Source of the DNA: Octopus vulgaris | Taxonomy: Eukaryota | Direction: 5' to 3' | Assembly: GCA_951406725.2 (NCBI GenBank) | Contig: OX597825.1 | Coordinates: 69,378,001 to 69,442,000 of the forward strand | Length of the DNA: 64,000 nt | Shown: piece by piece, positions 1 through 64,000 of the stretch | How positions within the stretch are numbered: the stretch's first letter is position 1 | Layout of the letters: each line of letters begins with the position of its first letter | Notes under the pieces: model-generated | Seen by the model: the letters and a program-made list of their open reading frames with translations, nothing else | Databases searched by the model: none | What the model was told of the DNA's origin: nothing | Made by a program: the position numbers and the translations under genes

Positions 1-126
1 AAGCTTATCTGTGAACTTTTATGCTTTTTATGCTTTTTTCTTCTGTCTCTTAATCTTATTATTTTACTCCTGTCCTCTATGTAGTCATTTCATTAATCTA
101 TACCCTTCTCCTTTTCCCTATTTGTT

Positions 127-180
127 TCTCTGATGACGGAATATTCCATAATCTGAGATATCCCAGAAACACCTGTTAGA
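127..180 (+). ncRNA. Type I hammerhead ribozyme motif in a Penelope-like 3' fragment (1-402) ending in (TA)n
   Basis: tct-CTGATGA-cggaatat...atatccca-GAAAC-acct-GTT-aga: intact core, stem I tct/aga, stem II gga(a)tat/atatcc, short near-palindromic stem III. Confidence 0.65.
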
Positions 181-399
181 CTTTGAATTTTTTTTCCAAT
201 AATAATAACGTATATGACTTGAAATGTCTGCCTCGCCTAAACATTTGTTGTCCTTTTTAACAATCATATGCCCGCTTTATCAGAAATCTGCAATGACTCA
301 TAACTACCGTCTTGGTTACGACCTAGGAACCCCAGTAATCCGTTACAGCACTTACCTAGCGTACCTAAACGCTTAGATCACCTAGGAACTAAACTCCCA

Positions 400-746
<347 letters not shown>

Positions 747-1056
747 CGCACACACACATATATATAAATACACACATTCACGCACATTTACATATATACA
801 CATGTTAAAGAAATACATGAAAAGATAAATCAAAATGACTTTTAAAAATGTAGCACAAATTAATAAAAAGTATACACAAAAGAAAATATAACGCTGCTGT
901 CTATACAACAGGGGTAACAAGAGAAATTATGAGACGTATGTATTACATAATACAGTATTTCGCAGTTTTGTTATCTATTGATATTACGTGGAATTCTCGT
1001 TGTATTAAGCTTTATAGTATTTCGTTTTGTAATATGGGTTTCTGAAACCGCAATAT

Positions 1057-1441
1057 GGAAGCACTCCGTCGGTTACGACGACGAGGGTTCCGGTTGATCT
1101 GATCAACGGAACAGCCTGCTCGTAAAATTAACGTGTAAGTGGCTGAGCACTCCACAGACACGTGTACCCTTAACGTAGTTCTCGGGGATATTCAGCGTGA
1201 CACAGAGAGTGATAAGGCCGGTCCTTTGAAATACAAGGTACAACAGAAACAGGAAGTAAGAGTGAGAGAAAGTTGTGGTGAAAGAGTACAGCAGGGATCA
1301 CCACCATCCCCTGCCGGAGCTTCGTGGAGCTTTTAGGTGTTTTCGCTCAATAAACACTCACAACGCCCGGTCTGGGAGTCGAAACCGCGATCCTACGACC
1401 GCGAGTCCGCTGCCCTAACCACTTGGCCATTGCACCTCCAC
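1057..1441 (-). mobile_element. tRNA-derived SINE (family C), full length with TSD
   Basis: Minus-strand head tggaggtgcaatggccaagtggttagggcagcggactcgcgg...gtttcgactccc (A/B boxes); TSD aaccgcaatat at 1046-1056 and 1442-1452. Confidence 0.9.
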
Positions 1442-2259
1442 AACCGCAATATACTATAGCATTTCTTTCATTGTTTCCATATCAAGGCGTTATAATTGAA
1501 AAAAGACTTTATTGATAAAACCTACAAACACACTCACCAGTTGTTGCTTGTCTGTATTTCTGTACTCTTTATTCTTTCGAAACAATTGATAGTTGTTTCC
1601 GTTCCCAATCATAGTTTTCGTTTTCACAATCTTTAGCTTTCTCGAAGGACGGTTAACGATATTGATGAAACCACAATGTTTTACATCTAAATTCTAGCAA
1701 CATAAATTCAAATACTTTTTTTTTTGTCTTTTATTACTTACATCTTTTATTAATTGAACTGAGGCTGTGTGGTGTGTGTGTGGGGGTCACCACCTCCAAG
1801 GGTTTTACCCGAACAAAGAGATACCAGTTCGTATCTCTTAAGCCTGATATTTATTCAATCGGCCTCTTACGCTGAAACGATAACTTGCAGGCGCAAAAGC
1901 AAGTCTACACCGTTTTCAAGTGTTATATATATATATGTATGTATGTATATATACCATCAATTTCGACCTGCAAAGATACCCGTGACTGTAACATCTACAC
2001 CAGCAGCTATGGTATCATCAGCAGTCAAGACAACCGAAAATAAACTAACATCACATCTTGCAGCAAGAAAAACAGTAATGACCCCCTCCTCCAAAAGAAG
2101 AAGAACAAAAACATATTGCTGCCTCCCAGAAAATTCGTTGAAAGGCAGGTCAATGTGGCAACGATTGCCCGAGGGAACTGTTCTGTGCTAAGTATGCGCC
2201 TAGTGATGACGACTGGGCACTTACCCCAGTGGTTATCTCGACTGTGGTTTTGTGGAGTT

Positions 2260-2290
2260 ATCATCATCGTCGTCGTCGTCGTCGTCGTCG

Positions 2291-2328
<38 letters not shown>

Positions 2329-2360
2329 GTTATCATCAACATCATCATCGTTATTATCAT
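2260..2360. repeat. (CGT)n/(CAT)n trinucleotide microsatellite
   Basis: Direct reading. Confidence 0.95.
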
Positions 2361-3459
2361 TTCCTTTTTTTCTTTTCACCGTGTTATTCTTATTACTTAT
2401 TTCACAGTCGTCTATTATCTGTTCAAATGATATTCTTAGTCTAAATTAAAAGGAAAGAACTTCTGTTAGATTCAGTCCGCGACCACCAACCAGCTTTCTA
2501 CGTGATAATACGAAGCTTCATGAAAACTATAAGAAAACTTTCGCAAGATAATAGCAATGGTATTGCTTTCTAAATTATTGTATATCAGATCTTTTATTGC
2601 GAAGAAGCGAACCGATGCTAAAGTATTGCAAATATCTATTATTAATACAAATAGAATTCCCAAACCAATTAAGTCTCTGGCTTTTCATCAAATGATACTT
2701 TTAAGCAGTAATGACTGGTACTGGCATGATTTAATTTAACACATACGTAACGTCTTTCGTCCGTTGTGAAAGTCGCTTTCGTGTTAGTTAATTTCATTTG
2801 ATTTTTTTCACACTCGGGTAATCCATAATTGTGTTACACGACACATGCGTCTGTCTCATGTGTAAAAGAGTGCCTGACTGTGGTAAAGTACCTAGACAAA
2901 GAAATGCACGGAAGAAATTATTTATTTCTATAAGTGCGAAATTATTAATATCATTTCGCCTAAAGTGTAGCCGTTCAGAGAATACACCAAATTTTCAATT
3001 TTGTTATGCAATTGTTAAGAAAACTAGTGAATGAAAGTATTCTAGTCATTTTGAAGATTTCTAAGTTTGCCTAAGATTTCTAAGTTTGCATTAGTCTACG
3101 TTTTTCGAAGACAGTGGGTATGATGAAGGAGATAGATTTCACTGGGTTTCAAGGAGTGACATAAAAGAGGATCAACCAAGTAATCCACGAATATTATACA
3201 AATCTATACAACGAGCTACTATGCTTCATCTTTAAAAAAATCTTGTTAATATAACTAAAAGATGTATAAATGGATACAACAGAAATACGTGTAATTATTG
3301 TTTATGTATGCATATTACAATATGCAGACAGTTTGAAATGAAGAGAGCGCCGATAGAAATGTAAGCTTTGTATTATAATAGATTCCTTGGGAAGACACAT
3401 TTGTAAAATGAAAGAAATATGAAAGATAAACGACATGTAAATGTCGTTTATCTTTTCCA

Positions 3460-3566
3460 AACGGAAAAAAAAGCCTGAGAAGGTAAATAAGGAATATTTT
3501 AGTTGCGAACGGAAAAAAAAGCCTGAGAAGGTAAATAAGGAATATTTTAGTTGCGAACGGAAAAAA
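3460..3566 (+). repeat. 48-bp tandem duplication (about 2.2 copies)
   Basis: Unit aacggaaaaaaaagcctgagaaggtaaataaggaatattttagttgcg starts at 3460, 3508 and (partial) 3556. Confidence 0.9.
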
Positions 3567-3811
3567 TAACTAGAATATCGCTGAGAATGTAAACAACGAA
3601 TAGAATATAAATGCAAACCAAAATGATGAAACCGAATGCAACAAAACGCCCGTAAACCTTTCCAGCAGTGATGGACAAATGACGGAGTTGAAAATACAAG
3701 TAATAATAAAATCAGCGCTTCTCAACCATTTTTTAACCTATGGGCGTCTTTGATTCCTGTTTTAATCGGCTGGACCTCCCTAGGCATTCGTTGTTTAAAC
3801 AATCCTATTCT

Positions 3812-4165
3812 AGGCGCAGGAGTGGCTGTGTGGTGAATAGCTTGCTTACCAATCACATGGTTCCGGGTTCAGGCTCACTGCGTGACGCCTTACGCAAATG
3901 TCTTCTACAACAGCTTCGGGCCAACCAGAACCTTGCGAGTGGATTTGGTAGACGGAAACTGAAAGAAGCCCATCGGATATATATATGTTTGTGTGTCTGT
4001 TTATTCCCCTACCATCACCTGTCAACCGATGTTGGTGTGCTTACGTCCCCGTAACATAGCGGTTCGGCAAAAGACCGCTAGAATAAGTACTAGGCTTACA
4101 AAGAAAAAGTCCTGGGGTCGATTTGTTCGACTAAAGGCAGTGCTCCAGTATGACTGAAACAAATA
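3812..4165 (+). mobile_element. tRNA-derived SINE family B (CORE-like central region, internal TA/TG microsatellite)
   Basis: aggcgcaggagtggctgtgtgg...ggttccgggttcag...ggatttggtagacggaaactgaaagaagccc...gactgaaac tail; matches copies at 8.7k, 17.6k, 18.5k. Confidence 0.85.
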
Positions 4166-4404
4166 TAAGAATATTTTAATAATTAAATATTAGGAATTGC
4201 ATTTAACAAAGGGTTAAAATAGTTTGTGCATTGCCGATAAATTCTAACGACAAAATCCCCCAAGGGCCATACAGACCCCAGTGGCGAATCACCGATAGGA
4301 ATGAATGGAAATATATGAAAAGATTTAAGATAAGCAATTCCAGAAATAATTCTTTCAGCTATAGGCTGAAGTTTTATGGGAGGGCTTGTCAAGTACATTG
4401 ATCA

Positions 4405-4550
4405 TCGCGTTCAGCCGGTATTTATTTTATCGACCTCAAAGAGTTAAATAGCGAAGTCGACCTCGGTAACATTTGAACGCGGAACGTAAAAACGGAAGGA
4501 ATGCCACCAAGCATTTCGTCCGGCGCAGTAACGATTCTCAGGTTTTCCTC
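4405..4550 (-). mobile_element. Degraded SINE family A (Deu/Nin-like core)
   Basis: Reverse complement of aaattccgccgaggtcgactttgcctttcatcc...gtcgataaaataa. Confidence 0.7.
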
Positions 4551-5842
4551 CTTCATAAGGAGAAATAATAAAATGGACGATTTGACGGTGGGTATAAAGG
4601 AAGCATTAAGTACACTAGATCTTGTTATAGACAAATGAAAAACGAGCCTAGGCATAAAACTCTACGATAAAATAACAATAATCATAGATTTCCTGAAAAC
4701 GAACACAAGCATTAAAATCAAGTTAAAGAAAATTATACATACATTTACAAAAATAAACACACTCGTATTCTCATACACCGCAACTAGTGCAGTTACAAAA
4801 TAAACTTGACTCTCCATAAGCTCTACACAAATCTACACAAATAGGAACATCAAAAGCCAACCACGCAGCATGTAAGACAAGTAAACAGAGGAAATACAAA
4901 ATGAGGAAAAATGAAAAAAAAATTTCACTGCCCTTTGAAAACCTGCATTCTCGCACGTGACGCGCATGCACACACTCACACACACTTGACATCGTAATTA
5001 AATGATATCATTGAAGAATACTTCAGAATTATAATAATAATAATAATAGAAAGAGTTAACTGAAATTAATGAGTGTTCGGAGCAAGAGATGCTCCTTAAC
5101 TCACTAGAATCTCGTTGTTATGAAAATCAATAACAGTTCATTAATGAATAACAAGCAGGTCGACTCTAGTTGAAAGTGATTCTATCAAGAACTCGATAAA
5201 AACACGAAGAGAACGAAACGAGAACTGGGAAAGAATAATGTACCCAGCGAAGGAATCACCACGGACGTGATTGTTTACAATAACAAACACAGCATCTGGG
5301 ATGCTATTTAGAATCAAAACAATTCAGGTGTAATATTTTTAAAAAAATCATTTATTCCTTTACTTTTTTCAGTCTTTGGACTATGGTCATGCTGGGGCAT
5401 CGCCTGGAAGGGTTTAGTTGAAGAAATCGAATCTAAGGCTTATTTTAAAGTGTAGTACTTCGATCGTTCATTGCCAACGGAGATGTTTAATAAGATATTG
5501 AATGGTTCACTCAAATGAAATCTACTTTTAATCCTCAACACCAAAGAAACATCAAACGTTAAAACTTTTCACCACCCATGGCATTCATTCCTATAACCTT
5601 CAAAAGTTTAATTGCCATAATATCACACAGGATAAATGTACATGTCGAAGAAAATATATTGCATTTCAGAGAAACAGAAACGATACTCAAAATTTCCATT
5701 GCTTTAAAGATAAATTTACTCATCCACAAAGATATAACAGAAGAGTGTAGTAATTTAAACATTAGGACATTCGACAGTATTTTTAACCAGTGGATTTACA
5801 AATATCAGCAATGTATAAACTAGTATCAATATTAGATTCAAA

Positions 5843-6285
5843 TTTTGGGACAACGCCAGCAATTTCGTGTCAGTGGTTAGACCGATTATAAGGTCTCTTT
5901 GCTCGACTGATACTTATTTTATCGACTCCGAAAGGATTATAGGTAAAGTCGATCTCGGCGACAGTTAAACTCAGAACGTACAAACGGACAAAATGCTACT
6001 AGCATTTTGCCCGGCGTGCTAACGATTCTGCCATCTCACCGCCTTAACTATATTAATTAACCAAAAGGTTAACATTAGCACACCAGGTGAAATGCGTAGC
6101 CGTATTTCGTCTGCCGTTACGTTCTGGGTTCAAATTCCACCGAGGTCGACTTTGCCTTTCATCCTTTCGGGGTCGATTAAATAAGTACCAGTTACACACT
6201 GGGGTCGATATAATCGACTTACTCCGTGTGTCTGTCCTTGTTCGTACCATCTGTGTTTAGCCCCATGTGGGTAGTAAAGAAATAT
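5843..6285. mobile_element. Two SINE family A copies: minus (5843-6045) and plus (6070-6285)
   Basis: gttcaaattccaccgaggtcgactttgcctttcatcctttcggggtcgattaaataagtaccag and its degraded reverse complement. Confidence 0.8.
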
Positions 6286-6775
6286 ATATTAATAAACCAA
6301 TATTAATCAACCTCATCTCCACTAGAAGAGGATATATTCCAAGGATTGTATACCTTCATATTCAGTTTACATAAATAAACAGCGCTTCCTTTAAAGTGTT
6401 GACGTAAATAGACGCCGAACCGTATATTCAGCCGACACTATTGCAATCGGTGCAGCCAAGCTGCCTCATAGACAACCATTGTCATGGAGGTTATAGTTAC
6501 TTTAGAACAACAGAGAACGTTTTAAGAACATTCCCTGTTCGTGGTGTTCAGATTATACATACACGCTACTCAGTGCCACTTCATAAATATTTGAAAAGAA
6601 AGATTGGTAACGTTAACCAGTATAGGAGTTAATTGTTTCATACGGGAATTAAAGCTGTGAAAAGCCGTTAACGAAATCCTCGATCACAGCTTCATACGCA
6701 CACGCGTGCGACGAGGCACACACATATATCTAAATATGCATATACATGTATGCACATGCACATATGTTTGTGAAG

Positions 6776-6806
<31 letters not shown>

Positions 6807-6823
6807 CTCATATATATTCTTCT

Positions 6824-6868
6824 ACAGTATGGTGAAAGCGTGTAAGCCGAAACGTTTCTAGTCACTGT
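6824..6868 (+). ncRNA. Decayed type I hammerhead motif next to a short TA run
   Basis: acagt-ATGGTGA-aagcgtgtaagcc-GAAAC-gtttcta-GTC-actgt: perfect stem I, GAAAC and GUC intact, 5' core mutated. Confidence 0.5.
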
Positions 6869-6977
6869 TAACATTTCCCTCATAAATACTAAATCATTCA
6901 AATAATGTCAAATGAGTTTAAAATAAATATCTATAAAGCAAACCTCAACACATACATATATATACTTGTGTCTGTGC

Positions 6978-7023
<46 letters not shown>

Positions 7024-7095
7024 AAGAGAGAGAGAGAGAGAGAGAGATGTATAAATATATATACATATATGCACATATATTTATACATCTCTCTC

Positions 7096-7131
<36 letters not shown>

Positions 7132-7934
7132 ATATATATACACAGACAGACAGACACACACACACACACATATATATATGCATGCATACGTACATACATA
7201 CATACATATGGATGTCTTGTTGTTTTTGGTAGTTTGTATATAATCCTTGATGAACTTCTTTCGAAACTTAATTCATAACGAACTCAAACTAATTTTCTCG
7301 GTATCAGTTTTGATTTCCTTGAAATTAGGTTATGTGTTTTGCTTGTCAGACTTACATCTAAATAACTTCAACCATGATCAATCATGATTAAGTCGGTGAG
7401 CGCGGATAAACTACTTTTCATGAAACACCACTCTTAAAATGGCGTCTATATCATTTGTTAACTCATTAAGCACGCCATATTCTCTTTTGATATTGGAAAT
7501 ATACAGCTGTTTTTTTTTTTCATGTTATACTTTTCAGTTAGTCGTTCGCCCAAAACTACTTGATACGTAAGTCATTATTATCTGTCAAATATAATCCGTG
7601 GATAATGTTATTGATATAAAGATCTTCTAGACAAATTTAGTAATGACTTTTTCTTCAGCTTAATTCAAATATTATCTTATCGTGTAATGGCCTTCGTAGT
7701 GGTAGGTCAAAAGGGTGAATGATGTGTCTTTGAGTTGAGAAGATATCGTATTTGCACTCGACCTGTTAGAAACAGCATGAAAATCTTCATTCTATACCCT
7801 GTACATATTGGATAAATGTCGTACCGGTCAGACTTTATCTGAAAAAAAACAAAACAAAATAAAATAAAATAAACAAAGCTAATTCAAATGACCCATGGTT
7901 AATATTCAATTTTTGATTATTGTCAGTAAGACTC

Positions 7935-8490
7935 GTGGCTCTGTGTTAAGAAGTTTGCGGTGAGCTGGCAGAAACGTTGGCACGCCGGGTGAAATGCTTA
8001 GCGGTATTTCGTCTGCCGCTACGTTCTGAGTTCAAATTCCGCCGAGGTCGACTTTGCCTTTCATCCTTTCGGAGTCGATTAAATAAGTACCAGTTACGGA
8101 ATGGGGTCGATATAATCGACTTAATCCGATTGTCTGTCCTTGTTTGTCCCCTCTGTGTTTAGCCCCTTGTGAGTAGTAAAGAAACAGGTATTTAGTCTGC
8201 CGCTACGTTCTGAGTTCAAATTCCGCCGAGGTCGACTTTGCCTTTCATCCTTTCGGGGTCGATTAAATAAGTACCAGTTACGCATTGGGGTCGATATAAT
8301 CGACTTAATCCGTTTGTCTATCCTTGTTTACCCCCACCCCTCTGTGTGTAGCTCCCTGTGGGCAGTAAACAAATACGAAGTTTGCTTCCCAAACATATGG
8401 TTCCGGGTTCAGTTCCACTATGTGTTACCTTGGGCAAGTGTATTTTACTATATCCATGGGCCGATCAAAACCATTTGAGTGGATTTGATA
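7935..8490 (+). mobile_element. SINE family A dimer (7958-8372) nested in a family B head
   Basis: Two tandem family A units; TSD gaagtttgc near 7950 and 8377; family B sequence resumes as ttcccaaacatatggttccgggttcag. Confidence 0.85.
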
Positions 8491-8723
8491 GAATGCTTAT
8501 AGATCTACTGTATAGATTACATATATTAAATCATACCTTTTCTGAGACCACAGATATTGAATAAAGTGTTAACAGTTACAATATGCAAATTAGTGTCATC
8601 ATTTTTTGTAGCTATTGTAATTGTTGAGTATATAAATAGATTAGTAGCTTGTTTCTCATGGATTGGTGATACTGATGTAGACGCCTCTGACGAGAATCCA
8701 ATAAATTTTGAAAATCGATTACG

Positions 8724-9138
8724 TTTACTCTTTACTCTTTTACTTGTTTCAGTCATTTGACTGCGGCCATGCTGGAGCACCGCCTTTAATCGAGCAACAA
8801 CTCGACCCCGGGACTTATTCTTTTGCAAGCCCAGTACTTATTCTATCGGTCTCTTTTGCCGAACTGTTAAGTAACGGGGACATAAACACACCAGCATCGG
8901 TTGTCAAGCAATGCTAGTGGGACAAACACAGACACACAAACACACACACGCATGTATATATATATACATATATACGACGGGCTTCTTTTCAGTTTCCGTC
9001 TATCAAATCCACTCACAAGGCTTTGGTCGGCCCGAGGCTATAGTAGAAGACACTTGCCCAAGGTGCCACGCAGTGGGACTGAACCCGGAAACATGTGGTT
9101 GCTAAACAAGCTACTTACCACACAGCCACTCCTGCGCC
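8724..9138 (-). mobile_element. SINE family B, full length
   Basis: Reverse complement of the family B head (9138) and of the cagtcaaatgactgaaacaagtaaaagagtaaaag tail (8724). Confidence 0.9.
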
Positions 9139-12128
9139 ATTTAGTTTGTTCACTATATTTTCCAATCTACGGAGAAATAACTGAATTAGCCCTGATTATA
9201 TATATAGGTCATACACACGCACGCACGCACACACATAGATACGAACAGACCAGTGGGTTATCTGGTATAGTTACAAGTGTTTTGTCAAAGGTATTTGCTA
9301 TGACATAAGCATAGTATATATGTAGATGTGCAATATGCAGAATATCCACAAGATTATGTTATATGTTATGCGACTCTCAACTCATCAGGTGAACCAAATA
9401 AAGAAGCGAGCAATGGCAAGTTGAGTAATCAACAGATCATCAAGTGAAGTTAGTATTCTCAAAATCAGAGTTACAATATCTAAGAAATGTGAAGTGGGCG
9501 GGACTTCAGCCTGTCACTCAACGAGAATAGGCTGCAAAGTGATGTTGAAAATTCAACAGCAGTTAAAAACGTTTCTATTCCAACGATATCATTAAACTTA
9601 GTTACCTCGTTCATCAGAGCTAGTAGTGGCAGGACATGCTTGCATACCGGCCAATAGCAGGCGCGAAACATGATATTTTACTATATGAACATAGGCTCAA
9701 CGACCAGTCGTTGACCCTATTCAGAAAAAAAAAAAAAAAACGATTTACAGTATAATTTCCTTTGGAAATTACCTGAATGAATTGCCTGGTTAATAAATTC
9801 TAGTGTTACATATTCAGTCAATTAATTAATCTTGATGAAAGAGCTCTGATTAATTATTAATAATTAATAAAATATTAGCATTAGTCAGCAAACATTCACT
9901 ATGCTTATGCCACAATAAAGAACCTTAGCGAATCAATTCTATCAATACCAGATAATAACTTTCGTCTTTATTGTTTTTACGTCACGCTTAAATTTTTATC
10001 GTTGGCCAATTTTTGGATACTATTGGAGTTATGGATTATCTAAGAACTGTGAGCATCCCTTCATCGACGCATTCTATGCTATAAAAATGGATTAATTAAC
10101 TAATAACTATGTTCTGCGTCATTCCGTCTAAGCAATTTGTGGCGTGCTTTGCTTTGAAATGTTTCGATTCTTTGTGGGTTCTCTGTAAGCATATATACAT
10201 ATATATTGCTGCATAATTTTATATAATGTTATGCAGGCTGCACATTACAACTCTGTCTCTTACTCTCTCTCTCTATATATATATCATATGTAGCGTCTTA
10301 TAATGTATATTGTATACATTGTATTATATGTCATTACTTGATATTGTGTAGGCTATACATGTAATGTTGCAATGACGCACATGCCAATATACACCAACAC
10401 ACAAACACGCACACATATTCAACATATACACGTACATATATCATTTAACAGAACACGCACAGACATACACATAGAGAAATATTAAGGGTGCCTAGAGATG
10501 CATAAGCAAATAAGAAAATACTGGAATTAATTAATAATTGTATAATAAATAACGACCATTTTTGGATAACTTAATTTTGAAATATTTTCCTGTCATTAAA
10601 TAGCGAGATTTAGACCTGACAAAATAGATTATGAATATGATTAATGTAATGACAGGTGACGGAGAGATGACTAAATAAACGAAACATCTCATATATTCCT
10701 ATATATCTGAATTTATAGTCATGATTATGGATTTTAATGCCACAGTCTATATTATGTGAAATCGTAAATTAATTATGTTGTGTATTCATTGTCAGATGAA
10801 CCACGCGATCAGCAAATAACGTACAAAATATCTCATTTAATTACATTATTGTCGTTGTAATGTAAGCCCCGTCTAATTAAACGAGTTTCTACACTGTTAT
10901 AATAGATTTTTAAAAACTTTGACGACACTCCCAAAATAAAGGCTTTTAGTTTTGTAATTTGAAATAGAATTGTTGTTCTCCGGGAAACTTAGATGCTGAG
11001 GCTATATCTACCGATGGCTGTATCTACAATGTCTACCGATAAAATAGAGGGGCCTTCATTGACTCGGTAATGTCTTGGTATATCAGTATGAAGGGGATCA
11101 ATCAAGTGACACTTATTTGAGGTCGAAAGAAAACGTCAAAGTCACACAAGTAACAGGGAACAGGTACATAACTAACAACTTTCACGAGTCAAGCACCTTG
11201 TGGATAATTTAGTAACTACCTGACTCACCTACATCAAAGGAAAATTGTGACTACTATAATTTCTAAATATGTACGTAGGTGCGGAAGTGGCTATTCAGTT
11301 CCACTGCGTGACACATTGGGCAGGTGCTTTCTACTATGGCTTCGTGCCGAGCAAACGTTTGTGAGTAAATTCAGTAGAATGAAAATTATTTATAAGATTA
11401 GTAGAGTTAGAGTTTGGAATAACCGTCTGAGGGATAAAAGTATCCGTTATACTAACGGTATAATTACCTATGTTAATCCTGGACATACATTTCCAAGCAT
11501 ATTATGCTACTGGTTACAGGTAAGGACAAAGATAAACGTGTTTATCAGGAATCAAATTTAAAGTAAGCAGAACATGGAGATATATTGATCAACGACAATT
11601 GACTTACATCCATTATCATTTTTTAATTCAATATACATAGACTGTATCCCATCTAACAGCTGTTTCTGAATTGCTTAATAAGCAGTTATTTATTCGGAAG
11701 TAACTGAGGTACAGCAACTCTGAAAAACGGCCAACAAAATCTAAAACGATAAAAAAACAGACGATCTCTCTTTCTTACTGCATTTCATTAGCGCAAGGAT
11801 CATGCATTTACATACCTTTCTTTATTAATCACTCTAGGGTTGTTGTAATACATAATATCGAAGATTATTTCCCTTCTTGAGTAACAACGACACGCGCGCG
11901 TGCGCAATGACATGCACACGTACACACACACACAAACATACACACACATTCATATGTCTATGTATATGTGTGTCTGCCTTTGGCCGTATGAGATATTACA
12001 AGAAACAGTAAAAGAAAATGTGATGTAGTAAAAACTCAAAGGAATACAGCTCTATCAACGTATCCGACCTTACAATTTTCTTTCCATATATAAATAGTTA
12101 CATGGAGGCATACATGCCTACATACATG

Positions 12129-12205
<77 letters not shown>

Positions 12206-12208
12206 TGC

Positions 12209-12257
12209 GCTTCCTGATGACTTCATTTGAATGAAACAGTTCTAGTCCTGTAGAAGC
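12209..12257 (+). ncRNA. Canonical type I hammerhead ribozyme in a ~137-bp insert (12206-12343) between (TA)n tracts
   Basis: gcttc-CTGATGA-cttcatttgaat-GAAAC-ag ttctagtc ct-GTA-gaagc: stem I gcttc/gaagc, stem II ttca/tgaa, stem III acag/ctgt, GUA cleavage triplet. Confidence 0.85.
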
Positions 12258-12340
12258 TCCTTCTATAAAATAAATTAACTTACTCTGCTATGTATTGAGT
12301 ACCTTAGTTACTGTGGTTAACCCCGACTCAACCCGGGACC

Positions 12341-12423
<83 letters not shown>

Positions 12424-12487
12424 AAAGATAAATGCGATACAATAAAATTAATTATAATCGCCGGTGTACCAGTACACGCCATATATT

Positions 12488-12537
<50 letters not shown>

Positions 12538-12542
12538 ATGTA

Positions 12543-12583
<41 letters not shown>

Positions 12584-14780
12584 GTGTGTATGTGTGTGTA
12601 AGTTATTGCGAACATAATGGCGTTGACGTGATGGGTTATAGTAATACAATATCATTTCAATACATTTCTATACAAAGAGCTCAAGAGACTATAGTACCTC
12701 GTAAGATGAAAATAACATAATAATCTAGTTATATTTCAATTTTTATATTAGAAATTTATTAACACTTCAAGGACTAAATTATGCATTTGTTAAGTTATTT
12801 CTGAAGAGAATTCACCCAAGTATTCTCAATAATATCACCAAATATTCGATGACAGTAATATGCCTATGCGTGTAGAGTTTCCATTAGCCATTCGGAACAG
12901 ACGATCGAAAGTTTAAAATATTCACGTTGAAAATTGAATATTTGTTAGACGCCTAAATCACAGTTTTCAATCATTGAGTCTCATTGAAAAATAAATGTAA
13001 TGAATAATATAGGGGATAAATAGTATTTGAATAATTATACAACAAATGCAGGGTCTAAGATATAGGTCCATAAAGGAATGCGAACATGAGCATTGCATGT
13101 AAAGGGTCGTCTGCTTTCGTATTGAGAGATATGTGTATTTTATATTTGCATAAATTGCTTTAATTTTCAAATAGCTTGTTGAGGGTTTGCTTTTTAGTTT
13201 TTAATTTCATACTGTTTGTTTTTCTTAATGTTTCTCCTTCAATGCCAGTTTCGTTTTCTTTGGGTTTTTTATGATTCATATTCCACACGTGTTTGAATGT
13301 GTGTTTGTCTTGGTATATATATATATTTATATGCATGAGTGAGTATGTGAGTGGTTTTGTACATATGCATGGCTATATGGATGTCTATTTGTGCGTACAT
13401 ATATAGAGAGATAGAGAAAGAGAGAGAATGTGTGTGAGAGAGAGAGACAAACACAGAGACTCACACACACGCGCAAACAGGTAAAATATGTATTCATACA
13501 TATATGTACACACACGTATGTACACATTTACACACACACACACACACAAATATATGCAAAGATAGATGAGTATTTATGAATATGTATAAATATGCATATA
13601 TGTATATATACTTATATATATACAGACGGACGCACAATTTTTTTTAGATATTTATATATATATATATATATCTGTTTCCCTGTCTCTCTCCCCCTCTCTC
13701 TCTCTCTCCCTCTCTCTCCACCTCTCTCCCTCTCTCTCCACCTCTCTCCCTCTCTCTCTCTATATATAGATAGATAGATACGTAGACAGATGTTTGCATA
13801 AACATATATATGTATTTGAAAATTATGTTCATATATAACCTGTTATCTCCTTAAGTGGCGCCAATATGATGCCCAAATCTTTGAGTTTGATAGAAACGAT
13901 TACGATAAGTTCCTCTATACATGCCAAAATGCTTGGAAATAGTTTTATCAAAATATCAAAAATAATGTCTATCTCTCTCCGTCACGCCCACACACATATT
14001 CATAAATATATATATGTATGATTGTGTATGTATGTCTATATATATATTATTGCATGTGGTCGGGAACATATGTAGATATGTAAATGTATATATATATATA
14101 TACGTGAGTGTGTATGTATGTATATATGAGCAAGCACATGCAACAGTCTGTAGAGTTGTTTATTTTAATAAAAGTTTCGAGACATGTAATGTTTATACAA
14201 AGTAAAAATTCTAACAGTATTCTTAAAAAAAAATCGATAGACTTGTTTACAATTTAACTGACTTTGAATGCAAAATCGTGAATTACTATTTTCATTTCGG
14301 CTTAGCATTAGCTTCACTATATATATATATATACATATATGCGCGTTTCTGTGTGTGCGTTTGTGTGTGTGCTTGCATGTATGTATGTAGGTATATATAT
14401 GCAAAAATACATGTACGTAGGCATCTGTGTATGCTGGATATATATAAAAGAATCCGATATTATTTCATCATAATACTCGCTATATATCCATAAATAGCTC
14501 GTATATCCACTAAGCAGCAGAATTTAAAGATATTCTATCCTGAATCAAACAAAACCCTGCAAGCTCAGCTGTAAGAGTAAGATCTACGTTACATCACATG
14601 AAGGCCATCTCTTTGATGAATCAGCTATCTTGTCCTTCCGGATTAATCCTTCCTGCCTGACACGTATATCTTATTTTTCCGCCCTCTCAGCAATGCCGCA
14701 TGAAATCTGGATTATGTTTCAAATCTTTACTAAATCTTGCCTAAGAGAGAATCGTGAGAATTTATGTTGATCTGGAGAAG

Positions 14781-14811
<31 letters not shown>

Positions 14812-14841
14812 AAAATAATTTATATACATACATATAAGAAG

Positions 14842-14887
<46 letters not shown>

Positions 14888-15356
14888 GTATTTATATATA
14901 TATATATAAGAATATATATACATATACATACATACACATGTATGACATTTGTATACACTTACACACACATATATATATATATATATGTATATATGTATAT
15001 AATTATATATATGTATACATACATTGATATATGTAGGTGTGTATACAAATGCCAAACATGTGTGTGTATGTATAGATATCCATAAATATATATACATGTA
15101 TATATATATATATAATCGCTGTGTGTGTATTAAATCACATGCTTTAGCTATTTTATATTTGTTACAGTTTGATATGGTGTGAGGTAAAAGCGGTAACACC
15201 CTCAAATACCTTAGGACTTAGGTTTTAATTGTTTGTTATCAAAGCATGCCTAGTTTGGGCTTAAAGTGCCCAATCTTAATATTATTCATTGTACACATGT
15301 TTGAGTTTTTTTAAACGTTGGAACATACACAACGTTTTTCGTCTACAAACGAACTA

Positions 15357-16879
15357 CACGTTGTTTCAAACTATTAACGAAGTAATATTTAAAAAAATTT
15401 ATTTAAAAATTACTCGTTGGAATTCAACGAAATTTCCACAGAATGACGGCAAACGTTATATGCGAATGATGTGTGAAGAATATGAGGTTCTGTAAAACAG
15501 CACAAAATCTATATTTATATATATAAATATATATATATAATTATATATATGTATATATATATATATATGTAAACAAGAAAATATACCAATTTAATTGTTT
15601 GTTGTACATACTGAAATGAACACATACAGACATAAACACAGAACATGTAGAAATAAACAAAGAAACAGCGTTCAAAAATGATAGGTGGGCTGGTTAGTAA
15701 GGGATATATTACCGTTTGTTGGAAATAACTTGGAAAAGGCACTGGTCCATGGAACATGCTAATTTCTGGGTCTCCTCTGATGTTATACCACGGGATGCAT
15801 CTAATATTGCCTTCCACAGTTCATCTTTGCTCCTATATTGGCGTCCATTCCCGTAAACTCGTCGCTTTAGAATACTCCACAAGATTTCTATTGGGTTTAT
15901 GTCGGGGGAGCATGGAGGCCACTTCTTCTTCCGAGGTTTAAAGAAGATTGATTGTTGCAGATAATCTGTTGTTTTTTCGCTGAGTGCGAGGGCATATTAT
16001 CTTGCTTGAATATTATAGTTGTCTTGAAGGTGATCCTTTGCTTTTATAACCAAGTTACAAGGTGTTCCCTCAGAAAGATTATATAAGCATCCACGGATAT
16101 TTTAACACCACCGTCAAGAACTTTCCAAGGACCAACCATAGTACCTCCAATGATAACTACCTAATTCATGGTGCCTTCTTCCCCTGTTGCCATATCAAGC
16201 GTTGATGACGATCTCCTCCATTTACAACATGCAAAATCTATGGCCATTTACCAAATTTACGTAAACTGTCACTGTAAATAAAATTTTTGTAATGTTAACC
16301 TTCATGTTATCTTCTGCCAATATCAGACTATTTTATAAGTATATTTTGTTTTAACGGATACCATCTGTTTACCGACCTTTCTCAAAACGACATGTAACAC
16401 AGTTGTTTAAACAAAGAAACAGCGTTCAAAATTCTCCTGGTAGTAAGATATATTACAACTTTGTTTAAGAAGGCACGTTGAGAACATGCGTTTGTCGGCT
16501 CCTTACGTAGTTTGTAGGGATGCAAATATTTTCCCAGATTGATGATATCTTACAATCATTTTAGATATTTCTAATGTTGATTTACTTTCTGCAAGTTCAG
16601 AAGTAATAACAGATTTTTCTTAAGCAGTTAAGTCACATTTGCTATCCATAATTACATGTTTATAAGACCACTCGTTAATAATTTGGTACTCTGAAAATTC
16701 GTGGAAATCATACAAATAACCACGGTTTGTTTGCGCTTGCACAAAACCTCACATGTTTTACACACCACGCGCATGTAACTGTTGGCATCATTCACTGGAA
16801 ACTTCATAGAATTCCAACGAGTAGTTTTTAAATAACACTTTAAAATAATGTTACGTTGTTAATATTTTGAAACGCCATG
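15357..16879 (-). mobile_element. Decayed Tc1-superfamily transposon (TRT/DD37E-like) with diverged TIRs
   Basis: TIR-like arms about 15357-15465 and 16770-16879 (actcgttggaattc / gaattccaacgagt); transposase remnant inside. Confidence 0.85.
15693..16649 (-). pseudogene. Tc1/TRT-like transposase pseudogene
   Basis: Hand translation: FKQDNMPSH ... WPPCSPDINPIEILWSILKRRVYGNGRQYRSKDELWKAIL ... QKLACSMD; D-to-E distance 113 nt (DD37E expects 114); stops and frameshifts. Confidence 0.85.
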
Positions 16880-17248
16880 ACTACTTTTGTTGTACTAAAT
16901 TACATCGTTTCCTCTTATTATAATGTGAACCAGTTCATATGTATTTTGGATAAGCGGTTTATAAATTATTTCCATCATTCACTGGAAACTTCATAGATCA
17001 GTCGCCAAAACCATTCTTGCCGTTGTCATCCTCACAATATATTTATATCTTTGTATCTACAATGCACTATGTCCTTTGTTTTTGAGATAGGACGATATGA
17101 TTTGAGGGAAATTTAGCTCTGTTTCTAACAAGATTACCGAACGCATACATACTCTACTACTTTTGTTGTACTAAATTACATCGTTTCCTCTTATTATAAT
17201 GTGAACCAGTTCATATGTATTTTGGATAAGCGGTTTATAAATTATTTC
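16880..17248 (+). repeat. ~93-bp direct duplication (16880-16972 / 17155-17248) plus a 25-bp TIR fragment copy at 16974
   Basis: actacttttgttgtactaaattacatcg...ataaattatttc present twice. Confidence 0.85.
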
Positions 17249-17518
17249 AACCAATTTTAAACTCTTGCTTAGAGATTGGGCAAATAATGTTTTCGAAGTT
17301 TTAGAACAAGATTATAAGAAACCACCAGAATTAGAATGCGAGATGAGGATATTCTTCACCTTCACGCAATAATAAATGTTGTTGGAAATCTGGTGGGTAA
17401 ATATTTAATACATTACAACAAACCTAGAGAGAACCATCCATAATGATACGAGGTGAGGACAGACTCTCGATTTGCCTAGCTTCAATTCTACCATACTTAC
17501 ATGACGACCTCGTATATA

Positions 17519-17567
<49 letters not shown>

Positions 17568-17579
17568 TTTATATATTAT

Positions 17580-17975
17580 AGGAGCAGGAGTGACTGTGTG
17601 GTAAGTGGCTTGCTTACCAACCACATGGTTCCGGGTTCAGTCCCACTGCGTAGCACCTTGGGCAAGTGTCCTCTCCTATAGCCTCGGACCGGCCAAAGCC
17701 CTGTGGGTGGATTTGGTAGACGGAAACTGAAAGAAGCCCGTCGTATATGTATGTGTGTGTGTGCTTCTGTGTCTGTGTTTGTTTCCCCAACATCGCCTGA
17801 CAACCGATGTTGGTGTATTTACGCCCCCGTAACTTGGCGGTTCGGCATAAAAGACCGATAGAATAAGTACTTGGATTACAAAGAATAAGTCCTGGGGTCG
17901 ATTTGCTCGATTAAAGGCGGTGCTCCAGCATAGCCACAGTCTCATGACTGAAACAAGTAAAGAAGAAAAGAGTAA
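17580..17975 (+). mobile_element. SINE family B, full length
   Basis: Head, internal TG microsatellite, tail ggcggtgctccagcatagccacagtctcatgactgaaacaagtaaag. Confidence 0.9.
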
Positions 17976-18481
17976 GGAGTATTAGTTAGATGCTAACACA
18001 TACAGACACACACACAGACGCACACGCATCTCTCTCTCTGTCTCTCATTCTATCTATCTATCTATTTACCTATCTACCTATATAAGTAGGTTTGGCTGTA
18101 AAGCCATGTCGTTGTTGTTGTTTGTTAGATACTAAATTAACCTTTATCTAATAGAAAGATAACTATAGAAATGCATTCGTAACCATCACATGTATAAGGC
18201 TTTCCCCAAATTCCTAGTTCTGGTTCTAGGTCTCAAATGGGCGATAGTATGTGCATATTATCACATCGAGATGATTTATATGTAGCATTAATTTATCACA
18301 GATCGAGTTGGATAGTGTCAACAGGATTAAAGGCGTGGCAATGTGAATCAACATGTCAAATCCCTCATCATTTCATTCTATCTTCTCTGTACGAAACACG
18401 ACTTACGTTTAAAGACTAAGCCGATTTCAGAGTAATAAAAAGTTTACTTTCATAAATTGTGTCTCCAGACAGACTGGATAT

Positions 18482-18910
18482 AGGCGCAGGCGTGGCTGTG
18501 TGATAAGAAGTTTGCTTCTAAACCACAAGGTTCCTTGTTCAGTCCCACTGCATGGCAACTTGGGCAAGTGTCTTCTACTATTGCCTCGAACCGACCTAGC
18601 CTTGTGAATGCATTTCCTAGACGGAAAGTGAAAAAAAGCCCGTGGTATAATATGTGTGTGTGTGTGTGTATGTATGTGTGTGTGTGCGTTTGTCTCTGTG
18701 TGTTTGTGTCTGTACTTGTCCCGTCCCCATTGCTTGACAACCAATGTTGGTGCATTTATGTTCTCGTAACTTAGCAGTCCGGCAGAAGTCCTCGATAGAA
18801 TAAATATCAGGCTTACAAATAATAAATCCTGGGGTCGATTTCTTTGATTAAAGGCGGTAATCCAACATGGCCACAATCAAATGAATACAACAAATAAAAG
18901 AATAAAAGAA
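18482..18910 (+). mobile_element. SINE family B, full length, diverged
   Basis: Same head, body and tail organisation as 17580-17975. Confidence 0.85.
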
Positions 18911-19164
18911 TAGAAGCTAATAACAGCCAAATATAAGTAGGAAACCATATGTGTAAGACGTAATTTGATGAATAAGATCCCAGTTCATTAGCTTTGTCTT
19001 AGCTCTCAGATCTTCCAGTGCTGTTGGCATAACGGATACCGAGCTTTTTGAAAATACCCTATTTCTCGCTTTTTTCATAGTTCCACTCTGGCCAACTGCT
19101 ATCGATATCATGTTGATCTTATACATCTTTCCGGTTTCCACTCCATCACGTGGTAGCATAACTC

Positions 19165-19310
19165 TTTGGCGTAATCGAAACACATGGCCAGCAAAACGTA
19201 TCCACCGCTTATTTACCCTTTCCTTCAAACTTCTCATCATTGCTCTCCTCATCATCTCTTTGTTTTTCACTCTGTCTCGACAAGAGATGCCCGTGACTGA
19301 ACACATGTAG
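19165..19310 (-). mobile_element. RTE-type LINE C-terminal fragment
   Basis: GISCRDRVKNKEMMRRA...RWIRFAGHVFRL resembles the RTE I.W.DRV.N.E...R.LRW.GHV.R motif. Confidence 0.65.
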
Positions 19311-20799
19311 TGTCGAAGTAAGAAGCCCAGCCATTGATAGGCATTCGCTGTCTTCTAAGTATTACAGGCGTATATGGCTGATGGTATATTTCAGTGATAG
19401 ATTAAACAATAATAAAATCAGAAGGATACTTCTCTTGTTAACTAATAAATAGTCATCTGTTGTTCTGAGGTCAAAATCTTGAGTATCTAGACTTTTATAT
19501 CCAATCCGCTAATACGCCTTATACAATTACAATTAAACGTTTCATCAAATCCATAAAGGTTACAATTACAAAGAGGTATTCCATTTTGTTTTGTGAGGTT
19601 TTACTTGCCATGGAAATCACTAATATATGGAGCATATATTAGTTATAGCTCATACACAACTAGACTCAACACTACCTAAGCATGTTTATATCTTTCATCT
19701 TTCATAATCATATTGTGCATATCCGAATATGTTGTGTGACACTCACTCCATCTAATATTCTTCTGATGTATTCTTTTTGATGTATTCTTCTTTCACACCG
19801 AGGAGAACGGTAATATGTAATTAATTTAATTAAAATTATAATCAAATTAATTGCTAATATTTTCCATATTCTTTTTACATGTTAATATTACCGTTATAAA
19901 AGATCGTATGCATGGATTAAAATTTTATAAAACTTTTAACATCTTCTCTTCTCCAACTTTATTTGTTTGTTGAGTTTCTCTTGATACGTGTTCTATAAAA
20001 TGCTCATAACCCATCTTATATTATATATATTCAAATAAGAGATTTTCACATTTTTAAGAGTTCCAACACATATTTTATTATTGCATATGTATGCGTAATC
20101 CGAAACACTAAATATAATTATAGAGTTTCCCTTTATTTTGACATTTAGCAATATTATGCTTAATCTCAATTTGAAAGTCTAAATCCATTTCAGCATAATA
20201 AACGTTCTGTATTTATAAAATGTGTGAGAAAGGAAGGTAGTTGTGGTCAAGGACAAAAACGAAACTAAAGGTTAGGTGAGTGTCAGCCAGGTTAACGAAT
20301 ACTCACAAATTTTAACGACATATTAAACAGCAATTAAATCTTAAAGATGCTATTCATGTTGACGTATAAGTAGCTCGGGTCAAAATTACAGATATCGTGG
20401 CTTTTAAATCTTATCGATTAAATAGATTACTTAATTATATTTAAATGCTCAGGAAAGCCGCAAAGGTTGCAATCCCAAATTCTAGTCTGACTTACTTTGT
20501 GGGTTTCTTGTGAGGAAGAAATAGCTAATACACAATGTATTGGCTGGGTGGTTGAAAAGTTCAAAGGCGAGAACGTGATTTCAGGTTCTGTCCATCTACA
20601 CGTCATGAAGGTTAGGTATCTTCGGCTGTAGCGCCGGACCGACGAATGCCTAGAAACGAGTGAATATCGTTGACAGAAACTGTGGATGTGTATCTTCTAT
20701 CTGTCATATATATCTTCTATCTTTTATTTATTTCAATCAGATTGCGGCCATGCTGGAGCACGGTCTTGAAGAATTTTAATCGAACGAATCGACCCCAGT

Positions 20800-21300
20800 A
20801 CATATCTGATATAATGATTTGGGATAGAGAAGAGAAATTGTGTACGGTTGTGGAAGTTAACTGTCAGCTGATGTTAACATAAAGCTGAAGATCAGTGAAG
20901 AAGAAAATACCTACGCTGAACTATTAAGAAGTCTACAGTTACTCTATCCAGATTACAACTTCAGGTTTATGCCTGTAGTAGTTGGGGCCCTGGGATATGT
21001 AACACACTGCCTAAATGTCAAACTTGAGAAATTAGGCTTCTGAAAACATGACAGGAGAAAACTATTTAGATTCAATCCATCACTGGGACTGTAAAAATCA
21101 GTAAAACTGTCCGGAAATTTATAATTTAAGCATATATGACCATGTCTTGATATGCTGCTATAGGCATAAGGCAACACATACAAATCTGCACATATCCATC
21201 ATTCATCCATCCATCCATCCACACATACATACAAACAAAAATACGGTGTTGTAGCTGCTGAAATTCCAATGAAGGATATAGGTTTTAAACCGACACTTTC
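20800..21300 (+). mobile_element. Non-LTR retrotransposon 3' fragment with restriction-like endonuclease (R4/NeSL group) plus 3' UTR
   Basis: DIMIWDREEKLCTVVEV...ADVNIKLKISE.ENTYAELLRSLQLLYPDYNFRFMPVVVGALG (frameshifted). Confidence 0.75.
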
Positions 21301-21337
21301 TAACCGATACTTTCTATATAGAGAAACCGACGCTTTC

Positions 21338-21463
<126 letters not shown>

Positions 21464-21464
21464 A

Positions 21465-21618
21465 TGACGGGATTCTTTCTGTTTCCGCTTACCAAATCCA
21501 CTCACAAAGCTTCGCCCGGCCCAAGATTGTCGTAGAAGACACTTGTCAAAGGTGACACGCAGTGGCACTGACTCTGGAATCATGTAATTGGGAAACAAAC
21601 TTCTTAATCACACAGCCA
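21465..21618 (-). mobile_element. SINE family B head half
   Basis: Reverse complement of ggctgtgtg...gtgagtggatttggtaagcggaaacagaaagaatcccgtc. Confidence 0.8.
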
Positions 21619-21633
21619 AGTACCTCCACGTCT

Positions 21634-21694
<61 letters not shown>

Positions 21695-21697
<3 letters not shown>

Positions 21698-22231
21698 AAA
21701 TATTGAGTTTCTAAATCTCTCGTAGAGAGGTGTACGGTGGTGGAGCGATATAATGGTTGTATACTGTCAATCTAACAAGAACGTGACAGTAGGGGTACAC
21801 CACCGTTATATAGCCCTAGAAGGCATCGAACGCCTCCTGACAGCTTCGACACATTTTATCCTGTATCCTTATATACACATACGAAGGGGAGACAAACACC
21901 CCCAACCGCCGGAACTGCATCTAGGGACACCGTGTTTCAGGATCATTGTCCTTCATCGGCCTAGAGTAGCAGACACCGGTCCAGATATCGCCAGCTGACC
22001 GGTGTCTGCTACTCTAGGCCGATGAAGGACAATGATCCTGAAACACGGTGTCCCTAGATGCAGTTCCGGCGGTTGGGGGTGTTTGTCTCCCCTTCGTATG
22101 TGTATATAAGGACACAGGATAAAATGTATCGAAGCTGTCAGGAGGCGTTCGATGCCTCCTAGGGCTATATAACGGTGGTGTACCCCCTACTGTCACGTTC
22201 TTGTTAGATTGACAGTATACAACCATTATAT
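21695..22231. mobile_element. Head-to-head inverted pair of a hammerhead-bearing Penelope-like/retrozyme-like element within (TA)n
   Basis: Arms 21748-21981 and 21997-22231 are near-identical reverse complements with a 15-bp spacer; hammerhead at 22014-22057 (+) and 21921-21964 (-). Confidence 0.85.
22014..22057 (+). ncRNA. Type I hammerhead motif, CCGAUGA core variant
   Basis: ctagg-CCGATGA-aggacaatgatcct-GAAAC-acggt-GTC-cctag; stems I and II perfect. Confidence 0.75.
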
Positions 22232-22442
22232 ATATATGTAGCTCGTCCTGTATTTGTTTTTCGTTTTCTTGTTCTTCGTTTTCCGTTTTCTTGTTTTTTG
22301 TTTTTTGGCTTTTTCCGTTTCTACGTCTTATTGTGTTGTCCTGTACTCCCGTATAATTATTTATATATGCATCTATATATACATGTAGATGTAGGTACGT
22401 ACATATATGTTTGTATGTATGCATATATTTTTATTTATCTCC

Positions 22443-22476
<34 letters not shown>

Positions 22477-23170
22477 TATAGCTTTGCGTTTTTGCTTTCC
22501 CCCACAGCTTGGCAACCGGTGCTGATATGTTTACGGGTATTTAACATAGTGAGTTGTCAAAAGGTACGGATAGAACATAGCAAACGTAAAACTTTACTAC
22601 TGGGATCGAATATCGAAGAATACGATAACCACAAAGTATACCTTTGTCTATAGACTGTTTGTGACAAATACTAATCCGATTTTGAAAGCCTAAGCCGTTT
22701 CCAGCTTAAAAAATGTTTACCGACGTAAATTCTGTTAAAACGAAAGCTAATTCTGGCGAAATATAAATACGAAACTAAATGCTGGAAGGCATGCATTTTG
22801 ATGATTGCCATCCAAGTTAATTAGTTTTCAGAAATTTCCATGATAAATGAAATAGTAACAAAATCAGAAAGGTACGGTTCTTGACCATTAAGTAGACATT
22901 TGCTGTGCTGAAACTAAAATTCGGATTCTTATCGTTTATAAATCCGATCCATTAATATGCCTTACTCGATTACATTTAAACGCATCAGAACAACGCGACA
23001 AAAGTTACCATCACTAATTATTATATGGGCTTTTAACTGTACAAATGAGCAACACACACACACACACACACATATATTCTCACATATATAGAAGCATACA
23101 TACATATGCATATATATACGTATATATATATCTATATATATCTATATACATATGTATATATATACATATG

Positions 23171-23201
<31 letters not shown>

Positions 23202-23353
23202 ATATATATACATACAGATATACATAAATATATATATACATACATATATATATACATATACATACATACACATATATATATATACACGCATATATATACA
23301 TATATATATATATATTTATATACACGCATATATATATATACATATATATATAT

Positions 23354-23870
23354 ACAGTGCGCGTAAGGTATTTGAGAACATATATTTTTGGGGTCATTGC
23401 TGCAGTTTTTGCTAAGTCTGTATAATCTTCGTTTAAGAATGGCTTACTCAAGAAATAAAGAGGCATGCAGCTATTTTGGTTATAAAGGCCGAGCATAGCG
23501 ATTTAAAAATACCTTGAATTTAAAAAGTTGCCAGATCTTCCGTCTACAAAGTTTGTAAGGAGCTAGAGAGTGAAGATGGAAGCGTATCACAAGTATCAAA
23601 GCATAAAAGCCATTCTAAACACTCTGAAATTATCAGCACAGCTGAATTTATCCAGCAAGTTCAATAGACTATTGATTACAATCCCAGAAATTCCATTAAG
23701 TCAATTGCAAAAATCTCTATGTATCAGAAAGAACAGTCAGAAATGTTGTCCACGAAGACATGAGATGTAAATCTCATGTGATGAAGAAAGGTTTGTTTGT
23801 TAGAAAAAGCAAAAGAAGATCACTCTATCGGATCTAAAAGGATCTTAAACAAACTGAGAAATCCAACAAA
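23354..23870 (+). mobile_element. Tc1/mariner (maT-like) transposon 5' remnant
   Basis: TA+CAGTG start; decayed translation [10 protein letters not shown]...KVARSSVYKVCKEL...NPRNSIKSIAK...ERTVRNVVHED..KSHVMKKG...KRILNKL (HTH region). Confidence 0.65.
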
Positions 23871-24324
23871 TCACGAATGTGATACAAGAAAACCTAACTA
23901 CATAACAATGATAAGTCTCACCTCGATACATAATGTTATATTACACACAAATATATAAGAAGGATGTAGCACATACAGGCACCGTTTGCAAGTGTGTAAG
24001 GCACCTTAATTTAGGCAATAATAAAAGTTGAAAATAAATGGAATTAAAACTAATTTCTCATTAGTTCAGTTTTCAAAAGCTCTCATGTTTTTCGAACAAA
24101 TTTCATATGATGAATGTAATTTTTGGATGTCTTCTCTAAATACATGACTAGATAGTTTAGCCATTGAAACATTGAAACAGGTATCATATGTTGATAAATG
24201 TGTAAGCATTTATTTATTACCAGGTTCTCAGAACATTTTCTCCTCTGTTTTAAGACACACACACACACACACATACAAACACAGCTGACACCGAAGTACA
24301 TCTCCAGCGTTAGAAGCTGTGCAA

Positions 24325-24885
<561 letters not shown>

Positions 24886-25811
24886 GAAGAATATGTGAAT
24901 CTAAGATTGTATAGGTAATACCGTTACCTCGTTTGGTTCCATTAATCCATCCAGTCATCTCCCTCTCTCTATGTATGTATGTATGTATGTATGTATGTAT
25001 GTATGTATGTATGTATGTATGTATGTATGTATGTATGTATGTATCTATCTATCTATCTATCTATCTATAGTGAAAATTAGTTAGATATAGATAAAGAATT
25101 CAATATGTGCAGCGCTTTCATATTCACACAATTATAACTGTTATGTACATAAGTATGTATGGCAATGTATAAGTGAGAGAAAGACAGAAAGAGTGAAAGC
25201 GAGATGGAGAGGGAAAACAAGTTCTGTGTGTGTATATGTGTGTGTGTATGTGTATGCGTGCATGTGAGTATATTTGTAATTTTGTGCGACAAAGAGTCGT
25301 TTATATCTACGTTTATAAATTACCATTGGTGATGCCAAACTGACAGTCGCCAACTGATACATTGTTACTGAAATAAACAGGAATGCATTAGAATAGATTA
25401 GAATATATCTTCGAATAAGTTCGAAGTTCTAAATCTCTAAAGTATTGGGATTATGTCGGAAGAATACATAAATTAAGAAAGGAAGATGCAGATCTCTTGG
25501 CGTCATCTCCATATATTCAACAATGTGTTTTGCACAGTTAAATATGTATAATATAGTCACTACTGAATATTGAATTCCAACTATCGGGAACGATTTATTA
25601 TGAAGTAATAATGATATATATCTCACCCAGATACATAAGAATGCTGTGTCGCCCCTATATACATAATAAATAAATATCTCACATTATATGTAACAATAGA
25701 ATATCTTCTCAATCTACATGACAATTATATATATCGGAAATGACCAGAGATGAATAGTAAGGATATATATATGTGGATGCCTGTGTGTGTATGTCTATAC
25801 GTATAGAAATA

Positions 25812-26020
25812 AGGCGGCGAGCTGGCTGAATTGTTAGCACGCCAGGCGAGATGGTTAGCAGTAATTCGTCTGTTTCAACGTTCTGAGTTCGAAATCCGCC
25901 GAGGTCGACTTTATCTTCTATCCTTTCAGGGTCGATAAATTAAGTGCCAGTGAAACACTGGTGTCGATGAAATCGACGAGTCCCCTTCCCCAAATTTCTA
26001 GCCTTGTGCAAACAGTAGAA
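25812..26020 (+). mobile_element. SINE family A
   Basis: aggcggcgagctggc...gttcgaaatccgccgaggtcgac... Confidence 0.85.
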
Positions 26021-26054
26021 AAAAACTATACGTATATAGATATTTATATGTATA

Positions 26055-26146
<92 letters not shown>

Positions 26147-26533
26147 TGAGTGTCTGTATATGTAATATATATATCTATACGTATATATGCATATCTGTAA
26201 GTATATACATATATGTGTATATCTATCTATCTATCTATCTCTATCTATCTCTCTCTCTCTATATATATATATACATATGCATACATTCATACACATGCAC
26301 ATGCATACACACATACACAAATATATTGTTGATATACTACACCCAGACACACATGAATGGCGTATCTCAGCAGTATTGTTTACAGCGATTTATCACAAAT
26401 ATAAAACAAACATATACATCTCATATCTTACTATTTATAAATAGTAATATATCTTTTGTATATATATTACAATAATACAACCGACCTAACTGCATAACAA
26501 TCGTATCTTAATAGATACTAATATCCCTCAAAG

Positions 26534-26588
<55 letters not shown>

Positions 26589-26667
26589 TATATATATATA
26601 TGTATATATACACGTATATATATATATATGTATATATATCTATATATATATATATGTATATATACAC

Positions 26668-26703
<36 letters not shown>

Positions 26704-27324
26704 TGAGCATCCTGAGTGGATGGGAAAGGCAACTTATAGACAGACACATTGCAACTCTGTAAACTATAACGTATTTTAACATTATACATGATAGTGATAT
26801 TTCCGATATCTGTACAAAATCTCAGAATATTTCACGTACCCATAGATCCATTTTAAATCACCAGTGAAAATATGCCAGTGGTATATCTCACCAATGTATA
26901 TATGAACAATGATACAAGAAAACCTAACTACATTACAGTGATACTTCTCACCTCGATACATAATGATATATTACACAGAGATATATAACAAGGATGTAAC
27001 ACATACAGGCAACGTTTGCAAGTGTGTAAGGCACTTTAATTTAGGAAATAATAAAAGTAGAAATTAAATGGAATTAAACAAAACTAATTTTTCATTTATT
27101 CAGTTTTCAATATTTCTTGTTTTTCGAACAAATTTCATATGATGAATGTAATTTTTGGATGTCTTCTCTAATTGCATGACTAGACAGTTTAGCCATTGGA
27201 ATATTGAAACTGGTATCATATGTTGATAAAACTGTAAACATATTTCTCCGTTTATTTATTCCACGTTTTCCAGAACATTTTCTCTTCTGTTTTAACACAC
27301 ACACACACACACAAATATGTACGT

Positions 27325-27515
27325 GTGTGTGTCGTTGGCGATTTTCTTTCTCCGTCTACCCTTCCTTGGACTTTTCCTTTTTCTATGTTACTGACAAAGA
27401 GGTCCACTCGAAACGTTAAATCCTCCTTCTTTCTTTCCTATCCTGAGCGTCCAAAAACACTATACTTGTTCCACGTCCTTGCATTGTTGTGTTTTCCTTT
27501 ATTCATGTTTGGATA

Positions 27516-27518
<3 letters not shown>
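27325..27518 (+). mobile_element. Penelope-like 3' fragment with decayed minimal hammerhead (27387-27421), ending in (TA)n
   Basis: gtta-CTGACAA-agaggtccactc-GAAAC-GTT-aaat; the tail cctgagcgtccaa...ttccacgtcct...ggataaacta also occurs in reverse at 51850-51940. Confidence 0.7.
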
Positions 27519-27562
<44 letters not shown>

Positions 27563-27566
<4 letters not shown>

Positions 27567-27863
27567 CGTGACCACCGTGATCGACTAAGCTATCAGATGT
27601 TGCTACACATCGCTGGTCACAATGCGCTTTGCATTATTTTAGCCTTCAAATGACGCCACCCTGGTGGCTAAGCGAGCAGACCAACAGAAGAAAGAGTGAG
27701 GGAAGGTTGTGGCGAAGGAGTACAGCAGGGATCGCCACCACCCTCTGCCGGAGCCTCGTGGAGCTTTAGGTGTTTTCACTCAATAAACACTCACAACATT
27801 TGGTCTAGGAATCGAAACCGCGATCCTACGACCGCGAGTCAGCTGCCCTAACCACTGGGCCAT
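27563..27863 (-). mobile_element. SINE family C variant inserted in (TA)n
   Basis: Head tggcccagtggttagggcagctgactcgcggtcgtaggatcgcggtttcgattcc shared with 1057-1441, different tail. Confidence 0.85.
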
Positions 27864-28503
27864 ATATATATATATATATATATATTACATTTATCTAACT
27901 ACTACCGTCACTGTCTCTCTCTCTCTACACACACACAAAGACACACACGCACACGCGCATGCACGACCGCACACGCAGATACACATATCACAACAAATCA
28001 TATCTACATGCGCAAACAGTTGTTAACCTGCCGGTTTGTCACGGAGTCAATGTGTCACCTTTGTTTATGAGTTTCGAATCCGTTATTTAATTAGGGTTTT
28101 ATAGATTTCGTGCAAAACGAACATTTGCCAGTATACATAAATACATAATTAAATTAGTTATAAAACCTAAATATCTTGTCCAAATAAAAATAATAAAATA
28201 CGGCAGGATCTTGTAAACATGATAATAAAATGCAATGGATCATAGGGTAAAAACGATATTGAAAAAGAAATCACGAGATTGCAGGCACAACATTCCTGTA
28301 TAATGATAGTTTCCCAGTTACGGGTTTAATAAAATCCGTAGTTACGACATGGACACTTCGATAAAAATATGCTTTTATTGATATGCTTACTCCACAACTA
28401 AAGATGTTTGGTAGTAATGTACATCATATGAGGTTCTGGAATAATTCCTCTCTGTACTGAGAGAAAAGAATAGTCATATTAGCAATAAAGTATATTCAGA
28501 AAA

Positions 28504-29305
28504 TCTATATATATAAAAGTGAAGTTGTGTGAGTGTCTGTCTCCTACGATTTAGATTCCTAACTACTCCCACATTTTGCGGTGCAGTTTAACCAAATTCG
28601 GGTATCTTATAGTCGTAATTCATATCGAGCCCGTCTGGGTATTAGCGCGCGTCTACGATGAGTCTACGATTTTAAAAATAATTTAACATCATTTTTTTCC
28701 ATTTCTTCCAATTTTTTCGTGTGTCGATGGCGGCGGAGTTGGCGTCCATGCTCACTCCTGCATCTGTGTTGCTTCTCCCCCTTCTTCCCTCCTTCGTGAA
28801 GCTGTGGGGAAGGGAGTGTAAGGAAATCAACGTCGTAAAGCGTTGTCAAGGAGACCAGCGTTCTTTTAGAACAACGACTTCGTGGCTTGAAGACACCAAA
28901 ACAGAAATGGCTAAGAAAGCCCGAAAGCAAATTCGTCTGTCTCCTACGATTTAGATTCCTAACTACTCCCACATTTTGCGGTGCAGTTTAACCAAAACCG
29001 GGTATCTTATAGTCGTGATTCATATCGAGCCCTTCTGGGTATTAGCGCGCGTCTACGACGAGTCTACGATTTAAAAAAAAATTTACCATCATTTTTTCCA
29101 TTTCAATGCATTTTTTCGCTATTATATAAGGGAAGTAACTCTCTAAAAATGTCTACGATGAGTCAACGATTTAAAAAAAAAATTACCATAATTTTTTATT
29201 CCATTTTTAATGCATTTTTTTGCTATTTTTTTGCTATAACTCACTAAAAATGCTTATATAGTTATTTCCCTTACAAACCCGAGCAACGCCGGGCGATACT
29301 GCTAG
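28504..29305 (+). mobile_element. Non-autonomous Helitron
   Basis: A|TCtatatatataaaa 5' end; subterminal hairpin cccgagcaacgccggg then CTAG|T; no TSD; internal ~165-bp duplication (28536/28935). Confidence 0.9.
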
Positions 29306-30054
29306 TTACAATATAAATTTAAGGAAAATATAAAGAGAAATATTCTTCTGATTGCTTGGCAGTAGTTATTATTTTATCTTTCACAATGTCTATAAAATTG
29401 TGCGATATTTTTCCTCATATAATTACTCTAAGCATTGGACCACTCGAGTAAACGTGTTTATTTCATAGAATTCGTCTTGGTTTGTTCTTAATTACCGGCG
29501 CCTTGAGGAATTTCATGTTTTGTCAATGGTTACGAATATGTTAATTTTTTTTATGTAACATTTAAATCGAAACCAGTATTTTACCGGTACAAATAATAAA
29601 CATTAACCCATAAAGAGTGAAATGTGTTCGAATCCATAATACCTCAGAAAGTGGCAGCCGTACGAGAGACAAAACAGTATGTGAATCAAAGATAGAGACT
29701 TCTATGTTATTCTTGATTCAACCTGGTTCTACCATTTTAGAAATGGGCCTGTAGGATGATTTACACTCTGCCTGAAAGTGAATTACCGTATAATCATGTA
29801 TTGGATTAGTTTTTTAGAGCTGATATTAATTTAGGAGATCATTGAAAATATATTTTATATTATCGCAGCGAGTTCTTCATAGCAGTAACGGAAGATTATT
29901 GAAAGCCAAGACAATATGTTAGTTTCGATTCTCAGTTCAGATTTAATCAACGTACGGCTAAATTCGCAATGAAAATGCTATGGCAGTTATTTGAAGCAAC
30001 TTGTTATTCTTCTAGATTAAAACAAACGTGCGGTTTCAGATGACCTTTGATTAT

Positions 30055-30102
<48 letters not shown>

Positions 30103-30589
30103 TATATATAAGCATGCATATATGTATGTATTTATGCTTGTACCTATGCATATATTTCATCTACGGTAATTTATCAATGAAAGGACTTTAATATTTAATC
30201 ATTTATTCGTCGACTGTTACATATGCTTCAGACTATAATTCGTATGATGGAAACTTTCTCTTCAACTGTCACTGAATTTCGAGTTCGTTTTTCAAACTTC
30301 CATTATAACTTTAGGATAAATGGAAATTTATTTTGACAAGTTACAGTTGCTAATTTCAAACTAGATTTATTTATTAAATTAAATATGTTCTAAAATAAAC
30401 ATAAAATAGATAATGAAATAATAGATATTATTTGAATACTTATTTGTAATAGTTGATATAATTTAGTGAATTACAGATGACATCTGTATATATTTTGATT
30501 TACTATCATATATTGTGTGATTAGATGGTTTGTGCAAAATTATGTGTATTTACGTCAAATATTATTGTCTAAGAATTTATTTTATCCGT

Positions 30590-30835
30590 TCTCTTTTACT
30601 TGTTTCAATCATGAGACTGCGGCCATGCTATGGCATCGCTTTGCAGAATTTTTAGTCGAATGAATCAGTCTAAGTTCTTTTTTTATCAGTCTCTTTGGTT
30701 GAACCGCTCTGTTACGGTGGGTAATCATACCAACACCGGTCGTCAAGTGGTGGTGGGGGAACAAAAACAGATTCAAGGACACACACACATATACACATCT
30801 AAACGGCAAAATGTCTGTCTGTGTGTGTGTGTGTG
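30590..30835 (-). mobile_element. SINE family B 3' half
   Basis: cttttacttgtttcaatcatgagactgcggccatgc tail in reverse. Confidence 0.75.
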
Positions 30836-31124
30836 TATCCTTTATAAAAATCCACAATTTTTCAGTTAGAGGGCTCGCACTTTCTGTGGTCATTCAAACT
30901 CGTCCAAGGGTGGTCGTGCACATCTTTATATTTCCCCATTCCCCCCGCAAAGCCATTAAAAAAATCAATAGAAGTGATTTTTTGTGAATGTTCTATCCAA
31001 AACCCAATCAAAATGCCCGAAATTTGATACGCCAATTGAATGCCAGCTATCTGTATGTGATTGGTCGGAGATTTGGACAGTACTCGCGTGTATGTGCGCA
31101 CGCACGCAACTATATATGCATGCA

Positions 31125-31170
<46 letters not shown>

Positions 31171-31172
31171 AT

Positions 31173-31349
31173 CCCTTTGTCTTTCCTTGTTTGTCCCCTC
31201 TATGTTTAGCCCCTTATGGTAAATAAAGAAATAAGAATTGTTAGCATGCCGGGCGAAATGCTTATCAGTATTTCATCTGCTGATACGTTCTGAGTTCGAA
31301 ATCCGCCGAGGTCGACTTTACCTTCCATCCTTTCAGGGACGATAAATTA

Positions 31350-31406
<57 letters not shown>

Positions 31407-31535
31407 GACGAACTCCTTTCAGTTTCCGTCAATCAAATCAACTCACAAGGCTATATAGTAGAAGACACCTGCCCAAAATACCACGTAACTGGACTGACCC
31501 TAGAACCATGTGGTTAGCTTCTTACCATACAGCTG
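31173..31535. mobile_element. SINE family A fragment (+, 31173-31350) and family B head (-, 31403-31535) around (TA)n
   Basis: Similarity to other copies in the window. Confidence 0.75.
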
Positions 31536-31823
31536 CGTTTGAGCCTTTAGTTTTCCTACGCACTAAAAGTTATATATATGCATCTCATTAATGAGTAGAA
31601 ATATAATGTTAATAGATTTCGAGACTCCGTTACCTGTTGTTATGTCTCTCCATCAACAGGCAATCGTTTGTTAGATTGAAAAATTTCCAATCTAGCTGGA
31701 TTTATTTCCGTCACTTTTCTATCTCCTGGAAGTCATATTACGTTCTTAGGGCCTTCGACGATCATGGCTGACCATGGATGATGTCATCCGTCCGTTGAGT
31801 TGTCTATAAGGTTTTGCAATGCA

Positions 31824-32240
31824 AAGGCGGCGAGCTGGCAGAAACGTTAGCACGCCGGGCGAAATGCTTTGCGGTATTTCGTCTGTCGTTACGTTCTGAG
31901 TTCAAATTCCGCCGAGGTTGACTTTGCCTTTCATCCTTTCGGTGACGATAAATTAAGTACCAGTTACGCACTGGGGTCGATATAATCGACTTAATCCGTT
32001 TGTCTGTCCTTGTTTGTCCTCCCTGTGTTTAGCCCCTTGTGGGTAGTAAAGAAATAGGTATTTCGTCTGGCGTTACGTTCTGAGTTCAAATTCCGCCGAG
32101 GTTGACTTTGCCTTTCATCCTTTCGGTGTCGATAAATAAAGTACCAGTTTCGCACTGGGGTCGATGTAATCGGCTTAATCCCTTTGTATGTCCTTGTTTG
32201 CCCCCTCTATGTTTAGCCCCTTGTGGGCAGTTAAGAAATA
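31824..32240 (+). mobile_element. SINE family A dimer with 15-bp TSD, inserted into an RTE 3' region
   Basis: TSD tataaggttttgcaa at 31805-31819 and 32241-32255. Confidence 0.9.
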
Positions 32241-32255
32241 TATAAGGTTTTGCAA

Positions 32256-32590
32256 CGCCTCCTGTGGCTGTAGAGACCGATGCAAGAGTGACAGTTTCGT
32301 TTGCTGAGGTCACACCTATAAGTTGAATCCGGTTTGTTGGCTGTCATTTCTTTCTGCGGGCTCGGTCTTCAGCTGCCGCCACCTTCAAAATTCTCCTCGC
32401 CGGTCTGCAGTTGTTTGTGAAGAGTGCCTGTCCAGCTGGTTCGGTCGGCTGCGAGACCTCCCAGGAATTGGTGTTGATGCCAAGTGACTTCATGTCCCTC
32501 CTGCATACGTCCCTGCACTTCAGCTTCGGTCGATCAATGGTTCTCCGCCCTGCGACAAGCTCTCCGATTAGGACATCCTTTACGATCCCT
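32256..32590 (-). mobile_element. RTE/BovB-like LINE 3' fragment (probably continues at about 31740-31819)
   Basis: KDVLIGELVAGRRTIDRPKLKCRDVCRRDMKSLGINTNSWE matches the RTE K..LYGEL..G.R..GRP..R.KD..K motif. Confidence 0.85.
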
Positions 32591-32700
32591 ATTACATACT
32601 GTTCTTCATAACTAGAAATATGTGGTTTTACAAAAACTTTTGATTTGATATACATAAATTATATTTCGCTCATCGCTAATTCAAATAATTAATTGGTATT

Positions 32701-32743
32701 GTGAGTGGATTTGGTAGACGGAAACTGAAAGAAGCCCGTCGTA

Positions 32744-32792
<49 letters not shown>

Positions 32793-33845
32793 CGGGAAGC
32801 TTTATGAAAATAAACAAAAGACGAAGGCAGGTGGAAAACAAACGAACAATTGTATTAGTATGGCGCTCAGGAAATATAAATAAAACAAGTCTTTAACGTT
32901 TCGAGCCTACGCTCTTCAACAGAAAGATACACAGAGAGAGAAAAACACAGAAAGAAGGAGAGAAAAAAATGCGTGCAGTATGAAAGGAATGTAAAAAAAG
33001 TGGTAATATAAGAGAAAATAAAAATACAACAAACGGGACAGTTTATGCGAACAAGTTCAAGGTTGAAAGTTCAAGGTGAGAAATGTGTAGACGTCGTGGT
33101 ATATTTTTTAAGGATTTCACATCAATGCAAAGTCACTTTGATCCGCGAAAGAGAGGTGCAGCCAATGGTAAGTATCCAAGAGGTAAAGAAAATCCAAGGT
33201 AGAGGTAAGTGTTGATAGTGGTATTGGTAGAATATAGGATGAAAGTGAGACCACGTGAGCGCATAATATATAACGGGAAGCTTTATGAAAATAAACAAAA
33301 GACGAAGGCAGGTGGAAAACAAACGAACAATTGTATTAGTATGGCGCTCAGGAAATATAAATAAAACAAGTCTTTAACGTTTCGAGCCTACGCTCTTCAA
33401 CAGAAAGATACACAGAGAGAGAAAAACACAGAAAGAAGGAGAGAAAAAAATGCGTGCAGTATGAAAGGAATGTAAAAAAAGTGGTAATATAAGAGAAAAT
33501 AAAAATACAACAAACGGGACAGTTTATGCGAACAAGTTCAAGGTTGAAAGTTCAAGGTGAGAAATGTGTAGACGTCGTGGTATATTTTTTAAGGATTTCA
33601 CATCAATATATATATATTTGTGTGTGTGTGTGTGATTGTGTGTCTCTGCTTGTCCTCCCAACGTCGCTTGACAACCGATGCTGGTGTCTTTACGTCCCCG
33701 TAACTTACCGGCTCGGCAAAAGAGACCGATAGAATAAGTACTAGGCTTACAAAAAGTAAGTCCTGGGGTCGATTTGCTCGACTAAATGCGGTGCTCCAGC
33801 ATGACCGCAGTCAAATGACTAAAACAACTAAAACAGTAAAAAAGT
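32701..33845 (+). mobile_element. SINE family B split at its internal TA tract by a Penelope-like insert
   Basis: Head part 32701-32741, tail part 33620-33845. Confidence 0.8.
32791..33607 (-). mobile_element. Partial-tandem (pLTR-like) Penelope-like fragment with two minimal hammerheads
   Basis: Identical 336-bp direct repeats at 32791 and 33272 (period 481); minus strand cttt-CTGTTGA-agagcgtaggctc-GAAAC-GTT-aaag at 32891-32926 and 33372-33407. Confidence 0.85.
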
Positions 33846-34569
33846 ATATATCTTAAAATGTACAAAGGTAAACTTTTTTTAGTTAGCTCGATGAGTAATA
33901 TGCAAATCAGAACAATCCAATTTTATGGAAGCTACTTTTTCCAATTGCAACTAGCTATGATCATAAACTGTATATGTCTATGAAAGATGAAGAGGCAGGT
34001 ACATAATAAGATGTATCTGTTTTATCTCAGTGAAACCTCATAAAATCAGCTATAAAATTTTGCTTAATTATCCATAAGAACTTTTTAATGCAACTACAAT
34101 CAATGCAAGTATATACTTACTCACACACACACACAGACACACACATACACAAATACGTGCTTACACACACACTCGCATACATATATACATACATACACAT
34201 ACACTTATGTAAAAGTTGCAAATTCGATATTTGTATCCATCAAAAGTTGACTTTTTTTTTATTTAAGTAGGCCTCTGGCCAAAACTCTATACCAATATAT
34301 AATACATAGGTATGTGCATATATTTATATCATACACACACACATCAGTGTGTGTCTGTCTCTCTGTGAATATGTGTGTCTGTTTATCGATATCTATCTAT
34401 CTATCTATTTATCTATCTATCTATCTAAATATATACATACATACATAGATACACACATATATATATATATATATAAATATATATATATATACTCAGACAC
34501 ACACAAATTCATACAAACACACACACACCTAGGGATAAAGAGGTAAAATTAAATATATATGTGTCAGTT

Positions 34570-34610
<41 letters not shown>

Positions 34611-34613
<3 letters not shown>

Positions 34614-36076
34614 TGATTGATTGATTGATTCTAGTTTCAGCTTATGAGCTGTGGCCATGCTGGGGCACCGCCATTTGGTGTTGCTACTTGGTTTCACTTC
34701 ATGGAGGCTTTCTAGCAACTGCTATTTAGTGCATGAGAGAGTTCGATGCAGCTGCCCTCATCTGCCCCTCCTGCCGTGAAGTTGGTTCATCTGGGACACC
34801 TGACAGGAAGAGATCCAGCTTCATTTTAAAGACATCTGTATCCACCCCATGCAGGTCTCTCAGGTTCTTCGGGAGGATATTGAAGAGCTGTGGGCCTCGG
34901 AAGCCCAGGCTATCACAGAATCTTGTCCTACATCTTGATGGCAGGTTTGGAGTCCTAGGCACCACGCAGTGGCGCCCAGTTCTGGCATTTGCGTAACTCT
35001 CGATGCCAAAGTTCAGGACACTTCCCTCCAGGATCTTCCAGATGTATATTATGGCATATCTTTCCCGCCTACGCTCCAGGGAATATAATTTTAATCTCTT
35101 GAGTCTTTCCCAGTAGCTTACATTCTGCATAGAGGCTATCTTCTTTGTGTAGCTTCGTTGGATCGCCTCAAGTTCTGTGATCAACTTGACACTGGATGGT
35201 GACCATAGCTGAGAGCAATAGTCAAAGTGGCTTAGGACAAGTGTCTTCCAGAGGACCATCATGGTTTCTTGTTCTCTTGTTCTAAAGGTTCTAAGAATCC
35301 ATCCAGCCAGCCGTCTACATTTCATTGTCAGTTTAGCAACATGTACATGAAAGGTCGCGTCATCACTCATGTGAATACCAAGGTCACGCACTGATTGTGC
35401 CTCTGGGATTGCAATCCCTCCGGGTCCAGTGTATTCATTGGGTATTGCATTCAGTTTTGCATGCTGATAGTATAAAGCTTGAAACTTTCCAGCATTGAAC
35501 TGCATGCTATTCTTTTCAGCCCACTTGTATATTTCGTCCAGCTCACATTGCAGGTGTTTAGTGTCCTCAGGGTTCTGTATTGCCTGTGAGACTTTTGTAT
35601 CATCTGCATAACTTGTGATCGTGGCTCTCTGCGTGGCTGAGGGCATGTCTGAGAGGGCCATTATGAACAGTAGTGGTCCCAGAACAGTGCCCTGCGGAAC
35701 ACCGCTCACTATTTGTGTGTTAATGGAGGTGGCCCCATTGGCTACTACCACCTGACTTCTATCCTTCAGAAAGTCATGAAGCCATTCTCCCAGTTTTCCA
35801 ACTATGTTGAGATCACGCAGTTTGTGACATATCATTCCATGATCGACTTTATCAAAGGCCTTTGCAAAGTCGAGATATATCACTTCCACATTTGAGTGGT
35901 TGAGCAGCCGTTTCAGCACCCAGTCATAGTGTTGTAGGAGCTGAGTTAAACAGCTTCTCCCTGGTCGGAAACCATGTTGGGTGTCGGGCAGCAAGTCATT
36001 CTCTTCAAGGAAGGTGATCAGCTTCCTTCTGACTATTCGTTCCATGACCTTGCTGATGTGTGAGGTCAGAGAGGTC
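34611..36076 (-). mobile_element. Young 5'-truncated CR1-group LINE with (AATC)n tail, inserted in (TA)n
   Basis: Uninterrupted RT frame, 3' UTR with stem-loop, tail gattgattgatt on + strand, TA tracts on both sides. Confidence 0.92.
34726..36076 (-). CDS. LINE ORF2 fragment: reverse transcriptase plus C-terminus (5'-truncated)
   Basis: QHGFRPGRSC, YLDFAKAFDKVDH, GVPQGTVLGPLLF, YADDTK, VRDLG, LYSLERRRERY; the first ~22 aa of the ORF-track entry come from SINE/microsatellite sequence. Confidence 0.9.
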
Positions 36077-36099
36077 ATATATATATATATATATACATA

Positions 36100-36350
36100 C
36101 ACGTGACGTGCTTCTTTCAGTTTCCGTTTACCAAATCCATTCACAAGGCTTTGTTCGGACCGAGGCTATGATAGAAAACAGTTGGTCAAGGCACCACGCT
36201 GTGAGACGGAACCAGAAACCATGCCTTTGGTAATCAAGCCTTTTACCACACTGGAATTTTTGCAAGATATTAAACAGGTGTGGTCCTTTGATTTCCAAGG
36301 TATTGCAGTACCTGGTCCTTTCACTAGACGGGGTCTTAAACCCCCACGCA
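36100..36350 (-). mobile_element. SINE family B head (36100-36253) and an older fragment of the same CR1-group LINE (36254-36350)
   Basis: PSSERTRYCNTLEIKGPHLFNILQK aligns to PSRCRTRFCDSLGFRGPQLFNILPK of the 472-aa ORF. Confidence 0.75.
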
Positions 36351-36395
36351 CTCACTAACACACGCACACACACACACACACACACACCTCGCCCC

Positions 36396-36427
<32 letters not shown>

Positions 36428-36871
36428 TGAGAGGCAGACTAGCAAACAGAGAAATAGAGCTAAGCAAGAGATTGAGCTTACGAATGAGGTTAGGCTTATG
36501 AGGATTGTGATATTTCACTGTCATTGGTTAGCTACTTTATTACAAAATACACAGTAAGCAAGGTGGTGTATTGGCAGGATACTGGTCACAATTATTGTCG
36601 TTGGCCAAAGTACAGCCGATAGGGGATATATTGCAGAAATCGCCGTTTCATATATGTTGTCATCAGGAAGTGGCCACACCGCAAGTTTTATCATATCAGT
36701 ATTAGGAGGTTTAGATTTTCCGGCATCGGAGAAAATTCATAATGGACGCAAATATGATATTTTTCTATTGATAACGACATCTGCACAACACCTCAGATCT
36801 CCATACGCAGATCGCAGGCTGTTTAGTTTACTTTTTAATTAGGGCTCTTTTGAGATACGAAATGTATATGG

Positions 36872-39899
<3,028 letters not shown>

Positions 39900-41704
39900 T
39901 ATCCTGTCTTCGATGTTTCCTAAATTTGATGTTAACATCATTTGAACAACGTTGATTGTACGTGTTCAAACCCGTGCTCATACTCTATCGTTCTTAGTGG
40001 CATTAGACCACGCAACAATTTATTCTATCTGACGTCTTGCGCTCAGTGCGATCCTGGTTCCATGTATCCACAAACTGAACACCTCGTGACATTTCCTTCG
40101 CATGTACCCGTAAAATGATCATGCAAACCTGAGAGTCTTCACCTCGGAAGCCGCTACTAAAAATGTACCTGTGTAATGACTTCTCTTTAATTTTATATGT
40201 CGACGATTGGAATTAGATATTTACAACACACACATTCATTTTATTAATGGCCAATAAGACATCTTAATAATTTCTTATCTAGTCCTGTCAACATTTATCA
40301 TAGCTTAGGCTGTGATGGAATGCGTCGGGAGTTGTCTAACTAAACTTATTGAGATTCGTCAAAATCGCTTTGACTTATCCCACTTATTTCCTGATAAAGT
40401 AACTGTCATCGAACCGATTACACTAATGAACCTTCTATAGACGTTGTTCCACTTATTTCTAATTGCATCGGCAGACTGGTTAAAACATGATTATACTGGT
40501 GTTTAAATCTATATTTTTAAAATTCAATTTCCAAAGAATTAGCCACTTAATCACTCACATTCTAATTTCTTTGTACGTGTGGTTTTCTGTTATTTCGGGA
40601 GAAGAACGTGATAATTTCATATCAATTAAAACAGTTGAACTGGCTGGAATTCCATGAGATTCTTCAGCTGCTATAAGTCATGCTTTGTAAGATATTATCT
40701 CCGGCAGTTATGTCTATAGAAATCTATGCAAAGTTTAACGAATTAACCACTTTTCAAAACTTATTTTGAAACTTCGCTTTCTTCCCCTGCTTCGTACATG
40801 TCTTCGTTTGTATTAGTTTCCTTGAACTTTGCATGCCTTCCATAAGTTATTCATAGCTGTAGGAAATATACTTAACCTTTTCTTTAAACTTTACATAGTT
40901 TCTGTTTAAATAGTCAAAGCTAATTAACCAGTTTGATTATTTATTAATGTAATGAGGAAGCATATGGCGTATAGAAATTAATAAACGTATGAGCGAGGGT
41001 CAGTATGAAGTAATTTTATATATTTCGCTAAATGAAAGTTATTACCGTTTAATCTCAGGCTCTGTCTACTCGTGCAGGCCTATGGTCAAAAGCGTACTAA
41101 ATTTGACCATTCAATCTCATTTTTATTTTATCTAAAACGACGTTTTCTTGTTGTGCATCCTTTTGTTTATAGATACTCTATGTTAAGAGGGAGAATTGGT
41201 TGTTATATTTAACAGGTCGTGCGACGTCGAGAAGTTTCCTATATTGGCTCCACTATATGACAATAATTGAGTAAAACAAGAATCTAAAGAAACCCGTGTT
41301 AGATATTTTGAGCAACAAAGAAACAATAGCAGAGTTTATAGATTAGATCCAATTATTTTATCTGCAATGAGGAACGACCAATCAGTGGTCTTTCATCATC
41401 CTATCATGATTGAAAATATAATAGCATGTAAATATAGGATAAAGTAAGTAGATAAAGGCGTAGTCGTAGCATATCCAATGGCAACTGATTTAGTACATCC
41501 ATGATCGAAGGCGTACTAGTTGTGACAAAATCCGTCTTTTTGAAACGTAGAAGAGTATCAGGATTACACAACCAAAGTGTCGTTACTTTTCGTTTTGAAA
41601 GATGATACAGGTTTACTTAACTGAGCTTTGGTTGTCGTATCGGCGACAATGAGCGACCATTTGGAATTGCTTGCTTCAACGCATAATTAGTTTAATAATT
41701 ATTT

Positions 41705-42241
41705 CTATCACCGGTACAAGGGCTAAAACTTTGCGGGAGGGCGCGTGTCGATTACATCATCCCCAGTGTTCAACTGGTAATTATTTTATCGATTCGTACA
41801 AGAGAAAACGCTCAGTCGCGCTTAGTGGAATTTGAACTCAGAAAGGTAGAGTGTCGGAACAAATCTCATTTCGCAATTTGTCAGACGCGCTAATGATTCT
41901 GCCAGCTCGCCATTTTAAACTGTCACCACATATATTACGACGGAGAGGGTTCCAGGTGACCCGATGAAAGTAACAGCCTGCTAGTGTAATTAACATGCAA
42001 GTGGCTGAATACTCCACAGACACAGGTAACGTTGACTTATTTCTCAAGGAGAATCAGCGTGACAGCATGTGATAATACCGGTCTTTTGAATGACAGGTAC
42101 AATTCGTTTTTGCCAGCTGAGTGGACTGGAGCAAGACAAAATATAAGTGTCTTGCTCAAGAACACAGCACACCGCCAGGAATCGAACTCACGGCCTTGCT
42201 ACCGCCTGATGATTACCCTAACCACTACGCCGCGCCTTCAT
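41705..42241 (-). mobile_element. Adjacent SINE family A (41705-41912) and family C (41938-42241) copies
   Basis: ggaatttgaactcagaa...gattctgccagctcgcc; gagggttccaggtgacccgat...gtggactggagcaa...ttgctcaagaacac. Confidence 0.75.
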
Positions 42242-43003
42242 TCGCCACCTTATAGTTAGTTTAGAAATGTGGCATCGCATCTTCGTATATCTAATATATT
42301 GACTCGGATAACTCGAAAGGGTATAATGAGAAGGATTTAGTTTGATAATATATATACATGGGGTTTCGTGTATTCAGCAGAAATTCCGATAATTAAAAAC
42401 AAATCAAAAACAAATAACACAACATATAGTATTCTAAATACATTTAATTAAGGAATTTAAATAAACATAATATATGGCCATCTGTTGGCTAATATTTACT
42501 CATTATTTTATCAGACGCGGTAGTAGCTAAATAAAAAAATTACACAAATGAAATTGACTTTAGTTGTATTGCTATATTATTTGAAAAGAATTGCATGAGG
42601 GAATGGAACCGACTGCGGTAACAAATCGGTCGACAACCATGGGACTACATAGAATTTTAATGACATGTTTGTTTTTATTAAATGACGCTGGTGAAATATT
42701 TTCTTTGGCACGAGAAAGGTTCGAAGAGAGAGATATATACGATACCTGCAGTCTTTAGGGTAGCTCTGAAAGAAAAGAAAGATGATTACCAGTGAGCAAC
42801 GACAGAAAGTAAAGGAAAAAGAAGGGGAGGGCGAGAGTGACAGGCAGAGAATGGTGAACGGGAGTAAGAAAGAGAAATAGAGAAAGAATGAGAGAGAAAA
42901 CGATAGAGGGAGATAAACTTACTTGGAAATGAATGTGTAGCGTTCAATCAAATAATATAAATTATATATATATGTATGTGTGAGTGTGTGTGTGTATGTG
43001 TGT

Positions 43004-43250
43004 GTGGAGGCGCGTGGCTTAGTGGTTACGGTACCAGCACCATGAACGTAAGATTGTGGCTTCGATTCCTGGACCGGGCGACGCGTTGTATTCTTGAGCA
43101 AAACACTTCATTTCACGTTGCTCCAGTCCAATCAGCTGGCAAAAATGAGTAACGCTGCGATGGACTGGCGTCCCGTCCAGCTGGGGAACACATACGCCAT
43201 AGAAACCGGGAAACCGGGCCCATGAGCATGGCTAGGCTTTAATAGGGCGC
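43004..43250 (+). mobile_element. SINE family C (Meta-like core), full length, ending at (TA)n
   Basis: gtggaggcgcgtggcttagtggtta...ttcgattcctggacc...ttgagcaaaacact...ctccagtcca.tcagctggcaaaaatgagt. Confidence 0.85.
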
Positions 43251-43253
43251 ATT

Positions 43254-43306
<53 letters not shown>

Positions 43307-43344
43307 CATATATATATATATGCAGATAGACAAATATGTACATA

Positions 43345-43429
<85 letters not shown>

Positions 43430-44171
43430 CTATCTATACATAAGTATGCATAAGAAAGGGGAAATTTACTTGTATATATTGCTGTTAATGTTATTTCTAT
43501 GTTAGCACATTTCTGTACACTTTGTAGGCATAGAAGCATCGAAAGCCTTGAAATAGACACTAAAAGAGAACCAACAAAAAATCAAAACAACACTCAACGT
43601 GTTTAATCGATTAATTTGTGTTACATTATCATGAAAATCAGATTACATTTAAGTCATTACCAGAAACTTTATAGATAGATATATTTGTATATCGGCCAGA
43701 AAAAGGATTCATGAAGCGCAATACGGCATACACAGAGCTCCTCTAAGTGAGTGCTTGTCAATCTAATGAGGCAGACGAGTACAAACATCGTATGTGACCT
43801 GAGATTGTGGAGTAAATGCTGCAGGAGCTGAACGTAGTAAGTCCTTCAAACATATTTGGTGCAGAGCCAAAAACACACTTAAGGAGAATAGAACGTAGTT
43901 TAAATTTTACAGTGTAGTTCAAAAAATATTGTCTAATGGTTTTATATCCTCTTAGCATTTTAGTAAATCGTGCCTCATGTTTTGATGGTTTGTGGTTTTT
44001 CAATCGGTGGAAAATCAACAAATATTTTCCCGAAGGTGTTCTCCTGCAACGAATGCAACTGCGAATAGCATATTCGAATTCAAATCTACTGTAACCTAAG
44101 GGGACTAATTAAGTAAGCTATGATTTTGATCGATGTTCACCTTTGGTATGAAAATTTAATACTATTATTAT

Positions 44172-44402
44172 TATTATTATTATTATTATTAAGGAGGTGA
44201 GCCGGCAGAATCGTTAGCACGCTGGACGAAATGCTTAGGGGTGTTCCGCCCTTTGATTTGTTTTGAGTTAAAATTCCGCCGAGATTGACTTTCCTTTCAT
44301 TCTTCGGGGTCGATAAATTAAGTACCATTTACACATTAGGGTGGATGTAATCGGCTAGTCCCCTCCCCACATATTTCAGACCTTGTGTCTTTAGTAGAAA
44401 GG

Positions 44403-44465
<63 letters not shown>

Positions 44466-44697
44466 TTGTTGTTGTTCTTATGTAGGCGACGAGACAGCTG
44501 AATCGTTAGAACGCCGGGCATTTTGTCCGACTTGATGTTTTGAGTTCAAATTCCGCCAAGGTCGTTTTTGCGTTACATTCTTCTGACGTCGATAAAATAA
44601 GTACGAGTGAAACACTGGATTCACTGTAATCGATTTAGTCCCTTTCCCCAAAAAATGTCAGTCCTTGTGCCTTCCCTAGAAAGGATTATTATTATCA

Positions 44698-44758
<61 letters not shown>

Positions 44759-44985
44759 GGCGGCGAGCTGGCAGAATCGTTAGTACGCCCGGCAAAATGC
44801 TTAGCAGCAATTCATCCGCCTATAACGTGCTGCTTTCGAATTCCGACGAGGTCGACTTTGCATTTCATCTTTTAGTGGTCGATAAAATAAGTACCTTTTG
44901 AATACTGAGGTCGATGAAATGGAACTACCTCATCTCCCTAACTTAATGACCTTGTACCAAAATTTGAAACCAACTTCGTTATTAT
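44172..44985 (+). mobile_element. Three head-to-tail SINE family A copies separated by (ATT)n
   Basis: Heads at about 44191, 44483 and 44758, each preceded and followed by (ATT)n. Confidence 0.85.
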
Positions 44986-45049
44986 TATTATGCAAAAATT
45001 GTGTAATACTGTGCATTGATATTGAAAGCTCATCACGTAACTAGAAACT

Positions 45050-45083
<34 letters not shown>

Positions 45084-45439
45084 GTATATGTATGTAACGA
45101 TTTATATTATATATGTTTGCATATATATACATACACACATATATATTTTTTTTCTGTTTTATTATTCATTAATAATTCTATTTATATTTAGATTTTATTC
45201 ATTTTAAATTAATTTACGGCGTTATTAATTTTCTGAAAAAATGTAACAAATTATGTGTATAAAAATAAATCTGTCATGACATCAAAGTATTTTCACTTTA
45301 TGAAATACTATTTTCGTAAGTATAATGTGTCAAGCTTCTATTTGTGTAACGGCTTTCTGATATATGTTTTGTTTTCCTCTGTGGCTCGACATGCAATTAT
45401 TATTTTTCTAGCCGAGATCACTGGATTTGGTAGAAATAG

Positions 45440-45830
45440 GGGTTATTTTATCTCGTCATCCCCCTGCCAAAGAAAGGAGAAATTGGATAGTATAATCCTA
45501 GATGTAAAAAGGAAAATGAAGGATTATCAAGGAGGCAAACTGTTTGGTCACAGAGTAACTCAATTTGAGATGTGCTTGAGTTATACAACAAGAAGAACAT
45601 CAACACATTCGAGACAATGACTGTCATACTAACATCAGCAAATCACTTCTCCTATCACTTCCACCAAAGAAATAACCACCTGTTGCTAATAAGTAAAGGC
45701 TTAGGTGCATGTGCTTTACGTAATTCTTTAGACACCTCTGCAGTTGCTAGCATGTATAGACACTCTCAAAACTCCCGAAAATTAAAACCCAGTGGCACGT
45801 CCACGTTGTACAGCTAGGAGAGGAATGTGC
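45440..45830 (+). mobile_element. Degraded LINE-like fragment (clade uncertain)
   Basis: Coding-like composition with frameshifts, no full RT motif; resembles a common LINE C-terminus by recognition only. Confidence 0.35.
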
Positions 45831-48251
45831 GCCAGTATACGGTTGGTACACGTTTTCTGCTGGTTAGATTTAAGGCATGTAAAATAAAGTTTTTAAGCAC
45901 GTGAACTAAAGTCTCAAAACGGACGTCTCACCTAGTCCAGGAATTGAACTCATGACACTTTGATCATGAGCTTAGCATTCCTAATTACGAGGCTATATCC
46001 ATTCTCATACTGAAGTGAAGTAATATATTGCTTTATCAGGTTTTCTGTTTTCTTTTTCATTAGCAATATAAACTGGAATTGCAAAATTGAGCCACAATTT
46101 TGCCAAGTATATCTAAATGAAGAATGTACTGGTCAAATGTTTATATTATCAAGTTTACATTTTTAGTCAACCAATTTTATCACTATATACATGAATGTAA
46201 TGTTTTCGTCTGTTCATCATCGTTCATCATCATATTTCTTGGTTAATAAACATATTTCTTGGTTAGTAAACAATTTGTGATAGAACTATAATTAATAACT
46301 CGAATTGTAAATGTTCTTATACCCTCGGACAATTATGAAGTTTAAGTCTGGTATAAGGTAAATCCGTTTTATGGCAGAGGAGGTGCATACGATGAAATCG
46401 TTGTCAGTACTTGATCGGTCGGTACCTTAATGTATCAACCTCTAAAAGATAAGTGCGAAGGTGATCTCGCCTGATTTGAAAGTAATGCATAAATGTACGG
46501 CACTACACATGTAGCTCCGTTTATCATTGATGTATTCATCAACGATCCAGAATAAAATGGTACACTCAATTGTGAGCCATATTGTGCTTGACAAAAACTG
46601 GCTTGTAATAATGATGGGCCAGTGCTAAGTGACACATTTCTTGGACCACACAAACAAAACCCAACGATGACCCACAATACTCAACTACACAGAATGTATA
46701 CTGACAATCTTTAGACGGATTCTCGTACTCGTACCTGCAACATACAACCAATGAACAGAAATACATTCATATGTAGCTGATCTTAACAAACGATGCAGAC
46801 GAGTCTGTTCTTTACCGTAAACCGTAGAAATGATCCAGAAACTACATGATAGTGGAAGCTTTGCTGCCGTGGGCTGTAAGTTTTCTGCCAATGAATCTAC
46901 CATAAGTTCCATTTACAAAGTGTGTGAAGACGATTCATTCATAATTTTTTTATTTAAAAATAAAAAAAAACCCACCGAGATAAACGAGGACAGAAGTACT
47001 GCAAAATACTTCGCCTGTCACTCAGATTTACCATCCACTGGTCCTCAATTGTAATCATATTAACAATTCATTTCATATGATTATTTTAAGCCTGTTATTG
47101 AGTAGATAAGGGCACTGCCCCTAGCGCTGTAAAGAGCTTCCGAGGCAAATGAGAAAGAATGGGTGATATATCCTAAAACGAACGACCTTGCCCTAATATT
47201 TGATACAGACTGGATGTTGAGAAAAGCACCTAAGCAGCTGCTGGGAGCGGTGTTAAACCAAGTAATGGATTAAGTCTACCAAACAAATAAGCTACGATGG
47301 AATTTGAACTTATAACAGAACGACCAGGAGCCACAAACGAAACAAAAAAAAAACGGAAATAAAATCGCGTCTCTACAAGTCAAACGCCTTACTTTATTTA
47401 TTGGCATCGAGAAAGTGTAGGTCAAAATTGACGTCGCTCGGATTTGAAATCAGAACGTAAGATACCAGAATAAAATAACGCCACCTACTCATAACGGATT
47501 ACAAGATTTTTTCCTCTTTTTAAAGTCAAACCGACTTGTATCGAATTTGACCTTTTGGCCTACAATTTAATGGGGGAAGATAAAATACCAGTTATGCATT
47601 GAATGTTGTTATCGGTCTTAATCCCTCCTCCGCGCAAATATTTAATCATGTTTTAATTTAAGAAATGAATATATTAGTCCTTGCTACTGCAACAGCAGCA
47701 GTATTATCAGTGATAGTAATAATAGTAGCAATAGTATAAGCAGCAGCAGCAGCTGATGGTGGTGGTGAATGGCGCGCAACTTATAATTTCTCTTTAATAA
47801 ATTGATATCATTTTGAAAATAATTATTTTTGGCAATTATTTTTTAAAATAAATTACTTTATTTTTTTTTTACAAATCGTTACTAAATTTCTAGTATTATC
47901 AGTTTAATAAATTGCATCAGATTTGAAACGAATTATATTATCAATATTTCTACAAAATCTGATGGCATTTTGACTGTTGATTTCGTTCTGCACACGTTAA
48001 TATTATTTCTAGCATAAAATGCTAAAATAATAGGAAAAAATTGAAGCCGTTCTATGCAGAACATTAATTCATTTCACAAGACAATATCTCTTGTCATAAC
48101 GTGTGGCAACTCGGCCGGCCAGCGTTAGTAACCGGCACTACCAGCGTGTTGCAGTAAAAGTTTTAATGAAAACAAAATTAAATTCTTCCTCCAATGAGAA
48201 TGGACAATGACAATTCCAACAGAAATTGCACTCATAACAACAACAATAATA

Positions 48252-48467
48252 ATCCTTTCTACTAAAGGCACAAGGCTTGAAGTTTTGGGGGAGGGGACTA
48301 GTCGATTACACCGACCCCAATGTTTCACTTGTATTTATTCTATCGACTCCGAGAGAATGAAAGGTGAAGTCGACCTCGGCAGAATTTGAACTCATAACGT
48401 AAAGACGGACGAAATCTTGCTGAGCATTTTGCCTGGCATGCTAAAGATTCTCTCGGCTCGCCACCTG
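48252..48467 (-). mobile_element. SINE family A
   Basis: ggcacaaggc...ggggagggactagtcgattaca...gtcgacctcggcagaatttgaactc. Confidence 0.85.
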
Positions 48468-48468
48468 A

Positions 48469-48515
<47 letters not shown>

Positions 48516-49479
48516 TAAAACATGAAGAAGAAGAAGAAGATGAAGAAACAACAAAAGCTATAAAACAAATGAAATCCAAACTAAAAATAGAACAGCAACG
48601 AACCATGATAAAACGATGGCAAGAAAAGCCCCTTCATGGTAAATACTGGACTAAACTAAACGCAAAAGAAATAGACAAAGAAAAATCCCAGCAATGGTTG
48701 AGAAGCTCAGGACTCAAAGCAGAAACAGAGGGATTTTTAATTGCAGCACAAGACCAAAGCCTCCCCACCAGAAATTACCAAAAACATGTAATGAAAAGAA
48801 ATATTACAAGTAACTGCAGAATATGTGGAGATGGACAAGAAACAATAAATCATATTATCTCTAGCTGCCCAGTCCTGGCTAAGAAGGAATATATTCACAG
48901 ACATGACAGAGTTGGAACCTACATACATTGGAAGCTATGCCAACATTATGGAATAACAACAGAAAAAAGATGGTATAGGCACACACCAGAAAAGGTCACA
49001 GAAAACGAGAAAGCAACCATACTCTGGGATATGCCGATACACACAGATAGATAAATTAAGGCCAACAGACCAGATATAGTTGTCAGAGATCATGAAGAAA
49101 AAAATGCTTTCTAATTGATGTATCAATACCGGCTGATGACAACGTGTCTCTAAAAGAAATGGAGAAACTCTGAAAATACAAAGACCTGGAAATAGAGGTA
49201 ACTAGAATGTGGAATCTGAAAACAGAAACAATTCCTATCATAGTAGGTGCATCAGGCATGATAAAAAATATTCAGACAAATACATAACAAAAACACCAGG
49301 ACTTACAAACACATATAACATACAGAAAATTGCACTACTAGGCACTGCACACATCCTACGCAGAACACTTTCCATACAATAACCATCAGAGCATCACAAC
49401 AAATCACAGCACATACCCAAGGCACACAGAGCTGTGCTCGGTAGTGAAGTGAAAGCACGCTATAAAAATAAAACTACTG
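48516..49479 (+). mobile_element. R4/Dong-type LINE 3' part inserted in (TAA)n
   Basis: WQEKPLHG, LKAETEGFLIAAQDQ, CCHC knuckle CRICGDGQETINHIISSC, RHD, NRPDIV...IDVSIP...EK..KYKDL restriction-like endonuclease; in-frame stops near 49052 and 49171; (TAA)n on both sides. Confidence 0.93.
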
Positions 49480-49514
49480 AATAATGATAATAATAATGAT
49501 AATAATAATAATAA

Positions 49515-49792
49515 CTGATGTAATTGATCTATCAATACCAGCAAATGACAACGTTTCTCTAAAAGAAATGGAGAAACTTACAAAATACAAAGACTTGGAA
49601 ATAGAGGTAACTCGAATGTGGAATCTAAAAACAGAAACAATTCCTATCATAGTAGGCGCATTAGGTATGATAAAAAAATATTCAAACAAATACATAACAA
49701 AAACACCAGGACTTAAAACTATATATAACATACAGAAACTTGCACTACTGGGCACTGCACACATCCTACGCAAAACACTCTCAATGGCGTAA
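49515..49792 (+). mobile_element. Second, shorter R4/Dong-type fragment in tandem
   Basis: IDLSIPANDNVSLKEMEKLTKYKDLEIE...LLGTAHILRKTL, closely similar to 49115-49381. Confidence 0.9.
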
Positions 49793-50846
49793 CTATGATA
49801 ACAGAATTGAGAGTAGAGAATTAAGGAGTTCTGCCGAAATTAAATGACGTGGAGGTCAATTTTATGATCCGCTGTCTCCGATCAATGCACTTAGTATTTC
49901 TCGACCGAACCAGGGTCGAATCTAATACACAAAATAATCCTGATTGGAAATTGCTTTTCATTATAAACCGCTGTAATAACTGAAGACTTGTCTTCAAACA
50001 ACAACAAAAAAAACAACAACACATATAACCAGAATCAGTATTTTAATGGGATCAAATTAATAGGGTTTTTATTAATCCCTGCTTTATCCATATAGGGATT
50101 TGTGGAAAAGCATAAAATAGTTGGAGTGAAGTGATATTTTAAATACAGCAAAGTTTTCCTATATCATAGCTAAAAGTTAAGTTTGGTGAATTACCAACGG
50201 ATATTAGTTTGGCAACATTATGGGGAAATATTTGCTAATTAATCACAAGTGACACAGATCAAAGTCAGATATTGAAATAACTATGAGATGTAATTACTTG
50301 GAAATGGGTAACACGATGCTATAACTCCAAGTAAGCAATTCCAGTAATTATCACAGAATTTTGTTATCGGTAAATTGAAGCCATTTACATACTATACGGT
50401 CTAAGTGAAAACTCTAAAACCTACTCGTCAATTAGAGACCTAAAAAGGGATTAAGGAGGAAAATTTACGATATCTGATATAATAGATACATAACTGGCAG
50501 CACGTATTTGATGAGTTTTATCGATCATAAATTTTGAAGCAAAATATGAAATAATTGTAAAACAGCAAAAAAGAAAAAAACCCACGTATGACTGGATATA
50601 AAATTTGAAGTTATCAATATGGACTCGGTGAGTTTTTAATATTTTACGAGCTATTTAACCATCAGTGAAGTAATAGATGCAAGCTTGCACGAGGGATTGT
50701 ATTAATTACATTGCAATATTATTATTTATTTATAGGGAAAGGATATGGTGGTTACTATGAATTGTGAAGTGTCAAAACAACACTAATATAGATATGTAAA
50801 TGTGATGATATATACGCATACATACATACATGCTTGTATACATACA

Positions 50847-50882
<36 letters not shown>

Positions 50883-50987
50883 TACATCTATAAATATATG
50901 TATATATATATATGTATGTATATATAATTATTGGAAATGGATGCGCGGCGGAGTTCAATCATATAATAATATAAATAATATATATAT

Positions 50988-51759
50988 AATTAATTGTTAT
51001 CGCCATATTAATATGGCATTCTTATAGATATAAGAATAATCGCTGCCGCTGGCCAGCTCTATGAGGCCACCGCCATCAAGATAGCTATTGATACACGATC
51101 TGTATCCATTATAACCTTCGAACAAGGGAGGTCAGCCGCTTCACACTGCCAGTCCGACAGCTACAGACGCGTTTCGGGGTATTGCCCCTTGTCAATGTAG
51201 CGCAGTCAGACCCGCAGGTGTCGCCACTGACGTCTCTCTTCGAAGGTTTCTATTTACCTAGTTTCAGTGGAATACATCCACTTGTTTTCAATAATAGAAA
51301 TATTAAAATTACTAAGTCTCTATAAAAGAGATTACGGCAGCGTTTACTGGAAATTAATTGTTATCGCCATATTAATATCGCCATATTAATTTCTATTATT
51401 GAAAACAAGTGGATGTATTCCACTGAAACTAAGTAAATAGAAACCTTCGAACAAAGACGTCAGTGGCGAAACCTGCGGGTCTGACTGCGCTACATTGACA
51501 AGGGGCAATACCCCGAAACGCGTCTGTAGCTGTCGGACTGGCAGTGTGAAGCGGCTGACCTCCCTTGTTCGAAGGTTATAATGGATACAGATCGTGTATC
51601 AATAGCTATCTTGATGGCGGTGGCCTCATGGAGCTGACCAGCGGTAGCGATTATTCTTATACCTATAAGAATGCCATATTAATATGGCGATAACAATTAA
51701 TTTCCAGTAAACGCTGCCGTAATCTCTTTTATAGAGACTTAGTAATTTTAATATTTCTA
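50988..51759. mobile_element. Inverted pair of a circularly permuted 364-nt hammerhead-bearing monomer (retrozyme-like) within (TA)n
   Basis: Left arm repeats aattaattgttatcgccatattaat at 50988 and 51352; right arm repeats tttcta at 51390 and 51754 (both period 364); hammerheads at 51160-51201 (-) and 51489-51530 (+). Confidence 0.85.
51489..51530 (+). ncRNA. Type I hammerhead, U3-A8 core variant
   Basis: gctaca-TTGACAA-ggggcaatacccc-GAAAC-gc-GTC-tgtagc; stems I and II perfect, palindromic ACGCGT stem III. Confidence 0.8.
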
Positions 51760-51798
<39 letters not shown>

Positions 51799-51849
51799 AG
51801 TATGTATATATATACATATATGTACATACTTCCATATATATATATATAT

Positions 51850-52270
51850 AAAGTTAATCCAAACAAGAAAGCACAAAAAAACACAACAACGCGAGGACGT
51901 GGAACAAATAGAGCATTATTGGACGCTCAGGAAAGAAGGATGTATGCATATATGGTTACAGGACATCTTAAAACGTAAACAACATGAAATAGGATGTCGA
52001 ACAATATTTTTCGAACAACGAGAGAAACAAATGGAAAACAATACAAGTAACATAAAAAACGACCCTTCATCAGTTGTCGGCTGTTTATATATTTCAAATT
52101 TTGAGCAATTCACGACAATATGTGTCTTCGATAAAACAGTTTCTCCCGCAGCCAAAATATAATTTGGGATTTTCAGAGGGTGAAAACAGGACAGTGAAAA
52201 CAAATAGTGAGGGCCGGTAGGCCATAATACGAAGTAAGGTGGTGAACGCTTGAGGGACAATGTTTGGCAG
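51850..52270 (-). mobile_element. Two abutting Penelope-like 3' fragments between TA tracts
   Basis: 51850-51940 matches the tail of 27325-27518; 51945-52270 ends like 22238-22380 (gtcctgta...tatatgcat) and contains CTGATGA at 52067-52073. Confidence 0.55.
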
Positions 52271-52288
52271 GAGAAAAGATAGGAGAAG

Positions 52289-52353
<65 letters not shown>

Positions 52354-52369
52354 CATGCATACATATACA

Positions 52370-52515
52370 TACGACGGGATTTCACTTTGTGTCTACTAAA
52401 TCCATTCACAAGGCTATAGTGAGAGACAATTGCCCAATGGTCCAGGCAGTGGGACTGAACCTGGATCAATGTGGTTGGGAAGCAAGGTTATTACCATTCA
52501 CCCACGTCCGCGCCT
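52370..52515 (-). mobile_element. SINE family B head half
   Basis: tacgacggg...aaatccattcacaaggc...cagtgggactgaacc. Confidence 0.75.
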
Positions 52516-52547
52516 ATATATATACATATATATATCTATCTATCTAT

Positions 52548-52614
<67 letters not shown>

Positions 52615-52721
52615 TATATATATACACACATATATATATACACACATATATATATATACATACATATATACATATATATATATATACACACATATATATA
52701 TACCCAGATATATATATATAT

Positions 52722-52798
<77 letters not shown>

Positions 52799-52809
52799 CA
52801 CATATATAT

Positions 52810-53253
52810 ATAAAAAAGAAGTTTGAAAACGCGACTATATAAGATAAATTTTAATTTTATTTGAAATTTTACATGTTTCGGTTCTTCTTGAAAAAACGAA
52901 TCTTATCAAAATTATTTTAAAACGTGAAGTGTAATAAAAAAGTTCATAGTTGTTTCTTACTGGTCTCAACAGAATCGTCCTATGTGTTCGAATACAACTA
53001 AAGAAAAATCTTTACTTTTTCTTTAGTTTTATTCGAACACATAAGACAGCTGTTATACTTACTCCCCACAAAATAAAAACAACGTGGATTCTGTTGAGAC
53101 CAGTAAGAAATAATTATGAACTTTTTTATTACACTTGACGTTTTAAAATATTTTTGATAAGGTTCGTTTTTTCAAGAAGAACCGAAACATGTAAAATTTC
53201 TAAGAAAATTAAAATTTATCATATTTAGTGGTGTTTTCAAACTTCTTTTTTAT
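52810..53253. mobile_element. Head-to-head inverted pair of an AT-rich hammerhead-bearing element within (TA)n, with a nested inner palindrome
   Basis: Arms 52810-52976 / 53087-53253; inner arms 52977-53011 / 53017-53048; attt-TTGATAA-ggttc...gaacc-GAAAC-at-GTA-aaat at 53150-53197. Confidence 0.8.
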
Positions 53254-53285
53254 AAATATATACCTACTCGTATACGACCTACACT

Positions 53286-53321
<36 letters not shown>

Positions 53322-53809
53322 CTATACATAAATGCATATGAAATTATATACATATTCATACATCATATATAACAACAGACTTTCTGTATATAGAATTTAT
53401 CGACATCATTTTACGCGTATTTCATTAGCAATAAATTTACGTCAGTTACTCAAAGAAAATCATAGAAGCCGATTGTATTGTCAAATCTCGTGAGGTTTCG
53501 TAACTCTCATGAAACTTAGCAATGCAATCTACTTATACATTTTTTCTTTATATATGTAAATTTTTAATTCACTTTTTAAAGAAATGTAAATATGATTATA
53601 TAATTAAATACACTATCAATAAGCTGTCGTCTTTTGTTTATCTTTCTATATATTTCTTGGAGGTTTCAACCAAATGATACTCCAAATATATTTCAAGTAC
53701 TCGTCACTGTTACCGTTTGGATAGTCAAGAATAAAGATTTTAAAGTTCTAAATACTGTTTCTGTATTGAGTAATTCTTATTGAAGTCGTACGACGTAATT
53801 ATGTCGTTT

Positions 53810-54010
53810 AACTTTTATTTGTTTTAGTAATTAGACGGCAGCCATGCTGGGGCACCACCTTAGAGAATTTTAATCGAATGAATCGATCCCAGTACATTTT
53901 TTAAAGCTTGGTACTGAGCCTATCGATCTCTTTTGCGAAATCGCTAGGTTACGAGGACGTCAAGACTTCAGCACCAGATGTGAAGCGGTATTCAGCAAAC
54001 ACAAGCACGC
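53810..54010 (-). mobile_element. SINE family B 3' half, diverged
   Basis: gcagccatgctggggcaccacc...atcgatccc agtac. Confidence 0.7.
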
Positions 54011-54133
54011 AAACAAATATACACTCCTAAACGCAGGCATACACACACACACACACTCACACACACACACACAGACGCACGTACACGCACACATACACAC
54101 ACACATATATATATACATATATATATAGAGAGA

Positions 54134-54342
54134 GGGTAATCCCTCGCCATATCGCGGTTCACCTATTGCGTTTTACCTATCGCGCTTCACCTATTGTGGT
54201 TTATTATTCAAACTTACGTCGATCCCTCTGCGGTGTTGTTTTGCATTTATAGTAAAATGCATATATACAAATTTTAACAGTAATAGAAAAAATATACAGT
54301 ACAGTACTGTTTCTACTTCACGGATTTTCACCTATTGCGGTG
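54134..54342 (+). mobile_element. pogo/Tigger-like MITE remnant
   Basis: gtaatccctcgccatatcgcggttcacc start with repeated ttcacctattgcg subterminal motifs. Confidence 0.55.
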
Positions 54343-55064
54343 TTTTAATATAAAAGTGAAAAGGAAATATAGGTGCTCGAAATTAGACTTAAAATCCCTT
54401 AGAGCGCTGCGACAAAGCATTTTTATCAGATACCGACAGGAGGCTAGATCATTATAGTAGACTAGTTTCGCTTGAAAATTACAAACTTATCTGTAGTGGC
54501 TACTCGATTCCTGGATGGTTAAGCTAAATCCTACTTGTCAGCATATAGTATTTACCGTATGAATTTATAGCCGATTCAGCAAAATGGTAATGTGAAAATT
54601 ATACAATAATGAAAGCAGCTATATGCAATATAAAACCAAACAGCTATATCCCCACACACACATACACACACACGCACATCAGAATTGTGCAATAGAAGCA
54701 ACCATATAATGAAAACATAATACCACATGGGAAGCCAATGTGGTATTAAAGAAGCTTTATAATGGATGGTATTTAGGGATTCTTGTAGTCAGTAATAATG
54801 TATCGAAAATTGTAGCATCAAATATGTGCTTCTTTATATCAGGCAGTCGGCTATGTTTGAGAGAGATTTAGCTGTTGTTTCTAATAGGTCGAATAATTTT
54901 GTAAATGACTTTGCAGTCATGAGCATTCCATTTTTGTCGCAGATATGACAATTTTAGGACAACGTTGTCTAATTTTTTTTCTGTATATATTTTTTTCAAA
55001 AGAACAAAATGGCAGCTGGGCAGAAATTTGACCTGTTATTTCTTGCAAGTTGTCAATTGAAGTT

Positions 55065-55208
55065 GTAGGTCGACTTTGCCTTTCATCTTTTCGGCTTCGA
55101 ATAAATTAAGTACCAGTTACGCACTGGGGTCGATGTAATCGACTTAATCCGTTTGTCTGTCCTTGTTTGTCCCCTCTGTGTTTAGCCCCTTGTGGGTAGT
55201 AAAGAAAT
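55065..55208 (+). mobile_element. 5'-truncated SINE family A
   Basis: aggtcgactttgcctttcatc...gtgggtagtaaagaaata. Confidence 0.85.
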
Positions 55209-56440
55209 ATATATATATATGTTTAACAGAACAACTCTGTTGTTATAATATGTTCCTATTTCCTCTAGCACAAAAATATAGTAGAAACATGTGATAAACG
55301 CAAATCTACTGATGTTGATATTTACACCTCATACAGTTCACACCATGAAAATACTGCCTTATGGTTGATATGAAATTAAAAACGGATGGAGTTTAGGTTC
55401 AGCGTCCTAATATTGATAATATCTATAGCAATGCTTTTGTTTAAAATTTTATATGCAGACGAAATTAGAATAAAGCATGATTATATATTTCTGTGATGGC
55501 CGTTTATCTCTTTTCCGAGAGAAAATCTTTGATTTAACTCATGTTGAATAGTTTATTGATGAGATCAATTGGTCCTCCAAGAGAATAGTGCTATACGCTA
55601 TCAATAATCTACTATATTTATTATCTTAAACAACATAATGTTCTGCCTTTTATGCTTTGATTGCTACCATAGCTCGAAGCTCCAGGTCATATGAGCGTAT
55701 AATCGATTATATCACCTTAATAATTCATTCTTTTTTTTTTATTTTGATCAGTAGATGAAAGAGAAGCGGACGTGAGCAGGAGTTTAAGCTCAGAACGTAA
55801 GGTTACGAAACCCTGAACATAAATTATTTAGTTGTCTCTGTACTCTTGCTAATCTAGCGCCTTCAGTTTACTGTTAAGATTATGTAGGTTAACGCAGCTG
55901 GGTTGTAGGTTTGTTAGCACGTAGGAAAAAATGATTAAGAGAATGCGTTCCGGCTCCTTACATCTGGAGTTCAAATTCTGTCGACGTCATTTTGCCTTTC
56001 ATTCTTTCGGAGCCGTTAAATGACTGACTCTCTTCTCAAAATTGATGGCCTTGTGCTCAATTTAGAGAGAATATCTATGTTGGTAGAAAGAGTTTTCAGT
56101 GCGTAGGAAGTTACCTACTGGTCAATAAAAACTTGTGCGCTTAATTCCAAGAGGTTTATAAATCCTTTACGTCATTTGTAACCTAGGAATACATAGGTGC
56201 ACCATATTTGCTTGTTTTTTTCTCTTTCAACGTTTGCCTTAAAAAACAAAGACAAAACAGACTTCTGTGTGGCTAAGAACCAAGTAGTTTCGTGTTCAAA
56301 CTTAGCAATTTTAGCAAAACATATTAAGCAACACTAATAATAAATCAAAACACATAAAAATACAAGCTTTTGACGGTTTTATAGATACTTCAAAATTATG
56401 ATTCTATGATGCTAGGTGTTTCCATTATTTTGTCCAACCC

Positions 56441-56519
<79 letters not shown>

Positions 56520-56528
<9 letters not shown>

Positions 56529-56720
56529 ATTGTGCTTGTGTGTGTCTCCCACTTCAGTGCTTGACGGCCGATGTTTTGTTACTATTCTCGTAATTTAGTG
56601 TTTTAGCGTTTCGTACAAACGAACCTATATAATAAATACCAAACTTAAAAAATAACTACTTGTAATCCAAGATGGTGCCTTAGCATGGCAGCAGCCAAAT
56701 TTTAGAAACGAATAAAAGAA
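56520..56720 (+). mobile_element. SINE family B 3' half, diverged
   Basis: gcttgacggccgatg...gatggtgccttagcatggcagcag. Confidence 0.6.
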
Positions 56721-56729
56721 AACATTTAA

Positions 56730-57405
56730 AAGTTTATTTCAGTAAATTTTGACGATAATGAATTCTTCAGTAAAAGAATTTTTACATCATTAAGCTGGTG
56801 TTGGGAACATAAATGAACCTGAAATTTGCTGAAATGTTTTAAGCTAGATCATATCAAATCAAATATTTTATATCATAGATATACCATAGATGCCAGAACG
56901 TTCTCAAGCAGATTGATATCAAAAGTGTTAAATGATGTGTTTTTTAAATAGTATTTATGAAGTAGATTAGTAATCTTTTATTTCTGAATATATATTTAAG
57001 TTGCAAAGAGTTTCATTCAATACATTGCATATAAAAAGAGAATAAAACGTTTACGTGATATAGTATTTAAAATTTATTCTCGGCATTAACTACTGGTAGT
57101 ATTCCCTGTTGGAATTTCGACATTGCCAAGAAAACATTACTGACAATAACATCCCATTATGCCGCCAGAAAGGTGCCATTAACTGTATCATTAACATATT
57201 TCTGTCTAACCACATTGCCTTTGTTTCAAATATTTTTGAAAATAATGAAAACTTTAATAAAATATTATTGCCATTTCTAAAGTAGCGTTTGAAATATTAA
57301 CAGACATGAAATGTTAATAGTTATTAATATAGATAATTTTAAACAGAACATTTGTATTATAGAACTAGGGACGGTCTCCGGGAGTTTGGAATCAAAAAGG
57401 TTAAC
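56730..57405 (+). mobile_element. Two diverged copies of a TTAA-ended (piggyBac-like) MITE
   Basis: Related segments end in atcaaaagtgttaa (about 56932) and atcaaaaaggttaa (about 57404). Confidence 0.4.
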
Positions 57406-58206
57406 GTATATATGTTACATGAGATTAAAAAAATGTTTACCGTATGGTTAAATTCTATAACTTAGAAATATATCACGTTTTGCACATGAGTAGTACGGAG
57501 GATTATTCAAAGCATAACAAAAATAAAACAAAAACTGGACAAATAACACATTGAATTCAAATTTTCACAAATTTAAATATTCGTTGCATTCACTGCGGAA
57601 TAGATTTAATAAATAATATTAATTTTTTGCAGGCGAAATTTTCCGTTTTTATTTGCAACAGTCTCTCGCTTCTATTTTCATTAATGATAATTTAATATAT
57701 ATACATTTCAATGTTTTCGAAACACACAGTTTGTTCTATTTACGTAAAGTAAAAAAATATATTTATTGAATGAATAGATGTTATTATATAACATAGCTGT
57801 ATAACTTTAAGGCTTCTCTGATATAGTATACTAATATAATTAAAAAACGAATTAAGAAGTGATTTTGCTGGTATGACTGTTTAGAACGCTATAAGTCTTA
57901 GAATAATAACTATGTGATCGCTGCTATTTCTAGCACGCTAAACGTGTTAGGGTTACCTTAAAGTTTCTTTAATTTCCAGATATATTACAACTACGATAAA
58001 TTACTGAAATAAATATTTACTAAGCAAGTTAGTTTTTTTTATAAATTGAAGTTTGCAGGAAAAAATACTTTCTGAACTTTCTTTTATATTTCAAGTTCAC
58101 AAATTTAAATATTCGGTAGAAGATACTTTTCAACAAGCTTTTATTTACATGATCTTTTCAAATCAAGTGTATTTCATTCATTGCTTGCAACGTTCTCTCT
58201 CCTCCT

Positions 58207-58246
<40 letters not shown>

Positions 58247-58419
58247 ACACACACACGCATATTTCTCTCTATTATAACACACATACTCCGGGTTTGACTA
58301 GCAGAAAACAGTTCAGTGGGCGGTATATCTGCTGGTATATATAAATACATATCTAAATACACATATAGGCACACGCGCATACACATGCATACACACACAC
58401 ACACAAACACACACACACA

Positions 58420-58460
<41 letters not shown>

Positions 58461-58673
58461 TTACATTCCTATTATCTAAATGTGCTTCTTCGAAGCTCTG
58501 AAGATGAGGTTAGTATCTTATGTTTTATTAAATGAAACTTTCATTTGCAAAACGACAGTACGTATGGTTGCAAAATGTTGAAGTGTAGATGAGTTTCCTC
58601 ATCCGCAAATTAAAAACCAAGAAATAAATCCCAGGGAAAAATAGTGATAGCCTCTGAAATTTAGATGTTATGT

Positions 58674-58970
58674 GTGGAGGCACTTGGCCTAGTGGCTAAA
58701 GCAGCGGCCTCGCGGTTGAGGGATCACGGGTTCGAATCTCAGACCGGGAGATGTATGTGTTTGTGACCGAAACACCTAAGCTCCACGCGGCTCCGGTAGA
58801 AGGTAATGGCGAACTTCTGATGACTCTTTCGCCACAACTTTCTCTCACTCTTTCCTCCTGCATCTTGCAGCTCACCTGCGACTGACCGGCGTCCCGTTCA
58901 GGTTGGGAACCTATACGCCAAGGAAACCAGGAAACCGGCCCTAATGAGCCAGGCATGGCTCAAGAAGGAA
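58674..58970 (+). mobile_element. SINE family C variant
   Basis: gtggaggcacttggcctagtgg...ggttcgaatctcagaccggg...ctaagctccacg.ggctccgg. Confidence 0.85.
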
Positions 58971-61465
58971 CAGATATTCCGTAGTAAAAATTTAACAAAG
59001 GGGAGACTCAATTTTATTTTGCTGCTTACCAAACATCTCTAACATTTCGGATTGAAGGGTTTTCGTTGAAGAGGTGTTGAGTGTTTACTTGACCAATAAT
59101 ACTCAATTAAGTTATTGGATGTAGGGGGAAAATGATAATGAAGTTCAAATAGAATTTAGGATGCATCACATAGCAAATATATTCTTTATCAGAATATAAA
59201 CCGTAGCTTTCCTAGAATGGAGAAAAGTTGGAAGTTTACATTAGGAGATGTGGAAATAATCATTGAAAGGAAAAGTATATAGAATCCTGAAATTGATGAA
59301 AGAAAAGTATTAATAGTAACTGATATTGTTGCAAACTCAGCTCTTGTATTTTAAGTACTGTAGTGTTGTTAGCAAGTGTAGGGAATTAAATATATTTCGA
59401 GGTGTTACGTTAAACGATGAGGAATTTGAATGTTAGAGTTGTGTTTTTTTTTATAAATATGCAAACAATTAGAATTGTTTCACTCCAAACAAGTTAACGA
59501 AAGATAGCAAAACACGGTGAAGGAGATAGTCATTTATTTATACCAGCGGGAAAGGAAGTACCTCGCAGAAATATAATCTCTTTTCACTGTCTTTTCTGAT
59601 GAACGATAAATATTTGACGAAGATCATTAGACAACAAATGTCAAAAGAGCAACTATAACAACATGTATTATCATCACATGTCATGTTTACCTCAGCAAAA
59701 GTTTTAAACATTGTTTATCATGATTACCTTAGCAAAAGTTTGAACACAACATATCATTCCAAGATCTCAATTCCTTCGGCAAAACTGAAATATCTTAAGT
59801 TATATCCGCACATTCAGATATTCGTTTATATCAGCACATTCTTCTTTCCACTGCTAATATTTCAGCAATTAATGGTGAGGCTGCATCCCCACGGAGAATT
59901 CACAATATGACTCAAACAAGCCAGAAGAACATTAATCGTAAGTCTGTTAAACAATTAGGAACTACAATTGGTCTGGAACTATTATTTGTGTTCTGTGCTT
60001 CGTGTAATTTATCTCGAGCGAAGAATGTGATGGCTTACAAATGGGAACAAAACCTGTCGCAGATTACACTCGTCTGTTCCAACAAAATATACACATGAGC
60101 GTGTGTGTAAGAACATGTATGTATATATGGCGGGAGAGACGGATGGATGAATGTATGGCTGTATGTATAAATACACGTATGAATGCGCGAATGTGCATGT
60201 ATATATATGCGTATGTATGTATGCTTCTATATGTGTGTATATATATGTGTGTGCGTGTATGTACGCATGTATGTCTGTTTGTGTGATTGTGCGTGTGTGC
60301 GCCCATATGTGTGTAGGTACGCATGTATGAATGTATGCAAATGTCATTAGTATTCAAACATACAAATTACTCTCGAATTAATCTTCAAGAAACTTCATTG
60401 AATAACAATGATTCTCCATTTGTATTCTAAATTGTTTCAACAAGATTAATTACGTTCTATTACTCGTCCACATCGTTCAAACGATGAAGATATTTTAACA
60501 ATATATTTCTAACACATTTCGGTTTTTCATTGAGATACATCTGGCGATTGTACAAATTCTCGGCGAGACAGCATGTCTGCGTATTTTCCCAAGCATCAAT
60601 GAACTGAGAAACATTGATTAACCTCGGATGAAAACAAGAGAAAATTACTATGGTTGCTAGATGTTTATTTGGTGAAGGATTTGTATAAAGAGGTGCCACA
60701 GCAGTTGTATGTTATCATGTTCAGGTGCAACGAAAGTGGTCATCAATGGAATCTTATTTGCAGAAACTTAATACTGTTACAAGCATTGGCTCCGATGTAA
60801 GACGGTCTGGCGAGATTTCAATTTCTGTCTTTGAATAGCCAGTAACGCTGTTTTATTCTATAATGAAATCAATATACAGTTTTATTGCGTTGCTTATAAA
60901 ACATCATATAAGCATATTTAACGATTGCATATGGTTTTTAAATCAATAATCTACTTGGTATGTTATAGTGATTAAATCTATATATAACATTGATATCATT
61001 TGTCTAGCGGCGTAAGTACTTACTGAAACTAAAGCGATATAAGCCATCGAATTAATATTAATATGTTATAGCATAAGTTACGACTCAATAATATAAACTG
61101 TACGTAGACAGAAATCTCTTGGAATTCATCAGCAGTTTTGAAACAGCAGACATATAATGAAGAGTGTAGTTCCTGGTTCATTACAGTTGAAAAATAGAAA
61201 GGGATGGTCACGTTTAGAAAGACTTCTATCAGTTGCAGCGTCTTTGCCTTAACATCGGATTCTTTGTACTAACAGTCAAATAAATCTCTCTCGAACCACA
61301 TCAAATGACTTAAAACAGGACAGAATATATTAGATGAGGTATTCTTAGGTAGCATAAGGTAGAAAAAGAAATTGGTACATCACAAACAAAGAATATTCAA
61401 ACTGTTGTATAAGGGCTAAGACAGGGGTACACGGAAACATCGACAATGATTTTATGCGGATGCTA

Positions 61466-61910
61466 AGGCGGCGAGTGGGCAGATACGTTAGCACGACGGG
61501 CAAAATGCTTATTGGTATTTCGTTTGTCATTACGTTCTGAGTTCAAATTCCGCCGAGGTCGACTTTGCCTTTCATCCTTTCGGGCTCGATTAAATAAGTA
61601 CCAGCTACGCACTGGGGTCAGTTTGTCTGTCCTTGTTTGTCCCCTCTGTGTGTATCCCCTTGTGGGCAGTAAAGAAACAGGTATTTCGTCTGTCTTTACG
61701 ATCTGAGTTCAAGTTCTGCTGAGGTCGATTTTGCCTTTCATTCTTTCGGGGTCGATAAATTAAGAACCAGTGGCATACTGGAGTCGATCTAATTGACTGG
61801 TCCCTTTCCCCAAAATTTCGGGCCTTGTGCGTCGCCCGGTCCAGGAATGGAAATTGTAATCTTACGATCATGATGCTGACACCCTAACCACTAAGCCACG
61901 CGCCTCCACA
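61466..61910. mobile_element. SINE family A dimer (+, 61466-61828) abutting a family C head (-, 61828-61910)
   Basis: Similarity to other copies in the window. Confidence 0.85.
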
Positions 61911-62589
61911 TCGAGCCTCTAGAGATGTTACTTAATCACATCTACACATATGGGCCGATGCCTGCCACGGCGCGTCTTCCAACCCACAGCTGCTGCATCG
62001 AATATATTCAAGTTGCGGAAAATTGATCAAATATTGAATATGTGGTCGAAGATGAAATATGTTCAATATGACAAAAAAAAAAAAATCAAAAATCGGTATA
62101 TGTCTTTTCATTTTCAGTAGCATAAAAGCACAAAAAAAAAAAAAACAGATTCAGTCTTGCAACAATCAGAAATTGTATATGTAAATTTGATATATACAAA
62201 GGTATTTCTAGGCTCATTTTGAATTCAAGTTACGTAAGATTTTAAAGAAAAATAATGCATAGAATGGAAATTTTATTACGCAAATCATATGATATAAGAA
62301 AACTGAGGATAAAACATGTAATTTGTTTGTAATTCGAAAAGAGAAGTTGGAAATGCGGTGATTATTGTATAGAGGTAAACACACACACAGACACACACAC
62401 ACACAGACACACAGACACACTCATACACACATACACACACACACATGCAGACACAGAGTTAGATACACGTACATGCATATACATCCATGTGTGTGTGTGT
62501 ATGTATACATGTAAGTATGTCTGTGTGTGTATGTGTTTATGCATCTGCTTGTTCTTTCCGCTGCTAGTCTTTTTTCTGAAACTTTAAAC

Positions 62590-62622
<33 letters not shown>

Positions 62623-62706
62623 ATATATACATATATATATATACACATACATATATACATATATATATACTTATATATATATCTATCTATCTATATATAC
62701 ATATAT

Positions 62707-62761
<55 letters not shown>

Positions 62762-62790
62762 CATATATACATACATACATATATATATAT

Positions 62791-62822
<32 letters not shown>

Positions 62823-62891
62823 TACTCATGCTTGCATACATCCGCACATGCATACATACAAAGATATATATATATGCGTATACATATATGC

Positions 62892-62951
<60 letters not shown>

Positions 62952-63351
62952 GTGCTTGTGTGTGCGCGCGTGTGCGTGAGTATGCGTTTATGTACATAAT
63001 GTAAAGGAAACTGTTTAGAGGAGAGGTGACTATCAGGTAACGGTGATTGACCTGAGTAAAAACGGTGTTAAGTTAAAAATATAACTGTTTTATATTTTTG
63101 AAGGAAATAATATAAAACATAGTTAGGGGCTAAATATTCTCTCAACAGACTGCGAAAGAAAACCATGAATAATGATTGGAATCTATTCTTGTGCAAGCTT
63201 TGACTTGTCTAAATCTATTTTAGTGTTAGATTGTCTACGAAAAGCAAATCATTGTGTTGGTTCAAACTGCTCGAGAAAAGTATGAGTTTTAACAAATGTT
63301 TCTGGATTGGTTACATATTTAGATGTTAATACAATACATATTTGTTAAGTT

Positions 63352-63805
63352 GCAGATTGGTGAATGCAATTGTCGTCCCAGTAGCAACATGTGGATGCGA
63401 GACCTGGACACTAAAGAAAGCTGACCAGAAGAGAATTAATGCATTCGAGCTTTGGTGCTGGAGAAGACTTTTATGGATTCCATGGGCAGCGAGGCTAACC
63501 AATGGAGAAGTTCTTAAGCAGATAAGGCCGAAAATGTCGATAGAAGCTGGGGTCACCAAGCGTAGATTGGCATATTTCGGTCATATCATGCGGAGAGAAT
63601 CCCTGGAGAAGGACATCATGCTCGGAATGGTCAGTGGCAAGAGAGGAAGATGCCGACCAGAACCCGCTGGCTTGACACCATCAGGAGTGATACCGGAATG
63701 GACATGGCCAATCTAAAGGAAGCGGCCCAGGATAGAACTGACTGGAGGACTTTGATCCAACGAGTGACCGAGAGTCGACTTCGACTGAGCGGATAGAGAG
63801 AGAGA
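63352..63805 (+). mobile_element. RTE-clade LINE 3' fragment with (GA)n tail
   Basis: CGCETWTLKKAD..RINAFELWCWRRLL.IPW...TN.EVL...RLAYFGHIMRR.SLEKDIMLG...GKRGR. Confidence 0.92.
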
Positions 63806-64000
63806 TTAGCTCAATTGATGGAATGAATGAGAATGTAGCTCATCGTCGCGATAGGTGGCGATCCATTTTCGTGACATAATCCTGGCACCCATTCTAAAAG
63901 CTTTACATTTTAAAACTAGAATTGTACACGTACTTGGTTGTTTAGCATTTGTTATAACATCATAGTTTTGTCTCTTGCCTTCTCCTTGTGGCAAACAAAG

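Follow-up and report, generated by a model that had tools for sequence, protein, structure and literature searches.

The short insert that lies between two long (TA)n tracts at positions 12206-12343 of the window, i.e., the whole stretch of 64,000 nucleotides of Octopus vulgaris DNA analysed here, raises the question of whether a hammerhead ribozyme followed by little more than a tail is a minimal stand-alone unit, or a piece of a larger element. The first reading was that of an earlier note on the same DNA. From the evidence assembled below, the insert is very probably the hammerhead plus 5'-UTR leader of a Hydra-clade Penelope-like element (PLE) lodged in (TA)n, likely as the cDNA of a capped and uncut transcript, whose reverse transcription would have been primed where the TA tract had been nicked, begun within the 5' UTR and proceeded to the cap. 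The features of the locus are the following:

12131-12205, no strand assigned: (TA)n target tract of the left flank, 37.5 units
12344-12420, no strand assigned: (TA)n target tract of the right flank, 38.5 units
12206-12343, plus strand: the insert (hammerhead and about 90 nt), between the two (TA)n tracts
12207, plus strand: extra G, likely copied from a cap, and present in 47 of the 100 AT-flanked copies listed
12208, plus strand: putative +1 of the PLE transcript and hotspot of 5' ends, from match starts and TATA-box spacing
12209-12257, plus strand: type I hammerhead of the Hydra-PLE form, from a descriptor scan, with the layout given in PMC8557442 File S2
12250-12266, plus strand: competing hairpin GUAGAAG/CUUCUAU, from predicted pair probabilities
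12261-12275, plus strand: first fixed insertion end and putative first start of reverse transcription, AT-rich and containing AATAAA, where 45 of 99 sampled matches end
12276-12343, plus strand: PLE 'tail', i.e., the 5' UTR between both insertion ends, carried by 54 of 99 sampled matches
about 12342, plus strand: second fixed insertion end, with an identical junction in 42 of the 54 tail-bearing matches

The hammerhead is built from a 5-bp stem I (GCTTC at 12209-12213 paired with GAAGC at 12253-12257), the core stretches CTGATGA (12214-12220) and GAA (12233-12235), a stem II of 3 bp (TTC/GAA) with a 4-nt loop, and a stem III of 4 bp (ACAG at 12236-12239, CTGT at 12248-12251) with an 8-nt loop, the centre of which is palindromic (CUAG). 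Judged from the sequence, the cut at the GUA site would fall after A12252. This stem III, the cut position, the long TA tracts on both sides and the AATAAA of the tail (12269-12274) are all as the earlier note had described them. Its fully canonical core, in turn, holds for the bases themselves, C3, U4, G5, A6, G8, A9, G12, A13, A14, the A15.1-U16.1 pair and H17 being present, but not for the closure of helix II, where the window copy has a C12221.U12232 mismatch at position 10.1-11.1 instead of a G-C pair, on a stem of only 3 bp. A U.U occupies this position in 161 of 164 copies, and the C12221 variant occurs in 3 of the 164. Similarly, the terminal hairpin announced by the note exists as a CCCG/CGGG stem-loop with an AC-rich loop (12322-12337), but the region folds no better than its shuffles (z = +0.30). 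The AATAAA was rejected as a polyadenylation signal and is not marked as such because it falls on the first insertion end, which is AT-rich, and because full copies read on past it into the open reading frame. In the descriptor scan, the hammerhead is the sole type I match of the C3-G8 kind in the 64-kb window, 30 shuffled windows yielded no strict match, and the window contains no second copy of the insert; Rfam, run at gathering score over the whole window, returned no match.

Other repeats are scattered through the window. A second, unrelated hammerhead family occupies 50988-51763, with cores at 51495 (plus strand) and 51195 (minus strand); it shows a U3-A8 core variant, a palindromic helix III and head-to-head arms of 314 nt (97%) between TA tracts, and part of its unit seems to be repeated in tandem, much like inserts of PLEs or retrozymes. 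At 31873-32240, a unit of 184 bp, which we take to resemble octopus SINEs, occurs twice in tandem. The open frames at 34726-36165 (minus strand, 479 aa) and 48398-49054 (plus strand, 218 aa) look, by their motifs, like fragments of LINE reverse transcriptases.

The genome searched for relatives of the insert comprises 2.8 Gb in 227 contigs. All 40 candidates scored in a DNA search were full-length matches of 93-100% identity, accompanied by 25 partial matches on the opposite strand directly upstream. Other genomic copies keeping the stems, on which the note had made its reading depend, abound: an exact 33-nt piece of the insert occurs 7,547 times, its reversed control not once. Across 164 copies the core columns are almost invariant, which is partly forced by the search pattern. 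The ends of the copies were surveyed in 99 of the first 100 matches listed, all of them located on a single contig (C1). The whole tail is present in 54 of these 99 matches, whereas 45 stop at about 12273-12275, in (TA)n, and the 3' end runs into a TA tract in 97. The 5' starts fall within 12205-12212 in 45 matches, 21 of them exactly at 12208, so that the sharp 5' boundary anticipated by the earlier note does exist; of the remaining matches, 21 have an internal start, 12 start upstream by at most 67 nt, and 21 extend beyond that. Of the 78 sampled matches that have their 5' end close by, 62 adjoin an inverted copy, both arms of an insertion being counted, and the head-to-head insert is accordingly the commonest form.

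A fragment similar to PLE endonucleases was present in two long copies; when used as a protein query, it yielded 14,177 candidates, 150 of which were scored as matches, with 99-100% identity. One locus (L059) represents a complete unit, consisting of an inverted 5' arm, TATA box, hammerhead, tail, open reading frame, 3' region and a second pLTR. Its leader and the window insert share 92.5% identity, and an ATG located 48 nt after the end of the tail opens a frame of 712 aa. Within the subfamily of the window copy, 14 loci match the tail-end pattern, among which 5 continue into the open reading frame over at least 90 aa at 85-95% amino acid identity, 2 enter it for about 20 codons and 7 do not detectably do so. 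Since the tail runs on into the frame for the reverse transcriptase (RT) and the GIY-YIG domain in full copies, it corresponds to the 5' UTR of an autonomous element, and the reading of the insert as a minimal stand-alone unit has to be given up. Contigs from four presumed-RNA runs bridge the tail and the open reading frame, such contigs being uninformative on the start, end and level of transcripts.

The 712-aa frame contains the motifs RWR, DKT, YRDD, CxCx5C (CNCHDKTTC), a GIY-YIG-like YK..YIG and CxxC..E..N..CxH (CDLC..E..N..CMH), with RWK instead of RWR in 5 of 6 aligned homologues. These homologues number 1,085 at E <= 0.001, the best listed sharing 37-53% identity and being almost all unnamed. 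Pfam scans gave no significant RT or GIY-YIG match for the 712-aa protein and no relevant match for the endonuclease fragment, and a PDB sequence search with the protein returned nothing; in 2 of 4 homologues scanned (P0001 and P0039), GIY-YIG scored above the Pfam cutoff. Read from the motifs, a single open reading frame combining RT and GIY-YIG endonuclease is linked to the repeat, as in EN+ PLEs, together with pLTR repeats, a 5'-truncated inverted copy, an optional tail and a hammerhead in the pLTR. The definition of the Hydra clade includes protein motifs and insertion in (TA)n (Craig et al. 2021, PMC8557442), and the octopus element has in common with the clade the RW[K/R] and DKT motifs, the CxCx5C linker, a C-terminal GIY-YIG endonuclease with CxxC and CxH around E and N, the lack of CCHH and the (TA)n target. 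From its motifs and its (TA)n insertion, the parent is classified as a probable Hydra-clade PLE. It departs from the trend, not a strict criterion, towards short length: Hydra elements are generally below 3 kb (PMC8557442), whereas the octopus element measures about 5.4 kb from +1, with a microsatellite-rich 3' region of about 3 kb between the stop codon and the 3' hammerhead in L059.

In L059, this second hammerhead terminates in (TA)n, at the short insertion end. The DNA separating it from the stop codon (4510 to 1442 of the locus, minus strand) is mostly TA/TG microsatellite-like and common to L032-L035; an element with such a 3' region would bring its own target sequence along to new genomic sites. 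Many copies contain an open frame of exactly 225 aa, resulting from a common frameshift at 'WYNPP' (seen in L066, L068 and L069), and this frameshifted sub-lineage seems to be widely spread, presumably in trans. Another locus (L031; G000:C8:91476000-91485999, about 1-7650) consists of a tandem array of about 26 units, mostly of 271 nt, every unit comprising a TATA box, a hammerhead, a tail and the opening codons of the open reading frame; the array also has an inverted part. It is a retrozyme-like derivative of the PLE family of the window insert, of the kind of the non-LTR retrozymes, which are protein-free, hammerhead-bearing derivatives of PLEs (Li et al., bioRxiv 10.64898/2026.07.22.740005). 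In contrast, the insert has a single arm without tandem units and is a direct piece of the leader of the autonomous element; the retrozyme arrangement of tandem units, each with a type I hammerhead, is for this family absent from the window and was encountered elsewhere in the genome at L031 only.

The 5' boundary of the insert points to a transcription start. In 69 of the 71 copies keeping upstream DNA, TATAAAT (or CATAAAT) starts 29 nt before the equivalent of 12208, and this spacing is fixed while the spacer between the TATA box and +1 diverges between subfamilies. The +1 base is A in most copies and C in the sub-lineage of the window; G at -1 occurs in none of the 71. Genome-wide, an AT-only flank is joined directly at the hotspot in 128 copies, including the window insert, as compared with 7 and 20 at two control positions. 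Counted by hand in 100 listed of these 128 copies, a few rows of which are near-duplicates, G at the equivalent of 12207 reaches the 47 copies given above, whereas G one base earlier is found in 5 and the controls show none in 27. An untemplated 5' G is an accepted mark of a copied cap in L1 and SVA templates (PMC4859970). The G could also arise if the cDNA primed itself on stem I by a single nucleotide, because the next template base on that stem would give G as well; however, self-priming predicts GG forms, and GGA occurs once as opposed to 31 TGA among the listed AT-flanked hotspot junctions, and in 9 cases the G is followed by a +1 base that is C, T or G, a context in which stem I would fail to prime. 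On these two grounds a capped template is preferred, and the hotspot, the TATA spacing and the extra G together suggest that Pol II likely starts at the first base of stem I. A point to the contrary is that the promoter of Penelope from D. virilis is TATA-less (PMC2377424). No published account of this PLE family or of a cap-derived G in PLEs was found in the literature covered, which largely excludes subscription papers; the family may already be catalogued in Repbase or Dfam.

The same junctions bear on the possibility that the single-arm form of the window is a decayed head-to-head insert, the short inverted arm of which was lost through palindrome instability or TA slippage. Head-to-head inserts being the commonest form, the closest relatives that likewise begin with GCGC (L003, L004, L006 and L016) being palindromic, and one copy (L156) keeping a mere stub of the inverted arm, such a loss is conceivable, but the left junction, (TA)n-T-G-C-GCTTCC, retains no letters of an inverted arm and matches the G+1 class of the 128 direct junctions, which makes this history rather improbable. 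Either way, it is the history of the window copy that would change, and not its identity.

Whether the RNA that served as template had been cut can be approached from the cut site itself, which is intact and spanned in all sampled inserts. Beside AT-rich DNA, 3' ends at the cut site occur in 28 copies, several of which are internal deletions, and starts near the cut site with an AT flank in 55 copies, 31 of these being perfect fold-backs on the downstream hairpin, which could originate from cut RNA or from microhomology alone. A concentration of direct junctions with (TA)n was looked for at the cut site and not seen, with 7 junctions as compared with 9 at an arbitrary control site. Owing to the scarcity of ends at the cut site and to direct junctions no more frequent than at the control, cut RNA would be no more than a minor template. 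The anole PLE studied in vitro behaves likewise, in that its RT starts at two internal sites bounding the tail on unprocessed RNA (PMC11167929). A cut and re-ligated circular RNA read through its junction, with RT stalling at stem I to create the 5' ends, would leave an intact cut site in all copies as well; a model of this type has been proposed for PLEs (PMC4209133), and the 26-unit, 271-nt array of L031 would fit a circular or rolling template. However, a circle has no cap and leaves the extra G unexplained, as it does the fixed 29-nt spacing of TATAAAT despite a diverging spacer, and RT would be expected to stall when entering the structure, on its 3' side, and not after leaving it. We regard this origin as decidedly unlikely, and retain the capped, linear and uncut leader as the probable template.

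As to the activity of the ribozyme, folding predictions, which cover secondary structure and ignore Mg2+ and tertiary contacts, attribute to the hammerhead fold a share of 0.001 for 12206-12260, 0.0006 for 12200-12270, the construct suggested in the note, and 6e-5 for the whole insert. In relatives (L002/L004/L110) the share amounts to 0.054, about 50 times that of the window copy, which scores lowest, together with L010, among ten loci folded, because its C12221 allows a GACU/AGUC mispairing. The competing hairpin at 12250-12266, with pair probabilities of 0.89-0.94 in the 138-mer at 37 C, is predicted to mask the cut site together with the 3' strand of stem I, and its sequence is kept in most copies. 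The helix III strand is predicted to be far more stable as a two-molecule duplex (-12.8) than as its own hairpin (-1.4 kcal/mol). Metazoan PLE hammerheads are reported to cut weakly and as dimers (PMC4209133; PMC6765202), and that of the anole PLE cuts in vitro only when protein is added (PMC11167929). The claim that the insert is the best candidate in the window for monomeric self-cleavage keeps this much, that a stem III of 4 bp with an 8-nt loop can close sterically within one molecule, but the predicted share of the fold, from 6e-5 to 0.001, makes monomeric self-cleavage of the window copy doubtful. Devoid of an upstream TATA box, the stub would be transcribed only by read-through.

That the insert could be an independent minimal retrozyme or SINE, with a hammerhead cutting efficiently as a monomer and defining the unit, might seem to draw on its 8-nt loop over a 4-bp stem III (0-3 nt loops in the Hydra hammerheads listed in PMC8557442), on fungal PLE hammerheads with a large helix III that cut as monomers (PMC4209133) and on core columns nearly invariant in 164 copies, albeit partly by virtue of the search pattern, but it is very improbable in view of a tail that is the 5' UTR of an autonomous element, unit ends lying away from the cut site, the missing TATA box and a low predicted fold share without a G10.1-C11.1 pair.

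The leader of a Hydra-clade PLE also agrees with much of what is described for related systems. Hammerheads of the Hydra clade share with the insert the CUGAUGA-Y...U-GAA core with its Y.U closure and a 4-bp stem III, the acag/ctgt version of which recurs in Hydra-1_aMil, Penelope-1_NV, -1_SK and -2_SK; they differ by their loop III of 0-3 nt, the insert having 8 nt and a stem II of 3 bp (PMC8557442). Hydra-1_Obim, the sole octopus family listed there, differs from the present family in both hammerhead and protein, as compared by eye. The metazoan minimal PLE hammerheads (Cervera and de la Pena 2014, PMC4209133) resemble that of the insert in being of type I, with a 5-bp stem I, an extra base after A9 and a palindromic loop III centre, and in being mostly dispersed as truncated single motifs; in contrast, they possess a G10.1-C11.1 pair and a long helix II, with helix III nearly absent, where the insert family has a Y.U and helices II and III of 3 and 4 bp, respectively. 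In the Poseidon element PAc from Anolis (Frangieh et al. 2024, PMC11167929), two internal RT starts downstream of the hammerhead bound the tail as they seem to do in the octopus family, and the likeness extends to an AC-rich stem-loop near the second start, an AT-rich target and an unprocessed RNA template. However, the PAc hammerhead overlaps the start codon and its tail, 30-40 nt, is inside the open reading frame, whereas in the octopus element the hammerhead and a tail of about 67 nt are both located in the 5' UTR, and no cap-derived G was found reported for PAc in the accessible part of that paper.

Taken in sequence, the TATA box would direct Pol II to start transcribing at the first base of stem I, (TA)n would be nicked by the GIY-YIG domain, and RT, primed at the nick in the TA tract, would start at about +68 or about +135 and run to the end of the RNA, where the extra G would represent the copied m7G cap. 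The fixed 3' ends, the 5' hotspot under the TATA box and the extra G are the reasons for considering the insert as a likely cDNA running from the cap to the priming site on uncut RNA. Both RT start sites would usually be used, the two cDNAs joining head to head into palindromic inserts of about 205 bp; alternatively, the cDNA could jump to the upstream pLTR and the whole element would be copied. In the window copy, only the long arm would have been fixed, with the hammerhead as a passenger. The parent hammerhead is predicted to cut slowly, as a dimer or with the help of a protein, and to be inhibited by the downstream hairpin as soon as transcription has advanced by about 13 bases. A more detailed version, to which we give even weight for and against, takes the stubs as fixed 'strong-stop' cDNAs: with the TATA-directed start at stem I and the hairpin keeping the ribozyme off, RT would prime twice in the capped and uncut leader, and a C templated by the cap would aid the head-to-head template switch.

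This kind of element, its hammerhead and its targeting to (TA)n have been published already. To these the octopus family adds a very young and abundant Hydra-clade element with an intact frame of 712 aa, a candidate for in vitro work in a clade on which no biochemistry was found in the literature covered. Further additions are an extended 3' region rich in microsatellites, through which TA/TG tracts, the target of the element itself, would be spread in the genome, and genomic support for a capped, uncleaved RNA as template, which bears on the purpose of PLE hammerheads. If the strong-stop version of the mechanism is true, thousands of genomic junctions would record in vivo the link leading from internal initiation to the pLTR and the inverted repeats of PLEs.

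What the first reader, a model, noticed from the sequence alone, without database searches (positions are those of the whole stretch)
50988..51759. Circularly permuted 364-nt ribozyme monomer inserted as an inverted pair: candidate cephalopod retrozyme/circRNA
Seen: in hammerhead sense the right arm reads A-B and restarts A (tttcta, period 364). The left arm reads end-of-A, B, A (period also 364), so the two arms are different permutations of one circle joined by ...aattttaata|tttctattattgaaaac. The unit is rich in hairpins (attcttatagatataagaat, gccatattaatatggc, tctctataaaagaga) and has no ORF. A small atcgccatattaat duplication marks the inversion junction. Established: non-LTR retrozymes are hammerhead-containing monomers of a few hundred nt that form circular RNAs. 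Inference: reverse transcription of a circular or multimeric RNA from different start points.
Basis: partly seen in the sequence, partly recalled or inferred. Interest (0 to 1): 0.88.

Follow-up and report, generated by a model that had tools for sequence, protein, structure and literature searches.

The report
Ribozyme mini-retroelement family targeted by LINEs
This is one of hundreds of copies of a 364-base jumping element with a predicted self-cutting RNA; its ends show it was likely pasted in by the enzyme of Penelope-type retrotransposons, and its close relatives are the fixed landing site of a second, unrelated kind of retrotransposon.

Summary
In detail: a 364-nt unit with a minimal type I hammerhead (U3-A8 core, palindromic helix III), present as a head-to-head inverted pair. 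The explanation by random start points on a circle does not hold. Across 103 loci, 152 of 173 arms end at one of two fixed sites about 57 nt apart. 43 of 62 inverted pairs combine one long and one short end; none has two long ends. 5' ends vary, and 86 of 103 loci touch a microsatellite. This is the published insertion signature of Penelope-like elements (PLEs): partial tandem, inverted copy, 'tail'. So it is a non-autonomous PLE-type element, the class called non-LTR retrozymes. No sequence-related autonomous parent was found among four young PLE families. Circular RNA is neither shown nor excluded. Unexpected: 83-89% relatives of the unit are the specific target of Tx1-like LINEs, inserted about 10 nt upstream of the ribozyme with a ~16-nt duplication. 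One such family is intact and is sister to U1/U2 snRNA-targeting copies. At least one LINE piece appears to have moved as a passenger. The window's own subfamily shows no such insertion.

The parts
50977..50987 (+). possible left target-site duplication (11 nt, inside a TA repeat; cannot be proven)
   Evidence: sequence; 11-14-nt duplications at other loci
50988..51381 (-). left (inverted) arm: unit ~278-364 then 1-307; ends at the short 3' end, without the tail
51160..51201 (-). minimal type I hammerhead of the left arm; predicted cut between 51166 and 51165
51362..51390 (.). inversion junction with a 14-nt tandem duplication at a palindromic hairpin
51389..51759 (+). right arm: last 7 nt of an upstream unit plus one full 364-nt unit; ends at the long 3' end
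51442..51577 (+). predicted long rod (unit 47-182) that carries the hammerhead at its tip; 5' truncations cluster at its 3' foot (unit 167-181)
51463..51478 (+). position equivalent to the Tx1-like LINE target site in subfamilies E and B (empty here, sequence differs)
51489..51530 (+). minimal type I hammerhead, U3-A8 core, palindromic helix III; predicted cut after 51524
51703..51759 (+). ~57-nt 'tail' between the two fixed 3' ends, present on this arm only
51759..51769 (+). possible right target-site duplication inside (TA)n
   Evidence: sequence

Best explanation
This is a non-coding 364-nt repeat unit with a predicted hammerhead ribozyme, present as a partial tandem plus an inverted copy with two fixed 3' ends, and likely inserted by the RT/GIY-YIG protein of an autonomous Penelope-like element acting in trans. 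Shown: unit, copy structure, fixed ends, TA-rich targets, 11-14-nt duplications, covariation in the ribozyme. Inferred mechanism: the PLE protein nicks both strands of AT-rich DNA. Each nicked end primes reverse transcription inside a more-than-unit RNA, one at unit ~364 and one at ~306. Both cDNAs run 5'-wards across the unit junction and stop at variable points, often at strong hairpins. They are joined head to head, giving one arm with the 57-nt tail and one without. Both arms come from the same sub-lineage, likely one RNA. The ribozyme is predicted to cut only as a dimer, so multimeric transcripts would be processed and a monomer or circle would be stable. Whether the template is a circle or a linear multimer is open. 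The family also serves as a fixed landing site for Tx1-like LINEs (shown for relatives E, B and D; not for the window's subfamily A).
For: Ends: 88 arms at 360-364, 64 at 302-310, 21 elsewhere, of 173 arms at 103 loci; in the 68 loci picked by the ribozyme alone, 101 of 115. Inverted pairs at 62 of 103 loci: 43 long+short, 14 long+other, 3 short+other, 2 short+short, 0 long+long. Microsatellite flank at 86 of 103; duplications called at 25 loci, about 11 outside simple repeats and 11-14 nt long. Subfamily B (362 nt, 83%) has the same two ends; D has ends near 344 and 391 of its query. Craig 2021 (PMC8557442, passages) describes partial tandems, an inverted 5'-truncated copy, a 30-40-bp tail on one end and microsatellite bias for PLEs. 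Frangieh 2024 (PMC11167929, parts 1-2 of 4) shows in vitro that a PLE protein cuts and extends both strands and starts at two internal sites that bound the tail. Four young RT-GIY-YIG families with long open frames exist in this genome; they end in (TA)n, one has two ends 36 nt apart, and they carry hammerhead-like motifs with palindromic helix III. Ribozyme covariation: among 232 motifs, position 3-8 is U-A 223, U-G 5, C-G 2, C-A 2; helix III is palindromic in 215, with six different palindromes; stems I and II show G-C/A-U swaps. U3-A8 and dimer-type helix III are described for PLE ribozymes (PMC4209133, parts 1-2 of 4). Lineage markers agree between inverted arms in 113 of 114 comparisons and between tandem units in 64 of 66.
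Against: No autonomous PLE with sequence similarity to the unit was found: none of the four young families by blastn or by a profile of five subfamilies; the profile hits in PLE loci looked like separate neighbouring insertions, and only L049, L155 and L157 were read base by base. The tail (56-58 nt) is longer than the 30-40 nt reported. 35 of the 103 loci were picked by a full-length match, which favours the long end. 5' ends do not pile up at the ribozyme cut (2 of 165 at unit 128-133, p = 0.76; 8 of 165 at 128-140, p = 0.25), so there is no genomic sign that cleaved RNA is the template. The descriptor fixes the core and the closing G-C pair, and copies are related, so the counts are not independent. 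Cleavage and expression were not tested.
Confidence: 0.82

Rival explanations
1. Circular-RNA retrozyme with rolling reverse transcription. Ribozyme-cut monomers are ligated to 364-nt circles, and the PLE enzyme rolls round one circle from its two start sites. This is a sub-case of the best explanation that fixes the template as a circle.
For: Arms cross the unit junction and reach 3.6 units. Units in one locus share lineage markers (64 of 66 tandem, 113 of 114 inverted). There is no pile-up of 5' ends at the cut site, as expected if the template has no end. The ends of the unit pair across the junction in the fold. Retrozyme circRNAs of 350-390 nt were shown in a mussel (PMC7229834, passages and Discussion).
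Against: Uncleaved linear multimers from a homogeneous tandem locus predict the same. In a PLE tested in vitro, unprocessed RNA was the main substrate and the ribozyme was dispensable (PMC11167929). One tandem pair (L007) differs at a compound lineage marker, which a single circle cannot give without a template switch. Minimal PLE-type ribozymes cut poorly in vitro (PMC4209133).
Confidence: 0.35
2. The unit is the terminal repeat (pLTR) or a deletion derivative of an autonomous PLE that still exists in the genome but was not sampled.
For: Xenopus retrozymes are related to PLE pLTRs (bioRxiv 10.64898/2026.07.22.740005, parts 1-3 of 5). My searches scored only the best 40-150 of thousands of candidates.
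Against: 0 of 103 loci continue from the unit into a PLE ORF; the PLE hits nearby are separate insertions. The unit family is old (relatives at 83, 84, 72% and one beyond blastn reach) and was always found as short units or LINE-interrupted units.
Confidence: 0.2
3. The unit is the UTR or a SINE-like derivative of the Tx1-like LINE and is moved by that LINE, with inversions by twin priming.
For: Intact LINE copies are flanked on both sides by unit sequence. Priming at A/T-rich internal sites could mimic a fixed second end.
Against: The same LINE (99.8%) forms arrays with only the 16-nt duplication between copies (L284). 5'-truncated LINE copies keep the upstream unit and the duplication (L376, L288). 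Sister LINEs sit in U1 and U2 genes and unrelated sites. The LINE's own 3' end is an AATAAA-containing end, not the unit's ends. So the unit is the target.
Confidence: 0.05
4. A DNA element (MITE, Helentron-like) or satellite whose hairpins mimic a ribozyme.
For: Inverted structure, hairpins and TA targets.
Against: Polar copies with fixed 3' and ragged 5' ends, strand-specific covariation of hammerhead helices and core, and no terminal inverted repeats of fixed length.
Confidence: 0.03

Closest known systems
Non-LTR retrozymes of animals (Cervera and de la Pena 2020, PMC7229834; Li, Clavereau and Pollet 2026 preprint)
   Same: Non-coding unit of a few hundred nt, type I hammerhead, tandem copies, strongly self-paired RNA, proposed mobilisation by PLEs.
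   Different: The ribozyme is of the minimal PLE type (U3-A8, dimer-type helix III), not canonical. Copies are mostly 0.5-2 units with an inverted arm rather than long arrays. The two-start tail signature is measured here directly. Circular RNA is not shown.
EN+ Penelope-like elements (Neptune-type; Craig 2021, Frangieh 2024) and the non-autonomous Chlamys elements such as MRC1
   Same: Partial tandems, inverted 5'-truncated copy, tail on one end, AT-rich/microsatellite targets, ribozyme near the 3' end.
   Different: No ORF; no detectable similarity to any sampled autonomous family (non-autonomous Chlamys usually share the 3' end); tail 56-58 nt rather than 30-40.
Target-specific Tx1 LINEs: Keno (U2 snRNA), Tx1 of Xenopus (Tx1D), Tx1-Mar (Mariner-N4) (Kojima 2015, PMC4494074, passages)
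   Same: APE-RT-zinc ORF2, CCHC ORF1, fixed site in a multicopy target, ~14-16-nt duplication, tandem arrays, sister copies in U1/U2 genes.
   Different: The target is a ribozyme-bearing retroelement, the site is about 10 nt 5' of the ribozyme in the same sense, and the LINE can apparently be carried by the target's own mobilisation. Not found in the papers searched.

Membership tests
non-LTR retrozyme | type I hammerhead in each unit | tested here: met
   descriptor match and covariation; minimal U3-A8 variant, no Rfam match at gathering score
non-LTR retrozyme | 150-450-nt unit in head-to-tail copies | tested here: met
   364 nt; up to 3.6 units per arm, 9 of 173 arms with two or more; relative D forms a 10-unit array
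non-LTR retrozyme | no coding capacity | tested here: met
   no ORF over 47 aa inside the element
non-LTR retrozyme | strongly self-paired RNA | tested here: met
   z = -8.7 linear, -10.3 circular
non-LTR retrozyme | self-cleavage | not testable with these tools
   needs in vitro transcription
non-LTR retrozyme | accumulates as monomeric circular RNA | not testable with these tools
   only assembled contigs of runs with guessed type were available
PLE-mobilised (non-autonomous PLE) | partial tandem with variable 5' truncation | tested here: met
PLE-mobilised (non-autonomous PLE) | inverted 5'-truncated copy next to the 5' end | tested here: met
   62 of 103 loci
PLE-mobilised (non-autonomous PLE) | two fixed 3' ends with a tail on one arm | tested here: met
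   152 of 173 arms; 43 of 62 pairs long+short, 0 long+long; tail longer than the published 30-40 nt
PLE-mobilised (non-autonomous PLE) | AT-rich or microsatellite target with short duplication | tested here: met
   86 of 103 loci; 11-14-nt duplications where readable
PLE-mobilised (non-autonomous PLE) | sequence shared with an autonomous partner's pLTR or 3' end | tested here: inconclusive
   none in four young families and about 50 other GIY-YIG loci; census incomplete
autonomous PLE | RT plus GIY-YIG ORF | tested here: not met
   0 of 103 loci
target-specific Tx1 LINE (elements in relatives E, D) | CCHC ORF1 and APE-RT-zinc ORF2 | tested here: met
   Pfam zf-CCHC; Exo_endo_phos, RVT_1, zf-RVT in an open 1132-aa frame
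target-specific Tx1 LINE (elements in relatives E, D) | fixed target with duplication, also for 5'-truncated copies | tested here: met
   E family: 19 of 19 fetched copies at 97% or more are followed by the same site; truncated copies keep both sides (L376, L288)
target-specific Tx1 LINE (elements in relatives E, D) | falls in the Tx1 clade in an RT tree with reference elements | not tested
   the tree holds only copies from this genome; no reference Tx1 sequence came

The most novel reading that the evidence does not exclude
A three-layer system. A 364-nt ribozyme element rides the enzyme of Penelope-like elements, and Tx1-like LINEs from an snRNA-targeting lineage have switched, at least twice, to a site about 10 nt upstream of its ribozyme. 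The LINE would then be transcribed with the host unit, have both RNA ends cut by the flanking hammerheads (as R2 uses rDNA transcription and its own ribozyme), and be spread as a passenger by PLE reverse transcription. The window's young subfamily would be an escape variant with a changed target site.
Probability: 0.35. Interest if true: 0.78.

Novelty: new variant of a known kind. Interest (0 to 1): 0.57.

Why it matters
Which enzyme moves animal retrozymes, and whether through circles, is stated as open in the papers read (PMC7229834 Discussion; 2026 preprint). This family shows the PLE two-start signature on more than 100 young insertions, so a 364-nt RNA with mapped start sites and four candidate intact PLE proteins in the same genome make the question testable in vitro. 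The Tx1-like LINEs add a target class not found in the papers searched, with an intact ORF2 and sister families at U1, U2 and other sites. That is a natural series for studying how an APE endonuclease changes target, and a possible case of one retrotransposon class carried by another.

Tried and rejected
Autonomous parent: PF01541 search (148 hits, 30 loci plus 28 fetched stretches) and three protein searches (30 loci each) gave four young PLE families, none similar to the unit. The long elements first taken for a parent proved to be LINEs inserted in the unit. Pile-up of 5' ends at the ribozyme cut: not found. Tx1-like insertion in subfamily A: 0 of 36 matches, 0 matches, 0 of 103 loci with LINE DNA nearby; other 3' ends could be missed. 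Expression: no RNA holder listed; runs guessed to be RNA hold fragments of the family as contigs, which cannot show ends, strand, level or circles. An empty allele of this locus could not be read from contigs because the flanks are simple repeats. Rfam: nothing. One search suggested many within-locus disagreements at lineage markers; one search showed these were gap-placement artefacts. One search gave no named Tx1 reference. Earlier scan findings: nothing. Inserts in L012 and L008 are unrelated insertions, not longer forms.

Full report
Observation. The region 50988-51759 holds two arms of one 364-nt unit (unit 1 = window 51396), head to head, 97% alike over 314 nt. The right arm is unit 358-364 plus 1-364. 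The left arm, on the minus strand, is ~278-364 plus 1-307, with a 14-nt duplication at the junction. Each arm has a hammerhead: 6-bp stem I, core UUGACAA, 4-bp stem II, GAAA, ACGCGU, cut predicted after 51524. These were the only two matches of a relaxed descriptor in the window; Rfam finds nothing at gathering score. The unit folds far better than shuffles (z = -8.7; circular -10.3) and holds no ORF over 47 aa. Both flanks are TA repeats, with a possible 11-nt duplication that cannot be proven.

Family. The genome (2.8 Gb, 227 contigs) has 200 exact copies of the 40-nt ribozyme, 0 of the reversed control; the best 40 of 2081 candidates are 96-98% identical to the window's copy. I analysed 103 distinct loci: 35 picked by full-length match and 68 by the ribozyme pattern; 12 overlapping duplicates were dropped. 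About 30 of the 173 arms belong to an 82-90% subfamily. Of 173 arms, 88 end at unit 360-364, 64 at 302-310 and 21 elsewhere (101 of 115 at the two sites in the ribozyme-picked set). 62 loci are head-to-head pairs: 43 long+short, 14 long+other, 3 short+other, 2 short+short, 0 long+long. 5' ends scatter, with clusters at 80-89, 167-181, 250-261 and 330-345; these lie at predicted stems, which suggests RT stalling (inference). 86 loci touch a microsatellite. Duplications were called at 25, about 11 of them outside simple repeats and 11-14 nt long. Arms reach 3.6 units. No locus continues into a PLE or LINE ORF. Contigs of runs labelled as two other organisms also cover most of the unit.

Ribozyme. 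Relatives exist at 84.5% (E), 83.5% (B), 72% (C) and beyond blastn reach (D, 355 nt, aligned along the unit and found by a profile that included it). Over 232 motifs, position 3-8 is U-A in 223, U-G in 5, C-G in 2, C-A in 2. Helix III is palindromic in 215, with six different palindromes, and stems I and II show compensatory swaps (the descriptor fixes the core, and copies are related). ACGCGU cannot close a hairpin, so a dimer is needed. Cervera and de la Pena 2014 (PMC4209133, parts 1-2 of 4) describe this for PLE ribozymes, including U3-A8, ribozyme pairs on opposite strands 100-700 bp apart, and weak cleavage in vitro.

Mechanism. Craig 2021 (PMC8557442, passages) lists partial tandems, an adjacent inverted 5'-truncated copy, a 30-40-bp tail on one end and microsatellite bias as PLE features. 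Frangieh 2024 (PMC11167929, parts 1-2 of 4) showed that a PLE protein cuts AT-rich DNA on both strands, extends both, and starts at two internal RNA sites that bound the tail. The data here fit this point for point, except that the tail is 56-58 nt. The genome has at least four young RT-GIY-YIG families with a C-x4-C-x2-C-type linker (called Neptune-type from the passage, not by tree). They end in (TA)n and carry hammerhead-like motifs with palindromic helix III. None shares sequence with the unit, so the partner is unidentified. Lineage markers agree within a locus in 113 of 114 inverted and 64 of 66 tandem comparisons: both arms come from one template lineage. 5' ends are not enriched at the cut site (2 of 165, p = 0.76; 8 arms starting at unit 1-3 left out). 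A circle and an uncleaved linear multimer both fit; L007, with two marker types in one tandem, leans slightly to linear or to template switching.

LINEs that target the family. Following relative D led to 5.2-5.4-kb LINEs. One family has open ORF1 (493-496 aa, zf-CCHC) and ORF2 (1132 aa; Exo_endo_phos, RVT_1, zf-RVT). It sits in subfamily E at unit 83/84, about 10 nt 5' of stem I, same sense, with a ~16-nt duplication. A search with its 3' UTR scored 40 of 80 candidates; of 30 fetched, all 19 at 97% or more and one more (L324) are followed by this site: 17 by the E unit, 3 by the next LINE copy. Five of the 20 lie in one array, so 16 loci. The other 10 (83-96%) are not in E; one is followed by a U1 gene, and a sister family by a U2 gene. 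In a tree of 28 natural copies (one short row dropped; midpoint root), the E family groups with the U1 and U2 copies (100/100), while the D-flanked copies lie in the other clade among copies at unrelated sites; the D set was picked by its flanks, so its specificity is not measured. 5'-truncated copies with both target halves (L376, L288) show the LINE's own insertion. In L359 the LINE is cut at the inversion point and joined directly to an inverted E arm, with no upstream target; L371 looks alike for B. These suggest transport as a passenger (one clear case). A 1.7-2-kb element with an ORF1-like frame and no ORF2 sits at the same site in B (15 of 36 pattern matches; 9 loci read). Subfamily A, the window's, has a changed site and no insertion found.

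Comparison. It works like a non-autonomous PLE and meets every testable retrozyme feature; cleavage and circles are untested. That animal retrozymes derive from or depend on PLEs is already proposed (PMC7229834, passages and Discussion; bioRxiv 10.64898/2026.07.22.740005, parts 1-3 of 5, vertebrates mostly, by co-occurrence and pLTR similarity). Tx1 elements that target snRNA genes and other transposons are known (PMC4494074, passages). I found no paper on Tx1 in ribozyme repeats or on cephalopod hammerhead repeats (listings only). The library lacks most subscription journals and Repbase, and I read no supplements, so such families may be catalogued there.

Verdict. The window copy itself is an ordinary member of its family. 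The interest lies in the clean mechanistic signature and in the LINEs that target the family. New variant of a known kind; interest 0.57.

Noticed in passing
window 52802-53261: Inverted pair (175-nt arms, 93%) of the 3' end of the 781-aa PLE family, with its own U3-A8 hammerhead-like motif on each arm; 84-92% to PLE loci. A separate PLE-type insertion 1 kb from the finding.
   Followed up: partly
window 21688-22195: Near-perfect inverted pair of a distant relative of the unit (profile E 7e-17 and 1e-13) with a C3-G8 hammerhead-like core, in a TA repeat; a further family not traced.
   Followed up: no
window 514-593: Weak match to the unit's tail region (E 3e-6).
   Followed up: no
L285:6764-6957, L286, L329:1736-1899: Tx1-like LINEs inserted at the very 5' end of U2 and U1 snRNA genes (Rfam); other sister copies sit at varied sites and form 5.3-kb tandem arrays (C5:29178956 on, C9:59204176 on, C27:38302800 on).
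   Followed up: partly
L362-L371: 1.7-2-kb element with an ORF1-like frame (27-32% to the LINE ORF1, no Pfam hit) and no ORF2, inserted at the same site of subfamily B; likely a non-autonomous Tx1 derivative.
   Followed up: partly
L179-L208: A PLE family with 76 scored copies 100% identical over 573 aa, many with a full 775-aa frame: very recent activity. Its ribozyme-like core often reads CCGAAGA instead of CUGAAGA.
   Followed up: no
L064:268-1704: The 781-aa PLE family carries a second, upstream 479-aa frame with no Pfam match at cut-off.
   Followed up: no
window 49112-49803 and 31873-32240: A ~410-nt two-copy direct repeat (86-91%) and a 184-nt two-copy tandem; not examined.
   Followed up: no

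Follow-up and report, generated by a model that had tools for sequence, protein, structure and literature searches.

Two dispersed repeat families, A and B, are inserted close to each other in a stretch of 64,000 nucleotides from the genome of Octopus vulgaris (hereafter the window, to whose first letter all plain coordinates refer). Both probably carry Penelope-borne minimal type I hammerheads in which a family-wide U3-A8 pair likely stands in for C3-G8 and is likely kept by selection on the master RNA. The presence of U3-A8 in Penelope hammerheads and the escape of such motifs from standard searches are already published for Schistosoma mansoni (Cervera and De la Pena 2014, PMC4209133), which leaves this main claim with small weight as a discovery. 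Of interest beyond it are the majority status of U3-A8 in the genome and a subfamily of a third repeat, family E, that combines a U3·G8 wobble with U17.

Hammerhead motifs and insertions in the window

All four motifs, A and B with their mirrors on the opposite strand (Table 1), contained N3-U4-G5-A6-N7-N8-A9, G12-A13-A14, A15.1-U16.1 and H17. Helices I and II with the G10.1-C11.1 pair were present in both A motifs and in the forward B motif; the B mirror is mismatched in both (A·C in stem II, A·A in stem I). The core positions given in the sequence-only reading were correct; its description of the stems as intact fails for the B mirror. The palindromic helix III is predicted to form between molecules in dimers. 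A hammerhead descriptor matched three times in the window and in none of 200 block shuffles; the motif it missed was the B mirror. Rfam hammerhead models gave no match at the gathering threshold or at E values up to 10. Four loci with C3-G8 motifs were likewise without a hammerhead match, so the core alone does not account for the Rfam miss. Judged from the sequence, both sites are hammerhead motifs, with self-cleavage predicted after H17.

Table 1 Features of the two insertions (window coordinates)
Feature	Position	Strand	Basis or details
Family A repeat, inverted copy of about one unit	50988-51381	-	98% to tandem copies in L012; 3' end faces left microsatellite
Family A repeat, one full 362-364-bp unit	51389-51763	+	97.6% to L012; 3' end followed by TA/TG microsatellite
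Inverted repeat I1, arms	50988-51301/51389-51702		97%
Hammerhead motif A, minimal type I	51489-51530	+	sequence, descriptor, cofold, covariation in relatives
Motif A stem I	51489-94/51525-30	+	6 bp
Motif A core, U3 to A9	51495-51501	+	TTGACAA (UUGACAA in RNA)
Motif A stem II	51502-05/51511-14	+	4 bp; GAAA present
Motif A palindrome	51518-51523	+	ACGCGT (ACGCGU in RNA); H17 is C, predicted cut after C51524
Hammerhead motif A mirror, minimal type I	51160-51201	-	U3-A8 core 51195-51189; sequence identical to + copy
Family B, Penelope-like element 3' end, inverted truncated copy	52802-52976	-	91% to L060
Family B 3' terminal repeat (pLTR end)	53023-53319	+	91.6% over 297 nt to L060; 81% to L102; ends in TA microsatellite
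Inverted repeat I2, arms	52802-52976/53087-53261		93%
Hammerhead motif B, minimal type I	53150-53197	+	sequence, descriptor
Motif B stem I	53150-53/53194-97	+	4 A-U pairs
Motif B core	53154-53160	+	TTGATAA (UUGAUAA in RNA)
Motif B stem II	53161-65/53179-83	+	5 bp
Motif B palindrome	53187-53192	+	ACATGT (ACAUGU in RNA); H17 is A, predicted cut after A53193
Hammerhead motif B mirror, decayed	52866-52913	-	core 52909-52903; both stems mismatched

As each mirror belongs to a long inverted repeat as one of its two arms, the window holds two insertions rather than four independent motifs. Both are arranged head-to-head with their 3' ends in TA-rich microsatellites, an arrangement usual for Penelope elements (PMC8557442), and truncated family B copies in inverted arrangement also occurred at other loci. 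A read-through RNA of the window was predicted to fold both motifs into long hairpins with a stem II probability of 0. Given this burial and the single sense motif per strand in each element, the copies in the window are likely inert.

Family B and its relative C

Family B is a dispersed repeat with 1,273 first-look candidates genome-wide. Its repeat lies 3' of an ORF with reverse transcriptase (RT) and C-terminal GIY-YIG domains at L060, L053, L047 and other loci; in L060 it lies downstream of the end of the GIY-YIG-like ORF. A young sister family (L102) contains a 781-aa ORF, open in many of its copies, with matches to a C-terminal GIY-YIG domain and, at E 1e-6 and so slightly short of the curated cut-off, to RVT_1. 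A CX4CXXC linker and CCHH-type residues were read from the sequence of this ORF; a CX2-5CXXC linker and CCHH are features of Neptune-type endonucleases (Craig et al. 2021, PMC8557442). Family B and its sister thus share with EN+ elements of the Neptune clade the RT with C-terminal GIY-YIG, the linker and CCHH-type residues, the inverted truncated copies and the TA-microsatellite flanks. On this evidence family B is the 3' end of an EN+ Penelope element, putatively of the Neptune clade as judged by motifs. Pieces of a different Penelope-like element with a weak GIY-YIG match lay beside family B copies in L067 (2145-4242) and L046; by its motifs it may be Naiad-like.

Family C (L136, L147-L169) is a third Penelope family with U3-A8. 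Its ORF is 67-68% identical to that of B, yet the repeat DNA of the two families barely aligned in profile searches (best E 2e-4 to 9e-3). The subfamilies of B and family C all keep UUGANAA, while their stems, loop II and H17 differ.

Family A and its relative A'

Family A had 1,912 first-look candidates in the 2.8-Gb genome, dispersed both as single units and as arrays with a unit spacing of 364 or 362 bp, the latter reaching five units. These tandem, ORF-less units of the 150-400-bp class, each with a type I hammerhead, fit what is described for non-LTR retrozymes of metazoans (Cervera and de la Pena 2020, PMC7229834; Li et al. bioRxiv 10.64898/2026.07.22.740005), of which those of mussels have units of 350-390 bp. 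Family A, retrozyme-like in its genomic units, differs from them by its U3-A8 core and its Penelope-type inverted insertions; retrozymes accumulate as circular RNA. Parts of its repeat were covered by contigs from three runs guessed to be RNA and from one other run, a result neutral on expression.

Because no ORF was found beside any copy of A, A' or E examined, we infer rather than observe the driver of family A. An autonomous partner was sought in 70 motif copies set in one orientation, some of which came from overlapping loci; past the tandem or inverted units they had no long 5' extension in common. The same search gave a weak RT match in L219 (E about 1e-3). An ORF remnant in L011 was rejected as a partner because a microsatellite separates it from the A copy.

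A' is an older relative of A (76% identical). Its motifs carried U3-A8 in 37 of 40 cases, C3-A8 in two (both arms of L192) and U3-G8 in one, the query. A C3-G8 ancestor of A was ruled out on this count.

The proposed route of spread would begin with the pairing of the palindromes of two units as helix III in one transcript, giving a double hammerhead that is cut after H17. For natural arrays of A the predicted fold was a double hammerhead, in which helix III between units had a probability of 0.83-1.0 (L171) or 0.58-0.82 (L012); the corresponding values of an E array were 0.46-0.58. In the B dimer prediction stem I (3-4 A-U pairs) did not form. Cutting at H17 would free unit-length RNA, which may then be circularised or used directly (compare PMC4209133, PMC6765202). 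A Penelope RT/endonuclease could copy this RNA into TA microsatellites and so leave head-to-head truncated pairs.

Positions 3 and 8 across the genome

When positions 3, 7 and 8 were left free, the family patterns, which favour young copies, gave 304 matches for A and 154 for B genome-wide. Among the matches listed, U3-A8 was found in 100 of 100 for A, with C, A or U at N7, and in 97 of 100 for B; the other three B motifs had C3-A8, U3-G8 and U3-U8, and C3-G8 occurred in none of the 100. U3-A8 is therefore the norm of both families and not a product of copy decay. This tabulation, which the sequence-only reading had proposed as a check, ruled out a C3-G8 consensus.

A pattern accepting four cores was then applied to the whole genome, with the reversed pattern as control. 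It matched U3-A8 4,970 times (control 98), C3-G8 648 times (control 91), U3-G8 380 times (control 100) and C3-A8 131 times (control 130). U3-A8 is the majority core in the genome under the pattern used, and about 85% of the control-subtracted matches were without C3-G8; the pattern demands GG after A9, which makes the C3-G8 ratio specific to it. Families A, B or C accounted for 95 of the 100 U3-A8 matches listed, with C the most frequent (46 of 100), and family E for 62 of the 100 U3-G8 matches listed. The 100 C3-A8 matches listed held no dispersed family; apart from five in a single local run, they were scattered copies. Families with C3-G8, D and F, do exist in the genome; their protein placement consists of one RT remnant at 31-33% in L114, with none in eight further D and seven further F loci. 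L146, considered as a swap inside a C3-G8 family, was discarded since the 5' strand of its stem I is lost.

The expectation that CUGANGA searches would overlook these elements was borne out: such a search misses most of the pattern-matching motifs in this genome. Hammerhead censuses fixed on CUGANGA can thus miss the majority class of a genome. The U3-A8 hammerheads of Schistosoma, about 1,300 in the Cercyon Penelope-like elements, were likewise missed by a first CUGANGA descriptor (PMC4209133). The octopus families share with Cercyon the minimal type I motif in Penelope terminal repeats, the palindromic helix III and U3-A8, as well as mostly single truncated copies and opposite-strand pairs 100-700 bp apart. 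They differ in their short helix II (4-5 bp) and in lacking an additional base between positions 9 and 10.1. The ratio of U3-A8 to C3-G8 also differs, with 4,970 to 648 by our own pattern against about 1,300 to 2,000 in PMC4209133. Perreault et al. (2011, PMC3088659) found covariation from C3-G8 to U3-A8 in nature and describe such variants as already known to be active in vitro; the octopus motifs have it in common with them, here in animal retroelements.

Age and origin of the U3-A8 core

The sequence-only reading took A and B for unrelated families, each with its own double change. Under this explanation C3-G8 would have turned into U3-A8 independently in the two families, a convergence selected for catalysis. 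It is possible, though we consider it rather doubtful. Profiles of A, A' and E found no similarity to B or C, the genome does contain C3-G8 families (648 pattern matches), and U3-A8 in Schistosoma and in prokaryotic hammerheads, as described in the sources cited above, implies that the pair arose more than once somewhere. Against it, neither A nor B turned out to have a sister with C3-G8; U3-A8 is the core in A' as well as in C and the B subfamilies, and A offers no protein by which to place it. The relation of B and C further shows how little the missing DNA similarity proves about separate origins, for their ORFs are clearly related and their repeats only weakly aligned, so that repeat DNA loses its homology fast while the core stays. 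An independent change in A and B is not demonstrated, as B shares U3-A8 with the related family C and A with A'. U3-A8 is old in both lineages.

Probable selection on the fold

Through the 3-8 pair the 2'-OH of residue 8 is positioned for catalysis, and a U-A pair has the same shape as C-G. Against easy activity, deep mutagenesis of one type III hammerhead showed rescue of the core only by the swap to G3-C8, other double mutants being low in activity (PMC9901934).

Selection was assessed in an alignment of 35 of the 50 A and A' motifs listed, from which 13 identical rows and two with a broken end of stem I (L198, L220) had been left out; 34 distinct rows were scored. In this alignment 94.1% of the cells pair, compared with 85.5 +/- 0.9 after shuffling and 28-57% in slid controls, and two-sided changes occurred in 40 cells versus 12.1 when shuffled; these shuffle statistics ignore the relatedness of the rows. 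The palindrome centre was U-A in 23 rows, G-C in nine and A-U in one. Two-sided changes affected seven pairs, a count not above the shuffles (72 of 500 as high). U4, G5 and A6 were invariant on all rows, and N7 varied freely. Inserted copies decay neutrally, so the compensatory changes in stems and palindrome around a constant core likely go back to master elements under selection for the hammerhead fold.

The identity of the U3-A8 pair is weaker evidence for selection than this conservation of the fold. C-to-U (C-to-T in DNA) and G-to-A are the commonest directions of mutation, and since both changes follow them, the double change alone says little about selection. The earlier argument, that a double change preserving the pair points to selection for catalysis, is weakened by this and by the U3·G8 subfamily of E.

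Family E and the U3·G8 wobble

Family E forms tandem units of 357 bp (loci including L176-L191 and L194) and is distantly related to A and A', a similarity that persisted when the hammerhead was masked (best E 9e-8 to 6e-3). All of the 100 listed of its 289 matches had U3; positions 8 and 17 were G8/U17 in 79, G8/G17 in one, A8/C17 in 18 and A8/U17 in two. Divergence is about 4% within each of the two subfamilies, U3·G8/U17 and U3-A8/C17, and 8.8% between them. Position 8 thus changed in a master element without position 3, which left a wobble pair. Because the U3·G8/U17 subfamily spread, a strict Watson-Crick pair between positions 3 and 8 is not needed for spread; a looser pairing rule fits, as no C3-A8 family appeared among the matches listed. 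U3·G8 as an intermediate from C3-G8 is unsupported, given that A, A' and the sister subfamily are all U3-A8, and a derived state is more likely; the tree of E is confounded by flanks and gives no direction of change. The limited literature covered contained no published retroelement family with U3·G8. Natural U3 with G8 occurs in hammerheads of halophiles, there with a two-base insertion, as cited in PMC7151607.

The spread of the U3·G8/U17 subfamily bears on a second explanation, in which pairing of dimers or recognition by the RT would be what maintains the fold, catalysis would be weak or could be dispensed with, and U3-A8 drifted in by AT-biased mutation. In its favour are also the Naiad elements, which proliferate without canonical hammerheads and for which PMC8557442 calls the role unclear, and the low activity in vitro of metazoan minimal hammerheads, which cleave poorly even as dimers (PMC4209133). 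We regard it as unlikely, since invariant U4, G5 and A6 with a free N7 in A and A' are the pattern of a catalytic core, H17 was C, A or U in the families examined, and the C3-A8 matches listed yielded no family. A third reading, in which C3-G8 hammerheads decayed copy by copy into U3-A8 cores or the matches arose by chance, has the general frequency of C-to-T and G-to-A changes in its favour and can practically be dismissed in view of the near-uniform U3-A8 in the A and B matches listed and the empty shuffles. Family-wide U3-A8 maintained on the master RNA is the reading retained here.

PMC8557442 calls it unclear whether spread of the element requires cutting by Penelope-type hammerheads, and the sister subfamilies of E are natural substrates for this question. 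A broader scenario seems improbable to us: the abundant Penelope-type elements of this genome would have largely shifted to a U3 core, and of the two equally young subfamilies of E the wobble one would be a weakened ribozyme that spreads through being cut in trans in mixed dimers, having palindrome and stem I in common with its Watson-Crick sister; the different palindromes of A, B, C and E would then serve as a family pairing code. The centres of the ACNNGT palindromes are GC in A, AT in B, CG in C and TA in E, all four options (L136, L190 and the window). Four different picks of four have a chance of 0.09, and TA recurs in A' as well as in E; this diversity is therefore a lead only.

Other retroelements and repeats

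An L1/Tx1-type LINE, with a zinc-knuckle ORF1 and an endonuclease-RT ORF2, was found inside A and E repeats at four loci (L062, at G000:C2:114466000-114474500, L271, L272 and L244), in the same orientation in all. Its target duplication of about 17 bp ended 8-16 nt upstream of the hammerhead core at the three loci where both ends were read. The window itself contains open frames of other retroelements with RVT_1 and zf-RVT domains at 34729-36165 (-) and 48398-49051 (+), neither with a tblastn match to this hammerhead-targeting LINE at E 1e-5. A short stretch at 52380-52515, presumably SINE-like, lies between microsatellites, and short imperfect direct repeats with a spacing of 14 nt occupy 54150-54347.
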